From: Chrysemys picta bellii | Taxonomy: Eukaryota | Assembly (NCBI RefSeq): GCF_011386835.1 | Contig: NC_088791.1 | Coordinates: 206,274,001 to 206,338,000 of the forward strand | DNA: 64,000 nucleotides | Direction: 5' to 3' | Shown here: piece by piece, positions 1-64,000 of the stretch | Layout of the letters: every line of letters starts with the position of its first letter | Position numbering within the stretch: the stretch's first letter is position 1 | The notes under the pieces: model-generated | Databases searched by the model: none | The model's input: the letters and a program-made list of their open reading frames with translations, nothing else | Told to the model about the DNA's origin: nothing | Position numbers and translations under genes: made by a program

Positions 1-153
1 GGAGGATATTTGGCTGTATTCTGAGAAACTAAAATAAGGGCATATAATAAAGGCAGATGGCAGGATATTTCATACCCTAGGAAATCAATTAATCAGTAAT
101 GACCATTGATGAACATATACAAATTACAGAAAGTCTCATTCGTTCAATGTGAG

Positions 154-900
154 TGTAACCATGCGCAGACTCACCCCAGTGGCACCTCCTGCTGGTACCT
201 TCTGGGAATTAGCTCTCCAGCCATCAGAGCACCCTCTGCAGGCCAGTGTTCCACTTTTCCTGGCCCCCATGTCCCTCCCTCAGACCCGGTGCCCCTTGCA
301 CACCAGGGTGCTGCCCCCTGCCAGTACACCCCTCAGTCTCTGGGTCTCCCCTCCTCAGGGAACCCCAACACACTATCCACACCTTGCCTCAGTTTATGGC
401 CACTGCCAGCCATCACCTAGCCCCCATTCACTGGGGCAGACTGCAGTGTAAATGCCACTCATCACAGGCAAGGTTAGGTTTGGACCTGCAGCCTCTACCA
501 ATAGCAGAGCTGCCCCTCTGTAGCTCTAGTACCCTCTAGTGGGCCCTTCCTTCGGCCTGCAGCCTGGGGCTCTGTTAGGCTGGAGCTTCCCTTCCTTCGG
601 CCTGCAGCCTGGGGCTCTGTTAGGCTGGAGCTTCCCAGCTCCCTGGCCCTTCCCCAGCACTGCTCCACCCTCGGTACCTTCCTCAGCTCCCCAGGCAGCC
701 TGGTCCCTCCCTCTCCAAAGGCTAGAGAGAGATTGTGGCTGCTCCTGGCTTCCCTGGCCTTTATAGGGCCAGCTGGGTCTGGTTGGGGTGTGGCCCCAGC
801 TGCGGCTGCTTCCCAATCAGCCCAGCTTTTCCCCCTGCCCCAGCCCTCTCCAGGGCTGTTTTAAGCCCTTCCGGGCTGGAAGGGTCACCACCCCGCTACA
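154..900 (-). mobile_element. Solo LTR (Gypsy/ERV-type), with internal 45-bp tandem duplication at ~544-636
   Basis: TGTAAC...GCTACA termini; perfect 5-bp TSD GTGAG (149-153 and 901-905); TATAAA on minus strand at ~760-766. Confidence 0.8.
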
Positions 901-1272
901 GTGAGGCTTCAGTTAGGGGCCTCTCATGTGCACAGTAGACCTATAGAGCAGAATGGGTTTGAATAGTGAATATTTTGTTTTACATTATATTGATTTGTAA
1001 GTAAAATGTAAAGTATGGGCCTGACCCAAAGCCCAGTAATGTCAATGGAAATACTTCCATGGACTTGAATGGACTTTGAGTCAGGCCAAATATGTAACAT
1101 ATAATAAGAATGAGGCTTGCATTCCCATGTAGCCAACATATTGCACTGAGTAAACACATAATGAGCAGTATAAAATGGTTACACAATCTACAGCAAAAAA
1201 GAAGGATATCCTTTCCCTTCCCCATGACCCTTCAACTTACTGCACCATCCCTGAGAGAAATATATTAACTAA

Positions 1273-1529
1273 GGGCAGGTCTACACTTAAAATGCTGCAG
1301 CTGCACTGCTGTAGCACTTTAATGAAGAGAGCTTCTTCCGTTGGTGTAGTTCATCCACCTCTGTGAGAGGCAGTAGCTATGATGAGGGGAGAAGCTCTCC
1401 CATCGATATAGCACTATTCACAGTGGGGTTTAGGTCAGTATAATGGTGTCGCTCAGGGATGTGGAGTTTTCACACTCCTGAGTGACATAGTTACACCAAT
1501 ATAAGTGTAAGTATAGTATAGATGTGGCC
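1273..1529. mobile_element. Harbinger/PIF-type MITE
   Basis: Degenerate TIRs GGGCAGGTCTACACT / AGTATAGATGTGGCC; 3-bp flanks TAA/TGA. Confidence 0.7.
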
Positions 1530-1535
1530 TGAGAG

Positions 1536-2885
1536 TCACATGCTGCCCTACAAGCTCTTACGTAAATTAAGTTGTCATGGGATAAGAGAGAAGATCCTTT
1601 CATGGATGGGGAACGGATTAAAAGACAGGGAACAGAGGGTAGGAATAAATGATAAATTTTCAGAATGGAAAGGGGTAACTGTGACGTTGTGGTCTATATG
1701 GTTTTATAAAAATATGCTAATGACTGAATATAATGTAACTGGAATATGCTTCATGCAAAAGGTCTCTTGTAAGGTATCATTACAAAGCTTATAATCTACT
1801 AAGTGTGATCATCTTATTTGCATAAATGTACCACTCTTGTATCTGAAACTAGAAATATGAAATATAACTCTGAGGGCCTATTGTAATTATGCAAAGTGTG
1901 GGCCATTAATGGTGGTTTGGACTCTTGAGAACTCCCATTAACCAGGACAATTGTCTGCAGATGGCTGTGTTTTACCTGTAAGTCTTCCTGTATACGTGTG
2001 TGCTGGCAAGTGGGCAATGAAGTCTTGCAGTGACATGTGATCATGTCATCTGAACTGGAATCTATCTTTAACCTGGTGTCTTTCCACTGAAAAGGAGGGG
2101 GTGGGAACCCAGAGAGGGACAAAGGATTCCCGCCTTATGCAAAAGATATATATAGGGGTGAAAGAGAACAAGGGAGGAGAGAAGCCATCATGACGAATCC
2201 CCTAGCTACCACCTGAGCTGGAACAAGAGCTGTACCAGGGGAAAGAATTGTGCCCAGTCCTGGAAGGTGTCCAGTCTGAGGAAAAAACTTATAATCTCAC
2301 CCTCAGAGATGCTTTACTCTGTATTCAGTTTGATTAGACATAGATTTGCGTATTTTATTTTATTTTTCTTGGTGACTTACTTTGTTCTGTCTGTTACTAC
2401 TTGAAACCACTTAAATCCTACTTTCTGTATTTAATAAAATCACTTTTTACTTATGAATTGACCCAGAGTATGTATTAATACCTGGGGGAGCAAACAGCTG
2501 TGCATATCTCTCTATCAGTGTTATAGAGGGCAAGACAGGGTGCTGCGGTCCCGAGCTGGCAGGGAGAGCAAGGGTAGAAGTAGTCTTGACACATCAGGTG
2601 GCAGCTCCCAAGGAGGGTTCTGTGACACAGTAACTACTGGTGTTTCCCAAGGGTTAGTCCTAGGACCAGTCCTATTCAACTTATTCATAAATGATCTGGA
2701 GAAAGGGGTAAAAAGTGATGTGGCAAAGTTTGCAGATGATACTAAACTGCTCAAGATAGTTAAGACCAAAGCAGACTGTGAAGAACTTCAAAAAGATGCC
2801 ACAAAACTAAGTGATTGGGCAACAAAATGGCAAATGAAATTTAAGGTGGATACATGTAAAGTAATGCACATTGGAAAAAATAACA
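1536..2885 (+). mobile_element. CR1 LINE RT fragment, split by solo LTR 1680-2629
   Basis: Translates to LLRKLSCHGIREKILSW...GINDKFSEWKGVT then, after the LTR, VSQGLVLGPVLFNLFINDL...KFADDTKL. Confidence 0.93.
1680..2629 (+). mobile_element. Solo LTR inserted in CR1
   Basis: TGTGAC...CACA termini; 5-bp TSD GTAAC (1675-1679, 2630-2634); AATAAA at ~2433; CR1 reading frame resumes after it. Confidence 0.88.
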
Positions 2886-5800
2886 GAACCCTGGTTTCTT
2901 TCATGGACAAAAAACATATTTCCTACTTCTTCCCCCAGACTTGGAAGACGTAGGTCACAGTGTTTCTCCTTCACTGCAGAAGTTGTTCCCACTGAAGGGA
3001 GTGTGGAGCCTTAGTGGAGAACATTGTTTTTTTCCTTAGTATCAAAACTGTATACTTTCTTGTTCCCTTTTGTAACATAACATACGACTTTTGAAAGGAA
3101 AATGTATACAACAGAACATCACTAATGTTTGGGAGACCCACTGAATAGTCACTATAGGGCAAATTCTGTTCCCAGATATGTCTACACAGTGTCTTGATTT
3201 CAATGGGTTGTATGGAAGCAATTTGAGAGCAGAATTCTGCCCAAACTCAGAACACATGCACAAAAGGCTAGATTGTGCCTTGTCCTGCTGTGTGGAGGGG
3301 GATGCCTGGAGTCTGTACTCTCCAATCCCATTTCACATTGTTCAGAAGTGCCAGTGCCAGTGCCAGTCCCAGTCCCTGCACTTGGGGTAGCACAGGGACT
3401 GCTTTGTCCAAGCACCCAAAGGGGCACTAGGCATCCTGTGGACATTGGGGAATAGTAGGGAATCAAGGACCATGGCCCTACCCCAACCTCCATCTTTTTA
3501 TCAACAAGCCTACCTGGATGGGCTAAGAGAGGAGAATACTATGCACCATTCTATACTCTGTGCCACTGGAAAGTGCAACACCCCCTACAAAGGCTAGTGT
3601 CTTCCCGGTACAGTCTGGCCCTAAATTGCAAGACTAATACATAGTAATATGTTCTTTGTTCTCTCTTTTTTGAGAGCTGTAGTTTGGGATTAATTATTCA
3701 TGATAAAACATTATAATGTCCTAGTAAATGTACCTGGGTATACTTAAAAAAACCCACACAAGCAGCTATTAGAAGTATGAGTCCTCACTGCAGCACTGAG
3801 CTATTGACTCTTGGCTGAGAAATGAGGTGTCCCTGCTGAGGGGTTGGATTTGGTTTTAGTGCCAGTCCGCCCCATTCTGCTGCATCTCTTTGTTTTGGAA
3901 ATTGACTGATGAGGTTTAAGAAATGCGTTATTTTTAGAGTACGGGTGTGTTCAGAAGCACCTCAGTGCTGTTCAATGAGCTTGTGGCTTCTTGTACTTCT
4001 TTTGAATACCAGTTAAGTTCTGCTGTGTTTCTAGACTCACTTCCTGAGATCTGTGCTTCTGGGAATGACATGAGGCACGGAGTGGGCTAAGGATGATCGT
4101 CACTGGGCAGAGGGAAGGTTTTGGCAACTTTAGGGAGTTGTGGTAAGGGTGCTGTTCACTGGTTGAATGAGAGGGTTTTAGAAACGGGGGTTGCGGGATC
4201 ATGTAGAAAGAACTGAGGCGGCTTTTTAGGAGGGAATGAGGGAACGATTCTCTATTCAGATTCCTATGCTGCACTTATCTCCATGCTGTCTGGTCAAGTG
4301 GAAAGGTGGCCAGGTTGGCTTTGCAAGGGAGGCAAAGGACAGTTTTGAGAGCTGGGATGGGGCACTTGTCAGTGGGGCATGTCTTCGGTCATGATGTGTA
4401 TTAATACACATTTATACAGTCCTATAAATGCAAGACTTGACACTGGGTTAGTTTTACCAACTCCATTCCCCTGCTTCTATGCCGCTGTGCCTCTGCTCAC
4501 TAGTATCTTCTTACTCAGGTACTGCGGCCCGCAATCAGTTATCTTGATGAAAAGTTGAACTTTGGCTGTGTAAGATGGTGGGCTGTCTCACAGCCCAGGA
4601 AAGAACCAGTGCCAAGCCCAAGTCCATATTCAAGGCCTTGCCCCAGGGCACAATTTATTGTTCAAGCACAAAAACTCATGATTAAAAAAAAACCCAAAGC
4701 AATTCCCCTGATAAACCCAAGCTACGGAGGCCTTTCTGTTGCCTTTTTGCAGCCCTTAAAGGCGGACACACCTTTCCTTTCAATCTCTGGCTGGGTCACG
4801 TTACAGGCAAGTAGCTCTTATCCCTTTCTTGGCCGTTTTACCGTTTCACAGGTTGTACCTTTGTTACGGCCCTGCACAATACTTACCTTTTGAATTGTGG
4901 AGCACCATAGAAAACAATGGGTTGTTGGCACTCCAAATCTTGGTGCATGCCAAATCGCAAAGACCATGTTTTGGACTATCCCGGGCATCGCTATATGTTC
5001 GAAAACTGTACAGTTCAATGGTGAGGGACCACAGTCCAGGCACTGTTTGGCCATCAATTCAGTTACTAAAGTTGGGAGTAGGTGGGGATGGATCAAAGTT
5101 GGCTGCAGGATCTTGAGCTGCCCAAACTTGCTTCAGAACTCCAGCTGGCTTTTAGTAGTGGAAACTAGGCACTAAAATTCTTTCTCTGGGCATTTTCATG
5201 AAGATAAGGAAGTGTTTCCTTTGTAGATTTTTGTGGCACTACAGTGCTTCAGACTACTTTCTCTCAAAATGCTAGATGTCTACTCTTCCCAGTTTATCAC
5301 AGAAGTACAGTGATCAAGAAATTCCTAGCCTGCAGCAGAGAAAGCTGGGGAATGGCTATTATTTATTATTATTTTGATCACCAGTTGTGAAACTGATTTT
5401 CTGTGTGATTTTTTTCTACAACTTTCTCATACAGTCAGAGGCCAAAAATCATTAGGTCTGCATCTTCTCCCTGCCTCTCAGAAAACAAAGATGCTTTACT
5501 TCATCCCATCCTGAAAATGAGATTAAGTGGACTAGGTGACACATTAATTTCCATAATATATCTACTTAATTCTCATCCAAAACTGCTGCAAAATCATCAC
5601 GCATGAATAAGAGTTAGAAGAAAAAGTTGCCCTTTGTGGTTTACATTCAGCAGCAGCCACACTTCATTTATCTACAGTAAAAATGCTTGTGCATCTGCTT
5701 TCTTCCCCAGGATTCAATGCATACTAATTATTATTTTATGTATATTAAGCAGGGTTTTGTAGCATTTCCTGTTTTGTGCACTCCATTACAAATTTTTATC

Positions 5801-6180
5801 CCACAGCTTCCCTGCTATCTTGCATGCTTACAGCTGAATATAAATCTTCATAAAACTCTGGTGCAAATTCCTTTTTGTATGTGACCAGATTCTTGTAGGT
5901 TTATTAGTATTGGGTAGCCCAGAGATCATACTCTTTAGGGGAGTTCTGTTTCCTGGGTAAAGTGAACAACTGAAATATCCTGTTGTAAATTGCTTTGGTT
6001 TATAATATTTCATTTGCCTCCAGTCACAAGCAGGACAAGTCAAATGCCTTTAGAAATGCAAGTGGGACTGATTACAAGCTTGCACACAGATTATTTGACT
6101 TGGCATCACACATACCCCATACACATAGCTTAGAGATGCTACAGGTACAGCACAAATGAGAACACAGCCCTAAAGTTTGT

Positions 6181-6305
6181 TCAAAAAAAAAAAAAATAAT
6201 GGAGATATCCCATCTCCTAGAACTGGAAGGGACCTTGAAAGGTCATCGAGTCCAGCCCCCTGCCTTCACTAGCAGGACCAAGTACTGATTTTGCCCCAGA
6301 TCCCC
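6181..6305 (-). mobile_element. 5'-truncated turtle Cry-type SINE (T-tailed variant)
   Basis: Reverse complement matches the 3' part of the SINE at 30896-31095 (GGGGATCTGGGGCAAAATCAGTACTTGGTCC...GGATATCTCCATTA(T)n). Confidence 0.85.
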
Positions 6306-6402
6306 AATGCATCCGAAGAAGTGGGCTGTAGTCCACGAAAGCTTATGCTCTAATAAATTTGTTAGTCTCTAAGGTGCCACAAGTACTCCTGTTCTTCTTT
6401 TT
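6306..6402 (+). mobile_element. Penelope-like (Neptune-type) pLTR fragment
   Basis: GCATCCGAAGAAGTGGGC...CACGAAAGCTTATGCTCTAATAAATTTGTTAGTCTCTAAGGTGCCACAAGTACTCC; same tract recurs at ~45379. Confidence 0.8.
6309..6348 (+). ncRNA. Minimal type I hammerhead ribozyme motif (Penelope-associated)
   Basis: Stem I GCAU/AUGC; core CCGAAGA(A) (U4C variant, extra A); stem II GUGGGC-ugua-GUCCAC; GAAA; loopless palindromic stem III AGCU; CUU cleavage triplet. Confidence 0.6.
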
Positions 6403-7292
6403 ACTAAGAAAAATGTTTGCTGCTTCATATCAGTAAGCTTAGAAGAGCAATTTATATCTTTGGCTGATTATTGAAAGGGAAGAAGTAAATGTCCCTTAGT
6501 CATACAAAGTCAATCAACAAATGAACAATCCCCTATTTACTTAACAGTAGAAATATCCTTTTCCTTTCCTACTAGTCATGAATAATAGATGATTCACAAT
6601 TGCCATTAATGCTGAACTTGGCCAATACACCTCGCTATGCCTCAGCAACTCTCTCCATGGTCCAGGGGCTTCCTTTATTAACAGGTCAGCTTGAGAATTG
6701 AGCCTGTTGAAGAAGTACAGCAGATAGGATTCCCAATCCTCTCCTAACCACTCTAGCACATCATCTAATCTTTGCAAGCCCATATAATTTTAAGATGAGA
6801 ACTACCTACACATTTTTTAAAGATGTGGTCACACTTTGCTGATTTCGATCTTCCCCCACAAGCATACATTTCAAATGGATCCAATTTTTAATTTATTGTG
6901 GGAATCAGGTGGTTGAGATAATTTATTCTAAGTAAAGCATTCAAAACATTTATCATAACCAGTCAACAGCTAGGGGTTGTTGGTTTTTATTACATCATAA
7001 AGAGTTTTCCTCATATATTTTACAGCATCAGGGATATAGCATTATACATTTGTTTGGAGATGTGCCTCTGTGCTGGCCAACTCATCCCATTGAAATACAG
7101 ATTTAAGAAACCTTGTTGTTGTTTTGTAACATTGAAATTCAGTCGGTAGCACCCGTGACTCCTTGGTTGGTCTTGTGACTTGAAAGCAATGCTTAAAGTG
7201 TGCTCTGAAATGTGACTCTGTAAACGTGGCCTTGTGAGGTTCCATGCTTGCTGTGTCTTAGTGATTTCAGATGAAATTTGTTTAGTTTACAA

Positions 7293-7479
7293 CAGGGGTC
7301 AGCAACCTTAAGCACGCATCCCATCAGGGTAATCTGCTGGCGGGCTCCGAGACATTTTATTTATGTTGACCGTCCGCAGGCATGGCCCCCCGCAGCTCCC
7401 AGGGGCCGCAGTTCACCATTCCCGGCCAATGGGAGCTGAAGCTCCCTATGGGCTGTGTGCTGAAGGTTGCTGACCCCTG
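7293..7479. mobile_element. hAT-type MITE
   Basis: 17-bp perfect TIR CAGGGGTCAGCAACCTT; perfect 8-bp TSD GTTTACAA. Confidence 0.93.
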
Positions 7480-7714
7480 GTTTACAAGTAAAAATGATAC
7501 TTTTTTCCTAACTGCCAGATCAGCACACTCACCCTGGGATATGAGAGTTAAGAGAGGCTCTGAAGATTCTGAACGCTAAATTAGACCCACTTGTGAACCG
7601 CTATTGGGTGGGATTTTGAAAAGAGCCTAATAGAGTTAGACTCCCAACAGCCATTGCAACTCCATTAGGTGCTTTGAACATTTCACCCACTGCTTTCAAA
7701 AGACAGAAGAAGAA

Positions 7715-7950
7715 GATGTGATTAAGGCACTGGACTCGAAGTTAGGGGACATGCATGAAAATCCTGCCTCTTCCAGAAACTTCCTGTGTGTCCGTGAGCA
7801 AGTTGCTTAACCTTTCTGTGTCTCAGCTTCCTCCATACTTTCAACGGGGATGCTAAGACTATACCTTTCTATTTCCAGGGGGAAGATGTGGGCTTTGTGA
7901 GGCTAAAAACATTGTTTGCTAGGTGCTCAGATACTACAATAATGGGGATC
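7715..7950 (+). mobile_element. MIR/CORE-SINE remnant
   Basis: AAGGCACTGGACT...GAGCAAGTTGCTTAACCTTTCTGTGTCTCAGCTTCCTCCAT resembles the MIR core. Confidence 0.65.
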
Positions 7951-9789
7951 ATATAATCACCTAAATAGACGGAATAGATCTCCAGCAATATAGCTGAGTT
8001 GAATTTAGAAAATAAATCTGTTGAAGATGCACAAGGAGGAAAGAAGCTAATTTTCTCTATGCACTGTGTTGGCTCTGCAGGGCTAACACAGTACAAATTT
8101 ATTTTAGTCCCTAAAATGAGCAGATCAGACTCTGAAGAAGGAACCAGGCTTTACTCAGAGCAATTGCCCAAGTTTACTCAGTAGGTATAAAAAGTAAACT
8201 CCCATGTGCTCCCTGTTTTTTTGTACTGGATCCAGTCCTGCAACCTTTGAAGTAAATGAAGGTTTTTGGCATCAGCTCCAGTGGAAGTAAGATTGGGCTC
8301 CATATGGTTATATCTTTGCTGCTACCATTGCCGTGATAAGAGCAAAGTGTAATGAGGGTGTGTATGAGGAGCAGAATAGGTGTCACTTAGTAGTAGTGGG
8401 CTGAGACTCAGTTGTGTGCTGCATAGACAGGGGAGGAGCAGCTTATCCTTAAACAGCTACAACTAAACCTCACCAAAAAACAATTTGCATTTCACAGTAG
8501 GAATATAAGGGCCCTAAATCCCGGTAGCAGTAGGGTATGGTGCATGAAGACAGGATCCCACATACACAGGCATGTCTCCTAGATTGTCACCATAGCCTCG
8601 CTTTCATTTTGGACTGCTTTGTGGGTTTTGTTAGGACAAAAGGCTTTTAACCAAGGAGGCCAGTACACATGAAACCATGTCAAAATGCTCCATATTCTGG
8701 TGGTGTGAGTGTCTCCCCCTGTCCCCCAGTTTATAATTTCACTCAAACTCTTCCCACCAACAGATCCTCAGGCTAGTTTTGGTATTTTTCCATCCATGAT
8801 GTGGATTAGGTTTAGAAATTACTATCCACAAGTAGGGTTTTCCTTGCTCACCATAATCAGCCCTAGCATCGTACAGAGAGCAGAATTGGCCTTTTTATGA
8901 AAATTATTCTTGTTCTTCAACTCTTGGTCTATTTGAAAGTTTGAATCACAAGAAATCCAGCAGAAACTCAGTAAAACTGTAAGAGGCCATTGAAAGAGAA
9001 ATGAAGGAGACTGTTGAATAGCCAGTGAGAATCATCCAGTTGAATATCCCTTTTTAGCATTCATAAGGAATAAAAGAACAAGGAACGTGATTTGTGTTTG
9101 TTTATAAAGGGCTGTCTTTAATTTACAGCGCTATGTAAACAATTTTTAATAATCATGCTAATCCAGGGCTGGGACTGTGGAAGGATTTTAGAATTGGAGA
9201 TTTCTAAACACAGGCAGATTGACACTTTAGCAGCTGTTAAGGGAACTGAGGAAGCTCGTAACAAGCTGGAGATTGGAATGACATGGATTGTGCTTTGTCC
9301 TGATTTGGTTTTAGCGAATCAAACTTTCTTAAAACTGAGTTGGAATCTACATGTATGTCTAGAATAAGCAGGCCAGATCTTCAGCTAATATAAATCAGTA
9401 TCAGTTGAAGTCAATGATGCTACAACAGTTTACCCTAGCTGGGGAGCTGATATCTTGAATTCAAAGGATTTTATTATACCCAGACAGGTCTTGAAGCATT
9501 CTAAAATAAAGGGATTACAAATAATTTAATTTAGAACTCTGTGACTAAACTGCAACTGAGTCTTCTTACTCTGAGTTATTTTTCTAATTGTTTTATTGAA
9601 TTCATGTATAAGGATTTACATTCCTTGCATGAACATTTGCTTTTAATTAACAAAGAATATATGTTTGCTGCAAGGAATACAATCCTGAACCTAATCGTTT
9701 ACAATGTTATCTCCTGTAAGCGTCTTTTGAGAGAATTCCTATTTGCATTGCCTTATTAAAAGTGTCTAGCATATAACAAGAGACAATAT

Positions 9790-11534
9790 AACAGGAAACA
9801 ATATTAAAGACACAACTGTAAACTATTCCGATGCCAAGGAAATGTAGGACGAATAGTAAGAGGCCAATATGACTCCATCAGGAGCTCTTTAATGACCTGA
9901 AAATGAAAAAGGACTCCACACAAAGTGGAAACATGATCAAATTGATAAGGAGGAGTAAAACAGAACAGCCCAAGTAGGTAGGGACAAAATCAGAAAGGCT
10001 AAGGCACAAAATGAGTTACACCTGGCAAGGGACAAAAGAGGCAATAAGAAGAGGTTTCTCCAAATGCATTAGGAGTAAGAGAAAGACAAAGGAAAGTGCA
10101 GGCCCTCTACTTAGCAGGGAAAGAGCGCTAATAACTGATGTCATCAAAAAACCTGAAGTGCTTACTGCCTATTTTGCTTCTGTTTTCACTAAAAGGTTAA
10201 TGATGACGAGATACTCAACACAATTAATGTTAACAATCAGGGGGAAGGAATACAAGCCAAAATAGGGGAAGAAAATGTTAAATAATATTTAGATAAATTA
10301 AATATATTGAAGTCAGCAGGGCCTGAAACAATCTCAGAGCCATTAGCAATTATCTTTGAGAACTCCGGGAGGATGGGAGAGGTCCCAGAAGACCGGAGAA
10401 AGGCAAACAGAGTACCTATCTTGAAAAAGGGGAACAAGTAAAACCCAAGGAATTATAGACCAGTCAGCCTAACTTCAGTAGCTGAAAGATACTGGTGCAA
10501 ATTCTTAAACAATCAATTTTGTAAGCACCTGGAGGATAATAAGTAAGGCTATGTTTTAGTCGGGGTATTTTTAGTAAAAGTCACGGACAGTCACGGGAAG
10601 TAAACAAAAATTCATGGCCCATGACCTGTCCATAACTTGCAGTATATACCCCTGACTAAAACTTGGGTGCTCTGGAGGGGAGATGGGGGGGCCCAGGACC
10701 CCCACTGGTTCGGGGGGGGGGAATGCAGCGGTGTGCAGTCTGGGACCCCTGCTGCTGCTGCTGCTGTTGCTGCGGGGGGGTGGAGGGGCAGCAGCCTGTG
10801 GCCTGTGACCCCCGCTGGTGCTGGAGGTGGGGAGGGGGAGGCTGGTGGGGCTAGCAGACTCCCTACCTGGCTCTGCGTGGCTCCTGGAAGTAGCTGGCAT
10901 GTTCCTGTGGCCCTAGGCGGAAGCTTGGCCAGGGGGGCTCCATGCGCTGCCCGTGCCCAATGGCCAGGAACCATGGCCAGTGGGAACTGCGTGGTGGTAC
11001 CTACAGGCAGAGGCAGCACGCGCAGCCGCCTAGCCGCACCTCTGCCTAGGAGCCAGACATGCCGGCCGCTTCCAGGGAGCCCCCCTGAGGTAAGCGCGAC
11101 CCAGAGCCCTCCCCCATCCCGCATCCCAACCCCCTGCCTCCCCTTGAGGCCCCTCTCATGCCCGAACTCCTGCTGCTGCTGGAGGGGATGGGCATGGTGG
11201 CCTGAGCCTGCTCCAGCAGTGGCCGGTGCAGCTGGCCTGGGAGCTGCACGAGCTGCTCAGGTGGTCCCCAGGCCAGCTGTACCTGCCGCTGCAGAAGTCA
11301 CAGAGGTCCTGGAAAGTCATGGAGTCCGTGGCCTCCATTACAGACTCATAGCCTTAATAATAAGCATTAGTAAGCATGGATTTGTCAAGAACAAATCATG
11401 CCAAACCAACTTAATTTCCTTCTTTGATATGATGCGGGGAAGCAATAGGTGTGATATATCTTGATTTTAGTAAGGCTTTTGACACAGTTCTCTAGCGCAT
11501 TCTCATAAGCAAAGTAGGGAAATGTCGTCTAGAT
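9790..11534 (+). mobile_element. CR1 LINE ORF2 fragment interrupted by hAT MITE 10544-11356
   Basis: IRSKRKTKESAGPLL...YFASVFTK; KGNK..PRNYRPVSLTS; HGFVKNKSCQTNLISFFD; DFSKAFDTV. Confidence 0.9.
10544..11356. mobile_element. GC-rich hAT-type non-autonomous element
   Basis: 10-bp TIR TAAGGCTATG/CATAGCCTTA; perfect 8-bp TSD ATAATAAG; contains (GCT)n at ~10750-10772. Confidence 0.93.
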
Positions 11535-11760
11535 CAGTGGTTCTCAGACTTGGGTTGCCGCTTGTTCAGGGAAAGCCCCTGGTGGGCCAGGCTGGTTTGT
11601 TTACCTGCCGCGTCCACAGGTTTGGCCGATCACGGCTCCCACTGGCCACGGGTCGCCGCTCCAGGCCAATGGGGGCTGCAGGAAGGGCCATCAGCACATC
11701 CCTTGGCCTGCGCCACTTCCTGCAGCCCCCATTGGCCTGGAGTGGTGAACCGCAGCCTTC
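11535..11760. mobile_element. Truncated hAT-type MITE (CAGTGGTTCTC end)
   Basis: Starts CAGTGGTTCTCAG at the point the CR1 stops; GC-rich body like other MITEs here; second TIR not found. Confidence 0.6.
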
Positions 11761-12369
11761 CCATCTTGCTTGTAATTTACTATATTTTAAAAAAATATAT
11801 CAGTGTCATAGGGTTAATTAGTCTCTTGTTCTTCAGCAAGTGTGCTTGAAGGAGACTGAGCTGAGAGAAAAATCTGTCCCCCTATTCCTCTAGGTGGCTA
11901 AGACTCTGCAGTCTGATGCCTACAGCACTTCATAAAATGTTAAGAATACTTTATAAATTCCCTTCCCCCCACATGATTTATAATGTGGATTATGTTTATA
12001 TTTAATCTATTTTAATGATATTTGCTAAGAATTCTGTGGGCTTTACTTCTGTTTATATAATTGTTGCCTAGCAAATAGCAGTGGTCTAGCTTCCTGCTGC
12101 TCCACTAGGAAGGCATGTGCAATTACAGCAGCAATCATTTTTGACTTATTTTAACTCCTTGCTTTTCTCTCTTTAAACTTCAGGTTTCTTTTTTTCCTAC
12201 TACATTTTAGTATTTCTATCAAGAAAAAAAAAATCTCTGCTACCATCCCCCTGAATATCTTCTGACAGAAAAACCTTAATCTTCTGTGACACATTGGTTA
12301 TCATAAATAAGTCCCAATGTAAATGCAAATGCTCACAGTGAAGGATTACTACTTAGTGAAAGGAAATGC

Positions 12370-12830
12370 AGGTGTAAGGCAATTGGATATTTCAGAGGTT
12401 TGTTAATTTAATATGGAGCCTTTCATCTGTAGGTCAACCATTCATATCTGACTGAAGTCAGAAATGATAAGGAATCGTTACCTTCAGATAGTTGTTCAGT
12501 GTCCGATGTGAAAGGAATTAGGAGTCTGCAGTCTGGTTTCCAGTTGACAGGTGTTAACGGTACTAAGTCACTCCCATAGCTGGTACTAATAGCGCCCCAG
12601 CTGGCAGCCTCAGCAGAAAAGTCAAATCCATGAGAAAATGAGCTTCTCTGTCAACTATAGAAGTTGTCCTTCCAGGCCAGCATTATGGTACATTAGCTGG
12701 CCAAGATGGTGATGTTTGCTCTTCCACTGACCATGCTAGACCTATGTGAAAACCGAGTTCTTTGGTCTTGAAGTCAACAGGAGTTGACTGTGTGTGCAGC
12801 ACTTGCGGTATTTGGGTCGCTTACCAAGTG
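12370..12830 (+). mobile_element. LF-SINE (Deu-domain SINE) remnant
   Basis: GAGCCTTTCATCTGTAGGTCA...TTACCTTCAGATAGTTGTTCAGTG...CAGTTGACAGGTGT...CTGGCAGCCTCAGCAGAAAAG matches the remembered LF-SINE consensus by eye. Confidence 0.65.
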
Positions 12831-15515
12831 GCTAAATATGGATTTAGAAGCCTACATTTAGGCACCCATTCTTGAAAAGTCTCAGACCATGATTTTCAAA
12901 AGTGACTAATGTTTCTGGGCTTCTCAAATTTTGGGTGTCCAGCTTGAAACACTGCAAGGGGTTCTGATTTTCAGAATGTGCTGAACCCATCAAGCTTTCT
13001 CAAGTTGGGTATCCAAAAATGAAGGCACCCAAAATGACCAGTTACTTTTTAAAATCTTGGTGTTGGTGTAAGGTAGATTTATGGAAGCATAGATGTGTGC
13101 ACAGGAAGCTGTTGATTTAATAGCCAGAGAGTATTGGTTATGCTTGACAATTCATAGGAGGAAATTCAGGCAAAATTGTATTGTGGAAAGGGAAATCTCC
13201 TTTAATCTACTGAATACAAACATATTTGGTCACTAATCATATAGACTTTTTCTGTATCATGTAAGGTTTGAATTGCTGACTTACTAGAAGGTTTTACTTT
13301 TATCTCTTTGCGGTTGTTTACCGGCTTATTAAGGCCATTTAGCAATGTTTTCTATTGTGAATTTTGGACTTTTTAAAAAGGATCAGTTCCTTACAGAACA
13401 GTGAAACAACAATATACATTCAGCTAAATGGACTTGGGTTGTCTGGACAATCTGAAAAAAAAACATAAACAAAATTGCGTATAACTTTTTTTTTTTTAAG
13501 AGGAAGATAACAGGTATAGATATAGTATGATTTTTGCTAGCTGCTGTAAATTGGCCCTGTAAACAGCTTTACCTGGCACCTTTGTGTACCCTTTCATATG
13601 GCCCCATTACCCTCCTTCCCCAATGTAATAACCAATGTTTATATGTTGTGTCTTTTTACCAGTCTGCATCTTATATTTGGGGCTCAATCCTGCAATGTAT
13701 TGAGTGTTTCCTGGGAGGTATGTAGTGCACTCAACTCCCATTGGAGGATAGGCCTGCCCCTGCTTCCACTGAAGCAATGACATCTCTCTCATTGTTTTCA
13801 TAAGGAACAGGATCGAGCCCTAGAAAGAGGGCTTCCTTCAGGGTTGTGTTTCTCTTTTTTAGTGGCCAGTTATCTTCCCTTTTCTCATGGCGGCAGGAAT
13901 TACATTTCAGAAACATTCATTCTTAAGGTGTTTGTTTTCACCCGTAGGATTCAGATGCTAAATGATGCAGTGTTTCTAAACAGTCAGCGTGCATCAGTTG
14001 TTTGCAAGCAAAGTACTTGTTTGCCTTTTTTCCTTTCAGCCATAAGACAGATGAGACAGTCTTGAAAGACAGCAGTCAGTCAATGTATAACACACTCACA
14101 GTAAACTGGGTTCTTGCCCAGCTTCCTTTTTGTCTTACTAATTTTTTAAAGAGAGCCTTCCATAGTCTCCTTTCCTGACATTTTATTATATTTTGCAGGC
14201 TTTATTCACCCATAGCTTGAATTTGGAGACCTTCCAGCCATGCTGCAAAACCCATCTACTAAATTGTTTTTTTCGTGGGGGTTGAGGATACGTTCCCAGA
14301 ATGATGGGGGGTGAAGATGAGGGTGTTTTTTTGTTTATAGATGGCCCACTGAATTGAGTTATTTGTTCCAGTTATGCGTTCGTTTCTTAATGCTGCTGGG
14401 GTTATGGCCTTGCTGCACCATTAAATTATGACAGGGCACCTAAATATCTTGTACAGGCAACCTTTTTGTTATTTAAATCTAAATACATTCATGAAATTCA
14501 CACTGAATTTTAAAAATCCCACTGAATTTATTAGCAGACACAACAAACAAATGCTTGTATGGGAGTCTCAGAATGATTTGTGATGTCTCGTCTGAAGGTT
14601 GCTATACAATAGAAACCACTTAATTGGGATCCTTATAAATGGCACACCAGGGGATATATTTAATGCAATGCATTTCAGTGACCCTAAACAGTGATTAACT
14701 GGCACACCAGCTTGTGAAAAATCAATTTAAATGGCACACCTGGTGTTGTCTACAAGCCTTGTTGAAATAGTTCACAGGTGCAAATTGGTATTTGAGAGGA
14801 TATGTCTCTTGCTGTGTGGCCCCCCTTGTTTGCCGAGTGCTTAATTCTTCTTCTCAGCTCTGTTATGGCCTCTAAAACTAAACAAATCAATCGTAAATTA
14901 ATATAGTTTCTAAGATACTTTGTGCAGAGCTTATTTTTGAAGCAATGTATAAAACAAAAGAGGATATATGCTGTACCAGCACCATTTAGTCCTCTGAGCC
15001 ATTGATAATGGTGATGATTGCTTAATTGACATGTTTCTCTTTCCACCGAGGTGCCCCAATTCTCCTGTATAAAAAATAAGTTATGTATAGATTTCCCCTC
15101 TGGGCCCCTTTGCCTGCATTGATTTATTTTATTTGATTTACCCAGCAAGTCTTGCAAAACTCGCTGGGTTAAAAGTTATCCGTATCGTATTTACAGTAGC
15201 AAGGCTCACTGTGGTCTTAATTACAAAATTGGCCTAATTATGGATACCTGCTTCTACAGCTTGAATTGTATCCCCATGTATTCTCTAAAAGCAAATAATA
15301 TAATCTCTCCCTTTCTAGTTCTATTTTCTATATAGTGTGTTATTGATTCATTGATTTTATTCTTGCATTTACTGTAGTGTGTTCTAATTTCTGTCTGGGG
15401 AGTTGAAATGTTCCATTGCTACTAGTCTATTTCTTTTCACACAACACTCTTTGGTTTCTGACATTCCTTTTGGATGTTGCTCCTCTAAATCTGTGGCTAG
15501 CGCTCTAGAGACAAA

Positions 15516-15749
15516 GGGCTGGTCCACACTAACCCCCCACTTGGAACTAAGATACGCAACTTCAGCTAAGTCGAACTATCTTACTTCGAACTTACTGTGG
15601 GTCCACACGCGGCAGGCAGGCTCCCCCGTTGACTCCGCATACTCCTCTTGCTGAGCAGGAGTACCGGCGTCAAGGGCGAGCACTTCTGGGATCGATCCCA
15701 GAAGATCGATTGCTTACTGCCAGACCCGGAGGTAAGTATAGACGTACCC
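15516..15749. mobile_element. Harbinger-type MITE
   Basis: TIRs GGGCTGGTCCACACT / AGTATAGACGTACCC; 3-bp flanks AAA/AAA; CpG-rich body. Confidence 0.75.
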
Positions 15750-15774
15750 AAAGAGCTCTCTGTGCTGGCTATTG

Positions 15775-16726
15775 GTGAACTGAAGAAAGAGACAGAGGGC
15801 AGATTCACAAAGGGATTTAGGCACCTAACTGCCACTTTGGGCACCTAAATCCAAAATTTAGGTGTCATTGGCATCACAAAACCACTGCTCAGCTGTCACT
15901 TAAAGTCCCTGGGCATCTAAGTTTCTGCCAATAAAGCCCCTGAAGTGCCTAAATTGACACTGCCCAACAGCTTGGTGCCTAAGCCCTACTGGGATTCGCA
16001 AATTAGGTGTTCCTCAGAGGCCACTCAAGACAATTTGCTGCCTTCCTCCTACACTCTTGAACACAGGTTCTCAACCTGGGCAGACTTAGTTGGGGGGCAT
16101 AGCAAGCCTTCTGATGGTTTGGTGGTTACGGTAGGCATTGGGAGGGAAGCACTAGGTTACAGTGCCACTCACTCAGGTTTGGCCCAGCTGTCCCTCCATC
16201 ATAACGGGGATGGCCATTGGAATTTGAGTGAGTGGTGTTGTAACCTCGAGCGTGAGATCGCAGTGCCACTCAGGATTTGTTTGTCTATTCCTGCTGCCCT
16301 AGGCAGAATCTGCCACCCAAGACCCCTGCCTAGTTTGCCTATAGCTAGCACAGCCCCTGTGTTCCCCACATACCCTGCAGTTTAGGCCCAATCCAGTACA
16401 CATGCTCTGAGAACATCTAAACCCACACAAAATGGCAGCAGGAGCTGCTGGTGTCCCTCCATAGCTTTTAGCTCAGTGGTTAGAGTATTCACCCAGGCTG
16501 CTGGTGTCCCTCCATAGCTTTTAGCTCAGTGGTTAGAGTATTCACCCAGGCTGTGGGGGTCAATTTTCACCTCTGCCTGATGTGGAAGGTGGGGAGGCTC
16601 AAGTTCAAATCCCTTCTCCACAAGAGTGCTCTAATCACTGGGCTACAGGGTGGTTTAGGGCTGGTTGCTCTCAGTCTCTCCTGTTGAAGCAGACATTGGG
16701 CTAGAGAGAGAGTTGGAATGACCCAA
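15775..16726. repeat. Turtle interspersed repeat with tRNA-like A/B-box pieces; host of the provirus, apparently continuing at 22352-22430
   Basis: TTAGGCACCTAA motifs, AGCTCAGTGGTTAGAG, GGCTCAAGTTCAAATCCC; right flank TCTATAGCCCAGCAATTAGGGAACTCACC is of the same type. Confidence 0.5.
16444..16553. repeat. Perfect 53-bp tandem duplication
   Basis: GCTGCTGGTGTCCCTCCATAGCTTTTAGCTCAGTGGTTAGAGTATTCACCCAG at 16444-16496 and 16497-16549. Confidence 0.95.
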
Positions 16727-17295
16727 TGTTAGGCTCTGATAGAGGCCTCTCTACGGGATAGGAGAGCAGGCAGATATCAGACACAGTGTTGGTATATAAT
16801 ACTCTAAATATTTTTATGGATTACAATATAAACCCCACTCACTCCACATTCACACTCCTTTCATACCACACCAGAATCTGAAGATCTGAAAGAATCCCGA
16901 TGGCTAGTCAAAATTCAGTCCAATCACAAGGCCTGGGGAGTCCCACGTTACACGCCTCTTCTTTTTCAGGACTCTGAGACAGTGTCTAACTCCAACTTCA
17001 GCTATAGCAAACAACCTTTTTTATAGACCAGCCCCTTGCATCATTAGCTCTTTGTCTAAGTCTTTCATCCATAATTCCAGAAGAGAGGTTCCGGGCAGGC
17101 CGCCATAATCCAAGACATTCCATTTCCTCTTATGGACATGACAAAGTTTGTTTTGCACAGACAATTCTTGACTGCTCATAACCTTAAATCCTTGCTTCAG
17201 CTGCCAGCATGCAACTCACATACTCATGTCAAGCATACAGCATTTATAGTAGGCCCAGATGGCCTATAGCGTATTCCAACATATACATCACAACA
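16727..17295 (-). repeat. 3' LTR (569 bp)
   Basis: TGTT...AACA termini; aligns with 21797-22351; TATA (minus) at ~17019-17025; polyA signal reads CATAAA (16813-16818). Confidence 0.96.
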
Positions 17296-17306
17296 GTCCC
17301 CCTTTT
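17296..17306 (-). promoter_or_regulatory. Polypurine tract AAAAGGGGG plus AC dinucleotide before U3
   Basis: Minus strand reads AAAAGGGGG-AC-TGTTG at the 3' LTR boundary. Confidence 0.88.
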
Positions 17307-17342
17307 GATACATGATTAATAACATTGATTATTGTATGACTT

Positions 17343-20049
17343 TTATAATTTTGCAAGCAGCTCAGCTTTATATAGTTCTCATTCCAAAACTGCTTGTCAT
17401 TTTCTTATTTGACAGTACAAACACAGCATGACAAACATTAATAGAATCATTGACATGAACAATATAACAATAGGATACAATGCCTCATTCAGGAGGGCTG
17501 TAGCACTGGGACACCATTCCTTAGAAACATTGTACCAATGGTGGACTGTCAATTCTTCCCCTTCTTTTCCTAATTTTAATATTTGACCATTATGCAACAA
17601 GATACTTATCTTTCCCAGCTAGGCAGATTTAGATACATCCTTTGCATATTGTTTTATTTTTTTTCACTTTTATCAACCAATTCCTCCCATTGTTCCCAAG
17701 GTACCCCTAAGTCAAAGGACCAGTCCCCATCTTTTGGTTCCCAAATGATTTCCTTTTTTAAGAATAAGGGTCCCCGATAAACAATTCCTTCAATAATAAC
17801 CTCTGTTACATTACATTTGCATGACTCGATTGGACCTTTTTCTGTCATATCTCCCCAAAATATATATTTTTCAGTGGTCACAACACAAATGCACCCATTG
17901 CCTAAATCAAACACTCTTGTGCCATTGGGGCTAAATACTGTATTATACAATGTCCACTTGAATTATTTGGAGGACATACCTCTAAAGAACAAGTTAGCTC
18001 TGGGCACATCCATTCATTTTGCCTGCACGCCTCACAACGTTTTACCAATTCCACTAATTTATAGCCCCCCTCTTCCTGAATCAAATGTCTTCCCCTTATT
18101 TCTATTTGCCATAATTCTCTGTTCATAATCTTTGGCAGCATCCCGGCCATTGCCGCTCTTTTCTTTTTTCCAGTGTTATCCTGCCCTTCCAATCCCCTTT
18201 TAGAGTGGTCTGATTCCAATTAAACCCAAGGTGTTTCTTCCATCCTATAATTCGTTGTCTCTATATATGGGAGTCTTTGAACAACTCAAAGGGTCATTGC
18301 CCATTACTCAGTATATTGACTATCCTCTCTATATACCGTATCCCATAAGCTTGAATCTGTACACATAGTATTGCTAATGCAGTCGTGTTATTAATTTCTG
18401 ACATACTCAATAAATTAGCATTTAAAGATGCTTCCAAGGCTTGTATTTGTTTTACTTGGACCACTACATTCCTTATTCCTGGCGCTGATAATGTGCCAAC
18501 ATTTTGTATTACATGCGTATGTATGGCTCCCAAAATCTCACCCAACGTTGACATTTTCTTTTGTAATGTCTCAATAACAAATGAACTCAACACCCCAACC
18601 CCAGCGCCAATGCCACCCACAATATACTCTCTGATACCTCTTTTACTTCTTTTAGCTCCATCTCCCCATTGTTGTTGCCACGTTAGTAATAGAGGCAAGG
18701 CATATGGCATACACTCTGAATGTTGTGCACTCACATCTAATTGTGACCCCTCCAGCCAGATCGTTTGGTGCACAATAGTTGGGGCTTCAATTACTTCCCC
18801 CTTCATCTGCCATAATTCTTGGTGCTGTTTTATTTACTGGTATTTGATTAAGAAACATGAAATACCTACCATATCACCAGGGCCCTCCCTAGCTATTCTG
18901 GGGCCCTACGCAACCCCCCCAAGGGTGTGTGTGTGGGGGGGGGCAGGCCTCTGCAGAGGAGGAAGCGGGGGGGCTGGCCCCAGGCCTCTGCGGGAGAGGA
19001 GCAGGCCCCAGGTCTCTGTGGGAGGCTGGCCCCAGGCCTCCGCAGGGGTTGGGGCAAGGAGCAGGCCCCAGGCCTCCATGGTGGGGCTGGCTTGGTCGGC
19101 AGGGGGGAACCACCCCCCCAGCACTCACCAGTGGCATGGCTGGGGCCGGGTCGCTGCACTCCTGCTGCTGGTGAGTGCAGCCCCGGCCCTGCTGCAGAGC
19201 TCAGGGGAGTGAGGGTGGGGCTGGGCAGGGGTAGGAAGAGGCAGGACTGGGGCAGGGTGGGGGCGGAGCAGGGGCAGGAGCCCTGGGGAAGAGCCGTAGT
19301 AGGGGCTAGAGCAGCTACGTACTTTGAGTAGGGAATGACGGCCCTGCATATCCCCAAAAGTATATTCCCCTATTGATTTTCCTGAAACAGCTTAATTTCA
19401 CCATTATGGAATTTACCATAGCGTCATACCTCCACACTTCGAAAGCCGCTGACTCATTCCATCCCACATGGACATTAGCCAATTCTTTTTCATAAATCAC
19501 ATCCAGGGTAGTTACATTAAATCCCAAATTCCAAAAAGTGCAATTCAGGATGCTTATATTTGGGTTATTTTCATTATAACTAAATTTAAATGTCAACCAG
19601 TGCTCCCCTTTTATAATATAAAAATACCTCCATTGCTTCTCCAAGTCCTCTGGTTTTAAATATTCCCATATTAAATTCTTACCATTTTCCCACCATATTT
19701 CAAATTTTACCTCAAAGGGTTTCCACTCACATCTGTCTTTGTTTGGTCCCATTTTCTCCATTGTGTCCCATTGATAGTCGAACGTATTATTCCCTTTAAT
19801 CCATACCTCCATTTTAGAGGTGCTCCCATGTGTATATCCTTGTACCCCTAAACTTTCCCAGATACTTACAAAACATAAAAAACAGAAACCATATCCCCAC
19901 CCTTCAGGGTGCCATTGACTTTCCCATTTTTCCCGAATCATTGCTGACAATGTTAGAACTTTTACTTTAAAATCAATTTTCATTCTCTGCAAACTTTCCG
20001 CTTTTCTGGTTCCACTTTTGCACACCTCTTGTGTTGAGGTCATGGTCAT
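17343..20049 (-). pseudogene. env: Envelope glycoprotein (class I fusion), disrupted by MITE, frameshifts and stops
   Basis: Hydrophobic signal GYGFCFLCFVSIW; sequons NNT, NIS, NCT, NVT, NES, NKT; RSKR|GIREYIVGGIGAGVGVLSSF; heptad-like region; Cys-rich CPELTCSLEVC, GCICV, SCKC; HHWYNVSKEWCPSATALLN then TM anchor YPIVILFMSMILLMFVMLCLYC. Confidence 0.92.
18878..19346. mobile_element. hAT-type MITE inserted in env
   Basis: CAGGGCC/GGCCCTG termini; 8-bp TSD CATATCAC (18870-18877) vs CATATCCC (19347-19354); removing it restores the frame ...YFWGY|GRYFMFLNQ. Confidence 0.92.
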
Positions 20050-20311
20050 TATTCCATAAGAATAATGTCCAGTGCCTCTGACTCTACTACCCCAAGCACT
20101 TTTGTTAAGCCTTTGCTAAACTCTTCTGTCTTCACTTGAGCTCTGGTATTCTTCTTCCTAAAATGTAAATGACACAAAACAATCTTTCCACCAGACAAAT
20201 AAAGCAAAGCAAAGCGAATATAAGCAGCAAACCAATTGCAAAAGTTGTTGCACCATATCCACACTCCCAATCCAGGATCCGTTTGGGATATCCTCCAGTG
20301 CAGTTGGACAT
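20049..20311 (-). CDS. Putative accessory small single-pass membrane protein (59 aa as is; ~87 aa if one frameshift is repaired)
   Basis: Starts 13 nt after a TTTTGGTTTGTTTTACAG acceptor; MSNCTGGYPKRILDWECGYG-ATTFAIGLLLIFALLCFICLV; second frame RKKNTRAQ...DIILME* ends in TAATG overlapping the env ATG. Confidence 0.5.
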
Positions 20312-20324
20312 TCCACTTTTATTT

Positions 20325-20343
20325 CTGTAAAACAAACCAAAAG
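20325..20343 (-). promoter_or_regulatory. Candidate splice acceptor just after the pol stop
   Basis: Pyrimidine-rich tract + ACAG (AG at 20326-20325), ~25 nt after pol stop TAG at 20351-20349. Confidence 0.6.
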
Positions 20344-20348
20344 GTTAT

Positions 20349-21776
20349 CTAATCTTTGGGCCATACCTTTAATTGTGATGTGTGTACTCATTTCCCCTTT
20401 TTTTTCTTTGTTAATTTGCACTACAGTGAGGGAAATTTTATTCATAATTGAAAATGGTCCAACACATTTTGATTCTAAGACATGATCTTTTGGTGTCAGC
20501 CTCAGATACATCCCCTATCCCCTATGTTCCATAATTTCGTATCTTGGGTGGCCTGTGAGTCCCTATATTCTCTTGCTTTCTCAGTTGCATCTGTTAATCT
20601 AAATTCCATTTTCTTAAGTTCAGTCAGTAATTCTTTAACCCATTGAGTAACCGATACTTCCTCTACATCCCCTTTTCCTTGGTACAGTAGAGGGCCCCAC
20701 AGTCTCATAGGCCTTCCAAAGAGAATTTGGTATGGCTGGTACCCTGTACTTCACCGATCACTACTTTGAATTGCTGCCAACATCAATGGTAATTTCTCTG
20801 CTCAATCTTTACCTGTTTCCTGTACCACCTTTCATAGAGCCTTCTTAATAGTTTGATTCATTTTCTCTACTGATCCTGATGATTGAGGACGGTAAGGAAT
20901 GCGTAACTGCTGCTTTAGTCCTAAAACTTTCAATAAGCTTTTCACTACTTCCCCCACAAAATGCGGTCCATTTTCCAAATCAATTGGTCTCAGAGTTCCA
21001 TACCTGCTAAAAACAACTTCCCATAGTTTCTTAGCGGTTGTCTCTGCAGTATGGTTCTGGATAGGAATCGCCTTCACCCATCCAGAAAAAGAATCCTCCA
21101 CCACCAGCAAATACTGATTTCCTCTGGAAGTTTTTGGCAACTTATCAATATAGTCCATTTGTATCCTACTCCACGGCCCTACAATTCTCTGATGTAACAA
21201 TGGCCCTGCACTAGGTGTTCTATTGCTGTCTGCCATGCATTTTATACAATTTTTAACAAATCTTTCTACATCTTCCTGTACTCTAGGTCAAATTCCAATT
21301 TGTTTTACCTTAAAAAGCATATTCTCTATTCCTTGATGTGCCATGGAGTGGCAGACATTAATAATTTCTTCCCTTTGGGTTTTTTCAGGTACCCACTTTA
21401 CCTCTCCTGTCTTTTTGTTCACTGCATATCCCCCTGTACCCTCCAGTTTCCCCATTTTTCTTCTGGCTTAATCTCCTGCACTATAGCCTGAGCTCTAGTA
21501 ACCACCGCAATTCCCAAAAGCTCTTTTGCTGCTTCCACCCTGGCCAAGCTATCAGCATTATCATTCCAGAATTTCTCGCTTTTGATGGCCTTTATGTTGT
21601 ACCTTCAGTTTCACTGGATTCCTCTTTAACCAATTATAAATTCATTTCCAGTCCTTCTTTTGGACCACACTTTTCCCCTCAGCTGTTTCCCAATTATTTC
21701 TTTTCCAAGTCCCAATCCAATAAAACAATCCTTGTACTACAAAATCTGAATCTATATAAACGTTCAGGCAATCCAC
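20349..21776 (-). pseudogene. pol: pol remnant: RNase H C-half + integrase
   Basis: RH: NVYIDSDFVVQG..W..NNWETAEGK..KGHQ..FWNDNADSLAR; linker AVVTRAQ; HHCC CHSMAHQG..KNCIKC; core QMDYID..VVEDSFSG..DLENGPHF..PYRPQSSGSVEKMNQTIK; STGYQPYQILFGR; GPF; ends K(W)VHTSQLKVWPKD*. About 11 stops/frameshifts by hand. Confidence 0.96.
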
Positions 21777-21794
21777 TGCCCACATTCTCCACCA
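21777..21794 (-). promoter_or_regulatory. Primer binding site, tRNA-Ala(AGC)
   Basis: TGGTGGAGAATGTGGGCA, 2 nt (TT) from the LTR end; 17/18 complementary to the vertebrate tRNA-Ala-AGC 3' end TGCCCGCATTCTCCACCA; mismatch at a CpG. Confidence 0.85.
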
Positions 21795-21796
21795 AA

Positions 21797-22351
21797 TGTT
21801 AGGCTCTGATAGAGGCCTCCCTACAGGATGGGGGAGCAGGCAGATACCAGACACAGTGATATAAAATACTCTAAATATTTTTATTGATTACAGGATAAAC
21901 CCCACTCACTCCACATTCACACTCCTTTCATACTACACCAGAATCTGAAGATCTGAAGGAAATCCCAATGGCCAGTCGAAATTCAGTCTGATCACAAGGC
22001 CTGGGGAGCCCCATGTTACACGCCTCTTCTTTTTCAGGACTCTGGGTCGGTGTCTGACTCTAACCTTTTTTATACACCAGACTATTGCGTCATTAGCTCT
22101 TTGTCTGTTTACTAAGCCTTTCATCCATAATTCCAGAAGAGCAGTTCCAGGCAGGCCGCCATAATCCAAGACATTCCATTTCCTCTTATGGGCATGATAA
22201 AGTTTGTTTTGCACAGACAATGCTTGAGCAGTTATAACCTTAAATCCTTGCTTCAGCTGCCAGCACGCTACTCACATACTGATATCAAGCATATAGCATT
22301 TATAATAGGCCCATATGGCCTATAGCGTATTGCAACATATACATTACAACA
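21797..22351 (-). repeat. 5' LTR (555 bp)
   Basis: TGTT...AACA termini; AATAAA (minus) 21880-21885; TATAAAA (minus) ~22068-22074; adjacent PBS. Confidence 0.96.
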
Positions 22352-22360
22352 TCTATAGCC

Positions 22361-22430
22361 CAGCAATTAGGGAACTCACCTGGGAGGTGTGTGACCAGCA
22401 ATTAAGGAACTCACCTGGGAGGTGTGTGAC
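22361..22430. repeat. 35-bp tandem duplication
   Basis: CAGCAATTA(G/A)GGAACTCACCTGGGAGGTGTGTGAC x2, one mismatch. Confidence 0.95.
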
Positions 22431-22503
22431 TGTGTTGCAGTTCCCCTTTTTCCTATGAATATTTATTTATATATAGTGGAACAGCTTCAATGGGAGAGGG
22501 ACC

Positions 22504-23027
22504 TGTTGCCAGCCCAAAAGGGCCCGAGGAGGCAAACAGCAGAGTTCGTTGCACGGTTTGCTTCGCACTAATAGAGACACCAGGTGTGGAGAAGCAAAAC
22601 AACTTTATTCAAGAGCTCTGAATAGGCACTAGGAGACCAACATGTCTCAAATCAAGCGCAGCAAATACAAGCAAGTTTTCCCTTTTATATTCCAAGCAGT
22701 TTCTGTGCAGGCTTTGTCTGTTACTTTTCCTCCTACCCCTCCTTCCCTTCCCTCCTCAAGCAGTTGCAGTTAGGAAAATTCCCATCCGTCTGCTTATCTT
22801 TGACCTTGTTAGTATGAACGAAACAGCAGCTATCTGCTAGAAAAGCTGACCATTACATTACTGCTTTAGCCTGCTTCAGCATGTAAGCAGTTAGCATAGA
22901 TGTAGGTGAAAGTTCACAAGATGGAGTCACTGTGGCTCACTTAGACCCAGAGCAAAGGAGTTTCATCGGCACTTATGGCCTTCCACTCCCCTGAGTTACT
23001 TGGTAGCTATGCCTAGTGACACCAACA
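22504..23027 (-). mobile_element. Solo LTR of a second family
   Basis: TGTTG...CAACA termini; perfect 4-bp TSD GACC (22500-22503, 23028-23031); minus-strand TATAAAA ~22683-22689 and AATAAA 22604-22609. Confidence 0.88.
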
Positions 23028-23059
23028 GACCTGTCTAGGTTCTTATATGTTGCTCATCA

Positions 23060-23300
23060 ATGTAGAGCTAGGACACTGGACTGGAAGCGAGGACAGTTGG
23101 GTTCTGTTCTGGCTTTGTCACTAATCATCTGAGTGATCTTGGGTAAGTCACTTCCCCTCCCTGTGCCTCTGTTTCCCCTCTCCCCTTTTGTCCATCTTGC
23201 ATCTTTAGACAGTAAGATCTTCAATGCAGAGACTGTCTCTTAGTAGGTTTGTTTGTACACTGCCTAGCACAAAGGGTCCCTGATCTTGGTTGGGTCCTTT
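23060..23300 (+). mobile_element. MIR-like SINE with L2-type tail
   Basis: GGACACTGGACTGG...CTTGGGTAAGTCACTTCCCCTCCCTGTGCCTCTGTTTCCCC...GTACACTGCCTAGCACA. Confidence 0.7.
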
Positions 23301-25398
23301 AGTAGATTTGAGCCCCTCTCAAACTGATACTGTGGTTATGTAAACATACCTTTCTCTCTCTCTTTCCCCTGGTCTCTTTCTTTCCTCCTCTCATCAGTGG
23401 CTAGACTTTGTTTATTTTTCATTTATTTTGTGTATCTGGGGTTATTGTGGGAAGGCTAGTCTGAAAAATCAGGTTTCAGGCATTGAGGTTCATTGTCGAC
23501 CTGACCTGTTCCAAGAGTTCCAGATTAACATGCCAGGCTGAGCTCATTGGTTGCCTGTCTAGTTTGGGGTTCGGTTATTATGTCAATGGGCACTGTGGGG
23601 AAACTTGTACTGCTGTTGACTGTAGTACCTGCTCTGGGTGGCAAATAATGTCTTAGGGATGAGGGGAATGAAAATGTCAGATCCATTTAAACATATTGAA
23701 ATTTCTTTGTTAAGGCTCTTGAACTTTTAAAAACCATGCACACACAAACAGCACACCGAGATTCCCATAAAAAGTGTGTAGTTCACTTATCTTCATTAAT
23801 ATATGTAAAATATGGCCTGACTCTCCTCTCATTTACACTGGTGGAACTCCATTGACTTCATCTGAGCATCTTGTGGTATAAGAAAGGAGAATCAGGCTCA
23901 TAGTATTATGTGAGGAGTTCTGAGTGTATCATAATCAGTGGAACTGGACTCATAGGGCTAATATTCCCTGGAGGGAACAGTGGAACAGGGAACGCAGAAA
24001 GTTAGGTTGGAAGCAACTCAGCCATATGGATAGAGAAGAGCACATAGTTTAATAAAATTCCACTTGTTCAGCATAAATTACATTCAGTGTCACACTGTGT
24101 GAATGAAACACAGATCACCTACAGCGAGCGCCAATGGTCACCTATAGCCGCTAACTAATGCTGAGATCTTGGTTTAGCTAGCTACTGATTTCTGCTTCCC
24201 TTGGTCCTAAAGTGAATATAACACCTCACCTGTCACCCCGTTTATCTGTATTTGATACTTTGTAGTATCTTGTTGCTCTCCTCTTCAGCATAATCTGAAT
24301 TTAGACCAAATCAAATATCCCATGACTATTTCTATTGTCCCACTCCTACCAGGTGGGGACTAGATGCAGACTCTGGACAGCCCCCAGGAGGAGCTTCTCC
24401 TCTAGGCTCCTCCTCTTGTTAATTGCAATAATATCACCCCTGAAGATGCAACAGTAGCATACCTGTAGAAAAGAGCCTGTTCTCTAGAGGAGACAGAGCA
24501 CTGGCTGTCTTCCACAACATGTCCTCAGCCAGGGCTTTTGCCTTGAAGAAACCTTACTATAGAACCAAGTAGTTATGAGTCTAAGAAAATTCCTCTCGAT
24601 TGTTGCATGATATAAAAAAGCTGTTGGTTATTTCATTTGATCATTCATTACGAGTGGCAGAGGATTTTAAAATGCACAAGCAGTACCATGAACTTTCTTG
24701 CTCTGCTCTTGAGTCAAATGAAGTTTGGAGTTTCCCCCAGGTCAATGGAAACCCCATATAAATTCCACAGGTTCCTTAGATCTCAAAAGGTCAATTGCCA
24801 CTGCATCTGAGTGGCATACAGAGGAACAATTTTCCATAGTTGCAGAAGATAAAGTTATCTTGGTTCTTGGTTACAATACTCATCAACGTTAAGTACATTA
24901 AAGAAAAATCCTATCACTTTTAGCATGGAAAGGGAACATGCTCAGATTACACTGTCTAATTTTTTTTTCAAAACTACCCTGAGTTCAAACTGAGAGAGGA
25001 CTAAAAAGAAAATGTAAAATTAAAATAACCTAACATTCTGGATTATCCATAATATTACCACAATGTGCCCAATAATGAAACAGGATACCCCTGTCCTGTA
25101 CTAGCCTTTTCCCAGGGATATAGATATGATATCAGGAAATTTAAGGGAAACTAATGCAGTTGACCATATTGTATTATTAATTGCAGTGTAATTCATTTTA
25201 GATTAAATGTGAAAGGACGGAACATTTAAAAATATCTTCAAGGCATGCAGCCAGTAGACATTCATTACAGACATTATTTATAGCTTTCAAAAAAAGCACT
25301 CTGCTACTTGTTTATCTTAATCAGATTTGTTTCTTGGATGCAAAAATAAGCAAGAACCCTTTTTAATTTGTGCAATATTCCTGCAAATAGAAGAGATG

Positions 25399-25409
25399 TG
25401 CTGAGTCAC
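25399..25409 (-). promoter_or_regulatory. Consensus NRF2/Maf (ARE/MARE) motif GTGACTCAGCA
   Basis: Exact motif match only; no functional context. Confidence 0.2.
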
Positions 25410-26799
25410 GGATAAATAATTCACTTAGGCTTGAAACCAGTTTCTAAATGCTGCAGACTCTTCACTGTTTTGTTCACCTTGTCCTATTCTGGTCAAAGGG
25501 TTATGAGAAACAGATCACAAGAGGCGCTCCAATCAGGAAAAAAAAGGTTTTCTCTCTTTAAATTACAGCCATGACATCACACTAAATTATTCATAGCATG
25601 CCAAGTCATTTTATATTGGGTCAAGAGACATCTCAGTTTTATTTCCACAAAACACTGCCCATGTTTGCAAACAGTTGGTTTTCCTGCTGTTTGGAAAGTG
25701 CATGGGAATCTTCTTGCCTTTACCCATTCCTGATTAACCTTGGGAGCTGGGATTTCCCAATTCAAGATGTTGACAAAGACACATATTAGCACTAGCAGTG
25801 AGAGTTTCTTCCTGACCCATCAGGGTCAGAGAGTTAATGGTCAGTGTGTCATTAGGGCTGTGCCTATATTAGACTTTTGCCCCCTAAAATTTCCTGGAGT
25901 ACAGAAATCATGGATCCTCTTGAGGTGTGCATGTGTGCATGTAGAATGGTTGTGAGGTTTTATTCACATGTGAGAGGCATATACAGACCCAGTTAGTGAT
26001 CTCTAAGGCATGGCACTTTGGCCCAGATCCTCTAAAAACCTTTGAGGCTCTGGGCCTTCCATCTCCGTGTCCCTCTTAAAAGGAAAGAACATTGACTCAT
26101 ATAGCGTGACCAGAGAGCTCCAGGAGAAGCTAAGACTTGGGAGAGCATCTCTCTCATGTCAGATGAATTGAGAGAGGACATCTGGAACCCTTTAAAGCTT
26201 GATTAACAAAGATAATTACATTTCAATGCTAATGAGGGAAGTATAAAGTGAAGGCAGCCTCTAACACAAAGATCTTCCAGGGAAACTGCTCCATTGCAGC
26301 AAAGGGAAGCTATTGGCTATGGGGATCAAGTCCATATTCTATAGGTTGTTTTGGTTGTTTATACAGTAAGCCAGTGATGTGAATGAGCTGTCCCCTGCCA
26401 TCTATTGACGAACTGGGGGAAAGGATCTCACAAGCAGACTATATTTGTATAGACACGCCTACTTTTCAAGGAAATCAGCAGACAGACTTGCTTTGCCAAA
26501 GTGATCAATTTTGGCTGTTTTGGGTTAAAATTCCTTTAAGTCTTGGATACAGGAGTAATGAAATGTTGTTATCCTTATTTTTTTGACTAAAGGGCAACAT
26601 TTAGGAATTTTTTTTTTCCTTTCTGTTTTGCTTCAGAGGAGCCTTTGGTGATTTAGGATGCCTGGGGTCTTGGGGAGAAGGTATGGTTGTAGGATTTGTA
26701 CCTAGCTACACCATGTCTCTAACATATTCTTATCATAAGGTAAACTCACGTAAGTCTCTCTGTACACATTACAGTATAGGACTGATGCTCCTCTAGAAT

Positions 26800-26989
26800 G
26801 GGGGGAGGGATAGCTCAGTGGTTTGAGCATTGGCCTGCTAAACCCAGGCTTGTGAGTTCAATCCTTGAGGAGGCCATTTAGGGAACTGGGGTAGAAATCT
26901 GTCTGGGGATTGGTCCTGCTTTGAGCAGGGGGTTGGACTAGAAGACCTCCTGAGGTCCCTTCCAACTCTGATATTCTATGATTCTATGA
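26800..26989 (+). mobile_element. Turtle tRNA-derived Cry SINE with CR1 (ATTCTATG) tail
   Basis: A box TAGCTCAGTGG, B box GAGTTCAATCC; 3' CR1-like end GGTCCCTTCCAACTCTGATATTCTATGATTCTATGA. Confidence 0.92.
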
Positions 26990-27760
26990 ATGCTGGGGGA
27001 CTGTCCTGTCTTTCATTGGTCAGCCCCAGGTCCTGAAAACCAATGTCAGGAAATACTTATAAATTCAGTTTGGAGACAATGTGAGCTTAGTGATCAACTT
27101 GTGTTATGCTGTAGAGAACATCATCACATTGCAATATGGAGGGCCAGATCCTAAGCTGGAGTAAATCAGCATTGCTCCATTGCCTGCTGTGGAGCTCTGC
27201 TGATTTGCCCCAGCTGAAGATCTGGCCAAAAGACTGTTGTAATGACTTTGACCGTTTTTTTTTTAAAAATCCTATTGTAGTTGTACTTTGTCCAAATATG
27301 CTGGTGATCAGAGAGCTCCAGAAAAGGTTGCCTAGGCATAGTATTGTAGGTCCCAGTAGTGCAAAAATGTACACATGATCCTAGCTTTAAGCATGTGAGT
27401 AGACTCACAAAATCAATAGGGCTAGTCCTGTGCTTAAAGCAAAGCTTGGGTGCAAGTGTCGGTTGGGTTTGGGCCATAGTCCCCCACCCCTGAGAGTAAA
27501 TGCCAGTATGATACCATGGAGTTACATTCCTTTGTAAAGTTGTTGAAGAGGTACTGAGACTATGAAATTACTGCAGCAAGTCATCAATGAACAATGACAT
27601 GAAAAATCCCACTGCACAGAGCGAATACCTAAAGTGCTCTATTATTGCTGTGCTCTTCATTACTTTCAAAAACAGGAAAGCAATTCACCAATTCCAGAAT
27701 TTTCACACCCAAAAAGCCAATAAAAAAATGGTTTCTAGCATTTACAGGCAAGTAGCTTGA

Positions 27761-27900
27761 CCACACCCCCACGCAGCTGCCACAACTGCCAATCATGGAG
27801 GCAGGCACCCACAGCTGCAGCCAATGGAGGAAACAAGTCCTGCTATAAAGAGGGAGAGTACAGTAAAGGAAGTGGAGGCAGAAAGGGTTGGGACAATAAA
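27761..27900 (+). promoter_or_regulatory. CACCC-CCAAT-CCAAT-TATA cluster followed by AATAAA; probably an LTR U3/R remnant
   Basis: CCACACCCCC 27761; CCAAT 27789 and 27821; TATAAA 27844; AATAAA 27895. LTR ends/TSD not found. Confidence 0.35.
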
Positions 27901-28099
27901 AAGGAGTCAGCCCACCCAACTCCTCACTAGGCTGCCTCTGCAAACACAGCCAAGCAACTGAATAGACTCACTTAGAGGTGAGGGTCGAAGAACTGCCCTG
28001 ACTAGGGGCTAATTAAGGAAGGCTAGTCAACCTCTCAAGCAGGGACCCCTCAAAAGATCACACCCAGAGCAGGTGACAGATCCAGAGTACCTTTCCCCA

Positions 28100-28599
28100 C
28101 CCTGTGTTATACTGAAACAGTCTTTTGTCTCTGTTCATAGACAGGGCAATCCCTTGTCTGTTGTAATGTTCCTTTTTTATGTCCAAGTAGTTTTGATTGT
28201 TCACAGTTGTCTGATGGTTTTCCATTAATAGTTGTGGGATGGAGCAAAGCTACACAACTGAGTCTTTTATTACGTCACCAGCTAACCTGGGCAGGGTGAC
28301 AACTCTCTTCTGCTTGAATAGGAAATCAGAGAGACTTATTATGCTCTGGTGACTAACTTTTACATCCAAGACCATAAAGCATACTTTCAATATATGTACA
28401 TTAGTCCTTAAATATGACCTGTACACACATCTTGCAATGACTATGAATTTTGACCAGTTACAAGCTTTCTGCAGGTACTTTACACACTATTCTTACTCTG
28501 CAAGACCTGTGTGGTGTGTAGTGTAGTAAGTTTCAGGTCTGAAGTAAGAGATGTTTGCAAAGAAGAGGGGACCCATCAGCAAGGACCCTCTCTGTCACA
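28100..28599. mobile_element. Probable LTR fragment
   Basis: Ends ...CTCTGTCACA; resembles common turtle LTRs; left boundary and TSD not defined. Confidence 0.3.
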
Positions 28600-30269
28600 T
28601 AGCCCAAGTATAGATAGAATCTCAAATGTTTTAATCATCTTGTTGTCTAACCCTGCTAAGAACAGCTGTGCACACAACAGTGCTTAAAACGCTGGCAGTT
28701 GTTAGTGTTAAGAGCTGGTGTAAACAGCTGCACAGCGACAGAGCTTTTCACGGCATGCACAAGTTTTACTGGCCTCACAAACCCAGGAACTATGCTACAT
28801 ATTTCTGAGCACCATCTACTGGCACTTTCTCTGTTAACTGTTTACATATGCAGACACAGTGAACTCCTGTAACAGCATGTGCTTATGTTTCTGTGCAATG
28901 GTAGGAGATTTTAAGAAAAATGACACAGTAGACAAGACCTCATATCTGTCTAAATAAGCATATCCAAACTAGTTATGCCCTCCCTGGTTGATATTTCCTT
29001 TCAGATACATCTTGATTTTCAAACCACACAGAACAGCAGTATGAATTTCTTACCACATTCCAGTGTAATGTAGCTCATGTTTAGTTCAGCAGCATGTGAG
29101 CCCTGGTCTAGCTAGGCTATTTAAGGTATTCAACAGATATTTTTTTTTAAGTCAAAATATGTCTGGTCTTGACTTAGTGGCACTTCCGTGAACAGACATT
29201 CTTACAGATGATAATTTAAGCACCTGTAACAACTTGAATGTTGAATACAATTATTATTTTGTTATAATCTAGTTAACTGAAAACTGAGACCTTTTCCTTC
29301 TATTTATTGGTGTTTCAAGCAGCAGTAGGTCAGAAGAAGCCATTTGACTTGTTTTCTCAGAGATGCTTGTATTCAGTGTGCTCTCTCTTCTGAGATAGAC
29401 AAGGAAACATTTGCAAAGGATTATTGGGGAAAGTCTTTGCCTCAAAACCCTGTGTGCTGGGTGCAGCAGTAGTAATTTGCATTGTGCTATATCATGTTAC
29501 ATCTTGATTGGGGTAGGGCCACTGACTCCTCCTTTCCAGATCCAGACCATCCTGAGTTTGGGACAGTGGCCGAGCCTGGCAGCTTTTCCCAAAGCAACAT
29601 CCATCCCTGCCATCCATCGTGTTGGAGGTGAGCTGTAAAAGGTCACTGGTCTCTAGACAACACTACTAGATAAGGAGTGTGTGTGTGTGGAGGCAGGAGT
29701 GGGTGTCTATTGCTGTGCTTACTGTAAGAGGAGGAATTATGTGGAGGAAAAAGGGTTCTGGAAGGATCCTCCACAGGTTTGGCTAGTGTTCAATGGTGTA
29801 TCAGAACCAAACATGCAAAACGTTTAGGTTGCGTCATCACTAAGTGTATATATGTACTTTTGCCATTGCGAGGTTGCTTCACTCCACACTGTACTTTTAC
29901 ATGTCATCTCTAAGTCACCTAGGAGATTACTTTTTCCTTAAATGATACTGCAGAAGCAATCGGTTAGATGCTTATGGTAAGCCGCTTCATTGAAATGGGA
30001 GGAAGCTGGGTGCTCTCTGTTAAGAGTTCCAGACTCTGGACTTCACTCTCTGCCTCAATCTGGCAGCCTAGATTTGTTGACACTTCTGCTGACACTTAAA
30101 ATGTCTCTTATTATTATAAGAATATACTGTTTAGTTAGCTCCAGCATTATACTTGGCCCTCAAAAATAGACCATTCCTGCTCTGAAAAGCTTCCATTCAA
30201 AGACAGACACATTGAAGACAGGAAACTCTGGGAATCCCAGTTTTTACATTTTGTGGAGTTTATTTTTTG

Positions 30270-31859
30270 AGGAGACAAAAAGGGGGAAAAAAGAGAACGC
30301 GGGGAACTACAGACCACCGGTCAGCCTCACCTCAGTCCCCGGCAAAATCATGAAACAGGTCCTCAAGGAATCTATTTTGAAGCACTTGGAGGAGAGGAAG
30401 GTGACCAGGAACAGTCAACATGGATTCACCAAGGGCAAGTCATGCCTGACCAACCTGCCTTCTGTGATGAGATAACTGGCTCTGTGGATATGGGGAAAAC
30501 GGTGGATGTGATATACCTTGACTTTAGCAAAGCTTTTGATATGGTCTCTTACGGTATTCTTGCCGAAAGTTAAAAAAAGTATGGATTGGGTGAACGGACT
30601 ATAAGGTGGATAGAAAGCTGGCTAGATTGTCGGGCTGAACGGGTAGTGATCAATGGCTCGATGTCTAGTTGGCAGCTGGTGTCAAGTGGAGTGCCCCAGG
30701 GGTTGGTCCTGGGGCCTGTTTTGTTCAACATCTTTATTAATGATCTGGATGATGGGATTAATTGCAGCCTCAACAAGTTCGCAGATGATACTAAGCTGGG
30801 GGGAGAGGTAGATACACTGGAGGGTAGGGATAGGGTCCAGAGTGACCTAAACAAATTGGAGGATTGGGCCAAAATAAATCTAATGTGGTTCAACAGGGGG
30901 AGGGATAGCTCAGTTGTTTGAGCATTGTCCTGCTAAACCCAGGGTTGTGAGTTCAATCCTTGAGGGGACCACTTAGGGATCTGGGGCAAAATCAGTACTT
31001 GGTCCTGCTAGTGAAGGCAGGGGGCTGGACTTGATGACCTTTCAAGGTCCCTTCCAATTCTAGGAGATAGGATATCTCCATTAATTTTTTTTTATAAGGA
31101 CAAGTGCAGAGTTCTGCACTTCGGAAGGAAGAATCCCATGCACCGCTACAGGCTGGGTACCGACTAGCTAAGCAGCAATTCTGTAGAAAAGTACCTGGGG
31201 ATTACAGTGAACAAGAAGCTGGATATGAGTCAGCAGTGTGCCTTTGTTGCCAAGAAGGCCAATGGCATATTGGGCTGTATTAGTAGGAGCATTGCCAGCA
31301 GATCGAGGGAAGTGATTAGTCCCCTCTATTCGGCACTGGTGAGGCCACAACTGGAGTATTGCGTCCAGTTTTGGTCCCCCCCCCCCACTACAGAAGGGAT
31401 GTGGACAAATTGGAGAGAGTCCAGTGGAGGGCAATAAAAATGATTAGGGGGCTGGGGCACATGACTTACGAGGAGAGGCTAAGGGAACTGGGGTTATTTA
31501 GTCTGCAGAAGAGTGAGGGGGGATTTGATAGCAGCCTTCAATTACCTGAAGGGAGTTCCAAAGAGGATGGAGCTAGGCTGTTCTCAGTGGTGGCAGATGA
31601 CAGAACAAGAAACAATGGTCTCAAGTTGCAGTGGGGGAGGTCTAGATTGGATATTAGGAAACACTATTTCACTAGGAGGGTGGTGAAGCACTGGAATGGG
31701 TTACATAGGGAGATGGTGGAATCTCCATCCTTTGAGATTTTTAAGGCCCGGCTTGACAAAGCCTTGGCTGGGATGATTTAGTTGGTGTTGGTCCTGCTTT
31801 GAGCAGAGGATTGGACTAGATGGCCTCCTGAGGTCTTTTCCAAGCCTAATATTCTATGA
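30270..31859 (+). mobile_element. CR1 LINE 3' portion (RT to 3' end) interrupted by a SINE
   Basis: [69 protein letters not shown]; ends ATTCTATGA. Confidence 0.95.
30896..31095 (+). mobile_element. Full-length Cry-type SINE (T-tailed) inside CR1
   Basis: A/B boxes; splits CR1 sequence GGTTCAACA|AGGACAAGTGC; ends GGATATCTCCATTAATTTTTTTTTA. Confidence 0.9.
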
Positions 31860-31884
31860 CCTTGGAACAATAATCAGTTCCTAG

Positions 31885-32350
31885 ATCTTAAGGCCACAAT
31901 GTACCATTGTGATCATCTAGTCTGATCTCTTGCATAACACAGGTCATAGGACTTCCCTGAATTAGTTCCTGTTTGAATTAGAGCATATATTGTAGAAAAA
32001 AACATCCAATCTTGATTGAAGAACTGCCAGTGATGAAGACTCCACCACATCCTGTGGTCAGTTGTTCCAGTGATTCATTACTCTCACTATGAAAAAATTG
32101 CATCTGATTTCTAGTCTGAAATTGTCTCGCTTGATCTTCCAGCCTTTTGTTCCTGTTACACCTCTGTCTGCTAGATTGAATAGCCCTGTATTATCTAATT
32201 TCGTATTCCCATGTAGGTATTTATGAACTGTGATCTCTCATCCTTTTCTTTGTTAAGATAAATAGATTGAGCTCCTTGAGTCTATTGCTATAAGGCATAT
32301 TTTCTAATCCTATAACGGTTCTCATAGCTCTTCTCTGAACCCTCTCCAGT
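31885..32350 (-). mobile_element. Older CR1 3' fragment
   Basis: Reverse complement gives CR1 3' coding/UTR motifs similar to 58018-58680. Confidence 0.75.
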
Positions 32351-34608
32351 TTAATGGCAAATTCACCAGAGAAGTAGGTGGTGGTGGTGGTTGTTTTAAT
32401 GAAGGATAATTTTTACTTTCTGACAGGTTTTTTCTCCCTTAATAGATGTAACATTGTTAAAAGGCAGCATAAATAACTACGGTGTATTACATAACTAATT
32501 CCCTCTTGTTTCTGACCAGAATTATGTGCTTCAGTATATAAAAGCAACATATTCAGGATTTTTTAATGAGGAAAATGGCTTTTGACCCACTCTGATGCCC
32601 TGATAATTGAACTGAAGGGTCACAGCTGAGCAAAAGATTTTTTTTTTCTGTGTGTTGGAGGGTTGATTTGCTTTACAGCGAGACAGTGTCAGATTGGATT
32701 CAATGAACAGAACGCAGTCCTATGTATCTGGGACATTCTGCAGCAGTGTTGGGGGCTTGCTGTCTCCAGAAACTATTTTAACACTCAAGCTTTCACATAA
32801 GGCTCTTTCCATTTATCTCTAGTTTTTTCTTTAGCATCTGATAAAATGTTTCAGAAGAGAGACGAAAGAAACAGCTGATCTGTATTGTGAGAAGAAAAAC
32901 AATCTGAATGAATGGAATCAGATAACATTTCCATTGAAAAGTTCAGGATGAGGTGCCGCAATATTGCAAAGTCACAAAATCACATCTGTAAGATGGAAAG
33001 CCTTTCCTTTATGTTTTCAGGGTGCTTTCTAATTGAAGATTAAATGAAATGTGGTAATATCCTGCTCCTAGTTATTCTTTCAAGGGTGAATTGTAATCTT
33101 CTAATTTTATTTTTGCAGCTCTTGAGGGGCTGCTCCCCTTTGGGAAATATAGAGCTATTCAGGTGATGAGGGAAGTAGAGAGGATGTTGTATAAACAGAA
33201 CAAAATATTAAACAATACGATCCAAATGTTTCAAGACTCTGATTAAACTAGAGGAAATGACTATAACTGGAGTTTCTAATAACAATAGATTCTGGGAAGT
33301 GAACACTAGCCTCTGATATCTGCCTTCCACAAATCTGTAAATAACTTTAACATGCCCATGAATGTCATAGCAGTGTATCAGCAGTATCTGAGAGCATTGT
33401 TCAGAAAAGGGAAACGGAAAAGACTGAGAACATTTTGAATATGCTTCTGACCCAAAGAAAATGAGACTATACCTTTTTTAATAGACGACTTGCCTTTTCT
33501 TCTAGGAAAATAAGCCATAAAATAGAAACCTATTCTTGTGAAATCTAATATTTTAAAATGGCTATTTAGAGACAAATTGTGTTGATGCATAAAGCTTGGA
33601 TCATTCATTTAATCTTGATCTAATGAAAACCATATCTGAATTTGCTAAATTAATTCCTCTCACTGAAAAGTGAGAGAGAGGAGCTTAGATAGAATACCCT
33701 GATTTTATTAAGACATTATTGAATGGTTTCCTCTATCAGATATCCTGAAGAAACACAAATTAACACTTTTATCACTGCAATGAGCACTTTAAAAATGTGT
33801 TAATTTAAACAGGATGTAGCTGTATTATATCTAGGATATTGTGATTCAATGCAAAGATTACACCTTAAATCTGTCCACGAGAGGAATCTCAGGAATAAGT
33901 CAACACATCCATCCTCCATTAACAGCATAGACATTGCTCTGTGGGCCAAAGTCAGAAGTACCATTTACAATATAGCCAACAGTTCCTTCTGTCCCCTCCT
34001 CCCCACCTGATTTTTACACTGTTTGTATCAATCATAACAGCAACACAGGCACAAGCAGCGCAGCAGCTAACATCCAGAATCAGAGTTGGCACTTGTGATG
34101 CTGGAGACACTACTTCATTGCTCTTGGTTCAATGACAAATACAGGAAGGTTGTCAAACCTCTGAGTGATGCCAGGAGCTGCAGCATGATTTGGCAGAATC
34201 ACTGATGATTCTCGGGTGATTGGGAAGATGGATTGGCCATGCACTTGCCAACCTGGACTGAGTATGGCTTCTGAGGAAGAGTTTTGTCTTCTAAATATTG
34301 CAGCTCTCTGGCTACCAGGAAGATTTAGAATAGCACAGTGGAGGTGGGGAAAGTAGAGGGGAAACAGTTCTTCATTAACGGAACAAATAGGGTGATTTAA
34401 AACTTGCTGACATGCTGTGAACCACTTCTCCAAACCTTTAGGAGCTACTAATATGTATGCAATAAATAATTCACTGATATTAAATAAAACTGAATGCATA
34501 GATTCTTGTGGCAATCTTGCTGATGCATCAGTTGAGTGACAGAAGGTTAGGTATTAGGACTAATCTTTGGCAAGCATTTGTTTCGATGTTAAAGTTAATC
34601 TGGAATAA

Positions 34609-34895
34609 GGCTACGTCTTCACTACCCGCCTGAATCGGCGGGTAGAAATCGATCTTTCGGGGATCGAATTATCGCGTCTCATTGGGACGTGACAATCTAT
34701 CCCCGAATCGATGCTTATACTCCACCAGCGCAGGTAGGAGTAAGCGCCGTCGACGGGGGAGCCACGGAGGTCGATTTGCCGCCGTCCTCACAGACGGGTA
34801 AGTCAGCTCGGATATGTCTAATTCAGCTACGCTAGTTGCGTAGCTGAATTTGCGTATCTTAAATCGCCCCCCCCCCCCATAGTGAAGACGTAGCC
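34609..34895. mobile_element. Young Harbinger-type MITE
   Basis: Perfect 15-bp TIR GGCTACGTCTTCACT; TAA/TAA TSD; CpG-rich. Confidence 0.93.
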
Positions 34896-37800
34896 TAAGA
34901 TAGGGTGTGAATTTAAAGCAGATTAACTATTCCTTATTAACTCTGTGTGTGGACACTCTTATCCTGGAATAAGAGTGCCTTCTTGCTGATTAGCTTAATC
35001 CACTTCAAATTGAGAGCTACAAAACAAGCCAAGTTTGAATAAAATTGGTTCAAACATTAGTAAGTTATGCACCCACAAACCTTCTGATTGAAACAAGTGG
35101 GAATGTGTTTGTGTTTTTGTTTTTTAAACCCATACAGAATTCAGAAAACACTTGGATAGATGTTGCTCAAACTTTCAAAATTAAACTGCCTTAGGCGGAG
35201 CCCAATCACTGATAATTTTACCTTGATCAAACTAGAAACTAAAAAAGGGGGGTTATAATGAAAGTTGCACTTCTATCTTTAACTTCAGCAGTTGCTAACG
35301 CAACTTCTATAATATGCGTGTTTTTTAAGAATTCTGGGCTTGTTGGACTTCATTTGGCTGCATCTGAATTGAATGGTACAGTAAACAGCATAGCAGTGCT
35401 TGCAAACCACTCTGGATTTACCCCAGTGTAATTGAGAAGAATTTGGCTCTGCATTGATGCGAGGGATGTATGTACATAAACTGATGTTAAAGGCTATTCA
35501 TTGCAATACCTTGGTGCTCTCTAGATTGTGTTCTTAGCTATTTATTGGATTTCATATTTGTGAAGGTATAAGGGACAGTATTCCTCTGGGGCCAGAGCTC
35601 TGCAGCTGGCTGGCTGGCTACTTAGCCCCACCTGCTGCACTTGGGAAAAAGACCTGCAACTTAATTGCTGATCCTCATAAAAGGATGGAGCAACTGCTGG
35701 AAGGAGCAGCTTCAAGACACAGAGGGGCAGAAGGGTTGAATTCTGTGAGAGGGCCCCAGGTAGGATTTCCCCTGGGAGGGAGCTGGGGACCAGCCTGAGT
35801 CTAGCCAGGAGAGGGTGCTATAATGTAGGACGAGTCCTTCACAATATGCTTATGCAGAGATAACGAGAGCATTAAAGACCTTCTGAGGAAGAGACCAAGC
35901 CTTTCTGGAAGGGAGGTTTTCTCTGGGGCTATTTGTCAATTATTTGCAGGCACAAAGTTCATTCAATAAAAATGTTTTACTTGCTCCCTTTTCCCACTCT
36001 TTCTAGCATCATTGTCATGAGACAACTAAATCTGTCTTTGGTTTAAGCCCCAAGACTCATCTGTTTTTTTTTCAGATCTTTATTCTCCTTTTTCTAATTT
36101 TTATTGCTCCTGGTACCAGAATGGGGAATGAGGTGCCATCCTGTCACTTTACAGGACAAGTCAGAAGCTAACCATTTCTGAACACTATCTCAGTAAAAGT
36201 TAATCATTCTTCCAAGACTTTGATTTAAAACAAATATACAGTTTTCATAGGCCATAAAACACGCCACGTATTTTATTTTACAAAGATCAGAACTGGTTTC
36301 TTGTGTCCCTTCCCAGCCATTGCTTGATCTAAGCAGAAAGGTGGGATGGGGGATTTGCAAAGATGCTGTTGCTCTTGAATCACTTTATCTACATTAGGGA
36401 CATTAAATTCCACCGTGTGTTTAAATTCTGCTTGCAGTTCAGAGTCTGCAAAATACAACATCGGGTATAGGTTAGTTGCTACTTATGGGGCCTGTTTTGC
36501 ACTTGATCTTTGTGCAAAGCTACCATTATCATCAAGGAGAGATCCACAGTAGATGTCTGCAGTTTATGGCTCTAACGTTGTACCCTAAGCCCCTGGACTA
36601 TAAATACAACTGTAGTATGGCCCACTCCATTTGGTATTTGGTGATTGTCTACCCATAGGCATCTACTTGATAAAGTAATACATTTCCCATTCCCTAGGGT
36701 AAAGCTGTAAATATACAACATGAACAACAGGAGTCAATAAGGATGGACACAAGCATCGAATTGGCCAAGTGGGCCATAACATAAGACAAGAAGTATCCCT
36801 AAAGGCAACAACCCCCTATAATCAAACTGACATCTGTCTGCCCCCCACTACTCAAATCCAGAGCAGTCTAAGTTTTCTGAATGCCAACAATCACAATTTA
36901 ATCCAATCACTTGGCAGGCCCATTCAGTTTCCTGGCCTGTAGCCCTATGCCAGCACTGAGGTCACTGTCAATGCCCCAAACCTTATGCCCTGGTACGCAG
37001 GAAACCATCTGAACAATAAGCCCCCCAGAGTTAATGGAACCACTAACTGAGGAGCCAGGGGGTAAGGAAAATGGGGCTTCTTTAGAACTACTGCCAGAGT
37101 AGGTGGGCTCATCAGTAATATCCATGTTATCTGCTGTGGCTGGGCAGAAGAGGAAGAAGCCTACTTCCACCTCACAGCACCTTTTATACCTGGCAACCCT
37201 CATTCCTTCCAACTAATCCAGGATTGATCCTTACAAAGGAGGGCTCCCATTGTCCATTCCGTGGAACCTTGCCATTCTAGGAGATGGTCTACCCTCACAG
37301 ACCTATCCTGCACCCTGGCAGTGACTGGAATGGCTAGTGCCCTTTTTAATACAATAGGAAAACACCAACACCTAATTCTGTTCATATACAGTGATGTCAA
37401 TCAGAAGTAACGCCACTGAAATCAATGAACTTTAATATAAAATTGGTATGAGAGGAGACTCGAGCCCTTAATGTTTTCTTTTACTTTTCTTTACTAGTTT
37501 TTTGTTCTTACAGTAGGGCTCAGAGGTACCAACCAGAATTGGAACACCCTTGTTCCATGTGCTGTGAAAAATATATATATGAACACTTGTTCCTGCACAG
37601 AAGAATTTATAATCTTATTTATTGAATGATTGATTTATCTTCCATTGTAGACAGACTTGGCAGATGAAAGAGTTGTAGATCAGAAGTTGGAACCAATACT
37701 TTATACATAATCTAAATTTGTGGATCATAATTCTGCTCCCCTTTTTTTGGTTCTTTCTTCAGTTGCCTTTGAACTCAGTCATGTTTTTCCTTTCTTTTAC

Positions 37801-39295
37801 TGGTAACTTTTCTCATAGAAACACTTTCTGGCAGAATTCTGCCTTCAGAGTGTAGAAATGTTCTAACTTTCATATGATGCTTCAAATAGGTGTTTGCTAA
37901 CTTTAGGATATGCCGGTTTAGATCAGAACTTTGCATCAGTTCACAAAGAAGATGTGAAGGATAGCGGGCAATTATCCCCAGCTTGATGTAAGAGGCTGTA
38001 ATGAAAATGCTCAGAAGCTGCCTAGAATTTCATTATTAAGTGTGTGGAAAAAGGAGATCATTAGATATATCTGAGCTATTGCTTACTTGCTAACCAGTTG
38101 GCTACATACTTTAAAGGAAGACTGTGAGATTGCTGTGGAATTCGCCAAAGCTTGCTGGGATGTATGGACTAGTGAGGATTGTCTCTTTTGACATTGCTTA
38201 TTTAAGATGGTTATATAATAATTATTCAAATATATAATGATAAAAATTGCCTGTGCTCTTGAATAGCCTGCTCTGTCAGAAGTTCCTTGATACTAAGAGA
38301 TACAATATAGATGTCGGGAATAGCATGCTTGTGATGTTACAGTTTTACATCCACTCTTGACCATTTTTAACATAAAGAAAATAACCTTACAGGTACAGTT
38401 TACATAAGTAGCTCTATGCTATCCTTGCTACATTTTTGTGGTAGATATATTAAATAATACCCAGCTACATGCTTAAAATAGGCAACCATTTATATAAGTG
38501 GTTACAGTTGTTTATCCACAAACTGTCTTAAAGTGAAATCTGGGAATTGCGCACACATACACAGTATTAACGTTTATGCAACATTTGGAAAATTCCTTCT
38601 CAAGTATTTACTTCTATCCCCATGCCACTGGCACTCACTGAGCTTCCATGGTAATCTGAAATCATTTTGCCTTAATGGTGTCATTGCTTTGTATCCACTC
38701 AATGGATAGATATTAATTCTTAAAGAGAAACTTTAAAACTATTTAAATACCAAATAGAAATGTATTCTCTGCTGGTGCCTAGTGCTTTAGTTGGAGCTTT
38801 TCCAAACCCAGTGGAGCAGATCGAAGAAAGGAACAAAAATATTGCCACAAACATGTCCCAGGTTGTAATTTTGAAAATAGGGCCCACGACATAGTTAGGG
38901 TGCAAAACCCTATTTGTCACTGAGCTCCACCACCTCCTCAGCTGAGTGGGACAGTAGAGGCAGTTCCAATGAGTCAAAACTGGGATCCTGTTGCAGCAAA
39001 GAGGAGCAGAAGGGAGCCTTCCATATAGTATCAGGACAACTGTTTCCCAGGACAACTTTTCAAATACTTTTGAGACTAGCTCAACCAAAATAGAACTATT
39101 GTCAGTAAGCCCGTGGCTTCTTCTTTTGGCCCACTTTCCAGAAGGATTCACAAGACAGGGACTAGGAGGCAGGTCTGTCTATTCCTGCTGGAGTAGAGGA
39201 CACATTCTGAGGATACAGTTCCTCAAAGACAAAGTGGGAAGGCCATTTAAAAAGAGCTGCTGGCCATGTTCTGCTTTAGCTCCCAGGTAGGGAGT

Positions 39296-40265
39296 TAGGG
39301 TTGCCAGGCATTCAGTTTTCAACCAGAATGCCCGGTCGAAAAGGGACCCTGGTGGCTCCAGTCAGCACCGCTGACCGGGCTGTTAAAAGTCTGGACAGTG
39401 GCACAGTGGGGTTAAGCCAGGTTCCCTGCCTACCATGGCTCTGTGCGGCTCCTGGAAGCAGCGGCATGTCCCCCCACTGTCTCCTAGGCGTGGGGCAGCC
39501 CAGGGGCTCTATGCGCTGCTCCCGCCGCAAGTGCTGGCTCCACAGCTCCCATTAGCTGGAGCCACGGCCAATGGGAGCTGCAGGGGAGGCATCTGTGGAC
39601 GGGGCAGCATGCAGAGCCCTCTGGCTGCGTCTTCACCTAGAAGCCAGAGGGGGGACATGCTGCTGCTTCCAGGAGCCGCCTGAGGTAAGCGCCATCCAGA
39701 GCCTGCACCCCTCACCCTCTTCCACTCCGCGACCCCCTGTCCCATCCCTGATCCCTCTCTGAACCCCTTGGCCCCAGCCTGGAGACCTCTCCTGCACCCC
39801 AAATCCCTCATTCCTGGTCCCACACCCGAGCCCGCACCCCCAGCCGGAGCCTTCACACCCTCACATCCCAACCCCCTGCCTCAGCTTGGAGACTCCTCCC
39901 ACGCTCCAAACCCCTAATTTCTGGTGCCCACACCCCCAGCTGGAGCCCTCACCCTCTCCCTCATCCCAACCCCTGCCCTTTCCCAGAACCCTGTCCCACA
40001 CTCTGAACCCCTTGGCCCCAGCCCAGAGCCCCCTCACACACCACAACCCCCTGCCCTAGCCCAGTGAAAATGAATGGATTAGGGATTTTGTGGGGCCCTG
40101 TGCGCCCCCCATTCCCCCGGAGTTCCTGCCAAGGAGCAAGGTCAGAGTGCAGGAGCTTCTCCCGTGGTAGGAGTGTCGGGTTGACAGAGTGGGATGTAGG
40201 GGCACTCATTTTTCCAGGGCCCCTCAGTTGGCTGTGGCCCTAGGCACAGGCTAATCCACCACTGC
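39296..40265. mobile_element. Composite GC-rich hAT-type MITE remnants
   Basis: Starts TAGGGTTGCCA; body like 10544-11356; C-rich repeats; ends GCTAATCCACCACTG. Inner boundaries unresolved. Confidence 0.6.
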
Positions 40266-40559
40266 CAGAAACTTCCAATGCACAATTCAATTTTGAGCAT
40301 AAATCACTTTAGCCACACTTTAGTTGGATATCAGCAATAATCACCACCGCCTGTGGAAAACAGGGCCAGTATTCAGTTCCATTGCCCTATACTAGTTATC
40401 CCCCCCTCATTTCCCCATTACCTCCCCCCCCCCGAGGGCGATACTCACCATGCCTGGCACTGTGCTCTATCAGTCCCAAGCAGAAGTGAGACTGTAGTGC
40501 ATACAATTTTTGGGGAATGAAGAAGTGAATTAATTATCTTACATTTCAATTTCCGTTGT

Positions 40560-40845
40560 GAATACTCTGACAATGGAACTCCTGCGTGTTGTATCTGCAG
40601 CTGCTGCCATTGCGGTCTTCAGGGTCTCCCCCTCCAAACCCATGGAACACCTGAGACAGATAAAGAGGAGAAGGAGAACTCAGGATGACATGTTCCAGGA
40701 GATCCAGCAAGCCAGTGCTGCATCAGAGACTGGGCACAGGGCCTGGAGGATCACCCTTGCAGACAGCATGGATAAGGTTAGAATGGAGAGGAGAAAGGGG
40801 CAGGAAAAGGAGAGAGATGTGCAGCAGGAAATGTTCCCCCTTTGC
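40560..40845 (+). pseudogene. C-terminal part of the Harbinger partner (Myb/SANT-type) gene
   Basis: EHLRQIKRRRRTQDDMFQEIQQAS..AWRITL resembles the partner ORF of turtle Harbingers; Myb domain itself not seen. Confidence 0.55.
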
Positions 40846-41892
40846 CTCACAAATATTATGCAGGACACAGCAGGCAGCTATAAGCACTGGGATATTTTTT
40901 TCAGTGAGGTCTAATCTCATAAATATACAATGCCAGCGACCCTTCAAATGACCAAATGCACATTCAGCTGTCATTCTGCACGTGCTGATCCTGTAGTTGA
41001 AGCACTATCAAGGTTGCCGGTGTATGGCAATATGAGCCATGGGAATAAGGGGTAGGCTGGGTTTCCCAAAATCACTACTGGCATTTAACGTTCCCAATAG
41101 TAATCCACTGGATGGGAAAGAAAGTCCTTATTAGCAGCTTTCTGAACAGTCCTGTGTTCTTAAAGATGCACGCTTCGTGCACCTTCCCTGACCAGTCCAC
41201 ATTGCTATTGGTAAAGCATCCCCAGTGATCCATTGGTGCTTGCATTACCATAGAAAAGTAGCCCTTTCAGTTGATGTACTCTGTGGCAAGGTGGTCTGGT
41301 GCTAAAATAGGGATATGCATGTCATCCTTTGCCCCACCATAGTTTGGGAACCCCCATTGCTGCATAACCATCAACTATGTCCTGCACATTGCCCAAAGTC
41401 ACAGTCCTGTGTAGCAGGAGGCGATTAACAGCCCTGTACATTTGCATCCCAACGGCCTGTGTGGTGGATTTCCTGACTCCAAATAGATTCCTGACTGACC
41501 AGTAGCAATCTGGTGTTGGGCGTTTCCACAGCGCAATTGCCATTTGCTTCTCAACTGTCAGGGCAGCTCTCATTTTGGTGTCTCTGTGCTGGAGGGTTGG
41601 GGTGAGTTCGGCACACAGAGCCAGAAATGTGGCCTGGTGCATCTGAAAGTTCTTCAGCCACACCAGTGAGTGCTTGTTTGTCAGGCCCAGAATTAGCACT
41701 CCACCATCTGCCGCTGCTTGTGAATGCCACCAACAATCTTGAATTGTTTCTTTCTATGTCCCACTGCAATCTAGCCTCCAAGGAATCATCATGTTATCTG
41801 CAACTCCTTTTGCAACTCTGCAAATACTGCAGGATCAGGCGCTCTGTGTTTGCGACACTCATGACAATAGTGCAGAGTTGTGCAAGCTCCAT
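40845..41892 (-). pseudogene. Harbinger (HARBI1-like) DDE transposase, 3' truncated
   Basis: MELAQLCTIVMSVAN..; WLKNFQM..ATF..LC; ALTVEKQMAIALW; EYIN*KGYFSM; GNPAYPL; AECAFGHLKGRW; ACCVLHNICE. Confidence 0.92.
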
Positions 41893-42319
41893 GGGTCTGT
41901 CAGTGATGGTAGGCCACGAGGAGGGATGTGCAGGTTTGTGGGGATTTTGAAAAGAGGACATGAAATGTTATGAGATGCAGATGAAATTATGGGGTGAAGA
42001 ACACTGCACTATGAGATGTTGACTCCATGCTCCCAGTTAACACTTGTTTTGGCTCCGTCAGGCATTGCAAAAACTTTCCAAAACCCCCTGTGCTGCATGG
42101 TGGCGAGTTACACAGCAGGATATCTACTCATGGTGCACTGCACTATGGATCAATGTGAGCACTCCTCATGAGGACACATACCGTTGACACGAGGAGTGAA
42201 GTGTGCACACACACACACAAGCGATGTAGTTATTGGTGTGGCTATATGATGATGTAACTTAGGTCAACATAATTTTTTAGTGTAGACTTGGCCTCAGTTC
42301 TAACCTCATTTGAGTTTGA

Positions 42320-42604
42320 GGCCTGGGCTACACTGAAAAGTTAGGGCCGACATAACTATGTTGGTCAGAGGTCGGGGGAGGGCGGGGGAAGAAAACACCA
42401 TGAGTGTGGTAGCTATGCTGAGCTAATTGCCAGTGTAGATATAGCGATGTTGATAGAAGAATGCTTCCATAGATACAGCTACAGTCATTTGGAGAGCTAC
42501 AGGTTCCTTCCATTGGTGTAAGCTGTCTCTACAATATGGGATATGTCAGCATAATTAGGTTGAGTTAGCTATGCCAGTATAGTCTCCATAGTGTAGGCAT
42601 ACCC
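42320..42604. mobile_element. Harbinger-type MITE
   Basis: TIRs GGCCTGGGCTACACT / AGTGTAGGCATACCC; TGA/TGA TSD. Confidence 0.75.
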
Positions 42605-44421
42605 TGAGTGAATCCTAGAATTAAAAACTGAGCTTGAATAGCTAGGGTATTCAAATATCAGGAAAAACTAATCCTATAAAGTCATCAGTTTAATCTTAAT
42701 ATGGTCCTTTACCCAAATAAACACTGATATCAGAGGGCTCAGTTTCCTTTTCTAAAAAGAAACAGTACTTTGCAGATTACAAAAAAAGCTCTGGAATAAT
42801 TAAGCAAGGTAAAATAAAAAATGTAGTGGTGATTATCTTGCCAATTAGCAAGATTGAGAGTGGATTCCAACCATCAAGGTAGGGTTCTGCTGTCCTCATT
42901 ATAGGAAATGTTTTTGTCATGTGTGTGCGTGTGCACTTTTGTGTATGTCGGAATAGGTATCTGAAAGTACCATTTTCCTGAATTTAAGCACGTTCATTTG
43001 TACGATAGGAAGTCGCACCAGGGAGTGCCAAAATAATAGGCAATGTGAGGAGAAAAAGCGAGGGCATCTTTGGATGGGCATCTTTGGATGGACCTCCGAT
43101 ACAGTGAAAAAGTTAAGTTTGGGTGTAGTGCAGATTCTAGGAGAAGGGAGAGAAGGAGCCAGGCATAGAATAAACTGATTTGATCCAATTAATATATGTA
43201 TCAAAATCTGTATTAGTTTTGACACAGACAGAGACATGGCGCTCCAGTGTCTTACCAGCTTTCTTATGGTAAATTGCTGAACACTATTCCTGGTATGTTG
43301 AATCTAAAAGAGAGAAAATTCGGTGAATATTAATTTGCATTTGTGAACAACTTTGCTTTAGCCATGTTTGCACCCCTTTTGTGTCTGCATTCCATCCATG
43401 CCATTGAGGTTTAATATCATAAATTCTCACAGAAAGCAAATTTTAAGGTCTCATGCTTGAATGCTTCCAGGAATTTTAAATTTTAAATTGGTTTTCCACA
43501 AACATTCACACTGTAAACTTGATTAAAAGAGTTAAGTTCATCCACTCAGGGACGAAAAGTAATGTGTGAATTCTGTAACCAGTCTCAATGGTGAAACATG
43601 ACCTGAATTTTGAATAGCTTTCACAAAGTGAAATTTGGGGGTGGGGAGGGAGAGTAGATTTTGAATAACAAGGTAAAGAAGTTTGTGATCCACTCATGAA
43701 CATTCCATGAAGGGAGAAACAGGTGACTGCAGCAAACAATTAATTTGATGTCTAATTATTTACAATATTCTATCAGCAACGCCATTTGGTGCCAAGATGT
43801 CCCAATGATAGATTGATAGTGGAGATTTCCAAGTTCCTTCATAAGTTGTGAAGCAAATGGAAATTACTTATTTGAATCTTTGACCAATATATCAACATAC
43901 AAGCAACTCCTCAGCAATTTGTTCTGTCTTCATTGTAACATTAATGCCATTGGATTCTTTATATTAATAAGAATATACAGTAATGTAAAATTCCATTGGA
44001 ATTGCATTATAAATTAGAAAAGAATAATTGACTCCAATAGAAGGTTTTTGTTTCTTTTTGAAATCAATTTCTTGGAAGCTAAATTTAACATTAAATATGG
44101 GAGCTGCTCTATTGCAGTTCCAAGGGATTTTGTTTTCTAAACTTATAGGAACCTATCCCCTTTTGGAACTATATGTGAAACTCCTGTTAAGGTTAATGGG
44201 AATTACATATGAGAATGGGGAGCATAGATCAGCATCACATCACATTCCCCGTCAGTACTTGGCTCGAGTCGGGAAAGCTAATGATCCAACCAGCGGACCA
44301 AATTCAGTGATGAATCCTGATTACATGCTACCTGAGGCATGTGGCGCATATGGTAAGAAGGCGACCTGAGAATTAAGGGGATAATAGATCCCAATGGCAT
44401 TAGTAAAGATGCTTACACTTG

Positions 44422-44644
44422 GGGCAGGTCTATACTTAAAACGCCGCAGCGATGCAACTGCGCCACCGTAGTGCTTCAGCAAAGACACTACTATGCCAAC
44501 ATGAGAGCTTCACTCTTCAGTGTAGTTAATCCACCCCTACCCTGGGGGTTAAGTCGGTGTAACTGCGTCACCCACAGTTGTGGATTTTTCACACCCCTGA
44601 GTGAAGCAGCTATACCAATGTAAGTTTATAGTGTACATTTGGCC
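44422..44644. mobile_element. Harbinger-type MITE (family of 1273-1529)
   Basis: GGGCAGGTCTATACT ... AGTGTACATTTGGCC; body similar to 1273-1529. Confidence 0.7.
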
Positions 44645-45378
44645 TTAGAATCACTTAACATGAACTTTCCCAGGAAACAATCTAACCTTAACTAATAGGC
44701 ATGGTTCTATCCTGGGTGGGAAAGTCAGTCTATCCCTAGATTGCCTGAGGCTGCAGAAACCACTGTCATCCTTTTGCAGTCTCTGGTTGAGTGAATATCT
44801 GTAAATACTATTAAGAGAAATATACCACATCAAAAAAAAATCCCTGTTTATTTTAAAATGTATAGTCCCAGGTGGCTGTGATGAACTTGGATACAGGTCA
44901 ATCAAATAGAAATTAATTCAACATCCAGCAACCATTGCTGGCAACCTTTAACATAAACAATGAGTCATTATATTCTTCCTTTGGTATTTCATGTTATAAA
45001 AATAATGAGGCTGAATTCTTCATGAGCTCATATGGATGAAATCCCTCATTCCACAGGAAATCCATTGTTTTTTAGCATGAAGTCATGTCCACTTACTATA
45101 TGTCACTGGTAGTAGTAATTACATTGAAAGAAAAAAACAAGACATTGAACACTTGTCATGTTGAATAATCACATGAAAGAGTGAAATAAAGTTAAGACAG
45201 CGATATCTCAATACACTAAAGTTAGCATCTGGACCAAGAAGCTGTAAAATAATATTCATTGTTGAATTAGCTTTGTTTTTTCCTGGAACCATTGTTTGTG
45301 AAATGCAGATCTTATCTACTAAGTGCTAAACTAGCTTGCCTGTTGTATGTAACTGTGAGATGACTTCTTCTCACAGAC

Positions 45379-45488
45379 AGCCCACGAAAGCTTATGCTCT
45401 AATAAATTTGTTAGTCTCTAAGGTGCCACAAATACTCCTGTTCTTTTTGCGGATACAGACTAACACGGCTGCTACTCTGAAACCTGTC
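45379..45488 (+). mobile_element. Penelope-like fragment truncated inside the hammerhead
   Basis: CCCACGAAAGCTTATGCTCTAATAAATTTGTTAGTCTCTAAGGTGCCACA nearly identical to 6333-6380. Confidence 0.8.
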
Positions 45489-45971
45489 TGTGAGATATTA
45501 GTGATGTTATCTGAGGAAAACATGAGCAGATGGGAAACCATTTTAGTACCTTATCCACTGAGCACAAAGTTGGTACTGCAGTATGGCCTTTCTGTTAATG
45601 TAAATGATTACATACATAGCACCCACATTGTGTAGGAAGTCGTGTGATTTATTTTTTTAATGGCAATGTGAATCTCCTTGGTCTGTCTGTTTCAATATTA
45701 TCATTCAATTCTGGCACTACTTAGTTTCTTTTTGAAGTGAAGCAGGCAAGTCAGAGTGGTTCTTGATAATCAAATTCAACGCTTCCCCATACTGCATGCT
45801 AATATAAATTGTTGGACTGGATTTATGAACTTTCAGCTCATTATGTCAGAGTAATCTTATGCAGTTGTTCTTCACCCAAGTGATTCATTGCAGCATATTT
45901 TGAGAAAGGAAAAGAATTCATGTGGAATGTACCCTACATTCCACAGTAGCCTAATGACTTGTTTCCTGTTT

Positions 45972-46044
45972 AGAGAGACAAGGTGGGTGAGGTAATATCT
46001 TTTATTGGACCAACTTCTGTTGGTGAGAGAGACAAGCTTTCCAG
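45972..46044. mobile_element. Short Penelope-like fragment between 14-bp direct repeats
   Basis: AGAGAGACAAGGTGGGTGAGGTAATATCTTTTATTGGACCAACTTCTG; CTTGTTTCCTGTTT at 45958-45971 and 46045-46058. Confidence 0.65.
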
Positions 46045-46529
46045 CTTGTTTCCTGTTTCTCGTTCAACGTCATTACAGTTTTTTTAAAACAAGTTCTGAA
46101 TCAAAATTAGACCACAGTTGCAATGAACCTGAAAGGTATGCCAGAGAATTTTAGATAAGTTCTGTATTTCAAGTACCTTTTTCATGTGCAGTCTATGCTC
46201 CACAGCTGCAAGATTTTCTGACCACATGTGAGCATTAAGAAAAAAAAAATCCCAGGTATTGCAGGTGAAGTTGGCAAATGTACTAGCACTTTACATGTGG
46301 CATACTGACTTTTAGTGATTTGTATTGTGAAACTTATTTCATTAAATGTCTTTTTTTTTTGAGAACGGTAAACATGTTTATGAAATGGAACTTAATTTTT
46401 CATTTTGACTTATGCCAAATACAAAATTTAAATGGCAACATTTTGTTTTTGCAAATTTAAGAGATACTTCTGTTGTTTGGTTTGGCCTCTGTTGTGAAAC
46501 TTCTCCCAGTGTTCAGATAGTTCTCTGAA

Positions 46530-47255
46530 AACATCTGCTCAATGTGTAATGCCAGTCAAAAAGGATAAGGTTAGAAGCCATTAGAAAAGGGATAGATGAT
46601 AAGACAGAAAATGTCACCATGCCACTATATAAATCCATGGTACGCCCACACCTTGAGTACTGTGTGCAGTTCTGGTCATCCCATCTCAGAAAAGATATTA
46701 GAATTGGAAAAGGTACAGAGAAGGGCAATGAAGATTATTAAGAGTATGGAACAGCTTCCATAAGAGGAGAGATTAAAAAGACTGGGACTCTTCATCTTAG
46801 AAAAGAGAGGACTAAGAGATGATAGAGGTCTATAAAATCACAAACAGCATGGAAAAAGTGAATAAGAAAGTGTTATTGATCCCTTCATATAACACAAGAA
46901 CAGATTTAAAACAAATATAAGGAAGTACTACTTCACACAACACACAGACAACCTGTGGAACTCGTGAAGGCCAAAATTATAGCTGGGTTAAAAAAAAATT
47001 AGATGGGTTCATGGAGGATAGGTCTATCAATGGCTATTAGCCAAGATAGTCAGGGATGCAAACCCCTGTCCTGAGTGTCCCATAACCTGTGACTGCCAGA
47101 AGCTGGAGGACAGGGCATGGATCACTCCATAATTGCCCTGTTTTATTGATTTTGTCTGAAGCATCTGGCTCTGTCCACTTTCAGTGGAAGATGGGATACT
47201 GAGCTAGATGGACCATTGGTTTGACCCAGTGTGGCCATTCTTATGTTCTTAGTCA
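46530..47255 (+). mobile_element. CR1 LINE 3' fragment with 3' UTR
   Basis: [19 protein letters not shown]; ends GGCCATTCTTATGTTCT. Confidence 0.88.
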
Positions 47256-48957
47256 CAGTGAAATAACCTTTGAGGGGTATGATTCTGGTGTCTAGGGATG
47301 AATGGCCATACAGCACAGCTCTCTCACCTCTGACACAGTAGGCAAGTCTTTTTCTGAGGAGACTCAATATTTGTAATACCAGAGATCAGAATTTAGGTGA
47401 GAAACACATACAGTTCCTTCAGTCCTAATCAGACTTCATATTCTGAAGCACTGTGAAGTTCACTCATGTTTTTAAAGCATTGAAACCCAAGATTTCTTGT
47501 ATGACATGAGTGCAAACACAAAGTCAAAACAGAATGATCAGATCACTGTATATTGCAAAACATTTAACTATTTGGTACCCTAATCTTTATGAAAAACAGC
47601 TCTGAGCCCTAAACATCACTAGTCAAACTATTATCTTAAATGACAAGGACTCTGGTGTTTGTGTTATTGTGTGATGACCTCTTTAAAGTACCCTGGTCTT
47701 TCAAAATCCTTGAAGTATCACTTTGCTTGGAAGCAAAAACACTAACACTGGATTGCTACTATTTATTATATTAATGTAGAAGTAGCTAGTATGATAAAAG
47801 GAAAACTGCAAATTCAAACCTTGACAACAAAAGAGCTATAAAAGTATATGGCTGTTCCACGTTCCTTGAATTTCAATACTGGCACTGATAAAGTAACATC
47901 AAAGTGCTTTCACAGCCAGGTCTGCTGCATTGAAATTGAAATTATCTGACCTGTGCCTTTTCTCAGTGTTCCATCGCTGTTGTTAATGCCCACTACTTGC
48001 TGGGGAAGAGGCATATTCAGTTCTGAAACTCATCTGGGGAGGAAAGTGCTTCCTCCTCCCTCCCCCTAGCACTTCACTTCTCCCTCCCTGGGCCTCCCAA
48101 CAGATGCTCTTTGCAATGTCTGTCAAATATTCATCACTGTTCAAGCACTGAGGTTCCACAGTGGTTTTTTTTTTTTTTTGCTCTTTCATAATGGGAAGTA
48201 AATGAAAATGTACAAATATTTACATGGCAAAGTCTCATATTACCTTTGTTCTCAGAGCATGTATACTGTTTTTATCTACACACCTTTTAGGAATGTTTAA
48301 GAAGTTTTGCATTTTAGCTGTAAAATGCATTCCATGATGTACACATAAGTACGCATGTACAGACACAAAACTTCATGGTGTGATGTATAGGTTAGGGAGT
48401 TTTACTCTGGAAAAACCTTGAAAAAGCTCAAGGGAAACCCACTCGGTTGCAAAGCAGAAAGCAATAATGGTAACTAGTACATTTAGGCAGAAATTGGCAG
48501 GAGTCTTGTCATGAAAGGCCTTGCACATAGACCCCCAGGAGGATTAGCTCAGGATTCTATTTTTAGTGCACTCATACCACAGAATCAAGGTGAATTAATA
48601 GAAAATGCTGTCCATGAGTATTACAGGGTAGCACAAGGCCACATCGCTTTGCTTTTTCTCTCCCCATTTTCAGGGCTGTGTATCCCTGAAGTACATCATA
48701 GGGGTTGTGGTGCTTTCAGAGCATGCATCAAAAACCTCATAAATAAGAAAAGAAATAACCTTCCATCTAACATGGATTGCACAAAGCATTAAAAAAGAAA
48801 CTGTTTTGAATGAGCTAAGCATAAAGTGTTCGTGCAAGATTTTCGAAATTATATGGTGTGTTCTTAGAAGTTAAGCTAAACTTCACAAAAATAGCCCCTA
48901 ACATTCCCTTATATATTCATTGGGTATATATTCATATATTCATATTCATACAGAAGA

Positions 48958-48960
<3 letters not shown>

Positions 48961-48998
<38 letters not shown>
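48961..48998. repeat. (GA)19 microsatellite
   Basis: Direct reading. Confidence 0.97.
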
Positions 48999-49000
<2 letters not shown>

Positions 49001-51782
49001 ATTATGTTCACTGATGCAACAGTAAATGTAAGGATGATAACTGACAAGAGGCAATAAAGTGATGGCACTAGTATTATCCAGTTACCCTCTTCTGATATAT
49101 TGTGTACCTGATCCTCCAAACATTTTATAATTTAATAAAAATTAAGACAAAGAACAGATCAATGGTGACCAATAATTCACATCTGTCTTTTTCATTGAAA
49201 GCTTTGGACCTTTTAAATTAATATTATCATACCACCTAGTAGTCCAAGTTATGGAACAGGACTCCATTGTGCTAGGCATGTGCAAACAGACAGTCTGTGC
49301 CAGCTGCAATCAATAGGAGTTTTGCCATTGACTTCAGTAGAGTCAGGATTTCAGCCTTTGTGTTTACATTTTTTAGTAGACCTAAGATGCAATAAATAAT
49401 ATACCTCTCACTATTTAGATTGTGATTTTTTCCAAAGACACCTATGGGAGTTAATCACTCAACTCAGATTGACTTTTCAGCTCTCAAGATATTTATCAAT
49501 AATTCTAGAACCCAACTTTTTCCAGGGGTAGTATCGCTGCAGGTGCCGAGCAGCGGGATTACCTGTTGATTTCAGTAGGAACTGTGGAAACTTAGCTCCT
49601 CTGAAAATTAGGCCACTTAATTAGGAGCTTAGCTTTGGGTACCCAAGTTTGAAAGATGTGCATATGTGCTCTCTCACTTTCTTCAAGACTACACAGTGAA
49701 TTGTTAATAGGGATGGGATTAGAAGTTAAGTTGCTGCTCCCAAATACAACTAGTTGAAATACCAGTTAATTTTTTAACTACATTTTTTAGAAATGTTAAA
49801 TGTTTTTTCTTTTAAATTTTCTTTTTTTTCTTCAAAATTTCATTGAAATAGTTTGAAAAATTGAAACAGCCTGACCAACCATATAACTGGTCAAAACCTG
49901 AAACAACATTGTTAAAATATTGTCAAAATGTTTCTCAAGGTTTTTTTGGTTGAAATTTTGAAATTTCAACATAAAATTCATCAACAACAAAAATCAAATT
50001 TCAGAAAACATTGACTATATAACCAAGCCTGCGCTCAGTCCATTAGATGATACTGCACTTAGTTTCCAATGGATAAATTATCTCCTTTAATGAGCCATAG
50101 CCCTAGAAATTAGTATTGTAAATTCTTGCAGATTAGGAACTGCATTCTCAAAAGGTAATTCCGCTCTGATTCCTGAAACACTGGCTTCTATATAATATTT
50201 TAAATCTATATCAGTAACTAATATGTCAATAATATAATTAAGGCCTGATCTGCAATAAATTACTCACATGACTAAGTTTATTTGCATGAGTTTTTTTCCC
50301 CATCCTCTTTGATTTAAGTGGGACTACTCATGTGAGTAAGTGTAGGAAGATCTGCTTCAAAGTTGGCTCAGTGGCCATTAAGTTTGCCAAAAGCTTAGGA
50401 AGATGACCTGAAATTATCTAAAACATTTAAGCATATCAAAAAATCCAAATAGATTTTAAAAAGACCAACAACTTATTTTTGAAACTTCCATTTCTTAAAA
50501 TTGTGTACTTCAAAGTGCAAGCAATACTGAGAATATTAGAACAAGTACTCTGTTTTACTGCATTTAATTTTGACTTCATGGTTTCTTTTTCTTAAAACAT
50601 TTTGAACATATCAGCTTGAATAATTCAACTCAGGATCAGCTCCTTGTATATTACCACAGCACCGAGATATATTCTATAGTGAAAACAACTACAAGCTTAT
50701 GCTCAAAGGTTCTAGATTCAAGGATAATGGAAACAAAAGGGTTACATATAATACAAAATTATAACACAATTTCTAGAGATTAAATATAACATACTAACCT
50801 TTGGTATAAAGAACGTTATCTCGCCCCAAATGTCCTTTGCAGTGTTTCAGCCAAGCATGGTTGAGATCTCATTTTCATGAATGTAATTTCAATGCCCTAT
50901 TACTTCTTAGGTGCAGGATAAAGGGATGGCTTTCTTGCCTTCTCCTTATATTCTCTAAAGTTCATTGCTTGTACCTCAGTCAGGTTGAGTCCCCTGTAGT
51001 TTAGTAGCCAGTGTTCATCCTCCCTGTTGGTTTCACATCCCCCCCACGAAGATTTTATATGTAAATGAGGCTTCCATTGTGTTAGTTTACAATGTTTAAT
51101 TTATGTGTGGACCAAGAGGGACAGGTGAAAAAACATCCTTTATCTGGCGGAAACCTGTTTGCCAACTCTGCCTTGATACAGACATTAGGAACATAGTTTT
51201 AGTGTACATATGTAACTCCTTGAATAGTATTTGTGCATACATTTCACAACACTATTAATGACCAATCTGACCCTGACTTTCATTTAAGACCTCACCATAT
51301 GATATTCATTGATGAACCAGAATGTACATACCAAGAGCAGGATATTCTTGAAAACTTCTTGTCATTTGGCTTTGAGAGGTTTCTAGGTCACATCAACTTA
51401 GGTAATAATCAATACTCACTAACACAGTTTCAATTTTGCTTATGGAGTATCAAATCCTCAAAATGAGTTGTTTAATCAAGTCACAGAATACGATGTTTAC
51501 AAAACAATTGCTAAGTACTTGCAAATAACAAGTACATTCTAGAAAATCTACTCATGAAACTTCTGCAAGGAGAAAAAGGGAGGGAGCAAAATATTCCCTC
51601 AGCTTTAGTATTTATATAGCACCTACCAAAATTTCCGCTGTACTTTCACTTGTATATTTTATTCACTCACTCCCTATCCTGTACAGGGCCAAACTGTGCA
51701 TTCTGGTTTTCATACACAGGCTTCCTATTGACATCACTGAGAACTTTGTGCAAGAGTCCTGAGGCAGAATTTGTGACACTTA

Positions 51783-52026
51783 GGGCTTGTCTACATTACC
51801 CGCTGGATCAACGGGACCGCCAAGTGCTCTCCCGTTGACTCCGGTACTCCACCAGGGCAAGAGGCACAGGTGGAGTTGACAAGAGAGCATCAGCCATCGA
51901 CTTACCACAGTGAAAACACCGCGGTAAGCAGATCTAAGTACATCGACTTCAGCTACATTATTCACGTAGCTAAAGTTACGTAACTTAGATCGATTTCCCC
52001 TCAACCCCCCCAGTGTAGACCAGGCC
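51783..52026. mobile_element. Harbinger-type MITE
   Basis: GGGCTTGTCTACATT / AGTGTAGACCAGGCC; TTA/TTA TSD. Confidence 0.85.
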
Positions 52027-55000
52027 TTAGTAAAGATAATTGGGATCATTCAGCATGAAAAGAGCTACAATTGGTTGTTGTTACTACTATTGCATTCTAC
52101 TCCAAGGTACAAACAAGCAACTTAGAAAAGGATTAACATTTTGAGTAAACTCTAAAATATTTTTGTATTTTACACAGTTGATTTCAATTCAAACATTCAA
52201 GCTGTGTTCTTGTAAAGAATGGCATGTTGTACAGTTGATATGGTTTTTAATTTGTTTACCAACTTAAGCAATTCATTATTCTCTGAGGACAATAATGGGA
52301 GGCTAATGAACTGCATTTAGGAAGCTCCTTGTTAACTCTAATCCTGTTTTAGTTTCCTATAATATCATGTAGCATATCCAGCAGCACATGAGAGCTGCTC
52401 ACACTTTCATATTCTCTTTCTTTTTCTTTTAGTATAAAAAGTCTCCCTGCTGCTTATTCTGTGTTTTCACTCAAAATGGTGGATGGGGGTCAACCACCAT
52501 ATGCAATAGTGTGAATGCAACTAAAAGCTGAGCAAAAATGTTAAATGCGGTGGAGTATTACAGAAAAGAAATGAGAGAACTCAGAGGCCATTCATTTAGA
52601 GCTTTCTGGATTATTAGGCCTCTAATGAATTCAATATTTACAAAAACTTTCATTTTTTATGGCCATTTCTATAGAAGGAGAGGAAGATTTCTTGACAATT
52701 ATTTTAAACAGTTATAAAATTTGCAAAACTTCCAAATATGTTAGGGCCAGATTCTTATATCTGTGATCTCTTTAAATAGCATCTTACAGCTTCAAAGTCA
52801 ATGGGATTTCTCATGGAGTAAGATCCTATTCAACATGACATGAGTAAGGGTGGCAGAATTGGTCCCTTAATTTTCTACATATTCTGGAAAATCAAAAACG
52901 TCTCCACTCTCCGCAAATACTGTAATATCTATGGAATAGGTTTTTATATTGTTCTCATCACCATGTCGTTATGAGAGCTGCAGACTCTGATCACTGTTTC
53001 CTTGATAATGGAGTGTAGTTTATTATTTGAATGTTCTGATTCTAACTCTTTGTGCTTCCGCCCACTCAGTTATCAGGGCTAACTATACATACAAGGAGAA
53101 TGGAGAAACATGAACGGCATCTACTGCTGCAAGTGGAGGATGTGCAAAACGTTTAGAGCCCAACCCAGCAAGACTTATATTTTCCTCTCTTCCTATGATT
53201 GCATGGAAACCTCTTTTGGGGTGTTGGAATCTGCCTGTGGCATAATTCTACCACCAAATCTTAGTAATTCTTGCACTGTTTCCCATTAGGTTCTCTGTCT
53301 GGCGTAATGTTAACTTACCCATCTCCCTTCTCCATACTGTTGAACTTCCCTCCCCCACACTATATCCTCCTAATTCTCTTTCTTTTGGGGTGGGACTTCA
53401 GGTTCAGTGGGACACCTTAGTCTGCCTAGCTGTGAGCTGGTGCACAGCTCTGGAGATTTCCTGGCTTCCACTATTTTGTTTTATTTTGTTTGGAAACCAA
53501 ACCTTCTGGTGTAGTGAGGGGGAGAGGGAAGAAACAGCACATCCCCTCCTTGATGGGAAACTCTACATGGACTCGTGTCGCCCATAGGGAGCAAGTAGGC
53601 CTGAAGTAACCACAACAGTTTGCATCAGTGATCAGAGGAAATTGCTGAAAACTGACAAAACCCTTCATAATCCTATTACTGTATCAGTCTTAAAACTTGG
53701 ACGTAAAGGAAAGAAGAGGAGCCAGGCTGGCATTAATAACATTCAGGGCCCCAAGACCTCTGGCTGGGCATTTGGAAATCATAGTGGTAGACATGTGATG
53801 AAAGTAAATCCTTGAACTTTATGGGCATTATGAAAACATGCATTAGCAAATTGCCTTTATGTGCATATGAAGAAGAGGATAAGCCCTGATTTCTCCCCCC
53901 AGGGTGGAATTGGATAATAACTTGCTGATGCTGTACTGAAGGATTGTTTAGCCTAGCTTGCTAGCTGGATGGGCATCTAAAAGTGCAAGCCCCAAGTAAT
54001 CATGTGTATTGGTGGTGTTTTAAGATAAGTGTAGGGTCACTGTAGCAAAAAGTCAGGAATAAGAGCATCTTGAGGTGGATGGCATGGCATCACTGTGTAA
54101 TGGTAACCTAAGAAAACTTGTGTGACTACTGAATAATACTCCCAAGTGTCCCTTTTTCCTCCCACTTATGTTCTAGACCTCAGTCCTGAAAATACTTCAG
54201 CACATGCTTATCAATATGAACATGAGCAGCCTCACTGATTTCAATGCTAAAGTTAAGCATGTCACATTTAAGTATTTGCAGGGTCAAGGCTTTCGTGATG
54301 ACAAGCTTTTGATGCATGTTTAAATGAGTAACCCTCTACAACATTTAGTCAGCAGGTACATGCAGGCTAATTTTCTGCCTTTGTAAGAAAAGCATTAGCC
54401 ATGACAAGCTGAAAACCCATCTTGATATAATTTCACTTAGGCAACATTTAGAAATAATGCATCCCTTGCAATCTGCTAGTGCTGACTGCCTGAGAAAATC
54501 CACAGAGAAACCAGGGACTCTCTTAAACATCAAGGACTCCATTATTCAGTCTTCCTCCTATTGCAATGAATTTAGTGAGAAACACTGAATCTTTGCAGAA
54601 ATGAAGTGAGGGAAAACTAGTTAGTACCCATCATTGTTAGATTTCAGCCAAAACTATTTGCCTCAAAAATCTTCATTTGGGCAGCCTGATTCGATTGATT
54701 ATTCTGGAATCAAAATTACAGTGAGAAGACAGATTGGGGCTCAGTCAAGAGAGGAAAGTGAGCCATTGCCCTAGCTCCCACACTGAGCCTCATAGAGAGT
54801 AAGATTGTTAATCCATTCAACACTTGCGTGTGTGGACAACTCTTTCTGTTACACCAATGGTGAGTTATCCATGCTAAGCCTCTGCAGCTAGTTATTCTAA
54901 AAGCAAAAGGACTTTGCTAGACTTGCATAGAGGTAGATAGGCACCACTGGGTTACCTTCACAGTGCACCCCACTTGTTTAGAGTGTGCTGGGCAGGAGAT

Positions 55001-55234
55001 CCATTAGAGAGAAATCCTACAGTACACTTAAGAAACATGCTTATATTTGTAGATAAGTTCATCAAGATGAAGACCATGGATTGCATTGATACTAACAGTA
55101 TGTTTATGCTGGAGGTGGAGGTGTGATTTCCAGCTTGTGTAGACTTACCTGCACTAGATTTGACTGAGTTAGCAAGCTAAACATAGAAGCATAGCTGTGG
55201 AGGCATGTGTTGTGGGACACGCTAGGTGTCCCTG

Positions 55235-55355
55235 CAGGGCCGGCTCCAGGCACCAGCTTGGCAAACAGGTGCTTGAGGAGGCCACCCCAGATCGTGATCG
55301 CGGCTTTTTTTTTTTTTGGCTGCTTGGGGCGGCCAAAACCCTGGAGCCGGCCCTG
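55235..55355. mobile_element. 121-bp hAT MITE nested in a Harbinger-type MITE (~55096-55494)
   Basis: 13-bp TIR CAGGGCCGGCTCC; perfect 8-bp TSD TGTCCCTG; host ends AGTGTAGACATACTC-TTA. Confidence 0.92.
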
Positions 55356-57113
55356 TGTCCCTGTACAATGCTGTCTGAAATCCTAAATACAGACTTGGGG
55401 CAGCTATTTTAGTGTGCTAGATTAATCAAAGTCATTACACCTACATCTACTCAAACTGGAAATTACACCTCCAGCTCCAGTGTAGACATACTCTTAGGCG
55501 CCTTTGTATCACTTGGACAGTGTAAATGGGCCGGAGAGGGGGAGGGGGAGAATGAAGGGGGCAGGAAGGTAACCCACTTGGGGCCTCTTTACTCTGCCAG
55601 AATGGTATAAAGAGGCCATAGTGTCAATGAGTCTCAATCCTGAAATCTTTAGCTTCCTACCTGGAGTCAGTCATAAAAGAATTCCAATCTGATTTCTGCT
55701 TACCTGATGTGAACACAGCTAATGCCTCTGCTCCCAACAAGGGACAGCTATCCCATAAATCAATCTCTCGTGATATGCCATCGTCCAGAACACTGTTTGT
55801 AATCTGGCATCCGTGTCAGGCTGCAGCCCTCTGTGAAGCAGGCTCCGTGCTTCACTGCCTTGAGTAATGGCTGTGAGGGAAGTCAAGAACTGAGCCTGTA
55901 AAAGGATCAGAACTGCAGCTCTCTGTGTACTTTTAGTATTAATATCTGTCTCAAATCAGTGGTAATCCCCATTGGAATAGGGCTAATTTTCTTTCATTGC
56001 TTTTGGAGAAAACACTGGTTAAAAAGCTCGATGATTTCAGGGTCAAATGTAACCTTAGGCGACACTATGTATTTTCCCCTTGCGCTATAAAGAAAGGTCA
56101 ATGCCTAATGTATCATGAACATGATCATAATATATCATATTCTATAAGGAATTGCAATCTGCTTTTAGAACTGCTTAAGGGGACTACCAAATATTAACCC
56201 TGGCTTTCTGTAATTTCTCTCAGATTTTATCATCTGTTTTGTGCATTGACCTTTTAAATATGTAGTTTTCCAGCCAGTATGAGAAGCTTGCTGACAGGAC
56301 AAGGACATCCTACCAAATCTGAATACTCAGGGATTGTTTTCTGTTGTGTTTTTGCTCAGCTGCTGTCCATATCTATTTAATTGGCATCAACTGGTGGTAG
56401 CTTGGATGCAGAGCAAAGCAGGATAGATCTAGTGAGTAATGATTCTGACACAATGAAAATGTTTTTTGTTTGCCTTGGGTAGGTATAAAACTCTTCAAGT
56501 TTCACTTCACCCCCTCTCCTTTGCTAGAGGGGAAGGCTTTGGGAGTGTACAGAGCAGGCAGGGCAGCATGAGCCGTGGAGCTCAGGGTTTGAGAGAACTC
56601 TGCTTTCACCTCCATGGACTTCTGTGCTGTTCTCCAGCTCCAGTGCCTACACAACTTCACCTTGGCAGAATTACTCCTTCAGAAGCGTTGGTGGCACACT
56701 AGTAGCTGTGGAGGTGACCCAGTAGAAGCCAATGCTTCTTGAATCATCATTATTGATACCTATTTCAGGTTTCCAGGAGGTTCTGTGGAGACTAAACACA
56801 ACCATGCTCATGTGGAGGGGTTTGATACAGATTCAGTGCTCACACCCTTCCATAGCCCATGGCCTCTCTTGCCAGATTCAGGTCCCCTCAGTTAGTGGAA
56901 GTGTTGTGGGGCATAGGGACCTACATAGGTATAAGAATCACTTCACTAAATATCATTCACATGTATATGATGGAAGTTGGCAGCCAAATGGACAAGGGGT
57001 GCAGAGCATCAGACATTGGTTTGGCAAGTGAGATTTTTTTTGCCAAACACTCTTGTGCAGTGGATCTTGTGTGGTTCCATGGCATATAGCAGGGCAGGAT
57101 TTGGAGAACGTAT

Positions 57114-57549
57114 TGTCAGGAATCAGGGCCTGCAGCAGAACTAGTCTCCAGACAACCTAATAAGCACTGCTGGCCTACACCATCTGACTGGCTGGAAGGG
57201 TCAGCAGGCTGGATCTTAAAACCAAAGCAGCAGCTTGCTGGCTGCTCAGTGCTCAGGCCCACCACAGTGACTATTCATGTGTTGCCTTGTTCCTGCTGCC
57301 TCTGCCTTGCACCAGTCATGTCTCAGCCCGGTCCCTGCCTGGCAGCTCAACTGTTACCCTGCTTGCTCCAGGTGATTCCAGCTTTGACCCTTGGCTCTCG
57401 TATCCAATTTCTGATCTCCAGCTTGACTCTTGACTCTGGCTTCTGACTACTGCCTCCAGCTCTGACCCTAGCTCATGGGTTTCTGACACTCAATTCCCAA
57501 TGGCTGAACTCCCACTAGGCTAGGCCACCCACATCTGGGTCACCTGACA
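57114..57549 (+). mobile_element. Probable solo Gypsy-type LTR
   Basis: 7-bp inverted termini TGTCAGG/CCTGACA; pyrimidine-rich CTGAC repeats; TSD not recognisable. Confidence 0.55.
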
Positions 57550-58017
57550 GCTGTGAGGCTGTATGCTCTTAGGTCATGATTTTGTAATAGACATCAGGGT
57601 TTGTGGAGCAAGGGTGGCGTAGAGAAGAGTGGGAGTGGGAGCAAGGCCAATAGATCCCATCTGCTTTACTCCTCAATTTGGGGCATGGGGCATGCTGGAA
57701 GTAGGGATGCTGGGGGTGTGGCAGTACCCCCAGCTTGAAGTGGTTTCCTTCCTATACAGGGTTTACAGTTTTGTTCAGTGACTCTCAGCACTCCCCTATC
57801 CAAATTGTTCCAAAGCCACTGACTTGGGGTTGGAATTACAGTATGCTGTGGCCCCAGGGCCCAGGCAGAGGATTTCTTTCCCTCTCTCTTAACCTGTTCC
57901 CCAATAGACTCTCAAATACACAAGGATGTGAACTTGGAACAGAAGGGACCTTTCTTTTTGTGCATATTGCAAGCTACATGGAACTCTATCAACTTTGGAT
58001 GAGTGAAGGGTTGCACA

Positions 58018-58680
58018 TATTCATAGATTCCAAGGCCAGAAGGAGCCATTGTGATAATATAGTCTGACCTCCTGCGTAACACGAACCATATAACTTTCCC
58101 AAAATAATTCCTAGAGCATATTGTTTAAAAAAAATCCAATCTTGATGTAAAAATTGTCATTGATGGAGAATCCACCACAATCATTGGTAAATTGTCCCAC
58201 TGGTTAATTACCCTCGCTGTTTAAAATTTACGTCTTATTTCCCATCAAATTTTGTCTAGCTTCAACTTCCAGCCATTGGATTATATAACACCTTGCTCTG
58301 CTAGACTGAAGAGCCAATTATGAAATATTTGTTCCTCACATAGGTACTTATAGACTATAATCAAATCACCCCTTACCCTTCCCTTTATTAATATAAATAG
58401 ATTGAGCTCTTTGAGTCTAGCATTATAAGGCATGTTTTCTAGTCCTTTAATCATTCTTGTGGCTCTTCTCTGAACCCTCTCCAATTTATTAACATCCTTC
58501 TTGAATTTTGGGCACCAGAACTGGACACTGGCAAGCATTGGTTTCACCAGTGCCAATTAGAGAAGTAAAATAACCTCTCTACTTCTACTTAAGATTCCCT
58601 TGTTTCTGCATCCCAGACTGTATTCTATCTTTTATACACACCACCATGACTTCCAAATCTTTTTTAGAGTCAAAATCATC
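58018..58680 (-). mobile_element. CR1 3' fragment
   Basis: Minus [34 protein letters not shown]. Confidence 0.9.
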
Positions 58681-61639
58681 ACATCATCCCGGTGTGGGTT
58701 TAAATGTGTGGTTTCAAGAAGTCTAGGTATGTCAAACCTGAAACCAAGAGCCATATCCTGTAGCTGTATTCCCTGACTGGCCAATAAATGTGACAGGAAC
58801 ATGCTGCTGTGGAGCTAGAAGATTCTTTCTTAGAGACAGAGGGATGCTTTGAAATGCAGGCTAGGGGAGGTCAGGTGGTCACCAAGATGATGTCCTCTCA
58901 TGCTAAGAAGAAACTAACATGGTATTGTAATTCCACAGGGACAGACATGGGAAGGAAGGTATCTGCTTGTCCAATGTATAATGAAGCCTTGCTAACAAAC
59001 AGATACATGCAAAAATGCCATACAGGTAGTTAACTGAGAAGCCTGTTGCTCATGCAAATACAAAGTTAGGCTGCTTGCAGTTTGTGTATTGCTATCTATG
59101 GTAGTCCATGAAACAACACAGAGCTTGTCTGCCAAAGAAGAAGCACATCTATTTCTCCCCGTTTCATTTTCTTTAGACGATTATTCAAGAAAGGAAGATA
59201 TGCTTACTAATACTACAATAGACAGAGCAGGGAGAAGTTGCTTTTAATGTCAACATTGGTGTGTCTTTACTGTCAGAAGAAGCACTCTAGGCCATGTGAT
59301 AATTCCCAACCATGCAATTTAGGCTTCTTACTAGGATTGAGGTAAGGTGTCCTTGAACTCCTAATGATTTTCACTGAGCTGCTATTTTACAAATGAGTTT
59401 CTTAAACTATATCTTCTCTACTTTTTGCCACCCCCACTTGTTAGAGTTATGTATACAAAGTGCAATTACCACTCACGAAGCATGGCTGAAGGCGTTTGAA
59501 TTCACTCAGTTCCTCTCATGGCTTGTGCGAAGTAGGATGCTCTTGCTGTATAGCCTATATCCAAACATCCATTATAATATCATCTTGCTCCCATTTTATC
59601 AACATTTTTCATAAGGATTCTCTCTTTGTGCAAGAAACTACATAGACCCTCGAGCCATTTACTCACTGTGACTAAATTGATTAAACGTATTAGTCATGGG
59701 ACTTTGATTCTGGTGATAAATAAGAAAAGATCACATCCAGCAGTAGCAACAAGCTGTCATGTTTGAGATTAATTGTGATTTGAGGAAATTATCTTTTTTT
59801 GTTTTGTTCTTTTACATTGATTCCAATGTGGCTGCTTGTGTTTCCCGGGCTTGCTTCCATCTTGCAATAGATCCTTCCTACTAGTCCCTATTCTCTCATT
59901 AATTTTCTGGAAATAATTTTATTTGGCATCTCTCTAAAACACAAAGATGACTGAATGAGGAATTGTCCCCACGGGCATATCCTCTAAATACTGTAAATAA
60001 TTGCCATTGCCCTTCATTGCTTTTCACTTTTTCCTCCCTGTGCGTGGACGGAGTGAGATCTCAGATAAGTCAAGTGTCTCACATTTTAAAAGCCCATTTT
60101 AAACCAATTACTGGTTCATAGCATTGACATGAAGCCGACTAGCTTTTCTTTTTCATAGGGTGTGGATGCAGTATTCATTCAGTTTGGTCACAAAAGACAA
60201 CTTGCTTGATTTTATTCAGGTTATTTTCTTTTCTAGCAGTGCTGAGGAAAAGGTAATTAGTTAGTATGGATTCTTTTTCATTTTAATATGGTGTTAATGC
60301 CTCTCACATTGGAAATAATAACCCTGTATGTTTTATTTTTTAGCATTGAACACCCTGCTTTAAAAAGGTCTCTGGGGACCCACAAAATTTGCATATTAAA
60401 GCAGGCTGGTGTTTATACCAGGTTTCAATAAGTCTGCAGCTAATACTCTATACTTTCAATTATAGTGAAGGTGCCCTGTATCCACAATGCGTTCATGTTT
60501 CATTCCTATTCAGGTTGAAAATGAATGCTTATTGTCTTGTCGTTCAGTATGAACTTGAGTGGAAATGAGACTTTGCTTCAATGATGTTTCCTTGCAAAAT
60601 GCTGGACATAAATAAAAGCAAAGGTATAATGGGTCTGTTTTCATTCTTTCAACAATTTAACCTGAAGTAGTTATACAGTTATTTTTTATTTAGTTGGGGT
60701 TATAAAATATTTATACAGAAATATTCACTGAAAAGCAACATTTCATTCAAAGGGCGGTTGGCAGTAAGGGGTAAGTTACACATTAAAAATATATTAGAGC
60801 ACAATACTCACTATACAAATACTAAGGAAAAAACCCACCTCCTACTTAGCACATAATTTTCCAAAACCACACATCTGCAACAAGCTCTAGTGGAGCATAC
60901 AGTAAGTGAAATTTGTTATTTTTGTACAACTGTTTATCTGCAAAATGTCATTTCCCACCGGTAGGAGTGGTAAGCTGCTAATTCACTTGCATCCTCAATG
61001 ACAAACATAACCTTCCACGCGTTTTTTCCTTTGATTTTTTTTTTTACCCCTCCAATTGGAATCGGTCTTTTTGTGTGACTCATACCATTATTATTTATTT
61101 ATATTACTGTGTTGCCAGGAAACCTTAACAAAAGATCAGAGTCCCTGGTGCTGGGCACCGTACAGACAAGCATTAAAAAGATAGTCTGTGACCAAAAAAA
61201 AAAAAAAAATTGACAGTACACAGTCCTGATCCTGCAAAGATTTACCCACATGCTTAACTTTAAAGCATGTGAGTCATCCTGCAAAGATTTATGTACAGGC
61301 TTAACTCTCAGTATGTGAGTAGTCCCACAGTTGGGCCACTCAGATGCTTAAAAGTAAACATGTCCCTGTGTATTGTGATGTGACAGCTGAACAAAACAGA
61401 TAAAAGGGGTAGGGAGGATGAGATAAGAAAGGAGGAGATAAAAGGGGTAGTGAGGAGAAGACCAGGAAAGCTCCCTGCTTACCTAGACTGTTGTTCCATG
61501 TCCTCCATGAAATGCCCATTTTATTCTGGGTCCAAATCAACATTATGGTCTTAATTTTGCAGGCTTTTAATAGAATAGCTGGCTGAGCCACCAAGTCAGC
61601 TATGTTCTTCCAAAGGCCAAGTACTACACTTAGGAAGAA

Positions 61640-62177
61640 AAAAGCAACTGCACCAATACAAAATGGCGAATAACTGACTTGTTGGTAGTACTACTGAAGA
61701 GGATCTGGGGGTAAAAGTGGATCACAAGTTGAATAGGAGCCACCAATGTGATGCAGTTGCAAAAAAAGCTAATAGCGTTCGATGGTGTATTAACAGGATT
61801 ATCATATGTAAGACATGGACGGTAATTGTCCCGTTCTACTCAGCACTGGTGAGGCCTCAGTTGGAGTCCTGTGTCCAGTTCTGGGCACCACTTTAAGAAA
61901 GATGTGATGAAGTGGAGAAAGTCCAGAGGAGAGCAACAAAAATTATAAATGATTTTGGAAACCAGAACTATCAAGAAAGGTTAAAAAAAAACCTGGGTAT
62001 CTTTTATCTGAGAAAAGAAGACTGATGAGGAACCTTATAACAGTCTTCAACTATGATAAGGGCTGTTATGAAAAGGCTGGTGATTGATTGATTGATCTCC
62101 AGGTCTGCTGAAGATAGGACAAGAAGTAATGGGCTTAATCTGCAGCAAGGGAGATATAGGTTAGATATTAGAAAAAC
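61640..62177 (+). mobile_element. Degraded CR1 fragment
   Basis: EEDLGVKVDHKLN..QCDAVAKKAN; [16 protein letters not shown]. Confidence 0.85.
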
Positions 62178-62182
62178 AGTAG

Positions 62183-62820
62183 TGTTAGTGATACATAGCA
62201 TTCAGGCCTGTATATTTCCCTGAGATAGAATTTTGGGTTTTGTTTGCCCGTTTGACTTTTGATATTTCTTATATCCTTACTAACGTGTGAACAAAGACAC
62301 TGTGTATTGCATCTGCCCACAATGAGAAAAGATAAGGAAGAGAGTTGAAGTGTTGCTGGTTTTGGTGGGAGTTTAATATACAACTGCCTCTACTCCTATC
62401 TCAAGGCAAGGTCAAGCAACCAGTTGGGAGGGGCAGAGGGATGGCGGCGGAGGGGGGGAGGTACAAAAAATGCTAAAAGCCAAAGAAACAGTGACCCTTG
62501 CCGAAACACCACCTCACTCCCCTACCCCTCCCATGAGGTACAAAAGAGGTAATACTGAAGCCTCCAGACTCAAGACCCTCCAAAACAGAACATGACCATA
62601 AATTGTAAAGAGTGGTGCCGGGGCGTGCACTAGAGGTTTAACTGAGCCTGCTAAGAAAGAGGAGGGGGGGACAAGAAAAAGCTCTATTCATGTACAGAGC
62701 TATGGTTATGCTTGCTTGATAAACCCCAATACACATCGCGTTGCCTGCACTTCAGACTCTTGTCTTCCGTTTTTTGTCTGCATGACAAGAACCAAGGAAG
62801 GGCGAGGGGAAGTCCTAACA
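62183..62820 (+). mobile_element. Solo LTR
   Basis: TGTTAG...CTAACA termini; perfect 5-bp TSD AGTAG (62178-62182, 62821-62825). Confidence 0.88.
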
Positions 62821-64000
62821 AGTAGCAGCAGGATGAAGGGCTGTGAGCTTCTCTCTCTTCCCCTTTCTATGTTTTCACTGGGTCCTAATGACCCAGGATT
62901 TTGCTGCTTTCCCAGTTGCTTGGGTGTGGCCCACTCGCTGTTCCCTGGGGACTCCCCACCAGTGACCAACACTTACTAGGCTTTACTGTCTTCTAAACCA
63001 TTGAACTGCATGCATAGGGCGGCTTGTCCATATCTCCTGCTCATTTTCTTTGGACTATTATTTCTCAGTTTTCTTTTGACATTATTGATTTTTGTGTCCC
63101 ATGATGTATCATAGAGGTTCTACATGGGACGGGAGGGGGGATGTGTGTGTGTGTGGAACAGGACATTGGATGACTTTTATTCTAATCTTGACAGGCTCTT
63201 TCCATCCAAGATGCAATATAAGGTTGTGCAACTTTTATTGTGAGATTGACTGGTGAATGCTTTCAATTGCAAAAGGCAGAATATTTCAAGCATGTTTGAT
63301 TCCTGGGGCTTACTAGAGGCCTAGAATAATAATCATGTTTTTTCATATCCTTTGTCCTGTATTAAAATTCTTATATTTTTCAGTAAGCTTATCGCTTAGG
63401 GGAAATTGGAAACAGATAGAGTAGGCTGTGATGCTCCACATTATTGTTAAGGTGGAAGTTATTTATTTACCAAACAAAGGGTGGACTGGGTAATGTGAGG
63501 CCTTGCCTGATTTGCATTCTATCCGGTGCATATTGTCATTTTTTAATCCGTATCCTGAGTCAGTTTTAGTCAGCTTATTCTGGGTTGTGTTTTAGCACCT
63601 TAGCGCTGTATCAGGAAAGTGAAACACTTAGTACCTTCATCACTTTGGGTCACTTCTAGCCCTCTCCCCTGTGATCGTGTTGGATGCAGTAAAGGGGGAA
63701 CAGGTTTGGGGGAGTGCACAAAGAGCGCAGGCAGAATTCTGCAGAGCTCACCCCGTGCATTCCTTCATAATGAGATAGGAATAAGCAGAAGATCTGCTGC
63801 TATTTGGTTGGTTAGCCATTGCCCCATGCAGAGCACAGGCAGCCTCAGAGCTGCAATAGAGACTATGGAGCTCTGCCTCTGGCAGAGGATTCCTACTTGC
63901 AGAAGTAGACTTGGGAGATACAGAGAAAAACTTTAAAAACAACAACAAAAAATTGAGGCTCTTTGTGCTGACCAGTTCAATGGAATTTCATTAAAAGTGT

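Follow-up and report, generated by a model that had tools for sequence, protein, structure and literature searches.

Among described retroviruses, the closest family to the element analysed here appears, from comparison by eye and outside the trees, to be the alligator CrocERV37/ERV-3_AMi, for which an env gene is reported, which is assigned to class ‘Unknown’, and which clusters with Ovex1 (Chong et al. 2014, PMC4299795). Ovex1 itself, a bird locus described by Carre-Eusebe et al. (2009, PMC2717909), has been domesticated and exists as a single copy, lacking LTRs and obvious accessory ORFs. Elsewhere among retroviruses, an F-like Env has been argued to separate lokiretroviruses from canonical retroviruses (PMC9040795), and published foamy virus Env structures (Fernandez et al. 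2024, PMC11468914) already weaken that divide.

The locus lies within a stretch of 64,000 nucleotides from Chrysemys picta bellii (hereafter ‘the window’), and is an old, broken retroviral provirus for which no present function is evident. An initial sequence-only reading had recognised LTRs, PBS, PPT, RNase H-integrase, a small ORF and env in retroviral order, and all of these could be located on the minus strand (Table 1), running from the 5' LTR and tRNA-Ala PBS through RNase H-integrase, the 59-codon ORF and env to the PPT and 3' LTR. Its estimate of about 50 substitutions in some 540 bp of LTR compares with a measured 50 substitutions over 547 aligned sites (35 of them transitions, with 4 gaps), and the resulting K2P distance of 0.099 supports the old insertion that it proposed; likewise borne out was the lack of an accessory gene between env and the 3' LTR, the env stop and the PPT being 87 nt apart, with no space for a foamy-type gene. 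Decay is evident in the integrase, which has in-frame stops, one frameshift near 20514 and an altered catalytic triad, and in env, where a 469-bp insertion, absent from relatives, belongs to a dispersed repeat (40 of 819 candidates were scored, and 40/40 matched) that we take to be of hAT type. An Rfam search of the window returned zero matches, and for RNA-type runs at most 0.28 of words were present.

Table 1. Features of the provirus, in coordinates of the window
Feature	Position	Strand	Description
5' LTR	21797..22351	-	555 bp, TG...CA ends
PBS, tRNA-Ala(AGC)	21777..21794	-	17/18 match to tRNA 3' end; PBS 3' end is the deletion junction
RNase H C-terminal part and linker	21408..21776	-	fused to PBS; frameshifted; Pfam PF00075 E 3.8e-7; aligned with fuller copies
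Integrase (zinc finger, core, GPF-type C-terminal domain)	20349..21407	-	Pfam rve E 1.1e-10, third-position bias, tree
Putative splice acceptor 1	20325..20345	-	pyrimidine tract and AG, 14 nt before small-ORF ATG
Small ORF, 59 aa	20132..20311	-	one strongly hydrophobic helix, then basic tail; probable accessory gene
Putative splice acceptor 2, for env	20158..20178	-	AG kept in 14/16 rows
env	17397..20049	-	broken by stops, frameshifts, insertion
env leader and SU	open 19318-20115	-	
Later insertion in env	18878..19346	.	469 bp, short inverted termini, 8-bp target duplication (7/8 match)
env RSKR cleavage site	ends 18639	-	
env fusion peptide and heptad repeat	18297-18638	-	
env Cys-rich beta domains	17657-18219	-	
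env TM helix	from about 17480	-	
Polypurine tract and 2-nt spacer	17296..17307	-	directly precedes 3' LTR
3' LTR	16727..17295	-	569 bp, TG...CA ends

The window is without RT, and RT placement uses relatives 70-77% identical in DNA. With IQ-TREE, the RTs of four colinear copies form one clade at 100/100. Nested with it, at 96/96, are a co-resident family together with a caecilian ERV and an ERV clade of birds, the whole being enclosed by an 18-row group that includes Ovex1-type and ERV-L-type rows (97/94); FastTree unites the family and Ovex1 in a clade at 0.993. The window's own IN joins the partners seen in the RT tree (100/99), and L033, one of the RT-bearing copies, is placed with the window by IN and with the family by RT (FastTree). 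The careful RT tree kept 43 of 129 rows; the RT segments of L033, L078 and L082 are partly out of frame and were dropped from it, but fall with the family at 1.0 in FastTree, whilst two ERV-L-type INs were too short and were omitted from the IN tree. An RT fragment at L036 was considered as a family member and rejected, as it belongs to another, opposite-strand element and fell elsewhere in FastTree. Relations amongst the Ovex1, ERV-L and SnRV groups are weak, with FastTree and IQ-TREE in disagreement. A protein 84% identical to the co-resident family's RT clusters with sea-turtle proteins, in keeping with a turtle host.

The lineage appears to lie in neither class I nor class II, though no class II rows were in the trees. 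Spumaretrovirinae are marked by an RT that groups with foamy viruses and by accessory genes after env; here the single foamy-like RT row sits outside the 18-row group on a long branch, and the short interval between env and PPT has been given above. ERV4 is defined by a 5-bp TSD and the lack of a GPY/F-type motif (as set out by Chong et al. 2014, PMC4299795), whereas this family has a GPF motif in the IN tail and a 4-bp TSD; at 16 solo-LTR loci inspected by eye the 4-bp duplication is exact in 6 and has one mismatch in 6. Taking these observations together, we are confident that a canonical retrovirus of the Ovex1/SpeV/CrocERV37 group, itself unclassified and most like CrocERV37, left this provirus in the germ line; that the virus was tRNA-Ala-primed, with a 4-bp TSD, and carried gag-pro-pol, a small membrane ORF and probably an F-type Env; and that this copy was probably defective on arrival and later decayed.

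The sequence-only reading had instead placed the element amongst lokiretroviruses, an impression that can be traced to the IN, which scores 168 bits by BLAST to an eel lokiretrovirus IN vs 72 to SnRV IN. Degraded lokiretrovirus remnants have indeed been reported in turtles (PMC7947760), and the Env is probably F-like; an F-like Env is not diagnostic, however, because foamy Env is also F-like, and nor are the tether and new RNase H (found in the intact relative L045, the tether being deleted in the window), because all retroviruses have them. In the RT and IN phylogenies that this reading had proposed as its check, neither protein joins lokiretroviruses, represented by three RTs and one IN: both fall among canonical retroviruses, IQ-TREE separates the lokiretrovirus RT rows from the canonical group (97/90), and a clade with lokiretroviruses is rejected by AU tests for the RT of the colinear copies (p=3.4e-6) and for the window's own IN (p=1.8e-6), the BLAST score notwithstanding. 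The RT motif is PQG in 4/7 family fragments and PFG in 0/7, against PFG in 24/24 lokiretrovirus rows of Dataset S2 (PMC7947760); the linking copy L033 ties the window's IN to this same family; and PF00523 was found in 0/68 Env fragments (hmmscan), not in the intact relative, and nowhere over cut-off in a genome search. A stricter first look through the genome with a lokiretrovirus Pol query gave nothing above 38% identity, and viral and metagenome collections yielded no lokiretrovirus, Ovex1 or fish-foamy loci. A lokiretroviral identity is, in our estimation, extremely improbable.

The proposal by the same reading of an F-like Env stands in part. In a model of the intact relative's Env, residues 443-498 (pLDDT 81-93) overlay RSV F 401-463 and hMPV F 369-431, that is, pneumovirus F domain II, at 1.5-2.5 Å over 51-55 residues (Z 5.1-5.9, best rows), which lends moderate support to an Env probably of the RSV-fusion-protein type (class Ib). 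Set against this, a PF00523 match is lacking and fold hits are not significant: the best Foldseek E-value is 0.024, a second Env model gave no significant fold match, and unrelated coiled coils swamped the wide structural searches. The top entry from a viral-model library was a chu-like virus glycoprotein (E 6e-4); F0 proteins took ranks 3, 4 and 7. At the sequence level, Env matched no Pfam family, Baculo_F gave nothing over cut-off, a homolog search with the intact relative's Env returned 0/4104 candidates, and sequence and profile searches of the PDB produced nothing significant (the best hit of the second profile being a coronavirus spike heptad, E 1.1). For the second Env alignment, 9 of 77 candidate fragments were left out (eight that looked out of frame or weak, and one further) and three were added.

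Could this Env have been captured? A chimera of Ovex1-group pol with an env from a lokiretrovirus-, foamy- or Mononegavirales-type donor would accord with the lack of a Pfam match, with separate origins having been suggested for Ovex1 ORF3 and Gag-Pol (PMC2717909), and with the absence of detectable kinship to SnRV, where the hhalign score of 19.7 is below the best of 30 shuffles (21.7) and a profile against SnRV and WDSV-type Env likewise does not rise above shuffles. However, homologous Env travels with several divergent pol lineages of the genome, including the Ovex1-side L050 and L090, and the nearest Atlas cluster to the intact Env, a chordate family, has 874 aa, as is also stated for ORF3 of zebra finch Ovex1, although this is a coincidence of length and not an alignment; the Atlas recognition score of the intact Env was 1809, under the 2300 guide value, and the window's SU segment found no usable match there. 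Any capture would therefore be older than the whole group, and we regard a chimera as quite unlikely.

The missing leader, gag, pro and RT raise a separate question, as the PBS is joined straight to mid-RNase H. The 5-kb element might be a recombinant of two proviruses, or its deletion might be a chromosomal event much later than integration: the element lacks an intact TSD (left CCAA vs right TCTA), and since only 2/4 bases agree, flank rearrangement or inter-copy recombination is possible, whilst the two LTRs are sisters in the LTR tree with a support of just 0.75. Yet the pair is 9.1% apart, at least 10.5% separates it from any of 29 other rows, and the junction sits precisely at the 18th PBS base, with PBS-end errors present in other copies; we consider such an origin unlikely, if less so than the chimera. 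We favour instead the loss of gag-pro-RT from the PBS end, probably through misdirected plus-strand transfer, in which plus-strand strong-stop DNA, with the PBS copy at its end, would have landed on a PBS-like site within RNase H, so removing leader, gag, pro and RT. Judged from the closest relative, this landing site is more similar to the PBS 3' end than are 98.6-98.8% of interior sites, and a sister copy has tRNA read-through past its PBS; errors of this kind have been described for HIV-1 (PMC12657518). The PBS mimic in RNase H is modest, and a later chromosomal microhomology deletion would look alike. The deletion is single-copy and common to contigs labelled as other organisms, which bridge not only the junction but also the left flank and the env insertion. 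Of 77 candidates 40 were scored, and in these the window copy alone spans the junction on both sides; an amplified non-autonomous subfamily, also considered, was not found among them. Probably already defective on arrival, the copy would afterwards have undergone neutral decay, and then a DNA-transposon insertion into env.

Between pol and env, where an extra gene had been suspected, the small ORF does look like a true gene for a single-membrane-helix protein with its own putative splice acceptor. The AG of acceptor 1 is kept in 12/16 rows and its 13/17 pyrimidines are a level reached by 12/345 interior AG sites; the selection signal for the ORF, from an alignment in which two rows look misaligned, weakens to p=0.057 at sites where the closest relative equals the window. 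The parent virus would have been primed on tRNA-Ala and integrated with a 4-bp duplication. Besides gag-pro-pol it would have carried a small accessory ORF with a single membrane helix and an env for a long protein, probably of F type (class Ib), both probably expressed from spliced RNAs through two putative acceptors.

On balance, and with some hesitation, we favour the view that the Ovex1/CrocERV37 group carries a class Ib (RSV-F/foamy-type) Env, and that the turtle family has, in addition, a small Vpu-like membrane protein expressed from a spliced RNA of its own. If so, F-type Env would span lokiretroviruses, foamy viruses and this basal orthoretrovirus-like branch, favouring the F-type as the ancestral retroviral envelope and gamma-/beta-type Env as later replacements, contrary to the published view, which prefers separate gains of env by lokiretroviruses and canonical retroviruses; the unexplained ORF3 of bird Ovex1 would gain a fold, and, were an F-like Env present also in this third branch of reptiles, birds and amphibians, structure could be used to test where retroviral env came from. 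The locus is a dead provirus among dozens of copies, its value being that of a pointer to a little-studied reptile and bird lineage, and the precise PBS-end deletion, with the read-through in the sister copy, may preserve in fossil form the kind of plus-strand-transfer error that HIV-1 proviruses also show.

Comparison with known systems, each as far as its published account was consulted, places these features in context. Foamy Env and pneumovirus F (PMC11468914) lack a sequence-level match to this Env, and the pol here is not spumaviral and is without post-env accessory genes, but the order and spacing are alike: cleavage site, fusion peptide, long helix, beta domains, second helix and TM, with about 380-386 aa from cleavage to TM, matching class Ib fusogens. 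The snakehead retrovirus (PMC12193657; genome L185), of a neighbouring unclassified lineage, has a 3' ORF, an IN 27% identical and no Env similarity above shuffles; it resembles the family in its small accessory ORFs on spliced RNAs and its long TM ectodomain (352 aa). Lokiretroviruses (Wang and Han, PMC7947760) differ in RT and IN phylogeny, the RT PFG motif and detectable PF00523 similarity, whilst sharing with fuller relatives of the window copy the tether and RNase H and, probably, an F-type Env. Ovex1 (PMC2717909) is not the nearest branch in the trees, but belongs to the same broad RT group; its long third ORF encodes a cleavage site and a TM anchor but no CWLC or CX6CC, and its IN tail is of GP type. 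For the Ovex1/CrocERV37 group as a whole we found no description of an accessory gene like the conserved small membrane ORF. CrocERV37 (PMC4299795) differs in its alligator host, and neither a small ORF nor an F-like Env was found in its description; the window copy, unlike it, is without gag-pro-RT. The two nevertheless share, at family level, a tRNA-Ala-type PBS, a 4-bp TSD, and RT, RNase H, linker and IN-tail motifs that match closely by eye, the IN tail at 26/39 residues.

The minus-strand provirus is an old, defective member of a retroviral group that has been described but not classified, and not the lokiretrovirus (loki) that the sequence-only reading had proposed. ERV-L-type rows in our trees are labelled by motifs that we take to mark that type. 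Ovex1-type rows are labelled by three motifs in the accessible part of PMC2717909, WEHV1 by source name, and SnRV and three loki reverse transcriptases (RTs) by match to Dataset S2 of PMC7947760 (as available in part); the eel loki integrase shares a cluster with one of these three. In the RT tree (43 rows) the three loki rows group by themselves (100/100) and lie outside canonical retroviruses (97/90); RTs from the element's relatives form a family clade (100/100), joined at 96/96 by a co-resident family, a caecilian ERV and a clade from birds, within a group that also contains Ovex1-type and ERV-L-type rows (97/94). The element's own integrase groups with the same partners (100/99), and constrained clades with loki are rejected both for the family RT (p 3.4e-6) and for this integrase (p 1.8e-6, one loki integrase). 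The RT motif is PFG in 24/24 loki rows versus PQG in the 15 canonical rows compared, and family fragments have PQG in 4/7 and PFG in 0/7. RT and integrase phylogeny, the very check that the earlier reading had named, thus sets the family among canonical retroviruses, and with the motif rules out lokiretrovirus identity. Close to the family but outside it stands a long-branched clade of bird Pol proteins (reference proteins P0021, P0109 and their relatives). Its falcon member shares one 90% cluster with SCARA3 isoforms; the clade may represent another domesticated ERV locus besides Ovex1, or else a fused gene model.

The anatomy had been described accurately: LTRs, PBS, RNase H-integrase, small ORF, env and PPT are all found in the order claimed, the roughly 50 substitutions in about 540 LTR bp were measured as 50 in 547 aligned sites (K2P 0.099), and the claimed lack of accessory genes between env and the 3' LTR agrees with an env-PPT gap of only 87 nt. 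That account did not mention that leader, gag, pro and RT are lost, that the target-site duplication is missing (flanks agree at 2/4 bases) or that a 469-bp insertion lies within env. The 18-nt PBS, which follows the 5' LTR, agrees at 17/18 bases with the 3' end of this genome's tRNA-Ala(AGC); directly after it, coding starts mid-RNase H (Pfam E 4e-7) and runs through integrase (Pfam E 1e-10) to a 59-codon ORF, the broken env and the PPT. The env insertion, which we take to be of hAT type, is bounded by short inverted sequences and an 8-bp duplication; it is a dispersed repeat in the genome and is absent from the element's relatives. Immediately next to the 5' LTR, in the flank that fails to match for a target-site duplication, is a 35-bp tandem duplication; 150 bp from the 5' LTR lies a solo LTR that belongs to a different, younger family of high copy number (best copies 92-98% identical).

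Features of the element and its surroundings (window positions)
Feature	Position	Strand	Remark
LTRs	21797-22351 and 16727-17295	minus	element between them
Homologue of the confident Env beta domain	17657-17962		
Env N-terminus	about 19905-20033		longer stretch here and in closest relative (L072) than in older subfamily
Perfect 53-bp tandem duplication	16444-16549		
35-bp tandem duplication	22360-22429		
Solo LTR of another family	22503-23027		

The deletion joins at the last PBS base, and the RNase H landing site in the closest relative resembles the PBS 3' end to a degree exceeded by only 1.2-1.4% of interior sites. We suggest that the deletion probably arose by aberrant second-strand transfer, in which the PBS end would have moved onto a PBS-like site in RNase H; such transfers have been described in HIV-1 proviruses (PMC12657518). 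Among the 40 of 77 candidates scored, the PBS-RNase H junction is found at no other locus, which points to one event and speaks against a mobilised subfamily. In a sister copy (L071, G000:C7, beside an LTR at about 8550-8640) the PBS continues for ~22 further bases complementary to tRNA-Ala, followed by a second PBS-like site; this extension is tRNA read-through fixed in the provirus. In a further copy, L075, the PBS is followed by a short piece of LTR in inverted orientation.

The element's stretch is present in 20 of the 24 sequencing runs listed, under eight organism labels and one metagenome. Of the four runs examined, three have listed contigs that span the PBS-RNase H junction, two have listed contigs across the left flank, and two have them across the right end of the env insertion, so that all three events predate the split of those organisms. 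The 53-bp duplication, absent from the contigs of all four, is either recent or an assembly feature. Slower turtle rates would give the element 50-100 My. The rate implied by Table S1 in the available part of PMC7947760 gives ~22 My. The insertion is old, as first supposed.

Degraded relatives in the genome comprise 53 LTR matches and 22 further small-ORF matches; internal copies have 70-77% DNA identity to the element (83-89% in a closer subfamily), and several colinear ones keep RT. Read by eye, 16 LTR loci yielded six exact 4-bp duplications and six with one mismatch. The element's two LTRs, 9.1% apart and at least 10.5% from any of 29 other LTR rows, are sisters in the LTR tree with weak support. 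Related families that are younger and keep open frames are present as well. Four related proviruses (L044, L045, L047 and L050, G000) are young, with LTRs 99.9-100% identical, long open frames and lineage features in common with the element; L044 has the lineage's PBS type, PPT and 4-bp TSD, and in it protease reads straight into RNase H-integrase, in frame and with no RT between them. Ongoing ERV invasions in turtles are reported in PMC10435555, as available in part.

The extra gene first suspected held up, in that we consider the small ORF rather likely to be a real accessory gene. Its ATG column is intact in 13/15 copies, and stops occupy 5/867 codons in its frame against 63/899 and 12/882 in the others; differences shared between subfamilies are 16 silent and 17 replacing (expected silent 29%, p 0.015; p 0.057 in a stricter subset), the other frames being neutral. 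Most rows have a pyrimidine tract with AG 11-14 nt before the ORF, and another site resembling a splice acceptor stands ahead of the env start. The product, with no Pfam match, has a single hydrophobic stretch, whose mean hydropathy is 2.97 across 19 residues, followed by a basic tail; it resembles HIV-1 Vpu in layout alone.

The element's Env pieces have a homologue in the intact 643-aa Env of a co-resident family (E 8e-24). From cleavage site to TM helix there are about 381 aa in this intact relative and 386 codons in the window; gamma-type TM subunits are far shorter, and a search of Env for CX6CC found none. Two models of the intact Env are poor overall (pLDDT 49 and 54), but the first contains one confident beta domain (pLDDT 81-93), about as far from the cleavage site as its counterpart in F. 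In the best rows, 51-55 residues superpose on RSV F 401-463 and hMPV F 369-431 at 1.5-2.5 A, with Z up to 5.9; Z values of 4.5-5.0 also occur with small beta sandwiches that are unrelated. Foldseek gives RSV F in the first 16 rows among the matches listed (best E 0.024), and the top two Atlas matches are an unnamed chordate cluster of 874 aa (0.93) and, after it, Fusion glycoprotein F0 (0.88). Relatedness to SnRV Env was not detectable. The F-like Env proposed earlier is thus moderately supported by the beta domain but not by PF00523, which has no match, nor by the second model, which has no significant structural match; we regard class Ib (RSV-F type) as quite probable. Its use as a loki marker fails, since foamy Env is F-like as well (PMC11468914, accessible part).

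The probable F-type Env and small accessory gene make the element a variant worth following up at the level of the lineage. Outside subscription journals and Repbase, and within the accessible parts of the sources, our searches met no account of the turtle family or of its small ORF, and no report that Ovex1-group Envs are F-like; the supplements of large ERV surveys (PMC6001957, PMC10435555, PMC12287698) may already contain family loci. Turtle loki remnants are published as highly degraded (PMC7947760), and ERVs related to Ovex1 are on record from birds, tuatara and crocodilians, in the parts available. The best described match is the alligator's CrocERV37, which Chong et al. 2014 (PMC4299795, accessible part) cluster with Ovex1 and SpeV in a group left unclassified: it has a PBS of the same type as the element and a 4-bp TSD, and its RT, RNase H, linker and integrase-tail stretches, compared by eye outside the trees, are close to those of the family.

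Follow-up and report, generated by a model that had tools for sequence, protein, structure and literature searches.

Known F-like envelope proteins

Class I fusogens have been divided into class Ia, which comprises orthoretroviral Env, and class Ib, which comprises F, spike and foamy Env, a division that sets the foamy viruses apart (PMC11468914). F-like Env proteins have been published for lokiretroviruses (PMC7947760), for foamy viruses (PMC11468914) and for invertebrate errantiviruses, vertebrate endogenous retroviruses (ERVs) being deferred in that last study (bioRxiv 2023.10.26.564294); independent gains of Env are preferred for Loki and canonical retroviruses (PMC9040795). The Ovex1 ORF3 product has RX(R/K)R sites and neither CKS17 nor CX6CC, and in the available portion of its description its identity as an envelope was left open and no fold was given (PMC2717909). 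Ovex1/SpeV-like elements of crocodilians have been named CrocERV37-39 (PMC4299795). No paper on an F-like fold of Ovex1/SpeV-type Env was found in the literature searched, which leaves out most subscription papers, and the available portions of PMC12583693, PMC9967133, PMC11521997, PMC12129022 and PMC13709493 yielded no statement on the folds of Ovex1-type Env.

The locus described here contains a broken env TM half, of the Ovex1-ORF3 family, in an internally deleted ERV. From models of relatives, the protein that it once encoded was very probably a fusogen of class Ib, like paramyxovirus F1 and foamy TM, on a backbone that is likely Ovex1/SpeV/SnRV-like.

Anatomy of the provirus

The window, a 64,000-nucleotide stretch of the Chrysemys picta bellii genome, contains this env within an LTR-flanked, internally deleted provirus of 5.6 kb, all features of which lie on the minus strand and are given here in window coordinates. 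The 5′ LTR (TG...CA, 21797-22351) and the 3′ LTR (16727-17295) are direct repeats of each other with a K2P distance of 0.099 over 547 aligned bases; the ends of the provirus have no target-site duplication (ATAGA versus TTGGG), which age or recombination might explain. The primer-binding site (21777-21794) matches tRNA-Ala(AGC) of the same genome at 17 of 18 bases, and a tRNA-Ala primer-binding site is also present in sister copy L007 (16/18). Immediately after it, an RNase H remnant (21520-21776, lower end approximate; Pfam RNase_H, E 1.5e-6) starts mid-domain, indicating that the leader, gag, protease, reverse transcriptase (RT) and tether have been deleted; the tblastn match of the window to the Pol of a relative begins at Pol residue 553. 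A broken integrase (20398-21374; Pfam rve, E 1.1e-10) with a C-terminal GPF motif follows. The tail of env ends about 100 bases before the polypurine tract (17296-17306) and the LTR, with no accessory region between.

A search of the 2.37-Gb genome with the SU/TM piece returned at least 86 matches; some 25 have identities of 45-76%, the others are more distant, and 17 of these places were retrieved for comparison. In a related family of this genome, env is a natural open frame of 668 codons, the TM of which is 27-30% identical to that of the window. At L001-L003 and further places, a younger related ERV family occurs in several near-identical copies with an open env frame of 668 codons, in which the gag and pol frames are long too; the turtle Loki elements, by comparison, were called "highly degraded" (PMC7947760). 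Elsewhere in the window, a second LTR-like stretch lies just upstream of the 5′ LTR (about 22520-23000, minus strand), with TATA-like and AATAAA motifs recognized by eye, and fragments of SINE and CR1-like LINE elements, of a type that fits a turtle-like host, are found at 26801-26981, 30170-32353 and 58127-58488.

The TM half of env

Positions 17343-18650 encode the TM half of env, with all the motifs that the initial annotation had listed; their order, from the heptad through LCVQIQ to PSAT.LLN, holds on the minus strand, though the pieces are spread over different frames. By sequence reading, a furin-type cleavage site RSKR (18650-18639) is followed directly, as had been claimed, by a Gly-rich fusion peptide, GIREYIVGGIGAGVGV, starting at 18638. 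Next come a heptad-like stretch, LCVQIQ...NGQ, LPKI..WQIE and the cluster CEAC/WMCP/EVCP/GHC, and downstream of the cluster are RVFDLGNGCICV, SCKC, HHWY (17543) and PSAT.LLN, with the hydrophobic anchor placed at about 17480-17412. Furin site, fusion peptide, predicted HR1 and HR2, and anchor succeed one another in the order of class Ib fusogens. From RSKR to the anchor we counted 388 codons, in agreement with the earlier estimate of about 390, and CX6CC is absent from all three minus frames of the TM region, as had also been noted; no CKS-17-like ISD was seen by eye in the TM half. Gamma-type Env, in contrast, combines CX6CC in TM with a short ectodomain.

The TM half may be divided into a fusion peptide, HR1 and central helix with the conserved LCVQIQ cysteine (18294-18638, ending at an internal stop), a Cys-rich beta region in two frames that is the predicted equivalent of F domains I/II (17760-18177), an HR2-like helix with a frame change and a stop inside (17545-17700, limits approximate; helices 522-571 in the relative), and the membrane-proximal HHW..W.PSAT with the transmembrane anchor and a short tail (17397-17544). 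Relative to two single-frame sister copies, the frame changes three times, near 18170, 17930 and 17665, and internal stops are present at 18296, 18263 and 17621; this copy of env is dead and no functional Env is made from it. A family profile made of 106 natural homologues, with the rows of the window excluded, matches three pieces of the window colinearly (E 5.9e-23, 1.2e-5 and 4.2e-15). These matches are not due to chance: when the region was shuffled 200 times, the top score was 3.7 bits, against 69.5 bits for the real sequence.

The SU half of env

The SU is split by a GC-rich insertion of 469 bp (18878-19346) with short terminal inverted repeats (CAGGGCC) and an 8-bp target duplication (7/8), which is missing from sister copies L004, L008 and L013 and which we take to be a non-autonomous hAT-like element. 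On its N-terminal side is a 266-codon stop-free frame (19347-20115), the likely receptor-binding head, which is colinear with the sister copies at 70-80% nucleotide identity and matched no Pfam family. On its C-terminal side, the remainder of SU (18651-18877), with predicted strands and helix and a conserved cysteine, is the predicted equivalent of paramyxovirus F2. In the model of a relative, residues 133-200 align with the N-terminal part of F2 in the F proteins of NDV, PIV5 and hPIV3, the alignments pairing model residues 131-135 onward with F residues 19-34 onward. The N-terminal subunit is predicted from such models to contribute an F2-like segment, its last 65 residues or so, to the fusogen core. 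Across the family, the cysteine columns of the F2-like SU segment and of LCVQ are conserved at 92% and 86%, respectively.

The Ovex1-ORF3 family

A word-based homologue search found only one protein; HMMER with a three-row profile against 1.84 billion representatives gave 415 matches. The 20 that were looked up include chicken LOC422926 (873 aa), proteins of crane, owl, junco, box turtle, Pelusios, Pelodiscus, alligator and four frogs, a protein of Bufonid herpesvirus 1, and two Pol proteins. By its length and its neighbour LOC422925, LOC422926 is Ovex1 ORF3 (PMC2717909). The chicken protein is approximately 26-34% identical to the window in the matched pieces, and colinear TM homology, conserved cysteines and the HHW motif place the window Env in the Ovex1-ORF3 Env family. 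A motif search found the fusion peptide in 10 of 16 homologues, and in these 361-399 aa separate the fusion motif from the anchor; CX6CC is present in one of the 16. Ovex1 ORF3 and CrocERV37-39 share with the window Env the RxxR site, a GGxGAG fusion peptide, the cysteine pattern and HHW..W.P.AT, and likewise have an ectodomain of about 390 aa and lack CX6CC and CKS17. Ovex1 is, however, an intact, single-copy gene retained by its host, whereas the env of the window is broken and one of many copies.

Protein AXF48633.1 of Bufonid herpesvirus 1 (P0066, hypothetical protein, 928 aa) is a full member of the Env family (HMMER E 4.4e-29), 23% identical to chicken Ovex1 ORF3 over 563 columns, with an RPKR site and the anchor retained; the toad herpesvirus has likely captured a retroviral env. 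Three other database proteins (P0038, P0055, P0018) combine the same type of Env with domains of RVT_thumb/RNase H, of a retroviral protease or of an integrase; these fusions may be either Env on alpha/beta-like backbones, as in TERV (PMC2717909), or gene-model chimeras.

Predicted fold

AlphaFold models were made for two relatives from the same genome: one is the natural open-frame Env, the other a sister copy from the family to which the window Env belongs (the own-family model). The predicted parts are a fusion peptide, HR1 and a central helix, a two-domain beta head rich in cysteines, HR2 and the anchor; the DI/DII head aligns with those of F and foamy Env, and both models match class Ib fusogens in structure searches. 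With the natural open-frame Env, all 17 Foldseek matches in the PDB at E<=0.001 were paramyxovirus or pneumovirus F. With the own-family sister copy, foamy Env and RSV/hMPV F tie. The F1-like layout proposed by the initial annotation is supported by these searches and by a language-model look-alike search with the chicken homologue, in which Fusion_gly clusters came first (0.92). The initial annotation had also set foamy Env against F as the best match: foamy 8RM1 is the top Foldseek match of the own-family model, in a tie with RSV/hMPV F, and the choice is a false dichotomy because foamy Env is itself F-like (PMC11468914). Orthoretroviral Env (HIV, HERV-K, MLV, HTLV) was not among the matches listed in the four PDB structure searches, nor foamy Env among those listed in one of the four, absences that exclude nothing.

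At the level of sequence, support for the likeness to F is weak. The Pfam comparison suggested by the initial annotation gave no Fusion_gly (PF00523) match in any of the 8 + 8 + 24 proteins scanned (window pieces, relatives and homologues), where one weak Baculo_F match (E 0.03) was seen; a PF00523 match defines membership of a Pfam family, not a fold class. The family profile ranks hPIV3 F first in the PDB, but with E 0.44, and finds no foamy Env sequence there at E<=10; phmmer with the open-frame relative found nothing relevant in the PDB.

Alternatively, the likeness to F could have arisen by convergence or in the modelling, if AlphaFold and the aligners pulled towards F what is a long class I TM composed of helices and of small beta domains rich in cysteines. 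Low pTM, low TM-scores, middling Z, identities of 7-18% and the lack of a significant sequence-level match would fit this explanation, but class Ib fusogens came first in all four structure searches on the two models, in the PDB profile search and in the language-model search, and the coverage ran colinearly through F2, fusion peptide and HR1 into the Cys-rich head, which makes it very unlikely.

Among the closest known proteins are the F proteins of hPIV3 (1ZTM), NDV (3MAW), PIV5 (2B9B), RSV and hMPV. The window-family Env resembles them in the F2/F1 layout and the beta head rich in cysteines, both predicted, and in the length of the ectodomain, but has an extra N-terminal SU head of at least 200 codons and a retroviral context. 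Foamy Env (8RM0/8RM1) is likewise a retroviral Env with a class Ib core, but its receptor-binding domain is inserted between the subunits, whereas the extra head of the window family is N-terminal of the F2-like part (PMC11468914). A BFVD search with a model also matched the glycoprotein of a fish filovirus (Thamnovirus, E 3e-8) and the Env of walleye epidermal hyperplasia virus 1 (WEHV1, E 1.2e-4), a hint that both may be class Ib-like; the top BFVD structure match is an unnamed 928-aa entry, probably AXF48633.1.

By analogy with F, an intact Env of this family would be cleaved by furin at RSKR to free the fusion peptide, while the F2-like tail of SU would likely stay disulfide-linked to the LCVQ cysteine. 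The N-terminal head of SU would likely bind the receptor, after which HR1 might extend, the fusion peptide insert and HR2 fold back to form a six-helix bundle.

Retroviral lineage

Some sister copies retain RT on the same element as RNase H, integrase and env resembling those of the window, and their RT reads IPQG or IAQG and YVDD. The RT tree, from which matches with less than 70% coverage or fewer than 96 residues were left out, has 33 rows without named references; the window family forms one clade (100/100), the backbone is unresolved, and the motifs of the family are compatible with Ovex1/SpeV. The window has GPF after its integrase and a relative has GPY, which rules against membership in ERV3 or ERV4, from which the GPY/F motif is absent, whereas Ovex1/SnRV-related ERVs may carry it (Chong et al. 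2014, PMC4299795 Table 1). From these sequence features, the window family likely belongs to the Ovex1/SpeV/SnRV-like "intermediate" group of retroviruses, neither Loki nor foamy. A Pol-like open frame, the P0192 cluster of Falco (approximately 1293 aa), has the degenerate RT motif YGDD and clusters with SCARA3 isoforms in several falcons; it may be an exon that was domesticated from the pol of a related retroviral lineage.

Could the provirus instead be a degraded turtle lokiretrovirus, with an F-like Env that is already published? Loki Env is similar to PF00523 (E 2.2e-7), and RXKR with an F-like TM is common to it and the window-family Env; degraded Loki copies are present in 9 of 11 turtle genomes (PMC7947760), and the integrase motifs are broadly alike (WS.IQ.D.I). 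However, Loki RT reads PFG..NSPA.FNIF in all 11 sequences compared (PMC7947760 supplement), a signature that the sister copies lack by motif comparison; the PQG/YVDD type of their RT makes a third, Ovex1/SpeV-like lineage likely. Further differences lie in the length of SU, the fusion peptide and the membrane-proximal motif: read by eye in the supplement, Loki Envs reach RXKR after only about 110-120 residues, against about 300 or more SU codons in the window, their fusion peptide is of the FLGGLIAAA type, and "HHW" does not occur in the part of the supplement examined, where line breaks could hide some instances (PMC7947760). A lokiretroviral origin is on this evidence highly improbable.

In the relatives, gag and pro-pol lie in one frame and are separated by a stop codon. 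Foamy viruses have a separate pol, a tRNA-Lys primer, tas/bet accessory genes between env and the 3′ LTR and an Env of approximately 985 aa. An endogenous foamy virus with ordinary foamy Env can hardly be what the window contains, for although PFV integrase is the best PDB sequence match of the window integrase (E 9e-14) and 8RM1 heads one search, the Pol of the relative scores higher, among solved structures, on MLV RT (E 4e-74) than on foamy RT (E 1.5e-56), the primer-binding site is for tRNA-Ala, the profile retrieves no foamy Env from the PDB at E<=10, the SU head is not inserted as in foamy Env, and the gag-stop-pro arrangement and the lack of an accessory region argue against membership in Spumaretrovirinae; the backbone of the window family is not foamy-like.

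Implications for retroviral Env

Foamy viruses and Loki already provide examples of F-like Env in retroviruses, and the window locus itself is merely a dead copy. What is new is the prediction, from models, of a class Ib fold for a whole family, the Ovex1-type Env that sauropsid and amphibian ERVs carry on a backbone that is likely neither foamy nor Loki. A third retroviral lineage with class Ib Env, in turtles, alligator, birds and frogs, would shift the balance towards class Ib as ancestral. It may be suggested, tentatively, that the ancestral envelope of retroviruses was an F-like Env of class Ib, which survives in foamy viruses, Loki, the sauropsid-amphibian Ovex1-type lineage and perhaps the epsilonretroviruses (included because WEHV1 Env was also matched), that birds kept the ovary-expressed Ovex1 ORF3 as a candidate host-domesticated F-type fusogen, and that a toad herpesvirus captured the gene. 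The prediction would also offer a testable answer to what Ovex1 ORF3 encodes, a bird gene that is intact and expressed in the gonad and whose nature was left open in 2009 (PMC2717909).

Follow-up and report, generated by a model that had tools for sequence, protein, structure and literature searches.

Among retroviruses, the known small membrane accessory protein encoded upstream of env is, to our knowledge, Vpu. In HIV-1 this small ORF and env are arranged on one RNA, and Vpu is found in HIV-1 and some SIVs (PMC8402909). Influenza C CM2 and influenza B NB are type III membrane proteins whose ectodomains contain a sequon and cysteines and which may be palmitoylated (PMC6679168), and a title in the reference list of that paper gives influenza B NB a bicistronic mRNA in common with a surface glycoprotein. 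FAST proteins have ~100-200 residues and endodomains of ~40-140, with a cystine noose and a dicysteine in p10 (PMC7412057). ORF1 of snakehead retrovirus encodes 52 aa (PMC12193657), while fish foamy-like ERVs carry pol-env ORFs that are under purifying selection and in which no TM motifs were detected (PMC5210030). Here we describe an endogenous retrovirus (ERV) family of Chrysemys picta bellii in which the gap between pol and env probably contains a genuine accessory gene, which lies on a spliced RNA that reads on into env and is predicted to encode a single-pass membrane protein of ~60-70 residues.

The window is the whole stretch of DNA that was analysed (64,000 nucleotides), and the ERV lies on its minus strand between two LTRs that are 86.1% alike (583 columns). 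Deletion has removed the leader, gag, protease and RT from the window copy, which retains integrase and a broken env. The features, in window coordinates, are as follows.

21797 to 22351, minus strand: 5' LTR, a direct repeat of 16727-17295, with loose read ends at 21797 and 22351
21777 to 21794, minus strand: primer-binding site, from sequence; RNase H begins almost directly after it
20349 to 21767, minus strand: broken pol remnant (RNase H, integrase), from Pfam RNase_H, Integrase_H2C2 and rve and from tblastn with a related pol
21002 to 21004, minus strand: splice donor within integrase; 21004 is the last exon base, joined to 20324 with GT..AG ends
20324 to 20326, minus strand: splice acceptor, AG at 20326-20325; the exon begins at 20324, 13 nt ahead of the ATG
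20132 to 20311, minus strand: small ORF, 59 codons plus stop, from frame, copy alignment, selection tests and hydropathy
20189 to 20251, minus strand: predicted transmembrane helix, residues 21-41, from hydropathy (2.97) and AlphaFold2 (pLDDT 91-97, residues 21-50)
19843 to 20049, minus strand: env start and signal-peptide-like segment; ATG 20049, second ATG 20043, hydropathy peak 1.7
17397 to 20049, minus strand: broken env (SU, RSKR cleavage site, TM), from similarity to two related Env proteins
16727 to 17295, minus strand: 3' LTR, polypurine tract just before it; direct repeat of the 5' LTR

The window env is split by a GC-rich insertion at about 18880-19345. The LTR flanks (16722-16726 and 22352-22356) show no target-site duplication; the 5' edge may have been rearranged or have received an insertion. 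ARAGORN, run at 10 of the 454 places matching the primer-binding site, returned no tRNA genes. Sequencing runs of 8 organisms contain 0.60-0.96 of the words in the stretch, so the insertion is common to several species. A DNA search of the 2.37 Gb genome yielded at least 24 copies, including that of the window, and 24 were compared (L001-L023 and L067); L024 was left out because its match ends after pol, and L068 was rejected as a chance match with neither pol nor env nearby. The copies form two lineages, one consisting of the window copy and L002 and the other of the rest, connected by a branch of 0.20.

Longer copies encode an RT with YVDD as well as the two RNase H domains. For a related intact Env, the sole match among 3985 candidates is a bird protein of 873 aa (22% over 537 aa, E 2e-19), which the window env also matches (E 4e-8). 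Ovex1 ORF3 is comparable in size and anatomy to this bird Env (PMC2717909), and it is on size and features rather than by name that we infer the bird protein to be Ovex1. CrocERV37-39 and SpeV have been placed with Ovex1 (PMC4299795), and the host virus is probably Ovex1/SpeV-related, judging by these similarities. In the portions of PMC2717909 available, no pol-env ORF is described for Ovex1, unlike the window virus. A first guess, that the virus was a lokiretrovirus, was set aside: the lokiretrovirus Env resembles paramyxovirus F, PF00523 (PMC7947760), which has no match in the window env fragments or the related intact Env, PDB searches returned no F protein, and the Loki RT motifs in the supplement of that paper differ by eye. 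An RT tree containing no named reference left the placement ambiguous. The search for window env SU gave 0 of 223 candidate proteins, and viral contigs queried with integrase gave no matches. The best RT matches among solved structures were two unnamed protease-RT-RNase H chains and Pr125Pol chains, the latter of which we take to be foamy-virus enzymes.

Two related families occur in the same genome. One (L139:6186-6590, minus strand, and L149-L160) has between pol and env a different conserved ORF of 134-135 aa, which has an acceptor to itself and matches no Pfam family; this family also has a separate acceptor directly ahead of env, and its Env SU matches an Ig V-set domain (E 1e-5). The other (L129-L134) is young, with LTRs 99.8-99.9% alike, a stop in frame between gag and pol and a Gag in which no zinc-knuckle Pfam match was found; its 180-nt pol-env gap contains an acceptor and then a short ATG-less frame before env, but no ORF with an ATG. 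A bird protein of 1254 aa (P0003) carries a diverged RT-RNase H-integrase that is related to the group of the window virus, and is possibly a co-opted pol.

In the window, the minus-strand frame opening at ATG 20311, MSNCTGGYPKRILDWECGYGATTFAIGLLLIFALLCFICLVERLFCVIYILGRRIPELK, is unbroken to the TGA at 20134-20132, without a frameshift. Its product consists of a 20-residue N-terminal segment (N3-C4-T5, C17), a hydrophobic helix and a short tail with cysteines and basic residues. The initial annotation of this DNA had proposed that the pol-env gap holds a small membrane accessory ORF. This is supported, and selection and hydropathy now settle its reading frame as that of ATG 20311. The landmarks that were given (pol stop 20351-20349, env ATG 20049, acceptor AG 20326-20325, ATG 20311) are correct, and the NCT sequon, Cys4, Cys17, the 21-residue hydrophobic stretch and the juxtamembrane Cys are all found in the sequence. 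The ORF that it drew at 20049..20311 starts where stated and is shorter, given its stop at 20134-20132, and the ATG, described as lying in a good context, lies in a moderate one (G at -3, T at +4). A frameshift near 20160 had been assumed as well, leading into a polybasic RKKNTR and an amphipathic tail that ends at env. None of this is supported in the window copy: L002 and the window copy are of equal length near 20160, and orthologous contigs from three of four sequencing runs are ungapped there (the fourth spans 20021-20184 only, and the count refers to the other three). RKKNTR belongs to a separate frame (RKKNTR...DIILME) that is ATG-less and unconserved and meets a stop two codons past the acceptor in both copies of the window lineage. 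The distance from ATG to env is 262 in the window copy versus 257 in L010 and L012, so a tail reaching env is not conserved in frame.

All three minus frames had been called open and hydrophobic. Frame B is indeed open too, but hydrophobicity is unequal, with best 19-residue Kyte-Doolittle means of 2.97 in the ATG frame and 2.04 and 1.41 in the others, and a true transmembrane stretch is present only in the ATG 20311 frame. Across the ORF, the sister copy L002 equals the window copy in length; it carries a private stop at codon 15 and extends nine codons further at the end, giving 68 codons versus 59 in the window copy. In 12 aligned natural frames, N3, C17, C36 and C39 are invariant and C4 is nearly so, although these frames were selected as stop-free and their invariance alone is no proof of selection. 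C4 and C17 are present together in 11 of the 12 rows, and a Cys-Cys pair follows the helix in 8. The C-side is more positively charged than the N-side in 8/12 copies, so charge favours an N-out orientation. AlphaFold2 models the product as a single long helix, which adds little, and a tetramer prediction, with a score of 0.01, was uninformative.

Sequencing reads bear on how the ORF is expressed. Four of 24 runs were mapped to 19350-22400, and a 400-nt contig of one of them (X16, presumed to be RNA, although none of the 24 is recorded as such) joins 21004 to 20324 and extends to 19999, and thus contains both the small ORF and the env start; the acceptor predicted by the initial annotation is therefore used in this contig. 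With 4 differences over the exon, the contig derives from the orthologous copy; contigs from a further two runs, with 6 and 7 differences, are ungapped over the ORF. The donor GT is present in 2/2 copies of the window lineage and in 0/14 other copies covering the site. Given this lineage-specific donor and the deletion of the leader, the integrase donor may be a cryptic site that stands in for the lost leader. A 5-codon upstream ORF lies ahead of the joint.

Could a longer spliced protein, with its first exon upstream, instead end in the small ORF as its last exon, the ATG being internal and the topology perhaps different? The joint seen in the contig keeps the frame of integrase (phase 2 plus 13 nt). 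Acceptor and ATG are 13 nt apart in the window lineage and 10 nt apart in the larger one, so that the lineages differ by exactly 3, and no in-frame stop lies between acceptor and ATG. An in-frame joint is expected by chance 1 time in 3, however; the ATG is conserved, the donor is missing in the other lineage and, with the leader deleted from the window copy, may itself be cryptic. We regard this as highly improbable.

We consider the ATG 20311 frame likely to be coding, on evidence from shuffles, copies and substitutions. When the whole gap was shuffled, 0.02% of 5000 trials produced an ORF that begins at the first ATG, has 54 or more codons and reaches a 19-residue hydropathy of 2.5 or more; shuffling 30-nt blocks produced one in 0.24% of 5000 (range over shuffles 0.02-0.4%). 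Both thresholds were set post hoc, when the ORF was already known. The initial annotation had suggested aligning many copies, and the ATG 20311 frame is kept across the two lineages. The ATG is retained in 21/24 copies and the acceptor AG in 16/24. A 154-nt core has identical length in 15 of the 24 copies, is in frame in 19, and is both in frame and stop-free in 10. Among the 19 in-frame cores, 10 are followed by an end in the same frame, of an IPELK/ELEQR type that occurs in both lineages, while 6 run into frame B and 3 into the third; all nine other-frame ends are in the larger lineage, where the length of an A-run varies.

Selection was assessed with 17 copies of the larger lineage, excluding 5 hypermutated copies, and by counting only differences common within each lineage, as having arisen during viral replication. 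Between lineages, dN/dS is 0.19 in the ATG frame (Fisher P 0.002) and 0.37 and 0.50 in the other gap frames (P 0.07, 0.18). For comparison, in-frame controls gave 0.06-0.08 for integrase and 0.14 for env SU, and off-frame controls 1.1-2.5 for two long integrase stretches and 0.86-1.57 for env SU. The ATG frame has a pN of 0.10, close to the 0.09 of env SU, with 0.15 and 0.19 (not significant) in the other frames. Because all three gap frames had dN/dS below 1, positions were permuted with substitution types kept; the ATG frame, of which only 54 codons are testable, gave P 0.044, 0.025 and 0.017 in three non-independent versions, the other frames 0.58-0.96, and controls of equal length at most 0.0004. 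The third-position bias (4.3/4.1/8.0) is weaker than that of integrase (8.2/5.2/39.4). Amino acid identity across lineages is 0.65 in the ATG frame versus 0.49 and 0.51, and stop codons number 7/1001 in the ATG frame, none common to two copies, against 70/981 and 13/983 (frame B) in the others. The 8 differences in orthologous contigs, a number too small for a test, divide into 4 synonymous and 4 nonsynonymous changes in the ATG frame; in frame B all 8 are nonsynonymous. Taken from these comparisons, the signal of selection is consistent but moderate, weaker than in integrase.

The main competitor to a coding ORF is a non-coding gap, a U-rich splicing-control region with two acceptors in which the hydrophobic frame is a by-product of U-richness. 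A possible second acceptor does lie inside the ORF (window 20165-20150, TTTTAG/G followed by GAA repeats) in both lineages, and one related family has, as noted, an acceptor directly before env; dN/dS below 1 in every frame and the openness of frame B would also fit. The synonymous excess, on the other hand, is confined to one frame, block shuffles that preserve U-richness seldom yield such an ORF, the ATG is kept in 21/24 copies, and the observed transcript takes the first acceptor and reads through the second, near 20160. We therefore judge a non-coding gap rather improbable.

The five excluded copies (L017, L018, L019, L020 and L067, 5/24) are G-to-A hypermutated on the viral plus strand, with changes at 64-96% of GA sites, 23-67% of GG and at most 18% of GC or GT; two control copies have changes at 4-9% of their GA and GG sites. 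The pattern looks like APOBEC-type editing.

It had been stated beforehand that the proposal would fall if the region were simply the 5' part of env, and this alternative was rejected. The first or second env ATG is found in 24/24 copies, and Env has a signal-like hydrophobic segment of its own near residues 53-69, directly ahead of SU. Nor does the ORF resemble the bird Env of 873 aa at its N-terminus (hhalign probability 0.3%; HMM -3 bits, below shuffles). The Env leader is ~35 residues longer in the window lineage than in the other (window 20049-19900), and most copies of both lineages have a two-codon ORF (window 20055-20047) whose stop overlaps the env ATG (TAATG) and which may tune env translation. 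A single-sequence fold of Env had a pLDDT of 36 and was unusable.

The leader peptide of foamy viruses exemplifies a further arrangement, in which the small ORF would be a detached or conditionally joined Env leader that reaches env, in the larger lineage, by slippage on the A-run. The A-run is variable in length and frame B continues into env in L010 and L012; moreover, Ovex1 ORF3 begins 11 bp past an acceptor, has an N-terminal hydrophobic region and, in the portions available, is given no clear signal peptide (PMC2717909). This arrangement nonetheless appears very remote, as the window lineage has no A-run, most other copies share a stop ahead of env, the env ATG and signal-like segment are separate from the ORF, and the N-termini show no similarity.

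Returning to an accessory gene as the preferred explanation, the ORF resembles vpu as a small single-pass retroviral ORF directly upstream of env and on the same spliced RNA (one contig, 20324-19999). It differs in its 20-residue ectodomain with cysteines and sequon, in belonging to a non-lentiviral virus and in not overlapping env, and both the DSGxxS phosphodegron and the two cytosolic helices of Vpu are absent in 12/12 aligned copies. Its predicted product is like CM2 and NB in being type III, with a single helix, sites for possible palmitoylation and an ectodomain of ~20 residues in which a sequon and cysteines occur, but has a much shorter tail, lacks YxxxK and HxxxW and comes from another virus order. 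Neither of these pore motifs of M2, BM2 and CM2 occurs in the helix of the 12 aligned copies. Viroporins in general have 60-120 aa and 1-3 TM helices, and the ORF, with one helix, is at the lower size bound. The snakehead ORF1, compared by description only, is likewise a small accessory ORF; it is carried by a sub-genomic RNA, and its virus branches deeply among retroviruses. The fish foamy-like ERV ORFs and the KIT-ligand capture of CrocERV29 occupy the same slot, as large ORFs or captured host genes.

Likeness to viroporins, as originally suggested, thus stands as anatomy only, and most of the resemblance to FAST proteins is lost because the frameshift, RKKNTR motif and amphipathic tail are unsupported. 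As a FAST-type cell-cell fusogen, the product would have an ectodomain within the limit of <40 residues and two cysteines 13 apart, with putative bonding, and the CC after the helix recalls p10. But with 59-68 residues and a tail of <30 it falls short of FAST proteins in size, and the polybasic and amphipathic features are wanting: acidic residues follow the helix, beginning with E42, merely 2-3 basic residues come 12 positions on, residues 42-56 have a net charge of -2 to +3 and a hydrophobic moment of 0.4-0.6, and the polybasic stretch cited lies in another frame. A fusogen is, of all the readings weighed here, scarcely credible.

Searches with the small ORF returned no matches among 1.84 billion representative proteins, no Pfam family at E<=1 (the Vpu family included), none at E<=0.001 in a viral fold library and no relatives in the two related families of the same genome; 256 pattern matches in metagenome contigs gave 0 confirmed. 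The best ESM Atlas score was 0.81, with SH, M2 and NB at 0.75-0.77; these are leads only, with no sequence similarity shown. The gene had been thought undescribed in this lineage, and literature searches on snakehead, Loki and Ovex1 viruses, turtle and reptile ERVs, accessory ORFs and viroporins likewise yielded no description, though subscription papers or Repbase could hold a precedent.

What the protein does is suggested by its anatomy. The helix would insert without a signal peptide, N-terminus outside (type III), Asn3 would be glycosylated, Cys4 and Cys17 would form disulfides, probably between subunits as in influenza CM2, and the cysteines after the helix would be palmitoylated. Env would be translated from the same RNA by leaky scanning, as for HIV-1 vpu/env, given an ATG in moderate context and a scarcity of strong AUGs ahead of env. 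The protein would then act in the secretory pathway and at the plasma membrane beside Env, aiding particle release or Env maturation. Tentatively, it may do so as a weak channel of the CM2/NB type, although the helix has neither the His/Trp nor the YxxxK pore motif; helix-helix contact with a host membrane protein seems less likely, and the remaining probability goes to other roles. That a deep-branching reptile retrovirus independently evolved a Vpu-like glycosylated, disulfide-linked channel or restriction-factor antagonist, co-translated with Env, is somewhat doubtful. The presence of another conserved ORF in the same slot of a related family counts in favour of an accessory gene.

The copies are old and mostly broken, yet they offer a concrete protein for the study of reptile retrovirus-host conflict. 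If the gene is genuine, small membrane genes upstream of env would have arisen more than once, this one unrelated to Vpu, and viruses of the Ovex1/SpeV type, a poorly studied group, would have had complex genomes with a swappable accessory slot, which in one related family is filled by a different ORF of 135 aa and in the other is empty. On the bolder reading, of an independently evolved Vpu-like gene in a virus family whose copies bear heavy G-to-A editing by the host and whose relatives fill the slot with unrelated genes, complex accessory-gene conflict would extend to non-lentiviral reptile retroviruses.
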